Shown here piece after piece: positions 1-64,000 of a stretch of DNA of 64,000 bases (position 1 is the first letter of the stretch; each line of letters begins with the position of its first letter). Both the position numbers and the translations under genes were made by a program. Source of the stretch: Iphione sp. A-MEVVRFRX5 (Eukaryota); contig OZ320323.1 in NCBI GenBank assembly GCA_976226885.1, forward strand, positions 25,978,001-26,042,000, read 5' to 3'. Below the pieces are notes generated by a model. It did not search any database and was not told the DNA's origin. It was given only the letters and a program-made list of their open reading frames with translations.

Positions 1-1442
1 GGATGGGAAACGCCCTAATACCAGCGACTGGAGGAAGATCCAAGTGAGAAACGAATGACAGTTTAGGAGCAGCGGCTTTAGTACTCTTGTGGGGATGCCA
101 TGAATACCTGATGGTTTGGTGAGCTTCTGTTTCTGAATGCACTTTAACACCTCAGGAGGAGTAGGGGCAGGCAGCTCAAACTGTTCTTCAGGTGAGCTTG
201 AAAGATTGCTTACCGTGGGAGATAAGTGTTTGGTCAAGACACTAACCTCATCCAGAAAGTGCCTGTTAAAGGCCGAAGCTAGATTAACTGTATCCGCCGG
301 GTCGCGAGAGGGAAGTTTGGTGGTGGTGGATTTCCTACCTAAGGCTGCATTCAGTATGCCCCAGCCAGACTTAGAGTCACCTTCAACTCTGTGGAGGCGA
401 TTACACCAGAAGGCACGACGTTCCGCTCGAATAATACTCCGAACTCTTTTATTAAGGAATTTAAAGATCCTTTTACTATCCTCTTCACCAGTGGATTTCC
501 ATTGCCGGAAAAAGTACCGTCTATCTAGGATAAGTTCATGTAGTGCTCTACTGGGGGAGAATCCATCGCGATCTTTCTTGACTTTTATTCTTATAGGAGG
601 GCACATAATATCTAGCTGAGAACAGACAGAATTTTCAAAGGACTCCCATTTCACCTCATGATCCCCCCTCTCTTCTAGAGTCCCTTCCCTTTCCAGGTAG
701 TCATGGATTACTACCAGATCAGCATTGGACCATTTCCGAACGATTATCTCATCTTTGATTTGTTGGAGATTACCCTTCTTTAGAGTCAGTGTGACTGGTA
801 GGTGATCACTTGCGAAGTAATCCATAGTGTGACCCTCATTGTGATCATAAGAGTTAATCCAAATATGATCTAAGCAGTGATTTGTTGCAATCATGGTCGG
901 ATTGAATATAGTCTGATGGAACCCCCTCCCCCCAGAAAATTTATGATACTGCTACCAATCTTTGAGTGCTCAACATAATTGTAGTTAAAATCCCCTATTA
1001 CTATTTTGTCACTGGCTCTTGTAGAGAAGAACTCATTACATGCAATGGTTAGACTGGACATGGTGTCCTCTAATCGATCGTTTGGAGGTCTGTAGACACC
1101 TAGGATATCAATTTGTTTTCTCTTCCCCGCTTTGAGACTCACACCTAGGAATTCGCAGCTTGAGTCTGGATGTTTGTGTTTCATCACAGAGGTGGTACTA
1201 AACAAGTTTCTGTAATACAGAAGAGTCCCTCCCCCCCTTAATTTACGGTCCCCACATCTGTCAAACCTGACAAAATTGTAACCTGCCACTTCAAGGGCAG
1301 TGTCATCCACGGTATCGTTCAGCCAGGTTTCGGTGATGAAACAGACATCAATTTTCTCATTTTGAAGCAGAACATGAATGTCATCGACTTTTTTTGCAAG
1401 ACTATGTATATTATATGACACTATTTTTACACCAGGTGACAT
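1..1442 (-). CDS. LINE ORF2 N-terminus (apurinic endonuclease + linker) with one -1 frameshift in the G tract at 922-933; partial
   Basis: ATG at 1442 (MSPGVKIVSYNIH). The frame changes between ...NFLGG and GFHQTIFNPT inside a C5-T-C6 run on the + strand; no other lesion down to base 1. Confidence 0.8.
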
Positions 1443-1490
1443 CTTTATGAGACTGGGAAGTAGAACACAATTGGTCCTCACTCTTCATCA
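1..1490 (-). mobile_element. LINE copy A (CR1/L2 group), 5' part of ORF2; runs off the left edge of the window
   Basis: APE endonuclease motifs SYNIHSL, FITETWL, RGGG, YRPP, GDFN in ORF 891..1481. Hand translation of the minus strand from ~915 to 1 is stop-free and gives PTMIATNHCLDHIWIN, ASDHLPV, AFNRHF and KPSGIHGIP, the endonuclease end and the linker to RT. Confidence 0.92.
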
Positions 1491-1980
1491 AATGGGCTTA
1501 GATTCAATAGAAAAAGTATGCTATCCTACAGTTGATATAGATATATAGATATGTGCAATATGAATAAATTTAGTCTCTGTCTGAAGAAGTCAAAGTACTT
1601 TCAAGAAGAATCGGCAGGAAACTGGAAGAACCTGCTATGGGAGAACATGGTGAAGCTGGTTATAACCTACATTAGGGAAATGTTCGTAGGAGCTTAACAG
1701 TTTATAGGAATACACATATGGAAAGATATGGCCAGTCCAAATTGAAGGATGGCAGTTTTAGGATCAGTTTACATGACATTCCACTAAATTCTACAAGATA
1801 TGTTGATGATGAACTCACTTCTGTCTGTTTTAATCACCATTTTTTGCGGACATGAAGGGTCCCTCGGTACAAGGAAACTGCTGATTTTTTTTTGAACTTT
1901 TATTTATCCTGGCAACATATTGAAGCCAGCCATAATTACTGCATTGACATTGATTCGAGAATGTACATATATAGATCTAC

Positions 1981-2041
1981 TATTTACACTATATACAATA
2001 TATACACTATTTACAGATATAAAGTATATACACTATATACA
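1981..2041 (-). repeat. 9-bp-period microsatellite made of six UGUAWAUA motifs (Pumilio response element consensus) in the LINE B 3'UTR
   Basis: TATWTACA on the + strand at 1981, 1990, 1999, 2008, 2025 and 2034; a seventh copy at 2389. Confidence 0.75.
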
Positions 2042-2341
2042 ATACGCATGATGAACATTTGTCCCTATACAAAGTAATATATATATATATATAGATCTTT
2101 ATTTATACTGGTTTTCCTCATACATAAAATGCATTTGCTACCAGTTGTAAATACAATATGATAGAACTTAAATCTAGTTATCTGACTAAAATTCCAAATA
2201 TATTGTGCGAACATTCCAGCCATGTCTGCCCCCTATATCTATCTCCATTTCTTCTACAGTGATCCGGGTACAGGGAGTTGAGGTTTGCGAATAATAGTCA
2301 CCTATTCTTGGTTACATATCATTTTGATAAGTATTGTTTAA

Positions 2342-2691
2342 ATGATCACATCATGTCACTTTATGTATCACTCACCCTAGTATTCGCTTATATACAGTCA
2401 TCTAGATAGGATATAATGCAGTATTTACTGTAGATGATCACATCATCTCATAACAATATAAATATACTAGGGGCAGCTCTAACTACATAGTTCTTCTAAA
2501 CATTTCACCTAGAATTGAGTTTGATATTTATGCAACGATCACATCATGCATATTTAGACATTTCATTACATTGGTACAATAATTTCTATTGATTCTTGTC
2601 CCTCTGAGTCAATATTTGACACGATCACATCGTGCAAGTGTGACCATTTATTCTCTGTCTGTGTGAGATTATGTAATGATCACATCATACA
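2342..2691 (-). promoter_or_regulatory. Five dispersed stem-loops (core GAU-GUG-AUC) in the LINE B 3'UTR; putative cis-acting RNA elements
   Basis: GATCACATC cores at 2344, 2436, 2537, 2623 and 2678, each in a 5-7 bp inverted repeat with compensatory flanks, separated by unrelated AT-rich spacers. Confidence 0.7.
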
Positions 2692-2773
2692 AGCCTCATT
2701 CTAAAGTTAATACATACATATGTAACACGAGCAAGCTTATACAATCAGCTTGTATTACAATTGATTACATTAC

Positions 2774-5599
2774 TTATGGTACCCTCCAGTTGCTTCTTAT
2801 CTGGGCCCTGCTTCGAATTCTTTTCCATAACGCCTTCATTTCTTTTTCATTATAGTTAGTTTCAGTTGGACTCAAACTACCCCAGATTTGCTGGAAATTA
2901 TACGTTAGTGTATTTCTAAAAGCTTCCTTCTTGGGCCATACAATATTAAGTCTACGTCTTCTTGAGGATCGGAGTTGCCTACGATTTGTTACATTACCCT
3001 CTATTTCCATTTTATCCCTATTAATAATATAACCTATCCTCAGAGTACTGGACTTAATATTCCCACACAGTTCAGATTTAATTTCATCTCTACTTGGGCA
3101 TAATCCTGCATCTCCAAATGCACACCGGTAAACCGCCCGTCTTAAGGTCACTAGCTTTTCCATTTTTATTCCGGTCTTTTTCACTAATACATAGTTACCG
3201 TAATCTATTATTGGCAATACCATGGTTTTCGCAATCTTAAAAGCCACTTCTTTATTAATATATTTCCTTATGATCTTGAAATGCCTTAATTTTGAGTATC
3301 CAATTCGAAGTAAGCTAGTCATGTATGGTTGCCACCTAAGTCTAGAATCTATCAATACTCCTAAATATTTAAAGCATGTTACTTCCTCCAACTTCTCACT
3401 GCCTAACTTAATAATTTGTCCTCCTGTTTTTATCGTCTTCCCAAATTTCTGTATTTTTGTTTTCTTTATATTTATCAATATTTTATTACTATAGGCCCAA
3501 CTGTTCACATTATTTAAGTCATCCTGTAGGTGTGCAAATGCAGTGTGATTCTGTCTAGCAATACTTATTAGGACCACATCGTCTGCATATATTATACACC
3601 TACTGTGCATGAGACTTTTTGGTAAATCGTTAATAAACAACAAGAAGAGAAGTGGGCCCATAATAGAACCCTGCGGCACACCACATTTAATGCTCACAGC
3701 TTCTGATACCGCCCCACCTATTTTAGTGATCTGGTACCTGTCATGTAAGTAGTTTTCCATCCAAGGCATTAGTTCCCCCAATCCTAGCGCTCTACATTTC
3801 TGAAGTATTATATCATGTGACACCGAATCAAATGCCTTAGAGAAATCTATATAACAGGCAACTACTTCTAAATTGTCATTCACGGCATTGCTGATTATAT
3901 CCACCATCGTATATATTGCAGTATCAGTCCCTAAACCTTTCCTAAACCCATGTTGAGAGGTTGAAAATAATTTATTTGTTTCCAGGTAATCTGTTATTCT
4001 TCTACAAACGATCTTTTCCATAATTTTGGATATGATAGGTAGCTGACTAATAGGTCGATAGTTATTCAAGTCAGTTTCTTTACCACTTTTATATAATGCT
4101 GTTACAGTCGCGGTTTTCCACACTACTGGTATATCACCGAGTGTTATACTTTCGTTTAATATCTCACATATTTCTGGCAACAACACCAATATAATTTCCT
4201 TCCATATCCACGTTGGGATGTCTGCTAGCATGCTTGCCTTGTTATTGGGTATACTTTTCACGATCTCAATAATTTCTTGTAATATTAAAGGTGAATGCTT
4301 GTAGCTTGTGCCTACCCTTGCTAACGGAATAAAATGCATATTTGACCCTATACTCTCAGCCACCCTAGCTCCAATACCTACGAAGTGGCTATTAAACCTA
4401 TTAGACATTTCCACAATATCTAAGCCAAATACTGTGCTAATGTCCATATGGTCTGAACCATAACCTAATTCATTCTTTATAATTTTCCAGAATTTCTGAG
4501 GATCACTGCGTGTATTTAACAATGTGTTCGAGATATATCTCCTTCTCAAAAATATCCCTGTCCTCTTCACCCTTCCTGTCAGGATCCTGGCTATGAGTCG
4601 GTCCTCTACTAGCCCAGATTTCTTATAGCGTTTTATAGCCTGATGTTTTGATCTTATCAAATCTAGATAGTCCCCTGTTACCCATATGTTCGTTTTAGCC
4701 CTCCTTCTACATCTCTTTTTAGTACATAACTTTTCAATCATATTCTTAACCCTGTTGTACAGTATCTCCCATTTTGTCGTTACATTGTCGGTTGCGTACA
4801 AATCATACCAATCTAAGTTTCTCAGTCTCCCACGCATTTCCACTATATCAATGGAGTTATAATCTACATATTCTATCATTTTCAATGTGTTAGGTATTTT
4901 ACTTCTAGTGATCAAAATGCACTCTACTATATTATGGTCACTTATTGTTCCATCTAACACATCAACATATATATTCTTATTAATATTCGTCACACATAAA
5001 TCTATAGTACTTGAGGAGTCTCTTGTTATCCTCGTAGGTTGGGATACCAACTGCCTTAGGGCGTTCCTACAGCAGAACTCACTTAATTTATTCTTGACGG
5101 AACTTCCTTTTATCCAGTCAATATTTAAGTCTCCAAGTATGATAAACTTTTTGTTAATATTTGCTAATTTATTACGATCTATAATTGTCTGCAGTATATT
5201 TATTGCTTCATCTACCGCACCACTCGGTGGTCTATATGTTGCAATCAGGGTCATTTCATATCTTGGAAGAACTAATTTTAATGTACAATATTCTAAATCC
5301 TCTGTTATAGCAGTATCATTTTCGAGTACCTCATATGTTAACCAAGGAACATTACGTATATATACCAATATGCCCCCACCCCTCTTATATATTCTATCCT
5401 TCCGTATTATACTATATCCAAACTTACTAAACAGTTGAGTAGGATAGGAAGGTATTAGCCACGTTTCACTTAATATCAACACGTCTGGACACAACTTACT
5501 AAATAATACATCAAATTCTTCTCTCTTACCTTGTACACTTCGGATATTCAGATGATATATACTCATCCCACCTGTACCATGATCAGTCATCGTTTCCAT
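2774..5599 (-). CDS. LINE ORF2 protein, 941 aa: APE endonuclease + reverse transcriptase (CR1/L2-like, no RNase H or CCHC seen)
   Basis: Endonuclease motifs HLNIRS, LSETWL, YRPP, GDLNID, PTR...IDL, SDH; RT motifs NYRPISQLP, QHGFRKG, DFSKAFDSV, GVPQGSIMGPLLF, YADD, KYLGV. Uninterrupted frame. Confidence 0.97.
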   Translation of the reverse strand: METMTDHGTGGMSIYHLNIRSVQGKREEFDVLFSKLCPDVLILSETWLIPSYPTQLFSKFGYSIIRKDRIYKRGGGILVYIRNVPWLTYEVLENDTAITEDLEYCTLKLVLPRYEMTLIATYRPPSGAVDEAINILQTIIDRNKLANINKKFIILGDLNIDWIKGSSVKNKLSEFCCRNALRQLVSQPTRITRDSSSTIDLCVTNINKNIYVDVLDGTISDHNIVECILITRSKIPNTLKMIEYVDYNSIDIVEMRGRLRNLDWYDLYATDNVTTKWEILYNRVKNMIEKLCTKKRCRRRAKTNIWVTGDYLDLIRSKHQAIKRYKKSGLVEDRLIARILTGRVKRTGIFLRRRYISNTLLNTRSDPQKFWKIIKNELGYGSDHMDISTVFGLDIVEMSNRFNSHFVGIGARVAESIGSNMHFIPLARVGTSYKHSPLILQEIIEIVKSIPNNKASMLADIPTWIWKEIILVLLPEICEILNESITLGDIPVVWKTATVTALYKSGKETDLNNYRPISQLPIISKIMEKIVCRRITDYLETNKLFSTSQHGFRKGLGTDTAIYTMVDIISNAVNDNLEVVACYIDFSKAFDSVSHDIILQKCRALGLGELMPWMENYLHDRYQITKIGGAVSEAVSIKCGVPQGSIMGPLLFLLFINDLPKSLMHSRCIIYADDVVLISIARQNHTAFAHLQDDLNNVNSWAYSNKILINIKKTKIQKFGKTIKTGGQIIKLGSEKLEEVTCFKYLGVLIDSRLRWQPYMTSLLRIGYSKLRHFKIIRKYINKEVAFKIAKTMVLPIIDYGNYVLVKKTGIKMEKLVTLRRAVYRCAFGDAGLCPSRDEIKSELCGNIKSSTLRIGYIINRDKMEIEGNVTNRRQLRSSRRRRLNIVWPKKEAFRNTLTYNFQQIWGSLSPTETNYNEKEMKALWKRIRSRAQIRSNWRVP

Positions 5600-6039
5600 T
5601 TACAAACATCATCGGAGGCAGATCGGCTGGAGATGCACACATTTCAAATGGATAATCGATTACCAGTGTTACCTGTGGAACAAAACTCACAACACCGGTT
5701 ATCACCTCATCGTACAAATAACCACAGGACAATGTTATCATAAAAAATGTTACATTAATCTTTAAATACATATCTCTATCTATAGTCAAATATATTATAT
5801 TATTTATATTAGTAATTGGCTGCCACATATAGTAGCCAGGCCCATCCCGACGGCGTTTAGTACACATATATATCAGATTACTCAAAAACTACACATCAAA
5901 CAATATTCATATTTCATTTAGTGCACTTACTGGTGGGTGTTAAAGTAGAAGAGTGAAGACGTGCGCAATAGAACATAACCTTAAGTTTATTCTGCCGAAT
6001 CCTAACCCTAGGTCATATAATGGTATTCTAATAGCATTG

Positions 6040-6410
6040 TGATTTAGATCACAAAATCAATTACACAATAACCTAGCAAAGTACGTTCTATCAAATATTA
6101 TGATGAATAATATTAAAATTAATATATATCCATGTATATACTCCGAAAGAAAAGCATCACATGTAATGTATTAGTTAAATAAATAAATCAATACACTATA
6201 AGGATCACATCCAAAGTAGCCATATTATGTCATATTATGAGAACTGTATTAATCCCTTTCTATTCAATTAAGCTCACATCAATTAGCATGTTTTCAGCAA
6301 TAGAGAACTTTATTTATATAGCAGCTTTCACATAGGATCACATCCATTTATATCATCTAACAACTAACTAATTTTAACCACTAGGTAGTATAATCATGGA
6401 TCACATCCAG
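6040..6410 (-). promoter_or_regulatory. Second cluster of the same hairpin (GGAU-GUG-AUCC x3 plus three degenerate copies) between the esterase ORF and ORF2
   Basis: GGATCACATCC at 6202, 6335 and 6398; degenerate copies near 6040-6059, 6154-6164 and 6266-6284; minus-strand AATAAA at 6309-6314 and 5986-5991. Confidence 0.65.
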
Positions 6411-6524
6411 TTCCAGTAACAATTAACAGTGGCTCTAAGCTAGCATACAAATGTTATCTCTGTGTTCTACCCATGTATACAAAATCTCACAGGCATGACG
6501 CAGCGCAGGTAGGAGTACATTTTT

Positions 6525-7205
6525 TCACCAACGGTTGCCATAGATCAGTCGGGTCAGTGCATTAATAATTTTCTTCACTGCTTTTATTTTCCAGGCGACT
6601 CTCAAATGGCATCCATCACGAAGCCTCGCCAGGCGGTGATGCCATCTCCCCCCATGACGTGTATGTATCACAGCATTCACCCATGGGGTTGGGATGCCAA
6701 AGTATCTATTCATAATCATTATACGTTGGTTTACCAGAACAATGGCATCAAACAACATTTCCTGAATCCGTCTGGTTTCAGTTCCACCACGGTATCCATT
6801 GATATGGTAATTATACGTGGCATAGTCCAGGCAAAAGATAGTGGAAAAGACAACAATACTAAACGGATACCGAGATTGTATGGCATACCTACACTGCCAA
6901 AGAGTTCTTTCAATTTCATTCGCAGTGTCCTCAGCAGAACTGTATCGTGGAACAACATACCTCGTACGTCTTCCATCCTGGTTTGCACAGCGGAACATCT
7001 GCGTCACATTGTTGCCGCCACACAACACAACGATGATAGATGGATAGGGATCAAAACTGTCCCATATAATATGGCTTGTCAGTGTTTCCAAGGTAGCTCC
7101 AGGATAGCTCCTCACATGGATATTCCAGCCGTGTCTTGCAAAAATGTTCTCCAGTCCTCCACCATGGCTGGAGGAGAACAAATAAATGAAATTATCCACA
7201 GACAT
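6525..7205 (-). CDS. SGNH/GDSL-family hydrolase (esterase), 226 aa, stand-alone middle ORF of LINE B
   Basis: Block I YLFSSSHGGGL, block II SYPGAT, block III VVLCGGNNV, block V RDGCHL in canonical order and spacing. First ATG at 7205 (the track starts at GTG 7235). Confidence 0.85.
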   Translation of the reverse strand: MSVDNFIYLFSSSHGGGLENIFARHGWNIHVRSYPGATLETLTSHIIWDSFDPYPSIIVVLCGGNNVTQMFRCANQDGRRTRYVVPRYSSAEDTANEIERTLWQCRYAIQSRYPFSIVVFSTIFCLDYATYNYHINGYRGGTETRRIQEMLFDAIVLVNQRIMIMNRYFGIPTPWVNAVIHTRHGGRWHHRLARLRDGCHLRVAWKIKAVKKIINALTRLIYGNRW

Positions 7206-7338
7206 GACAATATGCAAAAACACGTGTAGGCACACTACTCAGGGCAGGGCTAGTACCGAACCGATATTCGCTGTATATAGTCAGCTCAGAGCGTTCGGAA
7301 ACCCACATGCCTGATCTCATGGTAGTGCGTCCATCACA

Positions 7339-8986
7339 TTATAGATCAGCTCGTAGTTTGTCTCTCACTTTCTCCAGAAGTTTCCCAGTCCAATTCTCCC
7401 CTGGGTAGCTGGCATTCGTTATCTGTTTCGAGTTTTTCGGTACACCAGCTCCCCAGAAACGATTCATGGTTCCTTCCACTAAGTGGCGTTTACCCGAGTT
7501 TAGGAGTACCACCCTCGATTCCTTAACCTGTTTGAATTTACAGATTAGAATCTCCTCCATATATGATTTTTTTTAAGCTATCCCACTTAACTATCTTTGG
7601 GAGCTCGGTTCGGATTTTCTTTAGGTCTTTATAAGCTACTGTTCTTTTTGCAATCGACTCCTTAGACTTGATTCCAGCAGCACGACATTTAGCAAAGGTG
7701 TACGCTTGCTCTACGCTTTGGAACTTCTCATCACCCCATGTAAAGCTACATTTGTAGAGGTTTGATAGCGCATTAGTTTCACCAGCAAAACTCAACGGAC
7801 GATACGTTGATGGTAGTTCATAACTACTTGATGCAGCACCAATCATCGGTTGGGTGTCTTCAATCGGCAGATGCTGACTACACTCATCCTCAGCTTGAGT
7901 AGAAGTTGTTGTTTCAGAGTCCATATCTACATCAATCAAGGCTTCATCAATTTTTGACAACTCCGATACTCCATACCACGTATCATTCACTTTAATTCTG
8001 TTATGTCTAACCATCGTGATCACATCAGGATGGTTTTCTTTGATACTTCTTGCAGTCTTACGCAACTCAAACTGGTCATTGCGCTCCTTGGTCGTCAGAT
8101 CAGAATTAATCCAAATTTTCTTATTTGCAATCTTGGATTTTGATCTCATTATCTCTATCTTCTTAGCATTTCGCATCAACCTGACAAATACCGCTGGTTT
8201 TGATGCATCTCGCTTGGCTATTCTATATGCCTGATCTATATCAGTATCTTCTAGTTCAATACCGATATCATTGATAAGGTCAACAACTTTCTCAATCACA
8301 TCTTCCTTGTCACTGAGCTCCAGTCCCTCTATATAAATATTGTTGGAGCGCATTCGTTTGTCTAGTTTTTCAAATTCACCATGTGCTGATATTGGGACTT
8401 TCTGTGCTTTTACTTGTTCCATCTCACGCTTCAGTTGATCATTCTCAAGCCGCAAAGTAGATACATCCTTTTCAAGATCATTGATTCTTTGCATGTTCTT
8501 TCCAATCAACTCATTATGATCCGCCAGTTGTATGGAAATTCCTTCCATTTTGGTCTGAAGAACCTTACACTCGCCTTCCATCTTACTCTGTAAGACCTTA
8601 CATTCACTAGCAAAGCACTCTTTTAACTCATTTTTACTGTTCTCATTTTGCTTCAATATGTCATTCAAAATCTTTTTTAACATAAATACATCTCCTTCAT
8701 CATCACCTAGCAGTTGCAGCTCTGTTAGTGGGCTATTCGGTTTTTTCCTCTTTTTTGACTCCAAATCCTTTGGTGTATCTGGTACATCTGATGATGATAA
8801 TACCATATCAGGTGAACTCATGGTACCAGGCTTATCCTTCACTAGAAAGTCCTTTATACTAGTCTGTCCACACTTAGTGGTAGTTTCCGAACACTCCTCA
8901 CCCTGCGACTGACCCTTCGTGTCCACGCTGACCGCTTGAGTGACCCCAGAGGTCGTTACCCCCTCTATCCCCTGCGCTGTATCCAT
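7339..8986 (-). CDS. LINE ORF1 (coiled coil, RRM, CTD) fused to a C-terminal NADAR/YbiA-like domain; one extra A in the A8 run at 7567-7574 splits it (about 548 aa if restored)
   Basis: Coiled coil, then RSNNIYIEGL, DIDQAYRI, KIWINSDLT (L1-type ORF1 RRM/CTD motifs). Then LSNLYKCSF..FQSVEQAY..AK..W and, after the +1 shift, SYMEEILICKFKQ..LLNSG..LVEG..FWGAG..YPGENWTGKLLEKVR, matching the NADAR pattern. Confidence 0.85.
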
Positions 8987-9367
8987 GCCTTTGGTCTATT
9001 TATACATAAGAGGGTTCCTTGCTCAGTACACCTATTATCGCTGTTAACGTTATGCAACACAAAATCTATACCAAATTCTGCCTCACTACACACGTTTTAT
9101 CATATTCTTGATGGTCACTCTTGGTCTCGAGTATGTTTCCATATAACTAATCCCTACCAACACCCACCACAAGTGCACATACCTTGAAATAATATGCCCG
9201 TCGGGACACACACCGGCTCGCACGTCCTCACTCTGTGACCGCCATAAAAGATCAAAACAATGTGTCGAAAAACAGGTCAGACAAATAGTATAATAAGCAG
9301 TATGAGACCAAATCTAGATAGCAGGCTAGATATAACAATCCTCATGATACCTTCCAGTTTTCACTGG

Positions 9368-12200
9368 TCAAACGATGAAACAATTCCTGTTTAATGTTAC
9401 GTTTGAAGATCTTTTTTCTATTACCTTCAGATTGTCATTCAGATGGTTCCATAATTTTAATGCAACATAGGTCGGGTTCAGTTCAACGCTCGCCTTTTTG
9501 GCCAGAATGAATGGTAGGGAAGTCTTTCTGAATCTAAATTTTTGTTTTAACTCAATATAGGCTGAAAATAATTCTTTATGAAAAACTGACAAGCAGTAGT
9601 ACTGACTTCTCAATTCTAATGGTAAGATATTTAGAGCCTTTCAGAGGGAGTAATAGTCACTGCTGTAATCACCTTTTGCTAATCTCATGGCCTTAAGTTG
9701 CTGCTTTTCAAGTTTTTAACAATTCTGTTGACTTAGAAGCATGGATACAACCGATACCATAGTCTAATATCGGTACCAAAACAGTTTTCAGAACTTGGAT
9801 AGCAACTTTACGGTTTATAAATTTTGAATGTCTGATCATGTGCATAATAGAATAAGTTTTCTGTACTTTCTTATTTATCTCATTTTTCATGTTCAGATTT
9901 GGGTCCAGAATCAAGCCTAAATATTCATATTGCTGCACATGTTTTATTGTTGTAGTGCCAGTTTTTATTTGCATTTGAAATTTACTATGTCTATGTCTAC
10001 TTCCTGAAAATACCATGCTTTCTGTCTTACTCAAATTCATTTTTATTCCATTTGCCTTGCACCAGTCATGAAGTAATGTAGCATCTTCTTCTTATCTTAA
10101 TGATATAGTGTTCAGGTCACTATGTGAATATAGGAGAATTGTATCGTCTGCATACATAACACTATGTGAATGTTTAAGTATTTTGATCCTATCATTAATA
10201 AATAGGGAACACAAAAGCGGACCCATTATACTTCCTTGTGGTACGCCAGATAGTAGGGGTAGGGGGTTTGAGATATAACTATCTATTTTTGTGGTTATTG
10301 ATCTATTTGTTAGGTATGATTTAAACCAAGGTAGTTCTGAGGAGAAACCCATTTTAATCAATTTTTGAGCAGTATTTTGTGTTGAATGCTATCAAAAGCT
10401 TTTTGATAATCTACAAATATTGCCCCTACTATCTTTTACGTCTTTTCACGCGTTTATTTAACAGTATATCGGTTAGTATTTGAAAGCATTCCTAAATCTG
10501 TACTAATGTCCGAGCACTGACCAGATTTTCTGTTCCTTGTCAGGAGCTGTAGAATTGTATACGTATGTCTTAGATATAAATATTTCAAGATTATTTTAAA
10601 AGGTAGGGATCCAAAGGATGACACAGTATAGTACATTTCATTATGACTGGAAGTCAGTTTTTTTTGAACGGTAGTAGTTAAGCTAGTATATAATTGATAG
10701 AGAAATGTTATTTTTAAAGTCTGCCTTGTAACAATGAGTGGTTATTTTTACGTGTTTCTTATATATCTATAAGTAGTTCTAAGGAATTAGTTTTTTGTTA
10801 GTAGATAGCTTATTCTAGTCAGGGTGAAGACTGACTCTCTGCAAAAGAAAAATACTTGGAGGTTAATTACCAAAAAAACTGGGGCCATTATATATAGTTT
10901 ATATCAACTGGAAGAGACTTTGAGATAATTATCATATGTAATTAATTTCTAATGTATCCCTTTATCTATGTACAATTAACAGGGAATGTGTCCCTCTGAT
11001 GGCAATAACTTCAGATTAGCTGTAATTATCAGTTATTCTCTTAATTGAGTTGAGGTTCCCACCAATTAAAATGTCGTAGGCTTATTGCACAGATACTGAT
11101 ATAATTATAAGACTAGATTTGTTGGATGCAAGATACTTCTGTTCGCTTAAGTTTTATGAGATAAAGGTGATAGCACCGACTATATACGTCTTTAATGTAG
11201 GAAGTAGCTTACAAGTAATTTACTACACATATTTTCGAGAGTTTTTAAGTTCATAATGAGAGGGTGGGCTTCCTCACCCTCTGCCTGTAAAGTGTCCAGT
11301 ATTTCTATCTTTGACAGTATGCATGCAGATAAACCTATGCCTCAAGTCCACACCACGAACTTGTTTTCATGGTTCTCATACGACGATTAACCTCTTTTAA
11401 CAAGGTCAATCATTGACATTCATATAAAATACAAGTAAGCTTAATACATCATATATCAAAGAGAAGGAGTTTTAGTGTGATACAATGATTTCCGCATTGG
11501 GGCTGATTACGAGGGAAAGAGAACAGTTACGACAGAAAGGAAAGAGCTGGACGATTTCTGTTATTAGGTTATCTATTAAGATAGTTTATGGGAAAATATC
11601 TCTAGGGCTTGAATAGAAACTCTTATCTGGGGTATCTGTTAAGATGTTTGGTTGTTGGGAGTTAATTTTGAATTGAATTTGAATATGTCATTGAGCATAA
11701 GTTTCCTCCATACAAGGATGTTTTTTCAAACTACACTCTTGCGCTAAAGCTTATGTCTAATTTTATTAAGCTATCTTCATCAGCTGATCGTTCCTATGAA
11801 AATATTTGTCTACGTTGAAATTCTGGCTTCCCGAGATGTCTTGTTGGTAGTCTATTTCATGGTGATGCACTCTGGTAGAAGTAGCTTTTCTGGTAACAGG
11901 TAACATAGAACTGGTTTCCTCCAAGCAACCACGGCAGCACCTCCTGCTCACGTAATAATACTGCCTCTTCTCTTAATACAGCGCTGTATTGACAGTAGGT
12001 CATACATACATAAGTCTGAGAAATACCATATTCTCTGATCAACTGTTCGTATGCCATTAACCTTCATGAAGTTTACCACCCTTTCCGTTAGGGTATGAAT
12101 GTCAAGGAGGCATTTCCTGACCACACACAAGAAGTGGCCTCTTTTTGCACCCATTTCGAAGACCAGACATAAGTGTACATGTAATGTAAGTTGTTAATCT
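9368..12200 (-). mobile_element. Decayed LINE copy C (ORF2 endonuclease and RT remnants)
   Basis: Broken frames with SGVPQGSIMGPLL, YADDT, YEYLGLILD, PILDYG and KLWNHL; endonuclease-like remnants near 11750-12150. Many stops and frameshifts. Confidence 0.85.
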
Positions 12201-12249
12201 TACTTTTCATTTAGAAGGCCATTAGCTTTCCTTAACAAGAATCCTTTTC

Positions 12250-13400
12250 TAGTTTTCGATGTAATGATTCCCTTAAAGATGGCTTGCCATCAAGCAAAAT
12301 CCCCAGGAAATTGAAGATTGGGACGTTCTCGATTTGCTTAGCTTCGATAAAGATATTAGATGAAGATTAAAGGCCTCTGCATTGCCAAAAATATGTATAC
12401 TTGTCCTTATTTAGAATGAAACCATTTGGGGCACACCATAACACTGCATTGTACAATGAATACTGTGCCTTCCTAGCCAGTGCCATCGAACTGGAGCCCC
12501 AGGTGTTGATCGCCACATCTTCTGCGTACTTAATGAATTTACTTCGGAGCCCAATGAATGGCAATTCATTAATCATAATTAGGAACAACAAAGGACCCAA
12601 GATAGAACCCTGCGGGACCCCTAAGTCAACATGTTTAACGGAGGAAGTGGCCTGCATCCGTCCATCTAGGTATGATTAAAACCTACTGAGTACTGTGCCA
12701 TTGTATCCATAATTCATTAATCTTTGAATCAGAACATCACGATTGACTATAAATCGAATGCCTTTGACATATCAAGAAAGGTACGTGAGGTATAGCTTCA
12801 AAGAATTACATCCTCATACACATCCTATTCCCTTTCTGAACCCGAATTGTGAATTTGACAGGACCTTGTTACTGTCTGCAAACTCCATCATTTCTTTAGT
12901 TTTCCATTGAAGAGGCAAAAGGCATACTGGAAGTCCCTCGGGAAGATAATGGCCTTTAGGGATCGATTCTTAAATCTAGTTAAATAACCAGGGTATCTTT
13001 GTGGTTCCTCAAGCCTACAGTAACGATTCCCGAAGGCTTGTAATATTTTAACTTTCTCAGGAGGTTTTGATACCCCCCTTTCTGATATTGGTCTAGATTC
13101 TCGTAATGGACTCCTATTATCTTTTATCATATCTGGTATCTATCATCGAGTATCATTGGTTGGGGTATATTCGAGTAGGTACTGTAAAAACTACAACATT
13201 TGTTCATTTTTTAGAAGAATTTCCAAGGCTTTTTCACATAAACGAAACACTCCTTGGAAGCATACTATCGTAACGCCAACTACGTCCTTGACATTATCTT
13301 CTCGGTATGTATATATACTGCGTGTTAATTATCCTAGTAGATCAAGTATTCCAGTCATCACTGGCAGAAAGCATGAAAGGAAAATCGAAGATTATATAAA
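12250..13400 (-). mobile_element. Decayed LINE copy D (RT remnant)
   Basis: GVPQGSILGPLLF and KYAED in 12367..12657; LDMSKAFD near 12750-12775; NKVLSNSQFGFRKG near 12830-12875. Confidence 0.85.
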
Positions 13401-16400
13401 TATATCATTCCAAATCCTAGATAAAAGTATTCTTTTTATTCCAAGCGAAACGTACGTATAGTGAGAAAGGAGTGTCGTTTACGGTGATTCATTTTATAAT
13501 CAAGTAAACCTTTCATTTAAAAGGTGAGCTATTGATTCTACTCAATCGTTTTAGTTCTGTAGCAACATAATATTCCACTCTGTCTACTTGCATTAATATA
13601 GCATAACATACATCTGTTTCTATCCTAAATAGATAGTAACAGTCTTAGTTAGGCCTAGACCAAGGGCAATCCCACTTTCGACTAGTGCCAAGGCTCTGCA
13701 GCAATAGAGGGATAACTTTGCGAGCAGGTTTGTTAAATGAAAATCACTAGGCTACAGAGGAACGGTGTGTTTTTATAGGGACCTGGCAAATCTTTAGCTA
13801 AGAAGATATTAAAGGGAGTTCGCCAGGAAAACAACAGAAAATAATTATTCTACAAAATACTTACGGATGGGATTTCTATCTATGGTCCGTTGAGTGTGGA
13901 GGAGATATCCCACATGGCACATTGGTCTATAACACATACTTAACAATGACATCATTGCTGATCACTGCTTTAGCCTAACTGCAAACAGAATATGGCATTA
14001 TTACAATGTACAAAACGACACCGCGCCTGTGTTAAACCTCTAGAAGATTGCGAACCAGGTCAGCCATACGTCGAACTACAAAAGCCCGTCCTCATCCAGG
14101 TTTATGAGCTGTCGAGAGAATCTGAGGACATACCGTTTACCACTCTCACAGTGAAGATAATGCCAGATCCGAGTTTGCCAAGTCACATCTCTCAAACAGT
14201 TTTTTTTCTATTTACATTTCTACTTCTCTGGCTTCGGCCGATAGAATGTTACATAGTACATCTGGCGTACTGTGCGGTGTTAAATACATGTACTTACTAA
14301 TTTCGAATCCAAAACCTTTACCCAGAAAATCGTCCACAGTTTGCAGGGTGATTGAAAGTTAACTGCAGTATATAATGCTATTTGTATAGCCATTTAACAA
14401 ACCATTCAAGCTTAGTCTCTGTATTACAGCTGAAACGAAAATTGTCGTGACATGGTCTTTTGCTCTAAATAATGTACTTTTGGTCTAATCCATAATAGTT
14501 ACCACCTCCGTCTGGAGGAAAAATATAGATTTAGGCTAAATTTCCATGTGTGCGTGTACGCATGTTGGCGTGTTTGTATATGTGTATTATTTAGATTGTA
14601 ATTTTCAATGCCATGAGAAAGAATAATTCAAATGCTATCTTAGAAGAAATTGAAGGGGTGATGCTAAATTTTTTCGTTCTGTTAACAATTCTTTAAGACT
14701 GTCTCTTAAATTTAAAGATAATTTATATGTTATTAGCAATAATTGCATTTATAGTGAATTGAGAACATATAAACACAATATTTAGACCAAAAGTCAATAA
14801 ATAAAAGATAATTTTTCTGTTGTCTAAAGATCAATGCTAATTTGATATACATGTAGATTTAATTGTAATCTCCAAGATCATCTTTTAATGCCTATGGAAA
14901 TGAATAATATAAGTGATAATAAACACAGTTTTGTACCATTCTAATGGGCATATTTCAAATACTAATAGAATAATATGAAATAATGTGATAATGTTGTTAT
15001 ATTTACAATATAAAGAATTCACTTCTAAAAAAGAGACAGTGGACAAATGCTTATGCAATCTCCATGATGATATATTTTCAATGTTTTCAGTACTTGCAAG
15101 TGAGTTCATGGTGAATTGTCCATTAAGTCCAGTGCAAGAAATGTTGTTCTTTATTCTCTAACATATAAAACAATTCACTTTTCACTATTTTTCCAATAGA
15201 TTAAAATTCATAGAGCTGTATACAGGTCTCAGAGATTACATAGTTTTGCATATATTCTAAGAGGAAAGCAATAATAGGAGAGCTGGAAATATTTATTTTC
15301 CAGATTTATTGCTTTTGTGACATTGATTTTTTTTATTTGTGTAAAACCCTCTCAAAAATATTTTTTCTTATGTTATCTCGAGGCTGGTTCAGAAATTGGT
15401 AGACTATGCCATGTATATTTGTGCATTGCTTAAAAAACATGGTTAAAACATGCCAATACACCCATTAAAACATGCTGACATGGAAATTTAGCCTTAGGGC
15501 AGAATGGCACAATGGGACGTAGCTGACTTCTCAGATATTGATGGTAAAATAAATGGTACAGTATGGCCAACACAGATTGCTGGTTTATTATGATCATTTT
15601 CTGCATTACAAACATGTAAATGATATTGTCTTTATTATATAGCCTGTTATACACCCAAAGAATATTATAATTCTTTCACAGTACTGTACGTGTTAACTTA
15701 CATCCTTGGCTGTAGTAAAGGCATGGTACAGTACTTTTTACTGTGATTGTCTGAGATTATGCCTAAGCGGATTTCTTCTATACAACTATTTACAAGGGGT
15801 ATCCAAGTGGAGGACTTTGTTTCCAAACCTATAGTAATGATACCATGCTTGTCTATCCTCTGCAGTCTACATTTGTGTAGCACTGGGATTACATGTTGCG
15901 GCTTAACTTCCAACCACCCACCGGACCATTGATTCTGAGTTCCCCGTCCATAGATATCGGCTACTCAACCACTCTTTGTATTTTGATTATAATGTTCAGA
16001 AAAAGCTCTATGTGGGAAACATGTTTCCTCTTGTATATGTAGATGGTATTTGTGCAAATATTATCAACATACAATCAAATTTATGAATTGATATTGTTAG
16101 CTTTTTGTACATCTGAGGCATGCTTCTCCGTTTCTTTTAGGTTTAGAGAACAAAGGGATGTCCATACCAGTAGCTTGTCTCACGGGACTTTATTACAGAA
16201 AGCTAATACAAACTGACGCATGAATTTGATGTTTCACTCGAGGCTCAATATCTCTCTTCTGAGGGAGGAATAGGCAGAAGGGCCTTATTTAGTCTATGAC
16301 TACCCAAACAGAGCACAGAACCAGAGAGAGGCAACCAATGAGAATGCACCAATCTCTGTCAGAATTGACAACAGAGGGTCGAGCTATTTTGATAGACCAA

Positions 16401-16627
16401 TCAGGTGGAACTCTTGCACTGAGTTGTCACACTTACGTGGCTAGCACATGTCTGCGCTTCATCTTCTAAGTATCCAGGTGTGATAGCGTGTCTCGGATAA
16501 AATGCTTAGCTCCCTTCAACATTATGCAGTGATAGGTTTAGAAAACCTTTTTACTGTCACAAAGAACAATATATGTATACTTATGGTGTCCGGTACTCAA
16601 GTTACATGACAAAGATACTATGGTGAG

Positions 16628-16989
16628 AGTGGGCGACAACACAAGATCACTGGTGATGAGACAGAATATTTGTGACCCAACAGTTAATGAATAGGCCACA
16701 ATACAGGACCACTGGTGATGAGACGGAATGTTTGGTACCTGAGAGTTAATGAATAGTCCACAATACAAGACTACTGGTGATGAGACATAATGTTTGATAC
16801 CTGAGAATTAATGAATAGGCCACAATACAAGACCACTGGTGATGAGACAGAATGTTTGGTACCTGAGAGTTAATGAATAGGCCATGATTCAAGACCACTG
16901 GTGATGAGAAGGAAAGTCTGTGACCCAAGAGTTGAGGAGTGGGCCACAACACAAGACCACTGGTGATGAGACGGAATGTTTGTGACCTG
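16628..16989. repeat. 62-bp minisatellite, about 6 copies
   Basis: TGGTGATGAG recurs at 16651, 16713, 16775, 16837, 16899 and 16961 (exact 62-bp period), with similar sequence between. Confidence 0.95.
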
Positions 16990-18758
16990 ACATTCCACCT
17001 CGTCACTAGTGAGCATGTGATGGGTTTTTATGATGCTCCATGAGTCCTGAGCACATCTTTTGTCACGTGGGTCACGATATTCTGGTGTAGAGCTGCTCAG
17101 ATTTCAGAAGTTGATATCTGAAAAGTGATACAAAAATACCACCGGTACAGCAAGTAGGCCAAGTGTTAGAGGTCCATTAACATGCATTGGATATTTCTAT
17201 CTTTTCAGTTGAACACATATCGGTACAGCTTTCACACTAATTACCTTTTGGTACTGGTGCTAACAGTAACAAAGGTTAACGCATAGATATTGATTATAAA
17301 TCAAAGTTAATTCGGCCAGGCCCCACCCCCGATAAATTTACGTACAAAAAGCAATAGCATTTTCTGCAATTCTTCCAATAGAGCCAGACATAAATTAAAT
17401 TATACAAAGGAATAACTATACAGATAAATTCATTACTGTAATGCATAAAGGGCTATGCGTATCTTTATGCTTGCCCAACATTTCCTTAACTTGTGTCAGG
17501 GCATTTTTAAGCAGCGTTACTCTTCTCTTACAGAGTACAACTAAATAGTCCTACGCCTTATCACAATAGTCAGATATGTTGGGAGTATAGCTTCTCTATG
17601 AAGATCTGACTCCCTTAATGAAAAATTGTCCGTTAGACATCCGCAGCATAAGCAGTCCTAATCTGATTCAGTTACCCTTCTTCTTATACATCAAAACCTT
17701 CTCATTGGTGACCTTTCATGGAAACAGGTAGTAGTAAGGGATGTTCTCATATGGTGGAGCCACTGAAACGTTTAGATCTCCATTTGGAAAGCCAGCATGT
17801 GGTATTGTTTTCAATCGACTATTTTTTTTATATACGGCTCCTGGAACAGCAAGCCAAAGTATCCTTGTATGTGGTATGAAGGAACTAGATATACAAGAGC
17901 AGGAATTACACTGTCCTATTAATACATATATTAAAACAAATTAGTAACTTCTCATATATGTTATGCCGCACACCATTCCTTGCGTAGCCAAAGTGTGCCA
18001 AGGGCATCCTTACTGCTAAAAATGCATAATTACTTTGATTATAAATCATTTCCTCTTATTTCCTCTATTCGCTGCTATTATATCAGGTAGAGTTCCTTAA
18101 GATATTGTAGTGTATGCATAAATCCATGTGATAGCATTCCGCATGATGGTGTTCTATTTGGAGTGATCTGCCACAAGTGATCCGTTTCAGGTTTGACATG
18201 GATCATACGTTGAAGGTACTGCATTGTTGGTAACTGTGACGTATATGTCTGTGGCATAATAGGAGTCCATAGCTTAATTTTGCACATGTTATGTAAGGAT
18301 TATGCAATCTCCTCCAATCCAGATATATGTCTAGATATTGTCTATTTTTAGAAATTTCTATAACAATAGAGTATATAAGTAGATATATTTTTTTGAAAAA
18401 ACAGACCCTTTCTCTTTGCACTCACAAAAGAGATTTTTCATGTATTTTGAGGTGAACCAGATTCTTTATTTTTGTCATTTGTTAAAATCTACTAACTGCC
18501 ACCACTCTACTAGACTAAGACACGTTACAATATTGAGGATTATTGTTTTGTGATTTCATGTGTCCTTTTTGAGGTTTTGTTTCTATAATAAACATTACCT
18601 TTAGGAGATAGTGTGTATACATGCTGTAAACGATTTGTGGGCGTTAAATGTTGGAGTGATAATGGATATATTCAGGATGACATCAATACAGTATAATTCC
18701 TGTCAGTATTGATGGAAAATGTGTACGCAGATGACGATAATGACTACTGTTCAGTCAT

Positions 18759-19083
18759 TAGGCCTAAAAACAAGTCGTGTGGTTCCGGTAACATGTTGGG
18801 AAATGATAGGGTCAGTAGGTTGGTGTGTTTTTTATTTTCTTTTTTAATGTTAAGTGATATTTAAGCTTACTAATGTTCATATCAATGTCACTGCTACTCC
18901 TTAGATTTTAGTGGAACCTATGTCATATGAAAGCCAATGCCAAACGGGAGAAATTGATGTATGTCTCCATATATCATTAACCATGCTGAAGTTATTCATA
19001 AAGCAAGATAAGGTTGGCTAACTGGCTAACATCTGGGATCAGTTGGGTTACCAGAAACACAGATATTTTTTTACTAGGCCTTA
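18759..19083. mobile_element. MITE with AGGCC...GGCCT ends and an inner GTGTKTYYGGTWAC / GTWACCAGAAACAC inverted repeat
   Basis: Left TAGGCCTAAAAACAAGTCGTGTGGTTCCGGTAAC; right GGTTACCAGAAACACAGATATTTTTTTACTAGGCCTTA. Same family as 57782-58133 and 52801. Confidence 0.65.
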
Positions 19084-19999
19084 TCTTAATCTGATTGTAC
19101 CTGCAAACACAGCCACTTCTCGCCTAAAAAAGGTACTCCCATAGACAACGGAATATCACACACACAGATGTATTTACATTGTAATTCCTGACACCATCAA
19201 TTGAAAATGACAGTAAAATACACTCATGCCATACCAACACAATGATAGAATACCTCAGCTAATCTACACTTACAGTACACATGCATGTAATTTCTTGGAC
19301 ACATTCAGGTGGCCTGCTTTAGAATTTGTCAAATTTAGGGTAGCCAAGATGCAGCATAAGTGACATACGATTGCAATTCCCATATGAATCATCAGTTTCG
19401 GCTTCCAGGGTAAGATAACTTCCCTAATGTTGATCCAATCGTTGCTCTAAATTACATTTCAGTTTGCTTCCTTGCATTGTTTATCACCACAGTTATCTTT
19501 ATAATTATGTTATAAAGTCACCTCCTGTACCCTCCTGCAGATATCCAGTTGACTTTCTTCATCGCTTGCCTCGGTTCCCTCCGGCCGCAAGCAGCCTCTC
19601 CTTCTCGTACTAGGAACGTAGAGAATAAGAGAGATGAATGAATGTCACTCGTATAGACAGACAAAATAATGATGAAAGTACTAAACTGAAAAATATGTTC
19701 CGTAAGACAAAATGTTAAATAATTCCCAAGGGAGGAAAAAGATTACATTCAAGTCAGATTCTGAGTAAAGTGGCAACTCAAAATTTAGACTATCAATGAC
19801 GCTGACACTTTTTTTCCTTTAAATGTGATTTGTCCCGCTACCTGAGTTGGTTGTGTTACAGAAAATAAACCGATGGGACCAGCCAAACTTGCCCTTAATT
19901 CTGAGTTGTCCTCCTACTTGGGTCGCCCACATGATGAGCTGCTACTGTATACTACATCTGCTCCTAAATGATTACACACAAGAGCACAACTAGGTCATA

Positions 20000-20750
20000 T
20001 CAGGTCTAGTCGGTTACCATGATACACATTTCAAAAGAGAGAGAGAAAAGAGGATGTGGTTGAGCCGGGTCACATGTTTTAAGTCCCACTGTCCACCAGA
20101 GGGAGTATTTCGCACAAAGCCGCTCACGCCGAGACGTGACGTGCTTAATAAGTTGTCCTGCAGTGGGACGGGGAACGGAGGGGGCTGTACGGGACCGAAA
20201 GAGGGCAGGAGGATCAAGGCACCAGGAGGGATCATGCACGTCCCACACCTAAAAACCAGTTACCTCCAACGATTATACTGTCTACATCGAACCATACCAT
20301 ATATGACTCCTTTCCTCGATCTTCCTTCCCACCCCCTCCCCCCGCCTCGCTCGCCCCCCACCGAAGGTTGTCTATACGGTTGCTCTCACAGCTTTCTCCC
20401 GCGCGCCATGATCCCGTGTTTGCCGTGGGTCAGAGATCGGCGGGGACAGCCATGCTACCGGCGCCGGCCGCGCGCGGGGGGGGGGGGCGTGGCGGTCATG
20501 TGGATCCTAAACTTTTGACTTCATACACCGTAGGGACCTCCACCCATCTTCATTTGAATACGAAGTGCAAACACGCCACGTTTAAGAAGATTTTCCCGTG
20601 GCACGCAGCTACCCACACACGACCCCCTCCGATGTAAGAGATTGAAACCGTTTTGTCGCGGTCGTCACCGCCGCTGCTACCGCCGCCGCCGCCGCCGCTG
20701 CATCAGAAGCAGCTGCTATCTGAATACATATTTATCAGCCGCTCCTAAAA
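20000..20750. promoter_or_regulatory. CpG-rich island, possible promoter
   Basis: Locally high GC and CpG, GC-box GGGGCGTGGC near 20485, GACGTGACGTG near 20132, (GCC)n run at 20670-20700. No associated CDS identified. Confidence 0.4.
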
Positions 20751-21832
20751 ATACACTTTTCCAGCTAGGCTGGCAGAAGTTCTACTTATTGCCTTCTTCT
20801 GAGAAACATGTATACTCATGTATGTATAAAGGCGTTGGAGTGTTCCCCTCCTACGCATTCCGTCAAACTCAATTTTCTCTCCGCCTTCTCTCTAGTTCGA
20901 AATTTGCGATCTAAACGAAGGGTGGGTGCTGCATATGTCAGCGTAAATTATATGTACAATACCAGTGCCAAGCTTGCGGGGAAGGTACACGTTTGGGGCA
21001 GGGATTTACGTTGCAAAATTTTCAGTGATGAATCGGAGCGAAACTGTGTGCATAGGGGGGAATTTCACATTTGTAGAGCTGGGATGAAGTAAAAAACGAA
21101 AATTGTGTCAAAAAGAAATCGAAATTATCAGTTGTATGTAACACGGTATGTCATGCCAAAATATTTTTGTAATTTTAGTATACATGGTGCATCATTCCTA
21201 CCTAACGAAGTATCCCTCTAATTTTTTTACGAGACAGACGGTTGCATCTGGTAAAACGGTGACATTGTAAGATATAAATCAGTCTTGTCAGTCCTACAAA
21301 TGTTTTACTGTGATATCTCTTACATACAAGTTATCTTTTCGAGAACATGTTCATGATTTCCAGGTGGTAATGTGTCCTGTTTGACATTGCAACATCCTCG
21401 TAGCACAGCTACGTTTAAACGCCAAAGGGTTTTACGGTAGCCTGACCACGAGACACTTATTTGTTTAAATGCTTCAGTAAATATGCGGACACGCCATACT
21501 GCATGAAGACCCCCACCGAGATTTGAGGAAGAGCTGGAGGAGAGGTGCACCTCAAACCGAAAAAAGTACGCTTCTTTACAGCTTTCTATTTTAAAGTCTT
21601 ACAAACCTGTCACTCTTTAAAAATCTTTTCGTAAACTAACAAGCACCCAGCAACATGATGAATTTCCTCATAATATGTATAAACTATTCATCCCATTTGA
21701 GGATGCAGTTTAAACCGGTTAAATGTTATTAAATGTAGTTCATGGTTTAACATGCAGTATAAACGTTACAAAATCCACAACATTCCTCTAACACTCTTTG
21801 AAAATATTAGAATAAAGAAACATATACTAGGT

Positions 21833-22180
21833 GGGGAGTTAGCTCAGTGGTAGAGCACTGGTCCACTAATTGAGAGGTCGCAGGTTCAATCCTGGGCTTG
21901 GGACTCTTGATCACCACCAGATAGATTTACTATAGCCCCAACCCCGAGTGGTCCACAACTCGTGAAAAGGCCGTGGGTGTATAGGATTCTGTCCCCTATG
22001 CACAAAAAGACCCAAGAAACCTATTCGAAATAAGAATAGGGAGCAACTCCAGGTATTCTGGTCTCTCAATTCTCAACTATCGATGGTAGTATGCTACCCC
22101 AGGAGGATATGGAAGAGCTCTGTCATGTGATAGAGAATATCTAGTTCCTGGCTAACGATACAATGAAATGAAAAAAAAAT
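21833..22180 (+). mobile_element. tRNA-derived SINE with Pol III A/B boxes, central core and A-rich tail
   Basis: GGGGAGTTAGCTCAGTGGTAGAGC (A box) and GGTTCAATCC (B box, 21883-21892), then a non-tRNA body including TGCACAAAAAGACCCAAG..ATTCGAAATAAGAATAGGG, and an A run near 22165-22180. Confidence 0.8.
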
Positions 22181-22944
22181 ATTACGATGAATTCTACAGT
22201 ATGTAATCCACAAAATAAAACTTGCATTTCCAAAACTATGAAATTCTGTATTTGCACTATATTTTGAGAGATTACTGACCTACCTTCAAATATGTAACAG
22301 TTCTTGTTACCATTGTTATCAATAGGCAATTATGAAAAGAATATACTTTTCGCGATTTATGGTACATAATGGAAAAATTGCATCAATAGGAGAGTATAGA
22401 AAAGAACACGAGGTGAACTATCAAAATAAATAAATAGCCCAAACTATCTAAGTGCAGTACAGGAGAAGTTTAACTAGTCAATCAATTGAAAACCAATTAA
22501 TACGCCAAAGATTTTAGCGACGATATGTAAATGGTTAAAAACGAATAAAAAAAGTCAGTATCAAAATAAAAAATACATTGTCTCAAAAACAATTACACCT
22601 TCATTCTGTACTGAATTCAACTGACTGATAATATGTGTCTATTGCTTTAAGCCACTTCCTACCTAATGCACTTCACACTGAATTTTGATCAAACTTGAAG
22701 CATTATAAAGGCAGAAATAAGGACGGTACACGTCCTTTCAATTTGACCATATCTGGTGGGCCATTGTAGCAGAAAACTCCTACATAAAATGTTAACAATT
22801 CAGAATGACATCTACTCATCTGTTCCTAATATTGCAGTGAACAAAGGAAAAATGCAACCAGGGCATGGGCAGACAAACTCAAAGACTTGTTGGGAATAAG
22901 TCTCATGTCAATTGGTGATACCTCTACTCCTGTATACACTTCAC

Positions 22945-22992
22945 CTCTCTCTCTGTCTCTCTGTCTCTGTCTGTCTGTCTCTCTCTCTCTGC
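22945..22992. repeat. (CT)n/(CTGT)n microsatellite
   Basis: Directly visible compound simple repeat. Confidence 0.9.
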
Positions 22993-25900
22993 CTGCTCTG
23001 CATTGCTTGGAGTAGGAAACTCACTTGCAATTGAAGATTGGAAAAACAACTTGAAGATTAGGCGTTGGTTCAGACATGTCATGCTTGACGTGTCCAGATG
23101 GGTGTGTCCCATTCCCTTAACCTGTCCCATTCGCAGATGTTTGGTTAACTGTTGAACTGAGGAGAATGGGTTACTCCAAAATCTTTTGCATTTGAAATGG
23201 GCCCGGATTTTAGAAGTACACACGTTCCCACTGTACCCATGTTAATTCATGCACAATCTGAATGTACATGTAGACCGATAATCTCCGAAAACATGTACTT
23301 TTGCATTTGTACTTTTTTTCGGGAAAACGCCAATCTGCCATGATGTTTGTACCATTTCATCTGGATATTGCTCTATCCGTGAAAATAAGCATCCAATTTA
23401 GTGAAAACACAGAAGAACGTAACATTAAGGACAAATCAAGCCAGCAGCAAAACAGGAAATAGATACACATATATGAACAATACTTTCTCTAAAGTGCATT
23501 AGCTAAGGATGGAAACAACGTTTAGAAAACTATTATGACATGCGCTGGCCAAAGATCGAGATAGAGAGCCCACCACGATGGACAAAGACATACGGAGAAG
23601 GCGTGATGGCAGACAGGGCGAAGGATTGCGGTAGACAGGCGTGTGCCCTGGCTGGAGGTAGACGGGAGGCAACCCACGCCTTCGGCAGAGCAAATTTTTA
23701 CCGTAGCCGCCGCTGCAGCTGCTACCTCCCACGAGAGGACCAGCTTGCCGGTCCATGGTAGAGCTCTAAGAAATCGAAGATTTATATGTTGTACTCACTT
23801 TGCAAAATCGCGGCTCATCACTCATCTTGGGAACATCTTGGTCCGAAGCATTCACCTCTTGAGTTTGAACACCTACTGACTATCTTCCCCCGTGCACCGC
23901 TGGGCACATTGAATCCCGTTATATGTACATACTAAACATGGTATATTTGTCTGCAGAACCCAGAAGCCAATACGAAGGCAGAGAACTGTCTCAACGAGAG
24001 GACAATCTCTTGTTTGTCCACCTATGGTATGGGGTCAGCACAAGTTTACCAACGTCTTGAATGTGACTGGAATACTGTCGGACTCTCATCACGTTAAACA
24101 GTAGAGTTTCAACGTTGGGAATCGGCTTCTTTTCCTTACATCTCCCATTGTCCCGACAAAAGGGATAATTTCAGGTTAAACCTTCTGTGTACAGGATCTA
24201 TCAGATCCAGGTGAAAGCACCTTAAGTTCAGCACGGAGGTCTACATGTACATTATAGATTTTGGGTTTTATTAAACCATTACAAATCCTAATGTGCCTAT
24301 TAAGTGGTACAATGATATTTGCCGGTCCCAAACTCATATCACTTTCAACGGCATCTTTCTGTCCACAAGTGATTCTTGGTGAAGTTCACATGTATGTGTA
24401 CCTATGTATGTATACATATATATACACATAATGTAGGCCTATTTACACAAAAATAATCTAGCTAGGTACTAAGTTACGAGTTCTACCATAGGTAATATTA
24501 ACGTGGAATGTTTTAGAGATAAGCATAGGTTCAATGACTTGTAGTTCCCTCACCGCTAGACTCTTTTGTCATGCAGGACGTTGACCGACATTTGCTACGT
24601 TTACCAACGCAAGTAAATCTGCGCATCATAAATCAAATAGCATGAGGTGGCATAAATTGGGTGCTATAATAACGAAGGTGATAATGATCGTGAGATACTT
24701 ATTCCCAGCGCCTTTGTAACTGGTCATGTAGCCTGTTGACGTTCAAACCACTGTAATTTATTGTCTTTCCGCTAGGTGGCATACAGGTGGAGATAAGTGT
24801 CGGACTGTCTGGTCGGTTGCAAGGCAACTTAGGAAGAACATGACGTCGTGTGTAGGTCATTCGTCGTCAGTAAGGGTCATAGCTCAAATCGTTATTTATG
24901 GTCTATAACGTCTAGTTACCTTGTCACAGGTGCTTACGTCATGTTTGGCCTGAAATTCCTACGTGAGTAATATTAATGATGGTGCACTGTCAATATTTCA
25001 TCGCCGGAGATACTTCCATCCGATTTTAATGGGACATTAAAACTACTTAAAATAATTGTGCCCGTCAAGTTTTTCATGCTGTCGATATTTTACACGTCAT
25101 CAACCGATCATAAAAATACAATAGACTTCGACCTACTGAAAGGTGACAGGACTTGGAGAACGATAACAAACTAAGGAAAGGTTTACTGTCCTTTAAGTAA
25201 GGCACTACGATAGGATAATACAAGAACGTGGATTAGAGGTCAACCATGACCCATATTATTATGGTTTATCATTTCAAACGCAGCTTGGGAACCGGTAGCT
25301 TATGCATCTACTTGCAATGGCTAGGGCACGGAACATGCACCTAAAGCAAGCAAAAAATCCATGGAAAAGACTAAAAACCTATAACTACTCTGCAAGATAG
25401 ACTTACTCAAATATATCAACGCTATTTAGATAATCCTGGTAAAATCATGCAGGCTTTAGGATTTGGTTCCCGGAAAACGTTATTTTGTGCAAAGAGAAGG
25501 TGGGGACACAAGGCCCTGCCCTTACCTCTCTGTGCTTAAAAAATAAAGGCGAGAAGAAATGGCTTTTCTGCACGATTTCTTACCGTACTGAGGATGTAAC
25601 TGTGACAATTACATACAACAGCTATGACGAAAGGCCTGCAATCCATCTTGGTTTACAAAGGCCGGCATTTGTTTAGATCTGTCTGGGGGAACTCCACAAT
25701 GGTCATTGTGGAGTGAACGGGGGTTTCAGGGAAGTTAGCTGACCCTTACCACAAATATAGCTCCATTTCACAAAGAAAAAGCACACCATTTCAAATAATA
25801 TTGAATGGGTGCTGTGGGAAATTGATTATTGGCTTCCCTGCCTGAAGTGCTTGGAAACGTAGGAATGCTGTTGTCCCTCGATCTAACTTTTCATGTGTCG

Positions 25901-26489
25901 GACCATCTCTCCCGATCTGTTTTCTTACAACTCCAGATATAAGAGCTCTGGAATTCTGAAATTTACATAAAACGATTTGATACAAGGGACTCTCCGTACA
26001 TACCTATTTGGAAGATGATGGGCAAACCCAAAGAAATATAGACGTGTTTTGGTCTGTGAGGACAGTATCACTTTGACACCAGTGGGATATGACGTGCTGA
26101 TGGTGGTGAGGGAACCCAGATCATTGATTTTCCCTCAGATTCCTGTCAATATGTCGAGGAAAGAAAGCTAATTCTGATCATGTTGTTCGAAAAAGAAAAG
26201 CAGGGAAGCGAGACAAGGAGGCCCAAGTAAATTTTTTGGTAAAGGCACTTCAATGGATTTAGTTCAATACAGTTCACTCCCCCAAATCCGGACACCCGTC
26301 GTTCTTCCCCAGATCATCTGCATTTCAGATATATCTGGTTTATATATCTGCGAGTAGGATATAGGGTGGAGATGTTTGAAAATAAATCCCTAGCAACTGA
26401 CTTGAATTGTACATATTTATTTAGTGATAAATATATAAATAAAACATGATACCGATAAATACAAGCAAGTAGAGATAAATATAGGCAAT

Positions 26490-26900
26490 TCAAACCATTC
26501 CTTGAAAAAGCTATCCAAGGTTGTCTGTATAGTCTTCCCAGACAGAGTTCTGGTGGTATGGTATTGCTGGAGTGGTTGTAGGGGAACCAAGCATTCTATG
26601 TCACCTTTATGGAGGAGGTAATTCCTCCTCTTCTGGAACATATCTTGGATGTCAGAGTCAGTTGTCCGACATGTTTCCTAGATCTGTTCACCCTCCTCTG
26701 ATTTGTCTTACTCCTCTGGCTCCTCAGAGGCCCAGTCCTTCTGGTTGGTATTGTGGGTCATCAGGTCATCCTTCAGGACCTATTACTCGTCCGGTGTCAT
26801 CCTGATCTCCTCAGGAAAGCCCTCCTGGACCTTGGTGAGGAGGGAGAGAAGCAGTTTATCAAGACTGTCAGGAGGGAGACATAGACAGTTATATGTAGAC
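26490..26900 (-). pseudogene. Remnant of a pogo/Tigger-like transposase C-terminus
   Basis: One frame with stops reads DSLDKLLLSLLTKVQEGFPEEIRMTPDE..DDLMTH, an acidic stretch, then GKTIQTTLDSFFK (PIP-box-like), the same layout as the C-terminus at 30428-30946. Confidence 0.5.
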
Positions 26901-28160
26901 CATTTAATCCCCTGTCGGGCTTCTCCAGGAATTGGGGGGTGTGCTTGTCACGGCGACATGCTAACTGCCATCTGATGATAACTATTTCCACTTCTTTCTC
27001 TGTGGCTTTGCTGAAAATAGGATTCCTTTTCACTACTCCTGAAAAGCAATACATGTATATTGGTCTGCATAAAGCTCTGTGTTGTTAATAATGGGAAATG
27101 TGACAGTTTGCATGCAACAAGAGCAGTGCATCTCTCAGATCTTTTGGAATTAATCTTGCCCATTAGTCTACATACTATCCAGGTCCCAAAGACCAGGTTT
27201 GTAGTCTTGACAGGTTTCTTATTTTTCCTATGCTGATGTGGGATCCTTTCCAGCCACAGTAAACTGGCCAGGTTTAGTGAAGCAGGCAATTTTTAGGGCA
27301 CCTTTTCTAGCCCCTTCCTCACTCTAGGGAGATGCGCAGTGCATTCCTAAAGAGGGCTGCTCAGTCACTCAGGTGGCTTCCGAATCTCGCTGCTGCTTTG
27401 GGTCAGAGAGAAGTGACCATATGGCCTTAGCCACCTGTGTGCAGGTTTTTGACTACAGCTTCCAGTATATCTGTTCCTGCTGGTTTGCCATACACCCATT
27501 GCCACAGGACTTTTGGAGTAGGATGGCAAAGGAAGGTGAGAGATGAGTTGCACATGACTAAGATTAGAGTGAGGGTGACTTGCACATCATCAACCTCACT
27601 CTCTCACCCCCTCAAATTTGATGATAGTTACAAGACTCTAATCTAGATGAATGTCAAAGATGAGGAGGTGCAGGAGCTGCTAGGGTGCATCCAGACTTTG
27701 TATGCAGCCTGCTTTAGGGGATGCACTCCTGGTTTCTTTTAGGGTTTACTCCCTTAGCCTTACCTCTCCCAAGGTATCCACAAGGCAGGGGAGCTATTTG
27801 CCCATAGTTGGGGAACTGGTTCATGTGATGCCAGGGCATGTCCACACACCGATGGGCCTGCACATAACATGTTTAGGGGCCAGTTCTCCTCCAAGTCCCT
27901 ATGAGGGCTACAGCCAGCAATCAACAGGGATCACTGTTGTCTATCTGTCGCCACGAGGAGGCACCCTATGGGGCTTGCTGGTGGAGAGTCTGTGTACTGG
28001 CAGGAGAGACTTACACACTCTGCTCTCTTTTCACAGTAAGCTGCTAACCAGTAGTGAGAGCTGAAAGCAAGAGTGACAAGCACTGCACACTACACTAACA
28101 CAGTAGTCACATCACACCAACAAAACAGACATCACATTATCTACTTTCAGGTTAGATATA

Positions 28161-28691
28161 CAGTGGAACGTCCTGATTCCTGACATCCTTGGTTCTACCT
28201 CAAACTGTCCGCATTTGAAATGTGTCTGCTTTATAGATCGGGCCTTTATAGCAGGTTAGAATCCTAAAAGCACTGAATTTGATGGGTAAGAGTCGAAAAA
28301 TTTATGAATTTGACGAGTAGGAGTCCAAAAATGGCTGAATTAGACATGAAGTAGGAGTCCTAAAAGTGCTTGGGGGTATTCATGTCTACCTTTGAAAATG
28401 ATTTCTGGAACTTCCCTGGAGCCTCAAATTTGCATGACAACACCTCGTTCACAGGGTTTATTCATGTCTATCTTTGAAAATGCTACTCTTTGAGGGTGTC
28501 AGGGGGTCTGGGAGGCCCTAAATTCGCATGACAACACTGTCTGTAGGGGGATGTTCTCCTAAAATAGCTGTCCTGATTAGAGACATCCTCCTACAATGCT
28601 TAACTATAGGAAACATTTCAGTTCTTTCCAAAGTGTCCACATTTGGAGCACGTCCGCATTGTAGACGTGTCCTCAGGGGGACATTCCACTG
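28161..28691. mobile_element. pogo/Tc1-type MITE, 531 bp, TA target duplication
   Basis: TA|CAGTGGAACGTCC ... GGACATTCCACTG|TA (12/13 TIR match) with internal GTGTCC-type subterminal repeats. Confidence 0.85.
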
Positions 28692-29104
28692 TATATTAAT
28701 TGAAAACCAAGTAACATTTCATTTATAATGTTAGGAGGCACCAAGAATATTTAGGCTGGGTTTCCATATCTGGAGTGTGGAAAAAGTCTGTGTACACAAA
28801 AAGCAGGCCGTAGTTTTGTTGGATCAGAAATGTTTTGCCTCAGTTGAAGACTTGAAATGGCCTTTTGTTTCCCTTTCCCTTCCAGTTGTACATGTACTGG
28901 CAAGCAAAAGCATTGGTTAGTAGTGAAGCCATGATTTGTCTCACTGTTCCATCAATAGTTGTACAGAGAGAATTCCAAAACCGAACGATCGCCGTTTCCA
29001 CCTAAATCATTCGGATTTGGGATAATTCGTATTTGGAATTGTGGCCTGAGGCCACTCTCAATTTCACACAGTTAGGGGGGCCCCAGGCCCTACCTCGACA
29101 CTGT

Positions 29105-29329
29105 GCATTCCTATAAAAATGAAATAAATCATATCATGAGTACCATCTAATCTAAACCTGAAATAATGGAGAGAAAACACCCAAAAACTTACTTTTGACT
29201 ATGCATACCTATAAAAATGAAATAAATCATATCATGAATATTATCTACTCTAAACCTGAAATAATGGAGAGAAAACACCCAAAAACTTACTTTTGACTAT
29301 GCATACCTATAAAAATGAAATAAATCATA
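29105..29329. repeat. 98-bp tandem repeat (2.3 copies; the third copy resumes at 30325)
   Basis: CCTATAAAAATGAAATAAATCATA at 29110, 29208 and 29306. After the insertion the unit continues as ATATCATAAATATTATCTACTCTAAACCTGAAA. Confidence 0.9.
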
Positions 29330-30324
29330 GAAGAGGATGACATCGCGTCATGATTGCATCAACCGCCCACGGGATACGGGTGGTAGTGGGGGATCAGAGT
29401 GTCTGCAGTCAGGGAGATAGGAGGGGGGCAGTTCACTATAGTGCAGGTCAACGCCAGCATAATTAGTTGTAGGGCGATTCCTTACAAGACGTAGCGCAGG
29501 GGGGTCACCATTGGATGTTGTTTAGTCTTGTGTTTCGCTAATCAAGTTAGCACTTAAGACTTATCCGAATAGGGCATTTAAACGTTAACTTGGAACTCAA
29601 CTGTGATAGCCCTTCATATGTTGGGTTTACCTGTACCTACTTGCATGGAGCTACATGGGTGCAACAAAGCACCGGTAGGCCGAGTGGTGTCAGGTGGAAT
29701 TTACAACTCTTTTATCTGTGATAAACGTCAGCTCTATACTCTAGGCATTGTCATTGATCTCTCCAATGTCTGTGATAGTAACACATATTGGTAAAATTGC
29801 TCAACTTAAGCAATGGCATCGTCGACCAGCTATCGCCTTAGGGTATTTCGGGGTGATGCTGATCTTTTTGCAAATGTGCAAGGGTGTAGTCGTCAGACAA
29901 CCAAGCCTCAGTCTAACACATATACGGTAAATAACTCAGATCTCAGAAGGGCGTAAGGTTTGAAAAGAAGTTGGTCAATGGCGAAGTGGTCAGATCATTT
30001 ATCCCCAGGTTAATCGTTTATGTGTTTTGCATATACCAGTGTACTGCGATATCAGAAAGATGCAACGTTCAGGAAGATTTGCGCTCAGAGGTACCTTTGT
30101 ACAATCCACTTTTTACCACGGAAGATCTATTATATACCCCGGTGTATGTCTAAAGAGGAACCATTATGTTAAGCTACTATTGTATATTTATGTATGATAC
30201 GCTTCTTGTTTGCTCTTGTATTAACCCTTCTCTAATTACATTATTAATCATGAAGAAATTTGTGCAACTGTGCGCGATGATTTTGATTAATAAACTATCT
30301 TGAATCTTGAATCTTGAATCTTGA
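29330..30324 (+). mobile_element. 995-bp retroposed insertion (LINE 3' end or SINE-like) with an (ATCTTGA)4 tail and ATA target duplication
   Basis: Interrupts a known repeat unit precisely; AATAAA followed by four ATCTTGA copies at 30297-30324; ATA on both sides. No recognisable ORF. Confidence 0.75.
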
Positions 30325-30427
30325 ATATCATAAATATTATCTACTCTAAACCTGAAAGAAGGGAGAGAAAAACCCTATAAAAGAAAAAAAAATGAACCTG
30401 AAAAAAAACAACAACATGTAATTAATG

Positions 30428-32059
30428 TTAACTTATATATGGTCTCTTCAAGATGTCGGCAATGGTCTTCTGCTTGCACTTCTTCACTGCTGCCATCTCT
30501 GTTTTCTCCAGGATAGCCCGAAGAGAAGATACAATGTCAGTGTTGCCTTGGTCCTCCCAGAAGGACACAGCCCAGTCCAGGCCTTGTCTCACTTGCTTGA
30601 TGGTAACAGGCTCCACATGTTGCTCTTCCTCCTCCTCTTCTTCCTCCTCTTTCCTCTTGCGCTTGGCTACCAGCTGGATGATGCTCTGCTCATCCATCTC
30701 TCCTGATGTAGGCTCCTGGGAGTCACAGGACACATAATCATCTGCTGGTCCTGTGTCCTCCCCTTGCTTGTCCTGGAGGTCTTGCAGCAGTGTCCTCAGC
30801 TGTGAGAGCGGGGTGTTGTCCTCTTCCTCTGTAATGTCCTCTTCTTCCTCTGTGGCTGGACTGGTGGTATCTGGCAGGATGTCAACATGCTTCCAACACT
30901 TGGCAATGGTGGTGCTGGAGACAGCCTGCCAGGCCTCATGGATCATCAGGATGGCCCTCCTGACATCTGTGGTCTGGGGTTTACCTTACTCAATACAGGT
31001 CAGGAAGTGCCTGATCAGCCTCCTCCTGTACTGTGCCTAGAAAGAGGCAATGATGCCTCCATCCAAGGGCTGCAGATGACTGGTGGTGTTTGGAGGCAGG
31101 TAGATGATCTTCAGGTTCTTGTAGTTCTTGGTTGTCTTGTGGCTGGCTGCATTATCACAGAGGATGACATATCACCTTTTCTGCCCTCTTGCTCTGTCAT
31201 CCAACTTCTTCAGGAGATCTTCCCACAGGGTTGAAGTCATCCAGGCTTTGGTGTTGTTTCTGTATGTAACATACATGGAAGGATCAAAGTCCTTCCCAAA
31301 ACATCTAGGTCTGGCTGACTTGCCAATCACAAAGGGCCTGATCTTCTCAGTCCCTGTGGCATTGCAGCACAATGCCACAGTCAGCCTGTCCTTGGACCGC
31401 TTCTCACCCTTCACTGGCCCTGTGGCAAGAGTGGCTCCTGGTTTCAGTCTGAAGAAGAGCCTTGACTCATCCACATTGAAGATGTCATCAGGATCATAAC
31501 CTTGTAGGAGAATCTTGATATCTTGCCTTCCTTCCCCTACAAGCTGGGCAGACACAGATGCAGCTTCACTATGGGTCTTGTACACCTTGATGTTGTTCCT
31601 CTGTCTGAATCTCTGGATCCAGCCCTTGCTGTATCCAAAGCTCTCATCCACTTGGAGCTCCTTGCCAAAGACCTTGGCCTTGTCCACCAGAACTTCATCT
31701 GACACCACTGCTCCTCCGGCCCTCATGTCATTGAACCAGAGGAGGAGGACCCTCTCCAGGTCAGCCTGTTTGGGACATCTAGCCCTGATATGGTTGCCCT
31801 CATCATCAGGCAGGGACAGCCAGTGGTCCTTTTTCTTGAAGATGTCTGTCAGGGTAGATTTCCCAACTTTGAAGCCAAACAGGGGAGAGAAATGCCCAAT
31901 GATGCCAATGAGGGAAGCAGTGGGGTGACTGGCCTTGTATTGACAGAGGAGCTTCTTCTGCTGGTTGGTGATGTTGGTTCTCCTTCTCTTAGCCTGTGGT
32001 TGAGACATGGTGTCTGTAGTTCTCTGGCGTGCTCTGGAGTGCTCTGGAGTGGTACTCAA
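30428..32059 (-). pseudogene. pogo/Tigger transposase (CENP-B-type HTH + DDE_1, DD30D), inactivated by three in-frame stops
   Basis: HTH region, WFNDMR, SKGWIQRFRQR, NVDES, CCNATG, IGKSARPRCF, NTKAWMT. Reading through TGA (31172), TAG and TAA gives YVILCDNAASH..YLPPNTTSHLQPLDGGII in frame with 30428..30946. Confidence 0.92.
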
Positions 32060-32145
32060 GGTAGAGTGACTGACCAGTGCTGACCACCTCCCTTATATCC
32101 TCCCATGGGTCAGGAAAACACAGGACAATGCAGGAAAACGCCCCT

Positions 32146-32637
32146 GTCGACCAGGGCCTCTCAGAGGCAGGTGTCGATCGAGGTGCAAGCTGTTCCAAGG
32201 GTAGCGACTTGGAGGGGAACCGAGCTCCCCCCAATCAACCAGGGCCTCTCAGAGGCAGGTATCGATCGAGGTGCAAGCTGTTCGCCCCGGTAGCGTGGTG
32301 ATCAAAGGGTAGCGAATTGGAGGGGACCCTAGCTTGCAGGCAGCTCGCCCTGGTCAAGAGGCCTCTCAGAGGCCTCTCTGTAGGTGCGAGGTCATCAAAG
32401 GGTAGCGAACTGGAGGGGAACCGAGCTCGCCCCGGTCAACCAGGGCCTCTCAGAGGCAGGTGTCGATCGAGGTGTGAGCTGTTCAAAGGGTAGCGACTTG
32501 GAGGGGAACCTAGCTCGCAGGCAGCTCGCCCTGGTCGACCAGGGCCTCTCTGCAGGCTCATCAAAGGATAGCGAACCTGGAGAGGAACCGAGCTCGCAGG
32601 CAGCTCGCCCCAGCTGACCGGGACCTCTCAGAGGCAA
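32146..32637. repeat. GC-rich modular tandem repeat (six units of ~80-117 bp) upstream of the transposase
   Basis: GCCTCTCAGAGGC-type blocks at 32156, 32244, 32361, 32445, 32544 and 32623, interleaved with CAAAGGGTAGCGA..GGAGGGGAACCGAGCTCGC blocks. Confidence 0.9.
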
Positions 32638-34746
32638 GCATTTGGATTTCGAGTACAATTTTAACTAATTTTAATGAAATACCACCGTTCGGATTCAGAA
32701 ATTGCATATTTTGTATATCTGAGTAGCTAAATACAGGAAAATGATTTGTTCCTGTAAATATTGTTTGGTTTTGGGGGAATTTGTATCTTGAGTGTTCGGA
32801 ATACCCTCTGTACCACCTAAGGATCCAAATTTATTCACCTAGAATTCTGCTGCCTGGCCAGGTGTTCTGAAAAGGGCTGAACACATCATAATTGATTAGC
32901 TTGGGTGAGAAGGTATAAGAGGCCATTCTTTTAGAGTGATTCGTCTCATAGCAGGGCTCTGCATGGATGGCTGAATTTCTTCATCACTTCCTGTGTACAC
33001 AAAAAATGCGAATATCATTTTGTACAATGAAAAGAGGTCTCGAGAGCATCACTGAACAAACTGTAGTCTGTACTATATACTGTAGACATGTACCATATTT
33101 GCTTCAACAGACTGACAAACAGGACAAGAAAAAAGCCTCAATTATGGTGCCAGTTATCTATTCCAGTTAATGTAAAAATAAGCTTATTTCTGCCGAATTT
33201 CGCTATAATCTACCAACCCAATCCAACTTTTAATGGGACGGAAGCCCACAAAAGTGATAGTAGATGTACTTGTTTATGCACACATACGCACACAACACGC
33301 ACACACTTTGGTTCAAAAAGTCCATTTGTACTCCCAGCTTAAACAGATATAAAAGTCTCCTCGCAGGACCCGGTATCATGCCTCTTAATCGGGACTCAGT
33401 GCAAAGCAGTAACAACTAGCGAGGCATGAGTACGCATTCAGGCAGACGTTTCCGAATCCGCTTACAGTCTTTCGTCATAATATAAAGCCTCAATGGACTG
33501 ATCGAGTGTTCATGTGTACAAAACATGCGTAATGCAGGCCTGTAGCCTATGGGGTATCGGGGTATTGTCTGATACCCTCCACTGATGCCTGGAGTTCCAC
33601 ATCTCTCATTTCAGATACCACCTGAAATTAGACAAGTGGAGGGATACAAGCAAAATTATGGCAAAGTTTATTACCAGGAGTTCCACCTCTCTAACCAGCA
33701 GTTCCACCTCTTTGACCAGGCGTTCCACCTCTCTAATTTGAGATACCCCCCCATAATCATTCCTGGCTATGGGCCTGTAATGCAGACAGTTCTCATCCAA
33801 GTCCAAAAATGTTATGCAAACTTCGTAAACATGGATATTCAGCCTAAATGTACGTAATTTGAAACTGCCAACTGTGACGGTTCACGTGCACTGACATTAA
33901 TATCCTGGCGTTCCTCAAGTTAATATGGACTTGAAGTGATGCAAAGATAGGCAGGTCATATGAAACGGGGATTTTAAATGAGGTAAACATACGACTACAT
34001 GGAAGTGTCAATACAACTTGTTTCGGATGTGTCTGTATATTTCCTTGAAATGTAGTATCAACAATAATCATCACCCAGCAATCTTGCATCAGGGTACATG
34101 TCTATGAATTTCACTCTCTATTCTTATACAAAAACTATTGAATACAGGTTGGAAGAACACCAATTAACCCACTTTGATTTTGTTGACAACTCCTAGCCTC
34201 AGTGGAGACTCGCGCAGTGTTTGATGTCTATTGTGCCTGACCGCAGACGAGATCAAATTGGGGGAGAAGCCACGATTTCGTTGAATTAAGCAAGCCTCTA
34301 TACATAACCTACATAACAGTGGACAATGATACCAGGCCAAGCGGAGACCAACCTTTTCGGTCTCTGATAAACCAAACTTCGTCCCAGACATTTCTGTTGA
34401 GAGAATAGGTGAAAGGCAAAGGTGCAAGACTGTCATGCTGTCAGCTTTTCTTGCACCTTGTATATTAAAGAAAAGACATTTACGCCATTCCTTGAAAATG
34501 CCTGATGTCTACATAGGGAACATTAGCGTAAGACGAGTGGTAGTATCAAAGAAAGAGCTGCTGGAAGAAGCAACAGCCAGCCCCACACAGGCGGCAGGTA
34601 AGGATGCAATGTTTTCTACAGTTGATAGAGTATGTATGTACTCATGTATGGTAGATCCGGTTTGAAACGAAATGTTTATTCTATGCGTAGATTCCAGAAG
34701 ATTATATGGAAGATACGTTGGATAGGAAAAGAGTTCATGTGAAAGA

Positions 34747-36990
34747 TTTTTGTTTTTTTTTATTATCTTTATTTATCCTGATACTGATATACATAGAAGT
34801 ACAAATTCTCAGGTCTTTGTCATTCAACATATCGTCACTTCTTCACTATTTACAGATGATGAGTATTATACATATGTAGGTGATATGGTATGATGAAACG
34901 GGCTATAAACCTTTAATACAATACTATATTTTAGCATACTAACTTGTATTCTATGGCAATTTTCTTCAGATTTTTTGTTATATGGTAAATGTAGCCTTGA
35001 TGTTTGTCATCTTCCCATGACCTAAGCACCTCCAGACATAGCCCAGGATGGTGCCTGGTCAGTTCTAGCTCAAGACAATTTGAAGCATTAAGCATTAGTT
35101 ACCCTCTTTTGTTGCTTACCGTGTATTTAACAGACTTAGGTTCCCCTACAGACGGAGCCCAGTATGAGAACCTTAAAGAAGTCTTTGCAGTTATTCTTTG
35201 TACCGCTTATTGCATGCTTTGCTTACAACGTTGTAGGAAGGCGTTTCTTTTTAGACTCATTAGCTTGGATGGAAGGGAGTTCCAAAGTCTGCCTCCAGCA
35301 TAATTGATGCTTCGTTTAAAACTCTCATATTTTGGCCTTGTTACATGAAAGAGCGGCTTCATGTCATTTCTCGTGCGCTCAGATTGGCCAAGCACAGTTT
35401 CCCCTGAGATATGCCTGTTGTACATTATCCTAAGCAGACTCAAATTACGCCTAATGGATAGCGTCGGTAAGCCACATCTAGCTCTGGCTGTACTCGATCG
35501 TAATGCAGGACCCCATATTGTCCGTTTTGTTATAGAGTCTGGACATCCTTTGGAAATTATGTGATCTGTCATCGGTTAGTAGGTAGATGCCATATTCTAT
35601 TACTGGAAGTATTAGTGTCTTGACTAGGAGTATGCGATCTCTTATGGGTAATAGTGATCTGATCTTCCTAATGTATAGTAGTTTGTGTCCCACCCTCTTG
35701 ACTAAGGTGTTAGTGTGCATATTATATGTGAGGGCACTATCTATCATAACCCCTAAGTATTTGTACTTGGTAACATTTTCTAGACAATCACTGCCAAATT
35801 TCAATGTTGGGGGGTGTCTGATTGGAAATCTATAGCGATACCAAATGCACTTACACTTTTCCGGGTTTATCTGTATCTTATTGTCAAGGGTCCATTTCAT
35901 TATGCGTTCAACGTCAGATTGTACTCTAGCAGCCAGTTCTTTTATATGGGTGCCAGTCGTTACTACTACCATGTCGTCCGCATATAGTACCATCCTAGAG
36001 TGTTTACATACAGATACAATTGGGTTTATGAATAGTGTGAACAATAGTGGGCCCAAAATTGAGCCCTGTGGCACCCCGCATGTTATGTTCTTGGGAGAGG
36101 AGATATGGCCATTAGTCTTAGTTCTTTGCATTCTTCCTGACAGATAATTCTGAAACCATGGTAGGTTGTCTATTACTCCATAGTCATATAATCTTTGTAT
36201 GATTACATCATGACTAATCGAGTCGAAGGCTTTTCGAAAGTCAAAGAAGACACTTACAACATTCTGTTTACAATTGAGGGCCATGTGCACCATATCTGTA
36301 AGTTTGCTAATGGCCAGGTCAGTTGAGAGTCCTCTTCGGAACCCAAACTGTACATCACTAAGAATCTTATTGACTTCCAAGAAATTATATAGCCTTGTAT
36401 GCACTAGCCCTTCAAGGATTTTTGCAGGGAGTCCTAGGACACTGATTGGGCGATAGTTGCCTATCGATGTTCTTTCACCAGCCTTAAGATCGGCGTGACC
36501 ACCGCACTCTTCCAGTCATTGTGGATAACTTGTTTAATGAATGACATGTTTATCAGACTCAAGAGCTGTGGTAAGCTACATAGTAAACATCTTTTCAGGT
36601 ACCTTGTCGGCAGTTCTTGATATCCTGATGGCTTACTTTCTTTTAAATTCTTGACAACTTCCACCAGTTCTAGTTCAGAAACAGGCGTTAGAGCAAACCG
36701 GTTGACCCCCCCTGTACATCTTGTATGGAAGTTACCCAACTTTTCTGCAATTTTGCTACCAATGTTAGTGAAATACTCATTGATCAGTTCTGGTACCTCT
36801 TTGCCTGATTTATCGACACCATCTAGATTAATTGTTATCTCTTGAGTGCCCTTACTTCCTAATCCAAGCAGGTTTTTCATCGTTGCCCAGAACTTGCTTG
36901 GGTCATCCCTGTTATTATTGAGGGCTCTCTTAATATACTCCCTTTTTTTTGTGGTTTATCAATCTCCGTGTCCTCCTTCTGGCCTCCTTT
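34747..36990 (-). mobile_element. 5'-truncated LINE copy E (RT domain, 3'UTR, A-rich tail) with three frameshifts
   Basis: DDPSKFW, NYRPISV, VQFGFRRG, DFRKAFDSI, GVPQGSILGPLLF, YADD, KYLGV, RLWNSL; tail ...CAGGATAAATAAAGATAATAAAAAAAAACAAAAA. Confidence 0.93.
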
Positions 36991-38479
36991 GCGGAAAGTT
37001 CGGCTGAAAGTATATTAAGGTTGGTGACAGAGAACAATTAGCAAAAAGTCTTGACGTAGAGAAAGTGAGGTTGAAAGAATCTTGTCAGCTATTTCATGCA
37101 AAAACAAGATAATTCCTCACTTAGTCTCACTTCTGTTTACCAGTCAAACTTGCATGCATTTGGACTTATTTTAAAAACATTGCAGGAATGTTGCCATCTT
37201 TCAGCTCAGTTTGCATTTTTTGCTGTTTTTTGGCCTAATTTGCATGAATTTTGCCATTTTCTACCATTTTCTGACTGAGTTTGCTTGAATCTTGCTGTTT
37301 TTTGGCTGAATTTATGTGAATTACACCATTTTTCTCTATTTATTACATTTCCATGCCCATAAATCCTCGGTGCAGATGGTAAACTCCCACTGTGAATGGA
37401 GTTTATACAGTGGTTATTGGATTTATTTTCCACAATGTACAAACACAGTGACACGGCGACAAGCATGCATGTGATTTTAGCCCTAAAGGAAAAAATAGGA
37501 CCACTGAACAGTTTTAATGAAATCTCCAGGAAGCAAACTTGACATAATACCACAGATTGGGCCATATCCATTCCTTTATCAGTTCTGTTTTGCAGATGAA
37601 CATTTTGGTATTATATATGGTTTAACAAAAGGAACGCATTAAAGGGTTGTGCAAAAAAATCAATGCATACTTTATGAGGTAAAATGGGGCAGTAATAAAT
37701 GTGTAGCTTAACAGGGAAAATGGTGACCGACACTTAGATTGCGGCAAATGACACAAACTGAAAAACAAAGAATATTTCATGTAATTATTCTTGATGATGT
37801 TTAAAAATCTCATTGGATTTATTAGACAATTGGGATTGGTCACTAAATGTAATCAGGATGTAGTGATATTACCTAAGAGCTGGTTAAGTAGAAAAAGAAA
37901 GTGGATGAAACGATGGCCTGGAACTGATGCAAAGCAGATAGGTGGGGAGACAAAACTAATAAAACACGCTGGGCAGGAATTCTGAAGTAGTGAGTCAATC
38001 AAGGTGTACAAAAAATAATTGAAACATATCTAGAGGCGGTACAACTGCAGCTGCAATTAGAACAGAAAACTGGGGGGTTGAGGAAAATGATAAAGAGTAG
38101 TTTAAAAAGCTATAAGAACTTGCTAGAAACAGGGAATTTCAACGCAAATTATGCAGCAATGAATATAAAAAGATAGGAACTGAACAATATGTTTAAAAAA
38201 TAAGATATGGGCGGCTAGTGTTTTAGTTATAATTATATGGTATCGACCAACTACAGAGTAAATGGATGGATGAGGTTAAATAGGTTGATGGTACAAATGT
38301 GTAGGGCTTTTACAAGAGTTGGAGCAAGGGGAATCCAAGAGATTTGAGTTGTAGATGTATACTGTGGGAAAACAAATGTTATTGAAGATTAATAAGAGAT
38401 TCAACGAAGGTCACATATTGTATACAATCAAGAAAAGAAAAGGTAATTTGAGAAGGAAGTTTGGTATAACAATACATGT

Positions 38480-38620
38480 ACTTCGACCTTGTAAGGAAAG
38501 GTTTAAAACTAGTTTTGTCTACAGCTAATGCCTGCATGTGGAATGAACTACAAAACATTAAGAAAAATGTGTGTTGAAGTCAGCAATATACAATATTCTG
38601 TATAGTCATTTTGAGAATAA
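38480..38620 (+). mobile_element. Highly decayed LINE ORF2 C-terminal fragment
   Basis: RPCKERFKTSFVY..ACMWNEL resembles the terminal motif of the other ORF2 proteins in this window; AATAAA follows. Confidence 0.45.
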
Positions 38621-41600
38621 ATATAAAGAGAATGCAGAAGTATATTGAAAAGTAAAAGCTATTAAATGTTGGGATATCCATGGTACTTTCACACATTCAT
38701 CTCATGTTTTGTTTAATATTTCTCATTTCTAAATACTTGTCTAAATGTTTTCGACTCAAATAACGATTGAACGAAAGTTTAAGCTCAAATACCTATAGAC
38801 GTTTCAAGCTTTGAAACAATTTAATTGTTTGAGGCTTAATGTCACTTTCCATGAGAAAATGACAACTAGGATGGACTATAGTTGAAACTCACGTAAAGAC
38901 CAACCTGCAGAGGTGGCCAACCAGGGGGAGAGACCAAAATGGTCCTCAACAGATGATAATGTTGTTCGTGGACGCGCGGTGGGATGCATCTTGATATTAG
39001 AGTGATTTTACATTTTAAAATTACATTGGAAAAGGGGAGAATATAGAATGGGAAATTTAGCCAAATCATGTTTGAAAGAATAAATATTGAATAATAACAA
39101 TTCTTCCAACGTAATTTATTATTTATATTCTGTTTCTTGTCTGTGGTATAGTCGACAGGCTGTATTGTTCTTTGCTCAAGTTTGACATATTTTCCAATTA
39201 CTAACTTGGCCAATGGCTTAATTTCCATGTGCCCCTGCATTGTGTATGGCTGTACAGTGTTGCGAACAGGCTCTCTGTATCGCTGTGCTTGCATGTCTAT
39301 ATTGTACGTATATCACAGTTTATATCTCAGTAGATAAGAATTATTCCCGTTCCAAATATGCATACATGCAGCAAGCATCATGGCAGAATGGGCACACATG
39401 CTGAACGTTACATGAATTCGCAACACAGAGACACGTGTGCATGGCAATTGGGCCTTTATTTCCATGTGTGCATAATGTTTTCCTGTTTCAGCCCAAACAA
39501 CATAGAATCTGAATTTTGTTGAATGGAACCTGTTTCAAAGGATATCGTTTGTGTTGTTACAGCAGAACAAGAATGAGAATTGCGCACATTTGGAAATAAA
39601 GCACTACTTTTCAGGTGTCTGGATTTGCTGTCCGTTTTCTGATGACACAGGACAACTCAGAATCCGTATTTCTTTGAATAGAACATTTGCCAATGAAAAA
39701 AACACGGGTTCCCTCTGGTGAGAGCAGAATACAGACAACAAAAACAGACACCTGGAAATGAAGTCATGCTAAAAATACTATGGTATTTTATTTATTCTGT
39801 GCAAAAGCCATCTTGATTTTGGACGGGTCCTGATCAGAAATGTGTCCTTGTCCATCGTACTTACACCAGTCCATCTCAAAAATATAATAACTAAACGTTG
39901 AAGCAGCAATGGGAGGTCGCCCATTTGTGATATTGATAGTGTTGAGGAGGTGGTAAAGGACCAGGACGATCTATCATTACTACAAAAAGCTTTTCTGCCG
40001 TCAAAGCTCCACTCTATGACTCTAATGCTGCACTGTTGTTAATAATGAAAAGGCGTGGGATATAAGAAATAGTAGACGGAGATAACGTGAGAAATATTAG
40101 TGGCCCGAGGCTAAAGGCAAATCACTGTCAGCGGTCTTGGCGTATAAGGAGTAGTCTGAAAGAAGAACGTGATATAACTTGAAAGAAATACACAGACTCG
40201 TATTTGAAATGTATAGGTCGAAGCTAGAGGGAATTTTATTCCTGATCAGGCTCTATGAAATAGGTGACCAAAATGACCTGTGTAATATTGCATATATATC
40301 CTTTTTTAAGATTTACACTTTTAGCTTAGAGCAATGTATTTGCGTCCTACTTTTAGTCACTGAAACATTTATTACAGAAATTATAGAAAGATTGAAATTA
40401 GAGTGATGAAGGGGAAAGAACTATTTAAGTGCCTTTATCACCTAGCTATAATGCTTTCATTAACCCTTTTCTAGGAGCATTGCATATTTGGCACTTATAG
40501 GTAGTTGGCAGTGTCTGCAGTTCGAAAAAGTGCAAAATAATATAAATTGACATAGAATTAAACAGGGACCCCAAAATATACATAAAAACAGCAGTATTAT
40601 AACATGCTTTCATATCTTTTCTATTTTCATTGCATAATCAGTCTAGTTCTTTTGTTATTTATTGAAATATTCCTATACCAATCTCTTTCATGTGCAGTTA
40701 TCCTTATAACTGCAACACCCTGTATTCTATATATTTAAACTCACCCTTCCATGCTTGTATTTATATATAAATCGATAAATCGGTAAATATATATAATATA
40801 TTTATCGAGTATTTCAGTGAGGCCTAGCAGCATGTTTCTAGGGAAACAACTTTCCCAGACTAATTTTCATTTCACCATGCGTAATGATTTTCAAGACAAC
40901 GAGAAGATATTAATGCAAGTTCTTAAATTTCAAAGCTTGGCGCTCAGCAAATGTATTCTCCTGTTTTCCGTTCGAAAATGATTCCCAGAAAGAACTAAGT
41001 CGGCTTTGATCAGTTCTATGGATAGAACAAGACTGACGACCACACACTTTCGCTCAATGATCAGTTTCCACGCACCTGAATGGCCAGACGAAAATAATGT
41101 AGTATTTTGTTTCCCCCTCCCCACTAGGGGATGGGGCCTGGCACCTCCCACTACACCTCGTGTTATTGCTTCAGGCTGTTATGCCTAATAAGGTATGGTA
41201 GTTAGTGGCCTTAGTGTCACACCCACAGTCTTTGTGGTGACACACCTGGTTCAGGAATGGAGGGTGAACCGGTTCACACCTAGCTGATTTACGTGAGGTC
41301 TACCTTTGTTCTAAAGGTGGAGTTAAATTTAAACAAGAACCGGATTCTCTTTAACAGGGTGGGGCTTATCTGTTGTCGGTTGTACCGATTATCGCACAAA
41401 AAAGGCTTTCGTGAATGACCGAGGAATTTTATGTAATAATAAGCAATATAAATAACATCATTTACAGTCTCGGTATGAAGATCAGAGGTTTAACTTGAAA
41501 TACAAGCAGAGAGGATGAAGATATGGGTGATATCTGTGATACATACAAAAACCTGAGGCAAGTTCTACAACAGTAACTTATACTGTCAAGACTCGATTTC

Positions 41601-44600
41601 CCTACGTCCATTGTCGGAAACTATGCAATTTGACTATGATTCTGTTACCAATGGGTGTTTCGGTAACGAAATGCACACATGACTAAATACATGCATATAA
41701 ATTTATTCAAGTTTAGAATGATAAAAATGCACACAAACAGCAACCAGTTGGATATTGAGTCCTTACTCTATACAGTAGCAAGCGTCTCTCAGTGACACCA
41801 AACTGTCCCTCATTTAGATTTTTACCTTCCAGATACTTTATATGATATGTAATAAATGTACATTTACAATTTCATTCTTTCCAAAGGCAAGTCTCATTTG
41901 AAGTACGTTCCTGTTATTTTGGGTATGTCCGTATTTGATATATACATGTATCCCTACTGAAGGTGTGTCCCTATTGGAAGTGTGTCCTTACGGGAGGTTT
42001 TGGTGGCGTGTCTCTACGTTGACTTTCCCAAGAACTGGTATTGTGCTGGACGTAACTTTGAGAGAAACTAGAGGATCGAAATATTCACAAGGCATTTTCA
42101 ATTCATTGTAGCCTAAAAACGTACTGCCTTCATATGTGCGCGTGCGTCTCATCCAGCGAAACAGACACATAATAGCGCCGCTGGAATGGTTCGTTAAAAG
42201 GTAACTCTTATTGACTTGCCTGAATGTCCATTTTCTGGAGAGGAAACGTTGGGAAAACTGTGAAAACATCATTCCTGTCTCTCGCTTTTCACAAGATCCT
42301 CTTAGCTCTCAGACCTAGGATACTGTCAACAACGATTAGATTTCACATCCTTGATCGAAAAGGGAATTTTTTTGATAAATATCCGACATTTAAATCGCAC
42401 GGTATCAGTCTTAGAAGGGGCAGCTACAGAAAACCGAAATGGCTTTCTTCAAATATTTTCGTCGCATATTTAGCAGAGCCTATATCCACCGAATCTTTAT
42501 ACACATATCTCAGTTTAGACGGGTCCCTGGGACTTGCCTCTAGATGTATTAAGTCCAGCTCCTGCTGTTTGATCCAGCCTTGAGGCCAAATGCCCACGCG
42601 GGCAAAGTTCGAATATCAGATGAATTTAAAATTTTCTTTACCATTACTACGCATTGCTTGGTGTCCATATATGCTTCATGCTTCATTTGATAATCATATG
42701 ATCAATATATGCTTCCCTGTCTGAGAATTTTCATGTTTCGGATACGACATCCAATATGCAAGCTTCGTTCACATAGGCATCCAGCCTTGCAGTTCTACAG
42801 AAATTTCAAATATCCAATTCTATTTTCTCTAACAAATGGTAAGATTTTGAAAAGAAGACAAACAACCCCCCCCCCCCTGCTTGATCCTAAATTCCACAAT
42901 TAATGTCGCTGGACTAACTGATGATACAAATGAATCATTTTTTAACACACAAAGAGGACATAGAAGCGGTCATTTGCAACAAGCTTGGTTACTTTATAAA
43001 TAATTGTCCACCATCTATGAGGGTTCAGAGGTGAAGCCTAGTAAAGGAACAGCCTCTGCTATGTGTGTATGTCTGTCTCACTGACAGGTGGCGGAGCTTT
43101 AGGCTTCAAAAGTCAGTAGGGGGGAATTCAGTAGATACGGACTGAAAAACAAAACCTTCTGTCTATGGCATTGGTACGCAGGGTAATGTACGCCCACCCA
43201 TTGCCTGTACTTCAAATGCATCCTTAAATATATATTATACCCCAAGAAAAAAATTCTAGTTTAGCCTCACTATACAAAGATAAGATATGTACGGTACGTG
43301 TTCCTCGTTTACTGTCAAGTGTGCATACCAGTCAAGGGTCCTCATTGGTTGGCGTTGATTGGCCTGAAGGCGTTAAAAACAGGAGAATGACGGCACGTTA
43401 TCAACTTTTGGCATCATTACCATCCTGAGGATATTACTCTTGTCTCCAGTCGTAACTGCGTACAAGAGAGGGCGCTAGATAGGACGGGAAGTGGGGGCTT
43501 CGTTCCGAGACCACAACGTGACTTCAGTTTGAAGATACAATTCTTTCCATTCGGGGCTTCAGTGCTGTATGGAGAGAAATGAAGTTAAATTCTTGGTTAC
43601 GGAAAGGTATCCGTTCGTTCTGCCGGTCTCACTGACTCTCTCATCACTGTAACTGAAAGTGAAATGTTTGAGGGAAGATCTTGACCCTGTGTAATTAATA
43701 CTAAAGAGAACTGCACCAGACTTCGCTTAATTCTACTTTTACTGGTGTAATATCTTATTGGTGTAAAGTTTTCCGTCTGTGGCATTGTCTTATCCTTAAG
43801 AGGATATAGGTGAGGTCGCTGGGTATCATTTTCTATCCCATTGTGCCCACAGAATTGAAATGACTCCAAAAACCAAGCATTACCACCACCACTACCACCA
43901 CGTTTAAGTCCACCCACAACAGAGAAAGACACAATCTCCCAGGTGCAGTCCTGGATTCACCCCTTGTTAAGAACAAAGATAAGTCAACAGCCTCTCATAG
44001 GTACATGTCAAATGAGAGACAGATTGCTTGGGCACGTCTCCAAAGATATGGTGAAGAAAACGAGGTTGCAGGTCTTAGCTGGGAGTGATAGGCCTTCAGG
44101 CGCCGTTCGCAATTTCTAATAGCTTCGTTATCGCTCATTCACTCGCCCCACCGCTAGTAACAGCGGGAGGAGATCAAAGCCAGTTACCAGTTGTAGTCCC
44201 TCGGAACTACCGCACACCTCTGGAGGAGACGCCACAAAGTGACAGAGTATTTATTGCCGATACCAGTCTCGCTGATTTGTCGTACGGTTCATAGGGAGGT
44301 GCCTTTGCCTGTAAAACAGTGTGGATGTGTAATCTAGACACCACTCCTTGAACGAGAGGAAGGAGGTGGAGGGGGAAAGGCGAAAAAAGCGAAGAAACTG
44401 ATGAAGGATTTGTGAAATATGTGAAAACTGATGCAAAATAATGAGCGCAGTGGAGTCGTAATAAAGATGGATTACTCTCGCTTCGCATTTCGCCTCGATT
44501 CGTTCGGGCGTTGTGACACCGGGGTATAAATCCGCGAGCTGGTCCCATCCCTCCCCCAGTCCGTCGACCGACACCGTTTGTGCTGGCCTGGTCCTCTCCT

Positions 44601-47600
44601 AATCTCGCAGCACCAATCACCAGCCTCCGGAGAAGCAGGCGGGGCAGACCGGAGACCACCACAACTGTGAGGTCAAAAGCCATCAGGACAACCGTATTAC
44701 CTATTCTTATAACTAGAGGAGGGAGCAAAAGGACCTCTGTTGTGTGGAATTCCAGTAGTTTTCAGGCGATGGTGGTGCTGTGAAATAAGACATTTTCTCC
44801 TGGACATCTGAGGAGAAGACCACCCACGGTAGGCGACGAAGCATATGGAAAAGTGGTGGAATACACTTAGGGTCAAGTTCGGATCACCTGTTTTCACCAC
44901 GGTAGGTTGCGTCAGGAAGTACGGCAAGGCGGACCTGTGGGCTTTCACTCAAGCATTCGTAAAAAGGTCATTAGATGTACCCGGCTGAACGTTTCTGGAG
45001 TCATGTACATACCGAGATTGGTTGGTCAAAGATGGAGGGCCGGAATGGAAAAAGAGAGAAAAAAAATCACATACATGCAGTTGAATTAATCTATCTGTGG
45101 ATTGGAGAGGCAAGGAAGTAGAAGTAGCTTTAGATATTATTCAGTGTAGTGTATGTGTTGCCGTCAGTGATATATCGTTTGCGTGTCGTAAGGGTAGTCT
45201 TTCACATTGATATGGCCCAGAGAACCCTGACGGACCTTCAACTTTTGACTGTCAAATTGATTCTAACGAGAGGAACGCCTTATGTGATTGCCTCTAACCA
45301 CAGCGCATCGGTATAATTTAAAGGAGCCACTGTCTTAATGACCATAAAAACACAACACGTTAGTTTTTGCCAATCCTTGTGAAAGGTCAAAGGTGCCTAG
45401 GCTAGACTGCTTCTTGGTTGGCTAGGCTATACAGCTACGTGGAATCAGTAATAAGAAACAAATGGTTTCAGCTATAAAAACAGCCAATCAGTTGACTTGA
45501 CATGTTCAAATGTAGCATGTGAGGTAGTGTGAGTGTATGGGGATGTTAGACGAAGTAAAAATCATCAGGCTATTCAGGCTTTTTCATGCCAAGCGGAAAT
45601 TGTTCAGGCATAGAGAAAACTCATATGGTAACGACCCCATGTGCGAAGGGTGATCAGTAGCTTCTTTCCTAACTGATAGTGGAAAGATGTACTGCAAAAC
45701 AGAGGAAGGTTTAACACGTGTTTTTGCAACTAGAACTCCCTTTGCATTGGCATCTCAGAGTAAGTAACAAGTTTTCGAGGTCGTCTATGACCCAGGCTAT
45801 GACGAAAGTGTATTATGAAAGCTGATTTGAAATGGGTGATATCAACATGTAAATTCATTAAAATGTCTATTATCGACGTATTTCTCCGACCTTAATCTTG
45901 GTGATTCCGCCAACGTACTAGCCGGTACCTGCCACGTTTCATGTATTTGAACTTAGATAGGTATTATATATCTGGACCAGTAAAGCACTGGAAACCACGT
46001 TATTGGAGAGGTCAACGTTTATAAACAACCAATTGGAATGAAACATACAGAACGATAAAAGATTTATCTCATATCATATTAGATGTACCATCGCCTGTAC
46101 GAATCCATCAATTATAAGGTGTTCAAATGTACGAGGCTATGGTTTTATAATTAAGTTACAGGATATTTGGTGGTCTTTGCGATTTAAGTTAAAGACTGTG
46201 TTGCTATATTTGATCAAAACTAAGAGCTATACATCCAGCTGGTGAATACCCGTTACCTGACCTGTTAACTATTGACCCATTGCTCCGAGTCTTAGACATT
46301 ATCCATCCTTAAAATTTTTCCTTAAGTGCTGAAGCTTCTAAACGTTCTATATATTCTAGTTAAGCAGAAAGTTTCACCATTCAGCAAGGGTCTGTAGCTA
46401 GTAAATGCTTTAGCGACTCCAGCAGTCAAAGGCATGTCGGCACTATCAAAAGCTCTCAGCAATAGCTCCGTTGTGAGTCTTGCAGGAAGTCATAAGGTAG
46501 GCTTTTCTTAATCATCATGATTTAAGATGAGAAACAGGAATTCAAACATTCAGGGTTTTAACTGAACTAATGAACACATGGTAGTTTCGCACCGCTTGTC
46601 GGAGGCAGTAGCCACGTAGGAGAAATGTAACTGACACACAGAATACTCCAGGGTCCTATTAGAACTACAGGTGGCTCTCAATTAAGAGACTACCTGTAGG
46701 TCTCGATAAATCTGGTCTCCTCTGAGGTCTCTTTGTTTATTGAAATAGTACTTTTAGTTCTATCAAAACAAAGTCTCTCCCCCTTCTGGTCTCCTCTCTG
46801 ATCTGGTCTTGACTGAGAGTTCATTGTATAGGGCATTCTGTACCCAAATCAGCTCCCGCTAATCTGACTCGCACGTTCGTCAGTCAGGGGCACAAATCAT
46901 GTGAACTGCAACTATATCAATGGAAGAACGCAGTACTTCAACTCATACATATCAAACACAGGGAACATTTGATCAGCCTAGAGTGCCTATTTTGTATGTT
47001 TCTGTTTTATGGTTCTGAAACTACGATGCTTTAAATACACACTCAGGCATTGATCAATGTAATCTGACCACGGCTTAGATTCTCCAAAACAGGTCTATAT
47101 CATCATGTAGAAGATAATTTTACTTAGAAAACTGATCGGTCAATCCTAGCCATTCATCCCGGAAAATGTACCAAAGTATATTGTTCCAGTATTGTTCAGA
47201 ATGTAGGTGTGAATACACATCAAATATAACAAAGTAATTCGATTAGAACTACGCAATTAATATATGACTAGGAAAACTTGCACCTACACCGCATGTATCA
47301 AAACCTTCTCACGTAAATGTACTCCCAATCTTAACAAAATAGTTATTGATCGATTTAATATTTTGTGAACGTCAGGATGGGACGTCAGGATATTAATGCT
47401 AACATCTGCATGGAAACCTCAGATCGCAACTATATCTGCTGGGCAGACCTAGTGATCCCCTCCAGGGTATGCTTTGTTAGCAGAGTTTAAGTACAGGCCC
47501 GTGGCTGAGGGGGATCCAGCTTGGTCCCCTTCCCCTTCCCGCTCATTCATATGTCTAAAATGATAAGAAAAATAATAATACAATATATTACCAGAACAAT

Positions 47601-47824
47601 TCTTTGTCTTCTCTTCCTCCGTCGTCGCATCAAGCTGCAAAGCCTGCTTGCGGTCTTCGCAGTGATACAGCACGTAGAACTCTAAATCTCATTTCGTCTT
47701 TTTCAGAAAATGCGGACCATATACGGTTAATTATATATTTTCTACAATGAAGTCTACAACAGCATCGCTGGACAGGGCAACCAGATTAGGTATCTGACCA
47801 ACGGCTATACGTCTACAGGATAAC

Positions 47825-47897
47825 ATGACGATGGAAAACGTTGCAAGCAACATTGTGCTCCTCTTCTTGCATCTCCTGTATATGCTACCCGGTAAAG
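47825..47897 (+). CDS. Calx-beta repeat protein, coding exon 1 (signal peptide MTMENVASNIVLLFLHLLYMLPGK)
   Basis: ATG, hydrophobic core, G|GTAAG phase-1 donor; joins in frame to the next exon. Confidence 0.7.
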
Positions 47898-48143
47898 GTA
47901 AGATGGACATCCCTGTTTCCTTTCCACGAAAACACACGTTTAGAATTTTTCATAGTGGGGTAAGCAAAGATAATAAGATATGTCCACGTTAGGCATTACC
48001 TGTGCATTGAGGTGAAGTATAATAAAAACAATTGTGAAATTCGACCAATTTTCTGATCTATGAGTATTCTCATGGATTCAGTCCAGTCATTCATCATTCT
48101 TATTGTTTTTGTTATTATCATTATCATCATAATTTTTCATCAG

Positions 48144-48252
48144 CTGAAACAGCCGGGCTGTCCTTTGTGAACACCACTGCTGTTGTGATCGAGGGCGTGG
48201 ACGCGGTGGGCCTGCTCCTCATTGAATATGCCACGGTTAACAACCCTTATAC
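48144..48252 (+). CDS. Calx-beta repeat protein, exon 2 (domain 1, N-half)
   Basis: catcag| acceptor; ETAGLSFVNTTAVVIEGVDAVGLLLIE; |gtatgt donor; 109 bp, phase 1-2. Confidence 0.75.
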
Positions 48253-48540
48253 GTATGTACAATTACTGATCTTTTATAGCGGATTCTTATACAAGGGAAA
48301 GGAATGGTCATGTAGTGTCAGCGATTAGGAATGAGGCGGCAATGTGGTTTCGTTTGTATTGTTTTATTTGGTGCTATACAGTTCGCTAGATATTTGTGCG
48401 ATGATATGTGGGCACTCTTGGATAGGGCAAAATCCTTTTTGCAGATTATTTTTCTTTCTCAGACACTTAAAGCTGAATACATATATTACTGAAATACAAT
48501 TGACATGTTTTTTTTCAAAATGGAAAGGTATTCGATACTC

Positions 48541-48633
48541 TGTAGTATTCTTTATTGTTCTGTATTAATTCATTTTCATTTTGTTTGTAGTATTCTTTAT
48601 TGTTCGGTATTAATTCATTTTCATTTTGTTTGT
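48541..48633. repeat. 45-bp tandem duplication in intron 2
   Basis: TGTAGTATTCTTTATTGTTC... at 48541 and 48586, one mismatch. Confidence 0.9.
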
Positions 48634-49818
48634 GGGAAATTAGTAGCTAACTCAATGTACAATGCTCTTGTAAATACTTGTCGTTTTAGGTTACATCGAA
48701 TAATAACTAAATTTTGAACTAGGAGTGAATTTTTACTGTAAGACCCTTCGTACAGACGCTGTCAGTGGTACTTGGCGATGACAATAGATGTTAACTAAAT
48801 TTACATGTTAACATAAAAGTACAGCGAAGCATGTGTAGGAGAGATATGCAGAGAGAGCAAAATGGGCTGTGTAATCCAGCTGAATCACAGGATCTCTCTC
48901 TAAATGTCCATGGACATTACCCTCTTTACCTGGATGGTTCATGCATGTTAGATCGAATGCACAAAATACATGGCCAACTTAAAAAGTGTACATAAAGCAG
49001 AAGCAAAGCAGGAGGGTCTCGGCCCCCGTTGAAAATGGTCCCTTTGGTGGTGGGTTTGGGGGTAAACATAAGATAGAGATAAATGGCTTCATTCTTGTTA
49101 AGTTTCCCCCATTTGAACGGATGGCCCCTGTTCTGTGTAAGCCCTGTACCGGGGTTCTACTGTAAATGCATGTAAATAACTTACATGTATTTGGAGATGG
49201 GTAAGGCTGAATTTCCTTGGATCCGTGTATTCACGGCTGTATTTTATGGCTGTATTTTTATGGCCATGTTTGTCTTCTTTCACTGTGAAAGCAGATCATC
49301 TATGTTATGTTTTAATAGCTGTGAAAGTGCCGATTTCAGCAGAAAAAACAGCCCAAAAAGCAGATAATTTCAGGTAATAGTGCCAAAAACAGACGAAAAT
49401 GACAAATGTCAAGTATATTTGGCCAGCGAGTGGCAGATTTTATGGAACTTTGGCACAAATATGGCAATTTCCATGTGCATTTAGCCCCCAAAATGGCTAT
49501 TTTCATGAACATTTGGTCCAAAACAGCAAAATTTTGTTTTGCATAAAAACTTGGATAACAAGGCTATTTACATCTCACGTTTCTTATACTACTCTGGAAA
49601 ACATAGCCAAGTTTCTGTGAAATTTGGCTTTCCGAATTCAAAACATGCTGTCACAGCTGTGGAAGAATGACCATATTTCCAAAGTGGAAGGACACAGTTT
49701 TGCATAGTCCCCCCCCAAAAAAAAGGAAAAAATCAGGAAAACGTGGAAACACCTGCCCAAAGAAAATTCTGCCTTAGAGCAGTCAGGTAAACATTATTTC
49801 ATAATCATTTGCTTTCAG

Positions 49819-50030
49819 TGTGTTCCTGACAGACCTAACTGCCGTGCAGAATATAGACTTCCGTGGAGAAATGCAATTCAATATCTCCAACACAGACACG
49901 TACGGAAGATATACTTTTGAAATAATAGATGACGACTTGGTGGAAGACGTTGAGGTGTTTAGAGTCCATATAATGGATGTCACTGGGGAAGGAATCAATA
50001 TTTTGATCCACATCGAAGATAATGACCATG
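49819..50030 (+). CDS. Calx-beta repeat protein, exon 3 (domain 1, C-half)
   Basis: tttcag| acceptor; IIDDDLVEDVEVF..IEDND; |gt donor; 212 bp, phase 2-1. Confidence 0.88.
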
Positions 50031-50686
50031 GTACAGTATTTTGCCCTCTTTCCTTCGTCACCCCCCCCCCCCCCCGATTGCTGTAGTTTGTGCTCAGATC
50101 GAAATATACTGTTGGCGGAAGTTATCAGAATCATGAAAGGATTAAAATGAACATAGAACCATCGAATAATCTTGTACATAGTGCAATGAATATGCATCCG
50201 TTAAAAACTCCATTTAGAATGTCGAAAACAGAACTCATCTCCTTTGCACAACAAAGAAGCATCTTTGCTCTGTAAAAATAATATATATAACTCTTGTTTA
50301 ACTTTCAAATGGGAGCTTATTTCCTCACACGGTAGCCACCATATTCAGCAAGTCCCCCCCCCACACACACATTTTCCCAGCCAACAGTATCATCTGCCTG
50401 AAACTATGACTCAACCTAAGAGGTACAATATCAGTCCTTGAGTGCGTGTAACAGAACATGTCATGACTGACAACTTTTCAATTCAATTGTTATGTTTTTT
50501 TTCTTTAAGGAATAATAAAAACCCAATCTGCAAATGTTCAGTATTTCTTAAACTGTTTAGAAAGTATTCCCTAAAACATAGAGGGCCAATCCAAAGTTCC
50601 TTTTTGCGGAAGCCCCTTTCTTGGTCCAAAATTCATATTTGAATTAAAATGTCAGTTTTCAGATATGTTTTGAATGCTTTTCACAG

Positions 50687-50798
50687 GTACAGTTGCTATT
50701 CAGCCTGAAGATCTGATAGTGTCGGAAGATGTGGGTGCAGTCCACTTCAATGTGGTACTATCAGACAACTTCAGTACAGGGAAGACATTCAATATAGC
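50687..50798 (+). CDS. Calx-beta repeat protein, exon 4 (domain 2, N-half)
   Basis: tcacag| acceptor; TVAIQPEDLIVSEDVGAVHFNV; |gtaagt donor; 112 bp, phase 1-2. Confidence 0.85.
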
Positions 50799-50829
50799 GT
50801 AAGTACACCAGCAGAATTAGTCTTATAAA

Positions 50830-51135
50830 TTACTCATAATTATAACTCATGAAGAGTGTATATGAATGAGAAGTACGTCGTTAGCATAAGGCATGAAGGT
50901 CATGTGAAAATGAGAAGTAAATAATAATTATTACTCATGAAAATGATGTATGAATGAGAAGTAGGTCACAACCATTACTCATAAGGGTTATGCGTTAATG
51001 TAAAGTAGGTCATAAGGGTTATGTATGAATAAGAAGTAGGTCATTATCATTACTCAGGAAGGTTGTGTATTAATGAGAAGTGGGTCATAATCATTACTCA
51101 TAAAGATAATGCATGAATGTGAGGTAGTTCATAAC
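50830..51135. repeat. Degenerate ~41-bp minisatellite in intron 4
   Basis: Recurring CATTACTCATAA and TATGAATGAGAAGTAGGTCA blocks, about 7 copies. Confidence 0.8.
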
Positions 51136-52199
51136 CGTCAGAGAGGCAGATGATATCTCGTGCTTCCTTTTATTGACCAAATAGATCCTTTGTTGTTACT
51201 CTGATGAGAAGTGCACCTTCGGCCCACGCCTACCGAACCGTTATTCCATAAATTTTCTCCATATCCCGGTGAATTCTAAAGAAAAAACAGCTGACCTTTC
51301 CTTTGTTTTATTAAAGTCTCGTATCTCCAAAAACTCATATCCAAATAAAATTGTAAGTAACAGATCTTGTTCAGTGGGCCAGTTGTAGATATTTATGAAG
51401 GGAATACTTACAAGCAGATCTTGTGTAGAGTTGTATTGGATAAAGCGGGCAAGTATCGTAGATAAGAGAACAAGAAACAAGTGAAAGGATAAAAGAGTAG
51501 GGGAGTCATGATTTTTAGGATAATTTCACTTGTCGCTGTGTCATTGCTTTTATCGGGGTAGGATGCATGTCATAACCATTTTGCGCCATTGCCAATTCAA
51601 CTATTAATGAGATGGTATTTTTCGGATAATCCTAACTAATATGTCTGCTGTATGTGTACCAGATTTGAGGAAATTTCACAGAAGTCTTAGGAGTTAATAC
51701 ACCTTGACCAAGTAGTCGACCATTGAGGAAGTTGTCAATGTAATAAATTATTTTAAGTTGAACGCACAAACAACACACTGAAGTACATTTTTAGGCGGCT
51801 TTATTAACAATTAACAATGTAATAAATTGTTAATGGCAAGAATCAGCCAGAGGAACTTCTATGTAGTGAGGGTAGTGTTTGTAGGTGACCCATCCTCTGT
51901 CCAAATGATCTACATTGACCCTTCATGCTTTGCTCTTCATACACTGAGGGCTCAATGAAAGGAAGGCAGGAGAGATTTCAAGCCTTTGTTTTATCCAACG
52001 ATCAACAATACTTTGGGATTCCTGCCCCCAACATCAGGCAGTGGACTGTACATAGGATAGTTCAATGAAACAAGGACGGACTACTGTAAACATCCAGATC
52101 TTTGCATTTAATGATTTAAAAGGTACTATGCTTTGTATCTTGAAATCTTGATGTCAGTATAGGCTTTAGGGACAAAATGCACAATAGTATTTAAGGCTC

Positions 52200-52800
52200 A
52201 TTTATCCCTGGCTCATATGTTTTCCAGCAGGCCCCTAAAGAATGAACATGCGAATCTTTGTTGTAAAACTGCTGCAAACCTGAATCTGTATGGGGACTAG
52301 ATATGCTAAATTGTAAACCTGGGAATGAAGTGAGATGTTTATCCTAGTATAGAACGTATATGGGATAGCAGAGGGAGAAATGGTGCTGATTTATCCATAT
52401 AGGAAACATTCAGGGAGAGCATCCCCCTTGAGGCTATCCTTGTTCATAACCAGTATAAGCATTGGGTTAAGACCATTCCATAGCCTGGGCTCTTTGTATG
52501 CTATGGATTTGCGATTTTTCTGTTTTGGATATCGAGACACTTGATATGTACCTGAAGGCGATCTGCCAACACATTTGACTTGGAGGATAAGGCGATAATG
52601 TTAAAAGGCCATAGCCATATCGATGTGGTGCAAGCTGTGAACAGACATCCGACGATGAGGGATTTCCGGAACCTGTAGCAAATTCTTAAAGTTTGCCTTG
52701 AGGGTCACTGTTCTCATACATGCAGAAGTACCCACAAGTGGCCGGGGTAGATAAGTCTTTAGGATCAGCTGCCACATTCAGGTACACATACTTCACTGGT
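52200..52800 (-). mobile_element. Decayed LINE 3' fragment in intron 4
   Basis: KNRKSIAYKEPRLWNGL at ~52466-52520; GCCAGGGATAAA at 52201-52212 resembles the 3' ends of LINEs B and E. Confidence 0.55.
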
Positions 52801-52835
52801 CAGGCCAAAAAAAAATAGGTGTGTTTCTGGTTACC
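52801..52835. mobile_element. Single end of the AGGCC MITE family
   Basis: CAGGCCAAAAAAAAATAGGTGTGTTTCTGGTTAC, nearly identical to 57782-57812. Confidence 0.55.
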
Positions 52836-54448
52836 CACCCCTACCTAGTAAAACTTCACCATACCTAAAAATGTAAACGTATCTTTTCCTTCAACGAAAA
52901 AGGTTGTCTCGGGTCAAAAGAGGGGGAGCATCAAAGGCCTGCACCGTCTGCGCTCCGATCTCAGATCGATGAAGTATAAAACATAGTTTGACACGCAATT
53001 CTAACTATGATTCTTTCTGGATGGGGCACAGTGGCTCATACAAGGCGCATGAATGCGGCAGGTGGGATTTTCTGCTTTCCCTGCACTTGCTGGCCCTTAA
53101 TTTACTTCAGGGCGCTAAGTGCAAAGTGGCGGGGGTGGGGAGGAGAAGAAAGCTGTAGACACTTACGCATGGCTGGTCTAGTGTTGAGTACTCTGCGTGT
53201 TGAAGACAGGTATACTTGAAGTAAATACCTACTTCAGGGATGGTATAAGGTACAATTAGCCATGCGTTTTGGGCATAAACTCCAACTCACGTTGACATCA
53301 TCACCATGTGATCAAAGGAGAGAGAGAAGCTGCAGGCTGTCTAGGATTCATGCAATCAAATGTCAAGTGTTACAGCTTAAAGGCTATTAAAATAACTCTA
53401 CTAAACTTACAGAGCAACGTATGTTCTATCTTTGTCTGTAATATATTTCATACACTGTACTTGTAGCATCTTCAAACTACCTATAAGTGTCATTAGCTCC
53501 AATTTCAGATACTTTTGTTTATCTCCTCTTCTGCACTTGCATCTTATGCATTAGTGGCGGTCCTAACTGATTATCGAGGCAAACACTCGACACCATACTA
53601 AGCTGACTTCGCATCCTGTTCCTGTTCACTATCTTGTGCCCAAGAGGCCTGTAAAGTTAATGAGTGTTAATCGGGAGTCAACAATAGAATGGGAGTGGTA
53701 ACTGTTGATGCAAAAAATCACGGTTCTCCTGGTGTGGGTGTTGACAGACTAATGTGGTAGGTGAGGCATTTCCTTTATGCAGTATTTTGGCATGTACAAC
53801 ACAATCTGTACGAGACGTATCACATTTCTTTCTTATGAATGTATAGCAAATAATTACCTGCTCATTTGGTGCAATTAGTCTTTCCCAAAACATACAGGCA
53901 AGAATACTTCCCTTTTGTATGCTTCTATACCTACCAGTTGATGTTTCTTCTCTATCTTTTTTGACGTCAATCATATGTTTTGGGGGAAGATAAAAGGTAA
54001 TTCTCCTCGATGTCGACCGACTTGATGTGAGGAACTATACGCGTGTGGAGGTTACGGAGAGGTCAGATTGATCTCGATGAATTTTACGGAAAGAGTTCCG
54101 TATCCAGTTCTGGTGAATTTAGTATGCCTGCATGCGTGGGGTAGGAAAAGACAATGTAACAATGTGAATATAACCTAGTTATCGACATCACACATACCTA
54201 TGTCTCTCTGGCTTTAGTACTTGCAAATATCATCGATCAGCCAGAGAAGAACCCCCTTTACACAACAATACATGGACAGAGTCATGAAGACGATTTTATT
54301 AAAGAACTTTCGAAATATCAGGAGGGACAAAAGGAAATATAAGGATGTCATGTATGTGTTTCTGTCCGATATCGCCCACACTGTGCGATGATGAAAGTGT
54401 ATGTCCATTTCTCTTCTTAATTATATTAATTATATTTCATATGTTCAG

Positions 54449-54675
54449 ATGGACGGTCCTCTACACCTCAGCATCTACTTCTGACATTTTCCCGTTAAAT
54501 GGAACAATAGAAGTATCACGTACTAATCCGCAGTCGTCCATCGCTCTGACTCTTGCGAATGACACTATTGTGGAGGGAAACGAGTCCTTCTCCGTTGAAC
54601 TGACAGTGAACCCTGAGGATTCGTCTATGTTGGCTGTCAACGGATCTGCAACAGTGCTCATAGTGGATGATGACG
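54449..54675 (+). CDS. Calx-beta repeat protein, exon 5 (domain 2, C-half)
   Basis: ttcag| acceptor; LANDTIVEGNESFSVEL..ATVLIVDDD; |gtaaag donor; 227 bp, phase 2-1. Confidence 0.9.
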
Positions 54676-55989
54676 GTAAAGTGTTCTCGGGCAGAAATAT
54701 GTGGTACTCATTAATACTCGTGCTTGCAATCATAGGGGATGTCAAATCCTTGACTCAGATTTTATCGACTATGTCCTTTCAATAAAAAGTATAACGTTCG
54801 GTACACAATGGTGTATTTTGGAATCTTCCCACTGCTAGTAGATCTACAGGTTAATTCAATATTTTTGCAATGGACTAGACAACATTGTTCTACAAAACAA
54901 GTTATCACATTAGGAAATCGGACTCGAAACTATCTATCAGTGACATTGGTACTGTTCAGGCTTTCATGCATTTTCTTGTCGAAATTATTCCCTGAGCTCT
55001 GGTGCGACAATTTGCTTTGACTTCGATATTCGGTTCTACCATGAACTCACAAAGTATTTTACTGCATTCCTTTACAGTTTATCAGTTGCTCTATTTTCCG
55101 GCCGTAGGAAACTTGAATTGCAAAGCTTTAAACAATAAATTGTGCATGTCTTCTAGATACATTTATTGTCTGTACCCTTGCTTCATTCATTTTGAAACAT
55201 ATGCTCTTAAGACTGAGCGGAGAGTTGACATGTGACCATCAAAAGTTAATTCAAATCCAAAATGTCATCACTTTGAACTTCAAAGCCGTGATTTACATGA
55301 TCTAGGGAGGATGTATGGAACATAACGGGCCCTAGCAAAGCGTCTGTCTAGATACAGGTATACCACTTGTAACAAAACACCCGATAACAAAGCTTCTTTA
55401 TAACACAATTCAGTCCACCGTCTATACATGTATACCTATGTTACAGGTGAACTAAAACGGGAAGGGGTATACATAGTCATAACGAATACAACAAAACATT
55501 ACTTATTAGTAAATTTCAATTATTAGATAAGAGTATATTTTGCTGAAACGACGTCCTTCTCATAGCAAAGTTTCTTGCAAAAATGTTAACTCAAGGCGGT
55601 CACCGTTTTCATTAACAGCGGTATTCTTGTACTGTATCAGAATTACAAATCTGGGCACAAGCTATCAGGAGATATAACACCTTTCATCCAGTTGCACAGT
55701 ACCACCATTACATTTATAAGTGTTACAAATGTATATTTACCTGTAACACAGCAAATCATAATTGTATTTCTTTTCATTTTGGAATTAAGTTTATATATCA
55801 CTGTAAATACTTACTTTAAAAAGGTTTTGAAGCTGGACCGGCTATTTACCTGTACCTTCCATAATTTAGGTGGAAATAACAAAATATAATTTGACTTCTT
55901 TTCTTTGCTGACTCAAACCATTACAATGATAGCGTGCGCATCCATTTATTTACCAAGTACGCTTATCATCCCATATATCCTTTTGACAG

Positions 55990-56110
55990 TTGCCCAGGTC
56001 GAATTCCTTCAGACAAGCCCAAAAACAGTCAGGGAAGACGTTGGAAACGTTACTTGTCAAATAGTCTTAAGCGGTACGTCGGCAGAACCGACCCCTACTC
56101 TTGAGCTTGG
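55990..56110 (+). CDS. Calx-beta repeat protein, exon 6 (domain 3, N-half)
   Basis: tgacag| acceptor; AQVEFLQTSPKTVREDVGNVTCQIVL; |gtgagt donor; 121 bp, phase 1-2. Confidence 0.88.
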
Positions 56111-57781
56111 GTGAGTATTTAAAAAAAGATTAAAATTACAAACTTAATTCCGTTCTTTCCCCCTTGGGCATCGTAATATATACTGCATGTAAGTACGTGT
56201 ATAACCATGTTTTCATTGACTGGTGCAGTATTACAGTTTTAGATTTGTATTAAATCAAAGTGGAATTAAACACATTTCTATGTTGCGCTTATATTAACAT
56301 AAAAACGAATGACGTATGAACATTACAGTATTCAGACATGAGGCTGGGCCTCTGAATTGCTGATAACAAGCACTCCCTTTCCTTCACTTTTCTCTCCTTT
56401 GAAACTTCGACGGGACAATTCTTCTGGAAATAAAGCACATGTAAAATTACCTTTGTGGGACTGCTGACTTCAAGGCACAAAGGATAAAATGTGTGGTATT
56501 GATTAGTTGTTTTTAAAAAGGGTGACTGTTTCATCTTTCCGTTTGCCAGAGTGGTTGCTGTTCATTAATAGGGCTTCCTTTCTAGATTTTCAAATAAAAA
56601 GGCGTTGATTACAGTGCCCGCTCTGACTAAATTCCTCAAGAACAGTTTCCCTATATCCCATGTCCTGTGCACAAGAGAGCTTCTTTCTACCACCTGCGTG
56701 GATGCGCCCCCTATAGAGTAGGTGACTGTCCCACGCTGCTGCCCTCTCATGGCGAATGCTGGAGATAGAATTGTGGGATCTCTTCTTAACTGAGCTCTTC
56801 ACTAGAAGCCGGATGTTACAACCTTACTCCAGAATTGCTTTACAATATACTATAATACTGAATCCGTGGTTCACTGAAACTTCGTCCACTTTCAACGGCT
56901 TCATGTCAGAGCTACAAAGTCTCGTCTTCTCGCATGCCCTTACTTGCCCCTGTTGTTTGGCCCAGCTGCAAAGCGTTGATGTTTTCCAGCCAACGGCCCT
57001 CATACGCCTTGATTAGTGACCTTAGCCAAGGTTAGATGTCACTACATAAATAAACCACCATATATCTGCATGTACTGCACAATTGTCTCAATAGTGTGGC
57101 ACAACAATTGTCATTATTGCTCGTATAGTGGAAGAAATCTATGAGGAACCTTAAAATAAAAGACCTAAACATTATTTGCGATGATATGAACCGTCCAGGT
57201 TTTAAGCTATACAGTCTGCTGGTTTTCTAGATGAGTTTTGTCCCATTATCCGTGTATAATCCGTGTTTTGTTGTCCTTTAGCAGCTCTGTTTAACTAAAT
57301 AAAACAAGGATATTTGCATATATGAAAAATCATGATTAAAAGCGTACGTAGGACTTTACGCTCACAAGCAGATCTCACGCGTTTCTGGAAAAATGTGGAG
57401 ATAGCATGCAAATCATTTAACGAGCATAGTATTGCAGTATTAACTTATGATTTTGATTTAGCAGTTTCCATAAATCATCTTTCCTTGTACAATATCATGT
57501 GTATTTTTGTCCGCGTCCTTTTTAGTTTATTCCTGTTGAATCGATCAAATGAAAGTCGCTGCCGGCCACGAAGCCTGTACAGAAACCACGTCATTATAAA
57601 GGATCTTTTCTTCTGAGAGTATTCGATAGCTCGTGACATACCTCTTTTGTAAAGAGCCTCTGTGATTCAGGTTGCTGGATTAGAAACCTTGGAGTCACCC
57701 TTGATGTTGATTTGATCTGATCCCATGAGTTTTGTGCTACCAAGACAGAATGCAGTACCGGCAGCACATTGAACTCATGGA

Positions 57782-58133
57782 TAAGGCAAAAAATAGGCGT
57801 GTTTCTGGTTACAATAAGCCAAAAACCTAGGTAGGGAGGGGGGAATCTTTTTGAAAAAATTGTTTTCCACTTTCTTCCTCTGGTACTAAATAAACAAAAA
57901 GATAATAATTATGAAGAATTTAGACCAATTTGCAGGTGTTTTACAGTTTTTTCTGAATTTCCATAGATTTTGTTGTTTTTCTACTGAGTTTACCAAAAAC
58001 ATGCTGTGAAAACACATATCTATGGAAATTCAGCCTTAGAAACTCTTTGGGGCCAAAAATCGTTTAGGTAAGGGTAAGGTAAAGGGAGAGTAACCAGAAA
58101 CACCTATTTTTTTTGGGGGGGGGGGAGGCCTAA
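57782..58133. mobile_element. MITE (AGGCC family) in intron 6
   Basis: AAAAAATAGGCGTGTTTCTGGTTAC versus GTAACCAGAAACACCTATTTTTTTT, an inverted repeat of ~24 bp, ending GGCCTAA. Confidence 0.8.
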
Positions 58134-58464
58134 GTCAGTGTTTGGGATTTACGTGTTACCCGTAGATTCTCCATGGGTTCGACCGATATTTGTAACTAAA
58201 ACAACTTGTGGCAAGTCCGGGATTTGCTTTGCCAGATTCGTCGTGATTGATTGACGTTTTTGCGCTCTTCTTCTCTATCTACAAAGTTATGTACTAGACA
58301 GAAATAAAGAGACCGAAGATGTGGGAGGAGTCCCGGAACACCAGTATGAGAAATAGCAGGAGTCATTTTAGAACGATGTTATTTGTATGGAACTCCTAGG
58401 TAGAATGTAGCATTCGTGAAAACCTTAATTCAAATGATAAAAGCTAACGCTTTTGCTCCAACAG

Positions 58465-58688
58465 GTGGACAATCTTCGATGGCGAGATGAATCTGATAAC
58501 TAATGGCACACTGTTGTTAGATCTGGCCTTACAGGATGCAAATAGTAGTTGGGAGATAAGTTTCCCAATTTCTAACGACAGTTTAGTGGAAGAAACCGAA
58601 ACGTGGACAATAATGATACACAGCTCGTCCAGCAGTGTGTCTATAGTCGGCCCACCTATCAGAGATATAATTTTGGAGGATGACGATG
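58465..58688 (+). CDS. Calx-beta repeat protein, exon 7 (domain 3, C-half)
   Basis: caacag| acceptor; ISNDSLVEETETW..IILEDDD; |gtaaga donor; 224 bp, phase 2-1. Confidence 0.88.
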
Positions 58689-59013
58689 GTAAGAATTTAT
58701 AAGAAAACTTGCCTTCGAAAATCCTGAAAACGTTTTCATAAGGCTCTGCCTGAATCCTTTATAACATTCGAGAATCCATTACAGACATCCTGCCTGTGAA
58801 AATTAAACGGTTTGTAACATGATCAAATCAGTACTGAACAGGTCAATCCAGTACAATGCATATGGTATAGTTGGTTCACAGTATATTGGAGCAATAGCGC
58901 ATACTTCTTTTAAAAATTGGTTTCCATAGTATTCTTGATTAAAATTACCCTATGAACCGACTACAGGTGTAAAAGATACAATAATTAGCGTTCTTATTAA
59001 TGAAAAGTTACAG

Positions 59014-59122
59014 TTATAGGCTTCACCAACTCAACATCTCTGATCAGTGAAGGGGATGGAGAACTAATACTTCAAGTCCTATTACTGGAAAATGTAACTC
59101 CACTACCAGGTTCCACCTTTGG
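59014..59122 (+). CDS. Calx-beta repeat protein, exon 8 (domain 4, N-half)
   Basis: ttacag| acceptor; IGFTNSTSLISEGDGELILQV; |gtaagt donor; 109 bp, phase 1-2. Confidence 0.88.
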
Positions 59123-60177
59123 GTAAGTATACATGTAATAACAATCTCAACTGCAGCTTTTGAATTAGATATTGTTAAAACACGTATTAATACTTTGTAT
59201 TTTGTCCCCTGCTGTTATAATTACATAGAGAATAGTTCAAAAATAAAATCAATTCGTCGTTGATAGAAATAAAAAATATACTCTGGATAAGAATATTGCT
59301 CTATGTTTCTGAAAACGTTGCGATTACTGCACTTTCCAACTAAGCTATTAAAAATATGTAAATGTTCATTTGACAATTCACATAGTTTGAAGGAATGCTA
59401 TGAATGAAAGCACATTTGACGCACTTGAAGGCAATGCCACAGGTGAAAGGTTGTTTGACAAGTTAGTGCTTGAAAACTGTAAGTGAAGGTCACTTACACT
59501 TTCCAATGCTTTAGAGATAGCGCTCTAGGTATAAGGTCACTTGACCATTGACAGTGTTTAGGGACTCCTTTCGAGTATTTCTTATCTCCTATTATCTGAG
59601 GGCTCTTTTGACATATCACACTTTGAGCTCTCCTTAGCTCTCTCTTCATTGTTTGAGAAATTCTGACTTTCAAAGAGTAAATTATTCAGTCCTTTTTAAC
59701 TTTATAAGGACGGATAATGCCTTCAGGTATTCCCAGCATAGGACAGATAATGCCTTCAGGCATTATCTAAAGTAATAGTTTAACCATCATTCTTATCAGA
59801 AAAAGTCACAGTATGACATTTACAATTTTATATATTACTGAATTCCAAGCATATCCTGTAGAAACATACAATGAACTTCTTTTTTCTTGTATATTTGGTC
59901 GGAAAGTAAAATAATATTTATATTTTTATATACCACCCCGCCTCCTGGAGACCTTATTGTGTTATTGCCCCACCTTAATCAGAATTCATCCCCAAACCTG
60001 CTGACCTTAATCGGTTAACAATCAAATACAAGTAAAGACAAGCAATAAAAATCGAAAGTTAAACGGAAATCAACATGAATTCTTCCAGTTTGACAACAGT
60101 CATGATTTCTCACAAAAATATCTGATTCTCTCATTAACACAGAAGCATTTATCCTTCCTTTCTCCTCTACTTGATAG

Positions 60178-60404
60178 ATGGAGTATTCAATTAGAAAGTG
60201 CCAATGAAGATGATTTCATGACAGGGTTGAATGGCAGCATATCTATATCACCTGGGGAAACTCAATGGGATGTTACAATAGGAATATTTGATGACGTGGA
60301 AGTAGAAGAGTCAGAGGCATTCACAGTCCTGTTGACATCATTCCATCCTTCTATTGTTATTGGCACCTATACTAACCATAGTAGTAATATTCATGACAAT
60401 GATG
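60178..60404 (+). CDS. Calx-beta repeat protein, exon 9 (domain 4, C-half)
   Basis: tgatag| acceptor; ISPGETQWDVTIGIFDDVEVEESEAF..IHDND; |gtaagt donor; 227 bp, phase 2-1. Confidence 0.92.
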
Positions 60405-60526
60405 GTAAGTCCATGAGAATATTTGCACTTGCTTTAATTAAGCTAATTTAGGGAGAAAAGTACCTATTCTATAATAAGGTGCTTTACCTGCTGTAGTTAG
60501 TCAGATCAATGAAGTTATAGTAAAAA

Positions 60527-62136
60527 CCCAGTCAGGAATGTGACCTCACACTGAGCTAACAGTGACCTCATATCATGAGCTCATGCTGAACTCAATTTGT
60601 AACCTCACGGTTACCTCACAGTGAGCTCACATTGTGACCTCACAGTGTGAGCTCACTATGAGCTCAGACTGACCTCACACCATGAGTTCAGTAGCTCACC
60701 CTGAACTAAATTTGTAACCTCACAGATACCTCACAGTGATCTCACACTGTGACCTCACAATGTGAGTTTACTCTGATGTTAACTTGATGCGCCATTTCTT
60801 CCAACATTATTCTTGGTTACTTGCCATTCATTCTAAATAAATGGCCTGCTTTAAGAATGTAAGCAAATGCAGAGGTCAAGAATATAAAAAAGAAAAACTT
60901 TATTTTTCTTTACTTATGTCCATACTGGAAAACATGCAGCGAAATCGGTGACTTTTTCGACGACTTTACAGCATTCTAGAGGCTCTTCACACACTTGTGA
61001 AGACAACAAAACCTTTTCTGACCATGGTAGTGGTTCCTTGGAGGGCTTGGGACAGTAATTCACACAGAATTCCAACCATATGACAGGCATACCTCCATCA
61101 CGAAGCATAAACAAATATGGCAGCCGTCGGACGGTCCTACAACGTTTTCGGCGATCTTGGGACATCCCACATCCATCACACACACTTCTGGACCTATAAT
61201 ATCACTGCTAAACTTCTTCACATCATTGTTAGACCTCCCTACATGACTTGGGGAGTTTGTACACTCACATTTTCAGTGATATCAGGGCTGTACAACTGTT
61301 ACAATTTGTAAACAAAGATGGCGGCCGTCGGACGTTACTGTGGGCATCTAGCACTTCTAGACCACTGATAATATCCTTATGCCTTCATTCCCACACTAGG
61401 GATTCAAAACACAGTTCAAATCACCTACTCACATTCTATCTCAGTACAGATGAGAAAGGGTTCCAGTCCTACTGTCCACTTGACAAAATAAATCTGACAT
61501 GTTTGTCCTGGTCAGCCATTCCATGTGCTCCTCCTTGCTGAGCAAATCTTTATCTTCTTCCATCCACTCACTTTCAGATGGAAAACATGGTCTAAACTTC
61601 TCCCACATGGTCCTTGTACATTTAACTTACAGTTGCACATGCTTTTTCCACAATCCTCGTTACCAGAATGTTGTATTTGTGGGTAGAAGATGGAGTAAAT
61701 AAGGTAGCAACTCACATGTTGGATTCAAGATGGCAGAACCTTTTATTCAGGTCTCACAACACAATACAATATACAACACATTCAAATCGAGTTTGTGATG
61801 ATACCTTATGAAGGTCTCACTTGAAATGAATGGTACAGTGAATAAATGTTCCTCCTGCACTTCAATAGAGCTTAAGTAGTGGATTGAAGGTGGTCTACAT
61901 GACATGATACAGTACATGTGAGCTTACAGCTGTGAGGTATTTGTGAGCTAACTGTGATGTAATACATGTGAGCTCACAGCTGTGAGGTATCTGTGAGCTC
62001 ACTGTGATATAAGACATATGAGCTCACAGCTGTGAGGTATCTGTGAGCTCACTGTGATATAATATATGTGAGCTCACAGCTGTGAGTTTCCTGTGATCTC
62101 ACTGTGACATCTACGTTAGCTCATGTCTTGACTGGG
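60527..62136. mobile_element. Non-autonomous CMC/EnSpm-like foldback element in intron 9
   Basis: Termini CCCAGTCAGGA...TCTTGACTGGG with AA on both flanks; inverted subterminal arrays rich in GTGAGCTCAC/ACCTCACA (60540-60770 and 61915-62120, 50-bp period on the right). Confidence 0.75.
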
Positions 62137-62432
62137 AACCCATACATGTGTTTGGATAAAGGGTGAAGGGTCAGGTGACCTTTAACTCAAAATACATAAT
62201 TTGCATTGGAATGCTAGCATCAATTGTTCACATTCAATTTTATGAAAAACAAAATACAGATATTGCATTAGGCTTTAAATAGTTCCTGGTAATACACCCT
62301 AGATAAAGAATAAGGTCCCACATTCATTTTTACAACATGGATCATACTTCCCAGATTGTAAGTGCTCTGTGAACTAGCCAATATGGCTACTACAAGTATG
62401 TAAAAATATTTCTATCTGAAAAAAAGTTGCAG

Positions 62433-62541
62433 TGATAGGTTTCATGACTTCAACATCTGTCGTCAATGAAGGGGATGGTCAACTTGTCCTTACAGTGGCA
62501 TTACTGGGAAATGTAATTCCAATACCAGACTCTACCTTTCA
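62433..62541 (+). CDS. Calx-beta repeat protein, exon 10 (domain 5, N-half)
   Basis: ttgcag| acceptor; IGFMTSTSVVNEGDGQLVLTV; |gtaagt donor; 109 bp; paralogous to exon 8. Confidence 0.9.
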
Positions 62542-62862
62542 GTAAGTGCACATCATGAAAGTTTATTCTCACTCATGTTATTATCCATCCAATACTTCCA
62601 CAAACTTGTAATACTCAAAGATTTCAGGTAGTTCAATGGAAAGCCATTTGAAGTTCTAACCACCAGGTAATGTGGCACTGTAGGTCCAGCTAATGAAATA
62701 GCAGGTTACAAATATACTTTGGCAATCACACAAATCGATGAGATCCCGAGTAATCGACCAAGTCGCCAATTCATGCATTCAGAACTCAGCTAAAGTGGTA
62801 AGGATGTGTGCTGATACTCATTTGAGAAAATATCTTATCAAAACGTTTTTTTTGCTTAATAG

Positions 62863-63089
62863 ATGGGAGATTCAATTAGGAAGTGCCAGTGAAGATGATT
62901 TCACGGCAGGGTTGAATGGCAGCATATCTATATCACCTGGTGAAACTCAGTGGAATGTTATAATAGGAATATTTGATGACATGGAAGTTGAGGTATCAGA
63001 AACATTTACTGTTCTTCTGGAATCATCCCACCCTTCAATTGTAATAGGAAACTATACAAGTGTTGCTGCTGTTATCCTTGACAATGATG
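62863..63089 (+). CDS. Calx-beta repeat protein, exon 11 (domain 5, C-half)
   Basis: taatag| acceptor; IFDDMEVEVSETF..ILDND; |gtgagt donor; 227 bp; paralogous to exon 9. Confidence 0.92.
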
Positions 63090-63836
63090 GTGAGTCCAGA
63101 CAGAGAATATAATTCTTTTTATCTGAATTACTATGAGAGTAAAAATGAGTCTTTCTGGTCAAAGTTTGAAGTAAGGAGGCGTAAACGTTGAACATTTTTT
63201 GTGGACCTATGTCAAAGGACAATTAAATTTCCATTTCTCCTAGAGAGGATTTAATCTATACTTGAATTAAATAAATTTGTTCGAATTTTGTCCGCTTACA
63301 TTTGGTTCTTCTTGAACGATCTTTCGTGGACATTAAGGGGACGAAACAAAACTGAACACATGTCAACATTCATATCTATATATTTGTCGAGCAGATACCT
63401 TTTAGTGTCTGTATATGGCCACCCTCACTTTCCAACATTAAGTGGTCGCAGATGTTTCGGTCGGTTACTGAGATAGTATATGTTGGTGAATATTCATATT
63501 CTACTCATAAATAAAAGAAAGTTTTGTCAGTTAAAGTGTAGTCGATAATTGAGGTACGACTGTTTGTGATATACATGGTCAATGTGTTCTCATCTTCATA
63601 TAGGAGTGCTACATGTATATTGTAAGCAATATAAACTATAAACACATGTAGATGAAAAGCCCAAACTGGAGATAATCCACTTAAGCATCAGGAAATAATC
63701 AAACCTTATCTCTTCCTATTCATACTTTCCTGCCAAACCAGATAACCAAATAAAACCACAATCCTCACTTGCCATTTTCTGGCCCTAAGGATAAGCTATT
63801 GTATTATATTCATGGCAAATGTTTTTTTGTTTTCAG

Positions 63837-63945
63837 TCGTATTGATTGGATTCACATCACTTGTTATTAACATTACCAGAATAAATCCGAATATTACATT
63901 GGAAATTTCTAGCTTTCAAGTACTAAACCAATTGGCTCAGATAAG
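63837..63945 (+). CDS. Calx-beta repeat protein, exon 12 (probable domain 6, N-half); gene continues beyond the window
   Basis: tttcag| acceptor; VLIGFTSLVINIT; |gtaagt donor; 109 bp, phase 1-2 as for the other N-half exons. Confidence 0.75.
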
Positions 63946-64000
63946 GTAAGTCTCTTGGCTCTTTCAGATGATAACTTTCATAAGTAAATTCTACTTGGAC

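Follow-up and report, generated by a model that had tools for sequence, protein, structure and literature searches.

The window, a stretch of 64,000 nucleotides from contig OZ320323.1 of Iphione sp. A-MEVVRFRX5, contains on its minus strand an APE-type non-LTR retrotransposon, with an ORF2 encoding APE and RT, an A/T-rich tail, 5'-truncated copies and no LTR. The insertion cut an unrelated, decayed LINE in two (halves at 9247 to about 10500 and 1885-2072, minus strand), and the tail half of this interrupted LINE matches many other loci. On the element strand the gene order is ORF1, a separate SGNH ORF (referred to below as the esterase), a 925-nt intergenic region and ORF2, with the following coding features:

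2077..9245, minus strand: three-ORF APE-RT LINE, with the 3'UTR of an unrelated LINE as its target
7339..8986, minus strand: ORF1, with coiled coil, L1-type RRM-CTD and NADAR, fold predicted on the relative L146
6525..7205, minus strand: stand-alone SGNH-fold ORF of 226 aa, by predicted fold and conserved residues
2774..5599, minus strand: ORF2 of 941 aa, APE endonuclease and RT, intact, by domain matches

Elsewhere on the minus strand of the window are a Tc5/pogo-type DDE transposase (30428-32092), another RT fragment (35478-36515) and an APE fragment (891-1484). At least 150 related esterase ORFs, with 45-87 % identity, occur in the genome. A scan of metagenome contigs gave no relative. The family sample comprised 115 fetched stretches, 104 of which showed an esterase match and 94 a usable intergenic region, and 86 families were left once near-identical intergenic regions had been dropped. 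The nearest full-length relative of the window element, L033, served as alignment reference.

The window ORF1 is frameshifted near 7575, its open frame stopping at 7538. NADAR is present in all seven intact ORF1s of relatives that were scanned, and the model predicted for the ORF1 of L146 matches human L1 ORF1p and NADAR structures, while no further Pfam domains beyond APE and RT are found in ORF2. The middle ORF is a predicted SGNH hydrolase on the basis of its modelled fold (pLDDT 89.7; Foldseek GDSL/SGNH, E 4e-8) and its catalytic S, G, N and D-x-x-H residues, with S13, G36, N65, D197 and H200 kept in at least 95 % of 94 sequences. The protein is basic (pI 9.8) and better conserved than ORF2 (mean identity 54 % versus 41 %; esterase more conserved in 522/561 pairs). 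Neither the esterase nor its alignment gave a match in word-seeded protein searches, while a HMMER search gave 1192 unnamed clusters, the best 150 of which are mostly 200-240 aa; the ten that were looked up were without names. In the ORF1-esterase spacer a TTHCGAAY-like motif is found at 7293-7300 (minus strand), and such a motif lies 80-95 nt upstream of the esterase ATG in 40/72 families. Judged by eye, the spacer of several distant families (L198, L200, L203, L205, L207, L208, L212 and L215) shows a T-rich YAG acceptor in its place; a regular expression for acceptors, which was too strict a pattern, picked up 2/72. Esterase expression thus possibly follows two alternative routes across families.

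Three exact copies of GGATCACATCC occur downstream of the esterase ORF, at 6202, 6335 and 6398, as had been noted in a sequence-only reading of this DNA, which wrote them as GGAT-CAC-ATCC; the correct reading strand is the minus strand, that of the element RNA, giving GAU-GUG-AUC. None of 5000 dinucleotide shuffles of the intergenic region reached three copies of this 11-mer, and none of 1000 yielded any 11-mer with at least four G+C in three copies. The hairpin features of the element are as follows:

6398..6408, minus strand: intergenic hairpin copy 1, GGAU-GUG-AUCC, with a 3' bulge
6335..6345, minus strand: intergenic hairpin copy 2
6271..6281, minus strand: decayed intergenic copy
6202..6212, minus strand: intergenic hairpin copy 3
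6040..6060, minus strand: doubtful degenerate copy
8017..8027, minus strand: hairpin copy within ORF1, found in L033 too
2343..2687, minus strand: terminal array of five hairpins, closing pairs T-A, C-G and U.G

The same reading had credited two of the intergenic copies with the same bulge, which holds for the copy at 6398 and for no other in the window. The degenerate copy it placed at 6266 proves to be a decayed fourth copy, aligned to an intact counterpart in L033. By contrast, the one it placed at 6040 retains only the lower stem and has nothing matching it in L033, which makes it doubtful, and it was dropped as a conserved array member. The T-A and C-G closing pairs it reported for 3'UTR copies are borne out by the five terminal hairpins; one more copy of this type lies inside ORF1.

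The intergenic array turns out to be conserved. In a comparison of 86 diverged families from the same genome, one array follows the esterase and another follows ORF2, with two to six intergenic copies in 57/58 nearer families; in several distant families no repeated array was called, while others have different stems and loops. The sense-strand unit is a stem plus Y(GUN)R, closed by U-A or C-G around G-U-N. Copies are concentrated in the untranslated regions (393 in 136 kb of UTR versus 15 in 203 kb of ORF2), and the paired-core pattern occurs 197 times genome-wide, versus 30 for the control. At least two hairpins lie behind 113/125 ORF2 ends of the clade, versus 0/23 ends of other LINEs, using a pattern that was itself derived from this clade. 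The pair next to the fixed 9-nt core is Watson-Crick in 172/184 intergenic copies (107 expected) and 194/209 terminal copies (119 expected), where the expectations follow from column composition and the counts are of copies, not of independent events. The inner pairs change in step (GGT/ACC, GAC/GTC, GTC/GAC and GAG/CTC, with G.U intermediates), and 45/64 of the non-AT/AT inner-pair cases are paired. A 3' bulge and lower stem are common in the 3'UTR copies (shifted pairs in 108 and 104 of 209; 68 and 56 expected), while in the intergenic copies this pairing is weak or lies further out. Its covarying stem and its confinement to the sense strand give good support to the hairpin as a selected RNA structure.

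An explanation at the DNA level, with GAT-N3-ATC as a dyad site for a dimeric factor or with the copies as neutral local repeats, draws on the core being a short palindrome with a 3-nt spacer and on the flanks that copies in one array have in common. These flanks are unalignable between families, the stem letters change while pairing is kept, and sense copies outnumber antisense ones by 393 to 1. Furthermore, A.C closing pairs are depleted (2 versus about 12 expected) and G.U closing pairs are not, so that this explanation is barely credible. The suggestion that the closing pair distinguishes the internal from the terminal array fares no better. It is unlike between the two arrays in 12/40 families having both, in both directions, and is thus family-specific and not a general code; with G-C in both arrays in 25/40 families, such a code was ruled out.

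Downstream of the array lie the signals that bear on the role of the intergenic region, including the minus-strand AATAAA motifs, both of which the sequence-only reading had located correctly:

6309..6314, minus strand: AATAAA inside the array, present in L033 too
5986..5991, minus strand: AATAAA at the position common to the families, about 25 nt upstream of strand c' of the helices described below, candidate internal poly(A) signal
2077..2124, minus strand: terminal motif TGTATGA..CCAG..AATAAA with (TA)n tail, which the intergenic region is without

AATAAA is enriched just past the internal array (18/23, 4.0 expected; 54/86, 20.7 expected), sits past the last intergenic hairpin in 45/57 families, and lies upstream of helix strand d' in 18/23 versus downstream of it in 4/23. 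That the intergenic region may be a second 3'UTR, as had been proposed, agrees with the conserved array after the esterase stop and with this downstream enrichment, and the internal array is best read as a 3'UTR tag on a predicted short mRNA for ORF1 and the esterase. This RNA would likely be cleaved at the internal AATAAA. The terminal motif is found in 53/73 true 3' ends versus 0/86 intergenic regions, and the gap from the end of the terminal array to the terminal AATAAA is about 40-430 nt in the ends inspected. The signal that primes reverse transcription probably does not reside in the arrays, and the distinct terminal motif is favoured for this role. Among the 104 esterase loci, none showed a copy with a poly(A) end at the internal site; this would fit a predicted short RNA that carries the tags and lacks the likely priming signal, and is also expected if the internal site is unused. 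In L097 and L110, very distant three-ORF relatives with esterases 24-25 % identical, different repeated motifs of four copies each are found behind the esterase stop.

The other role put forward for the intergenic hairpins was as part of an internal translation element, or IRES, for ORF2, and the region that holds them is the one long intergenic stretch preceding that ORF. However, the distance to the ORF2 His16 anchor is at most 400 nt for only 1/209 intergenic copies, in the window 19 ATGs stand between the last copy and ORF2, AATAAA usually intervenes, and the same unit is present after the ORF2 stop. An IRES function is accordingly very improbable.

ORF2 may instead be reached by splicing, for which the following features are relevant:

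9177..9185, minus strand: predicted 5' splice donor, the intron start would be 9182
5673..5690, minus strand: predicted 3' splice acceptor, the intron end would be 5673, for an intron of 3510 nt
9228..9245, minus strand: 5' mini-ORF of 5 codons
5583..5642, minus strand: 19-codon uORF, out of frame, overlapping the ORF2 start

A donor-like site is found at +55 to +85 from the element start in 31/35 elements, a range picked after inspection of the data, with the donor unclear in several families. ACTAAC, a candidate branch point, is about nine-fold enriched (17 in 6450 nt versus 21 in 70,275 nt) at 76-150 nt upstream of the ORF2 anchor, mostly in distant families and not in the window copy. A crude score for acceptors pointed to the anticipated interval in 32/86 families, with about 21 expected. 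RAGT recurs 10-16 nt upstream of the predicted acceptor AG, at 5683-5688 (minus strand) in the window and in relatives. Splicing of 9183 to 5672 is a reasonably probable source of ORF2p. The out-of-frame uORF overlaps the ORF2 start in 61/79 (28.7 expected), and a mini-ORF of 3-6 codons begins the element in 25/25 near families, where the motif used to find the element start contains the stop of the mini-ORF but leaves its frame free. A 5' start of ATGGC..GAGTGAGGACG with an early in-frame stop is common to LINEs with an ORF2 about 27 % identical (L093, L097, L098, L099, L100, L102, L103 and L104), and may represent an ancient mini-uORF or a promoter motif. A spliced leader-ORF2 retrocopy was found in 0/27 esterase-less ORF2 copies, about five of which break too near ORF2 to tell. 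None was found in the loci with the 5' motif that were inspected, about 38 of the 55 being distinct, or among 14 junction-pattern matches (0/14), using search patterns that cover only families keeping both motifs.

The first 100 nt of the element are complementary to the region just downstream of the internal AATAAA, and the predicted helices involve:

9151..9244, minus strand: leader helix strands a (about 9244-9237), c (9235-9220), b (9218-9198) and d (9178-9151), predicted
5817..5967, minus strand: intergenic strands c' (about 5967-5950), d' (5950-5921), b' (5853-5833) and a' (5823-5817)

The paired strands are 3.3 kb apart and their predicted crossing corresponds to a pseudoknot order, with the order c'-d'-b'-a' found in 16/25 nearer families with a located 5' end. 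Across 77 elements, own leader-intergenic pairs score 57.6 versus 41.8 for mismatched ones. The own partner is best for helix b in 17/25 and for helix d in 19/25, while helix c showed no such family-specificity (own partner best in 5/25 only). The strands of helix d are 33 % identical between families, with pairing kept. In a mismatch-blind count, adopted since the simpler comparison is biased by base composition, there were 115 G.U pairs (59 expected) against 14 A.C pairs (12 expected), and an excess of the former without one of the latter points to pairing in the sense RNA. For the window copy, helices c, b and d have predicted duplex energies of -30, -35 and -41 kcal/mol. In 20/25, helix d begins no later than intron position +7, and a long-range fold that covers donor positions +5/+6 and starts about 25 nt past the AATAAA is tentatively seen as a switch favouring the full-length RNA. 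The esterase-less copies L004, L225, L244 and L252, among others, seem to start in or near the paired intergenic strands, which could reflect stalling of the RT or be a consequence of copy selection.

Strong predicted helices behind a short 5' ORF also raise the prospect of a ribosome shunt on a single full-length RNA. Helix b follows the end of the mini-ORF after about 10 nt, and ribosomes would skip the looped-out domain of ORF1, esterase and array to land past a', where the sequence is UA-rich, with the pairing suppressing the internal AATAAA and the arrays acting as packaging tags on genomic RNA. This arrangement resembles the take-off and landing layout described for CaMV (PMC5902531), builds on a mini-ORF that is present also in far more distant LINEs, accounts for the missing spliced and short retrocopies, and retains cis-preference. 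The short uORF before a strong helix is there, but an AUG-poor path, which we infer a shunt to require, is not: the stretch that would be scanned contains 193 ATGs (153 expected) and is ATG-free in 6/86 (13 expected). The fixed donor, ACTAAC and AATAAA enrichment would, furthermore, be left unexplained, and a shunt, the main rival to the reading preferred here, is considered unlikely.

The preferred reading, to which we assign a probability of roughly 0.55 from sequence comparison, is that the element produces three RNAs. A short RNA comprising ORF1 and the esterase with the internal array would end at the internal AATAAA and have a hairpin-tagged 3'UTR, ORF2 would be read from a spliced leader-ORF2 mRNA with the terminal array, and a full-length RNA, favoured by the long-range fold, would carry both arrays and the terminal motif. 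The hairpin arrays would be protein-binding tags on the two 3'UTRs for RNP assembly. That the tags are read by a protein of the element itself, either ORF1p or the basic SGNH protein, which would gather the element RNAs into one RNP, is possible, though we put it at slightly less than an even chance. Counting against the preferred reading, the zebrafish LINE esterase is reported not to bind oligo(A) RNA (PMC3905857).

Two 3'UTRs are also compatible with the arrays being read by a host protein, such as a transport, decay or 3'-end processing factor, in which case their purpose would be localisation or stability control and not RNP assembly. The RNA of the I factor, also a LINE, has localisation stem-loops, the arrays here lie in AU-rich UTRs upstream of both AATAAA sites, and the Y(GUN)R theme is common to families. 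However, whole clades in one genome have other loops in both arrays (UGUUUA, CGUGG and UUUGA), the motif is missing from the other LINEs in this host (0/23, as above), and an Rfam covariance-model search of window positions 1900-9400 gave no matches at E up to 5. The Roquin CDE has a Y-R-Y triloop, the SAM-domain element a CNGGN pentaloop and PUF/CFIm elements a single-stranded UGUA; the loop here, G-U-G/A/U closed by U-A or C-G and with UGUA in a minority, breaks these rules, and the three were rejected as candidates. A host reader is thus distinctly unlikely. The loop types of the two arrays agree in 43/54 families, versus 23 when shuffled. On a tree covering 47/54 scored elements, with 9/86 elements without an intact esterase left out, loop co-evolution was not significant by independent pairs (p 0.5-1), and with too few such pairs co-evolution of the loops with an element protein is not established.

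Returning to the three-RNA reading, it bears on long-standing questions for LINEs, namely how ORF2p is made from a polycistronic RNA, how the ORF1p:ORF2p ratio is set and how an element chooses its own RNA. The textbook view is of a single transcript, with reinitiation and cis-preference. In this genome, signals for internal polyadenylation, splicing and long-range pairing persist in dozens of diverged families side by side, together with a repeated family-variable tag, such tags being a natural set of cognate and non-cognate pairs, and a LINE esterase may have gained an RNA-related job. A more elaborate conjecture, which we regard as unlikely, is a programme resembling that of complex retroviruses. 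By hiding the donor and the internal poly(A) site, the 3.3-kb pseudoknotted fold would decide which of the three RNAs is formed, RT would be made from the spliced mRNA under ATF4-like two-uORF control, and an element-encoded reader, possibly the basic SGNH protein acting like the RNA-binding OSK domain of Oskar, would hand RT in trans via the arrays to the full-length RNA. A LINE of this kind, with no cis-preference, would explain the absence of spliced copies.

The ATF4 leader combines a short uORF with an overlapping uORF, as does the present element. Stringent LINEs such as UnaL2 and ZfL2 have a single stem-loop adjoining the 3' tail. The present element shares with these a short family-specific RNA hairpin in a LINE 3'UTR (PMC5135761), but its hairpins number two to seven and lie hundreds of nucleotides away from the end, which is marked by a terminal motif of its own, and a further array occurs in the interior of the element. 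A 3'-terminal stem-loop of the UnaL2/ZfL2 type was rejected, with arrays 40-430 nt before the terminal AATAAA that recur internally without a tail. Sources on human L1 describe a SpORF2 mRNA in which a donor near the 5' end is joined to an acceptor before ORF2 and ORF1 is removed (PMC2896524), internal poly(A) signals that yield short RNAs (PMC2896524, PMC5860796), and splicing treated as inhibitory, with spliced copies (SpIREs) in existence (PMC5860796). The predicted donor near the 5' end, acceptor before ORF2 and internal poly(A) signal of the present element are similar. Unlike in human L1, these signals are kept in dozens of families, together with a long-range fold and a hairpin-tagged internal UTR, and a spliced copy was not found in the copies examined.

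The SGNH fold and conserved catalytic residues are shared with the esterases of CR1, L2 and RTEX, described as ORF1 domains (PMC3905857, PMC4120745, PMC13343379), and with the stand-alone GDSL ORF3 of bdelloid rotifer LTR elements (PMC5408684). Unlike in CR1, L2 and RTEX, the esterase here is a third ORF beside an L1-type, NADAR-bearing ORF1. A YbiA-type NADAR in ORF1 is likewise reported for Crassostrea gigas Tx1 LINEs (PMC12477816), a likeness in domain content and not in clade placement, and the consulted portion of that account does not mention an esterase ORF, splicing or hairpins. The short 5' ORF before a strong helix recalls the shunts of CaMV and RTBV (PMC5902531), and the sorting of spliced from genomic retroviral RNA relies similarly on tags present only in the unspliced RNA (PMC5035971). 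CaMV/RTBV, retroviruses and ATF4 differ from the present case, a non-LTR element in which 3.3 kb separates the paired strands and a crossing of these is predicted. Searches of the openly searchable literature gave no paper on such arrays or such pairing, though Repbase may have an entry for the family. Among the LINEs compared here, the present element stands apart by its hairpin arrays at two sites and by the predicted leader-intergenic pairing.
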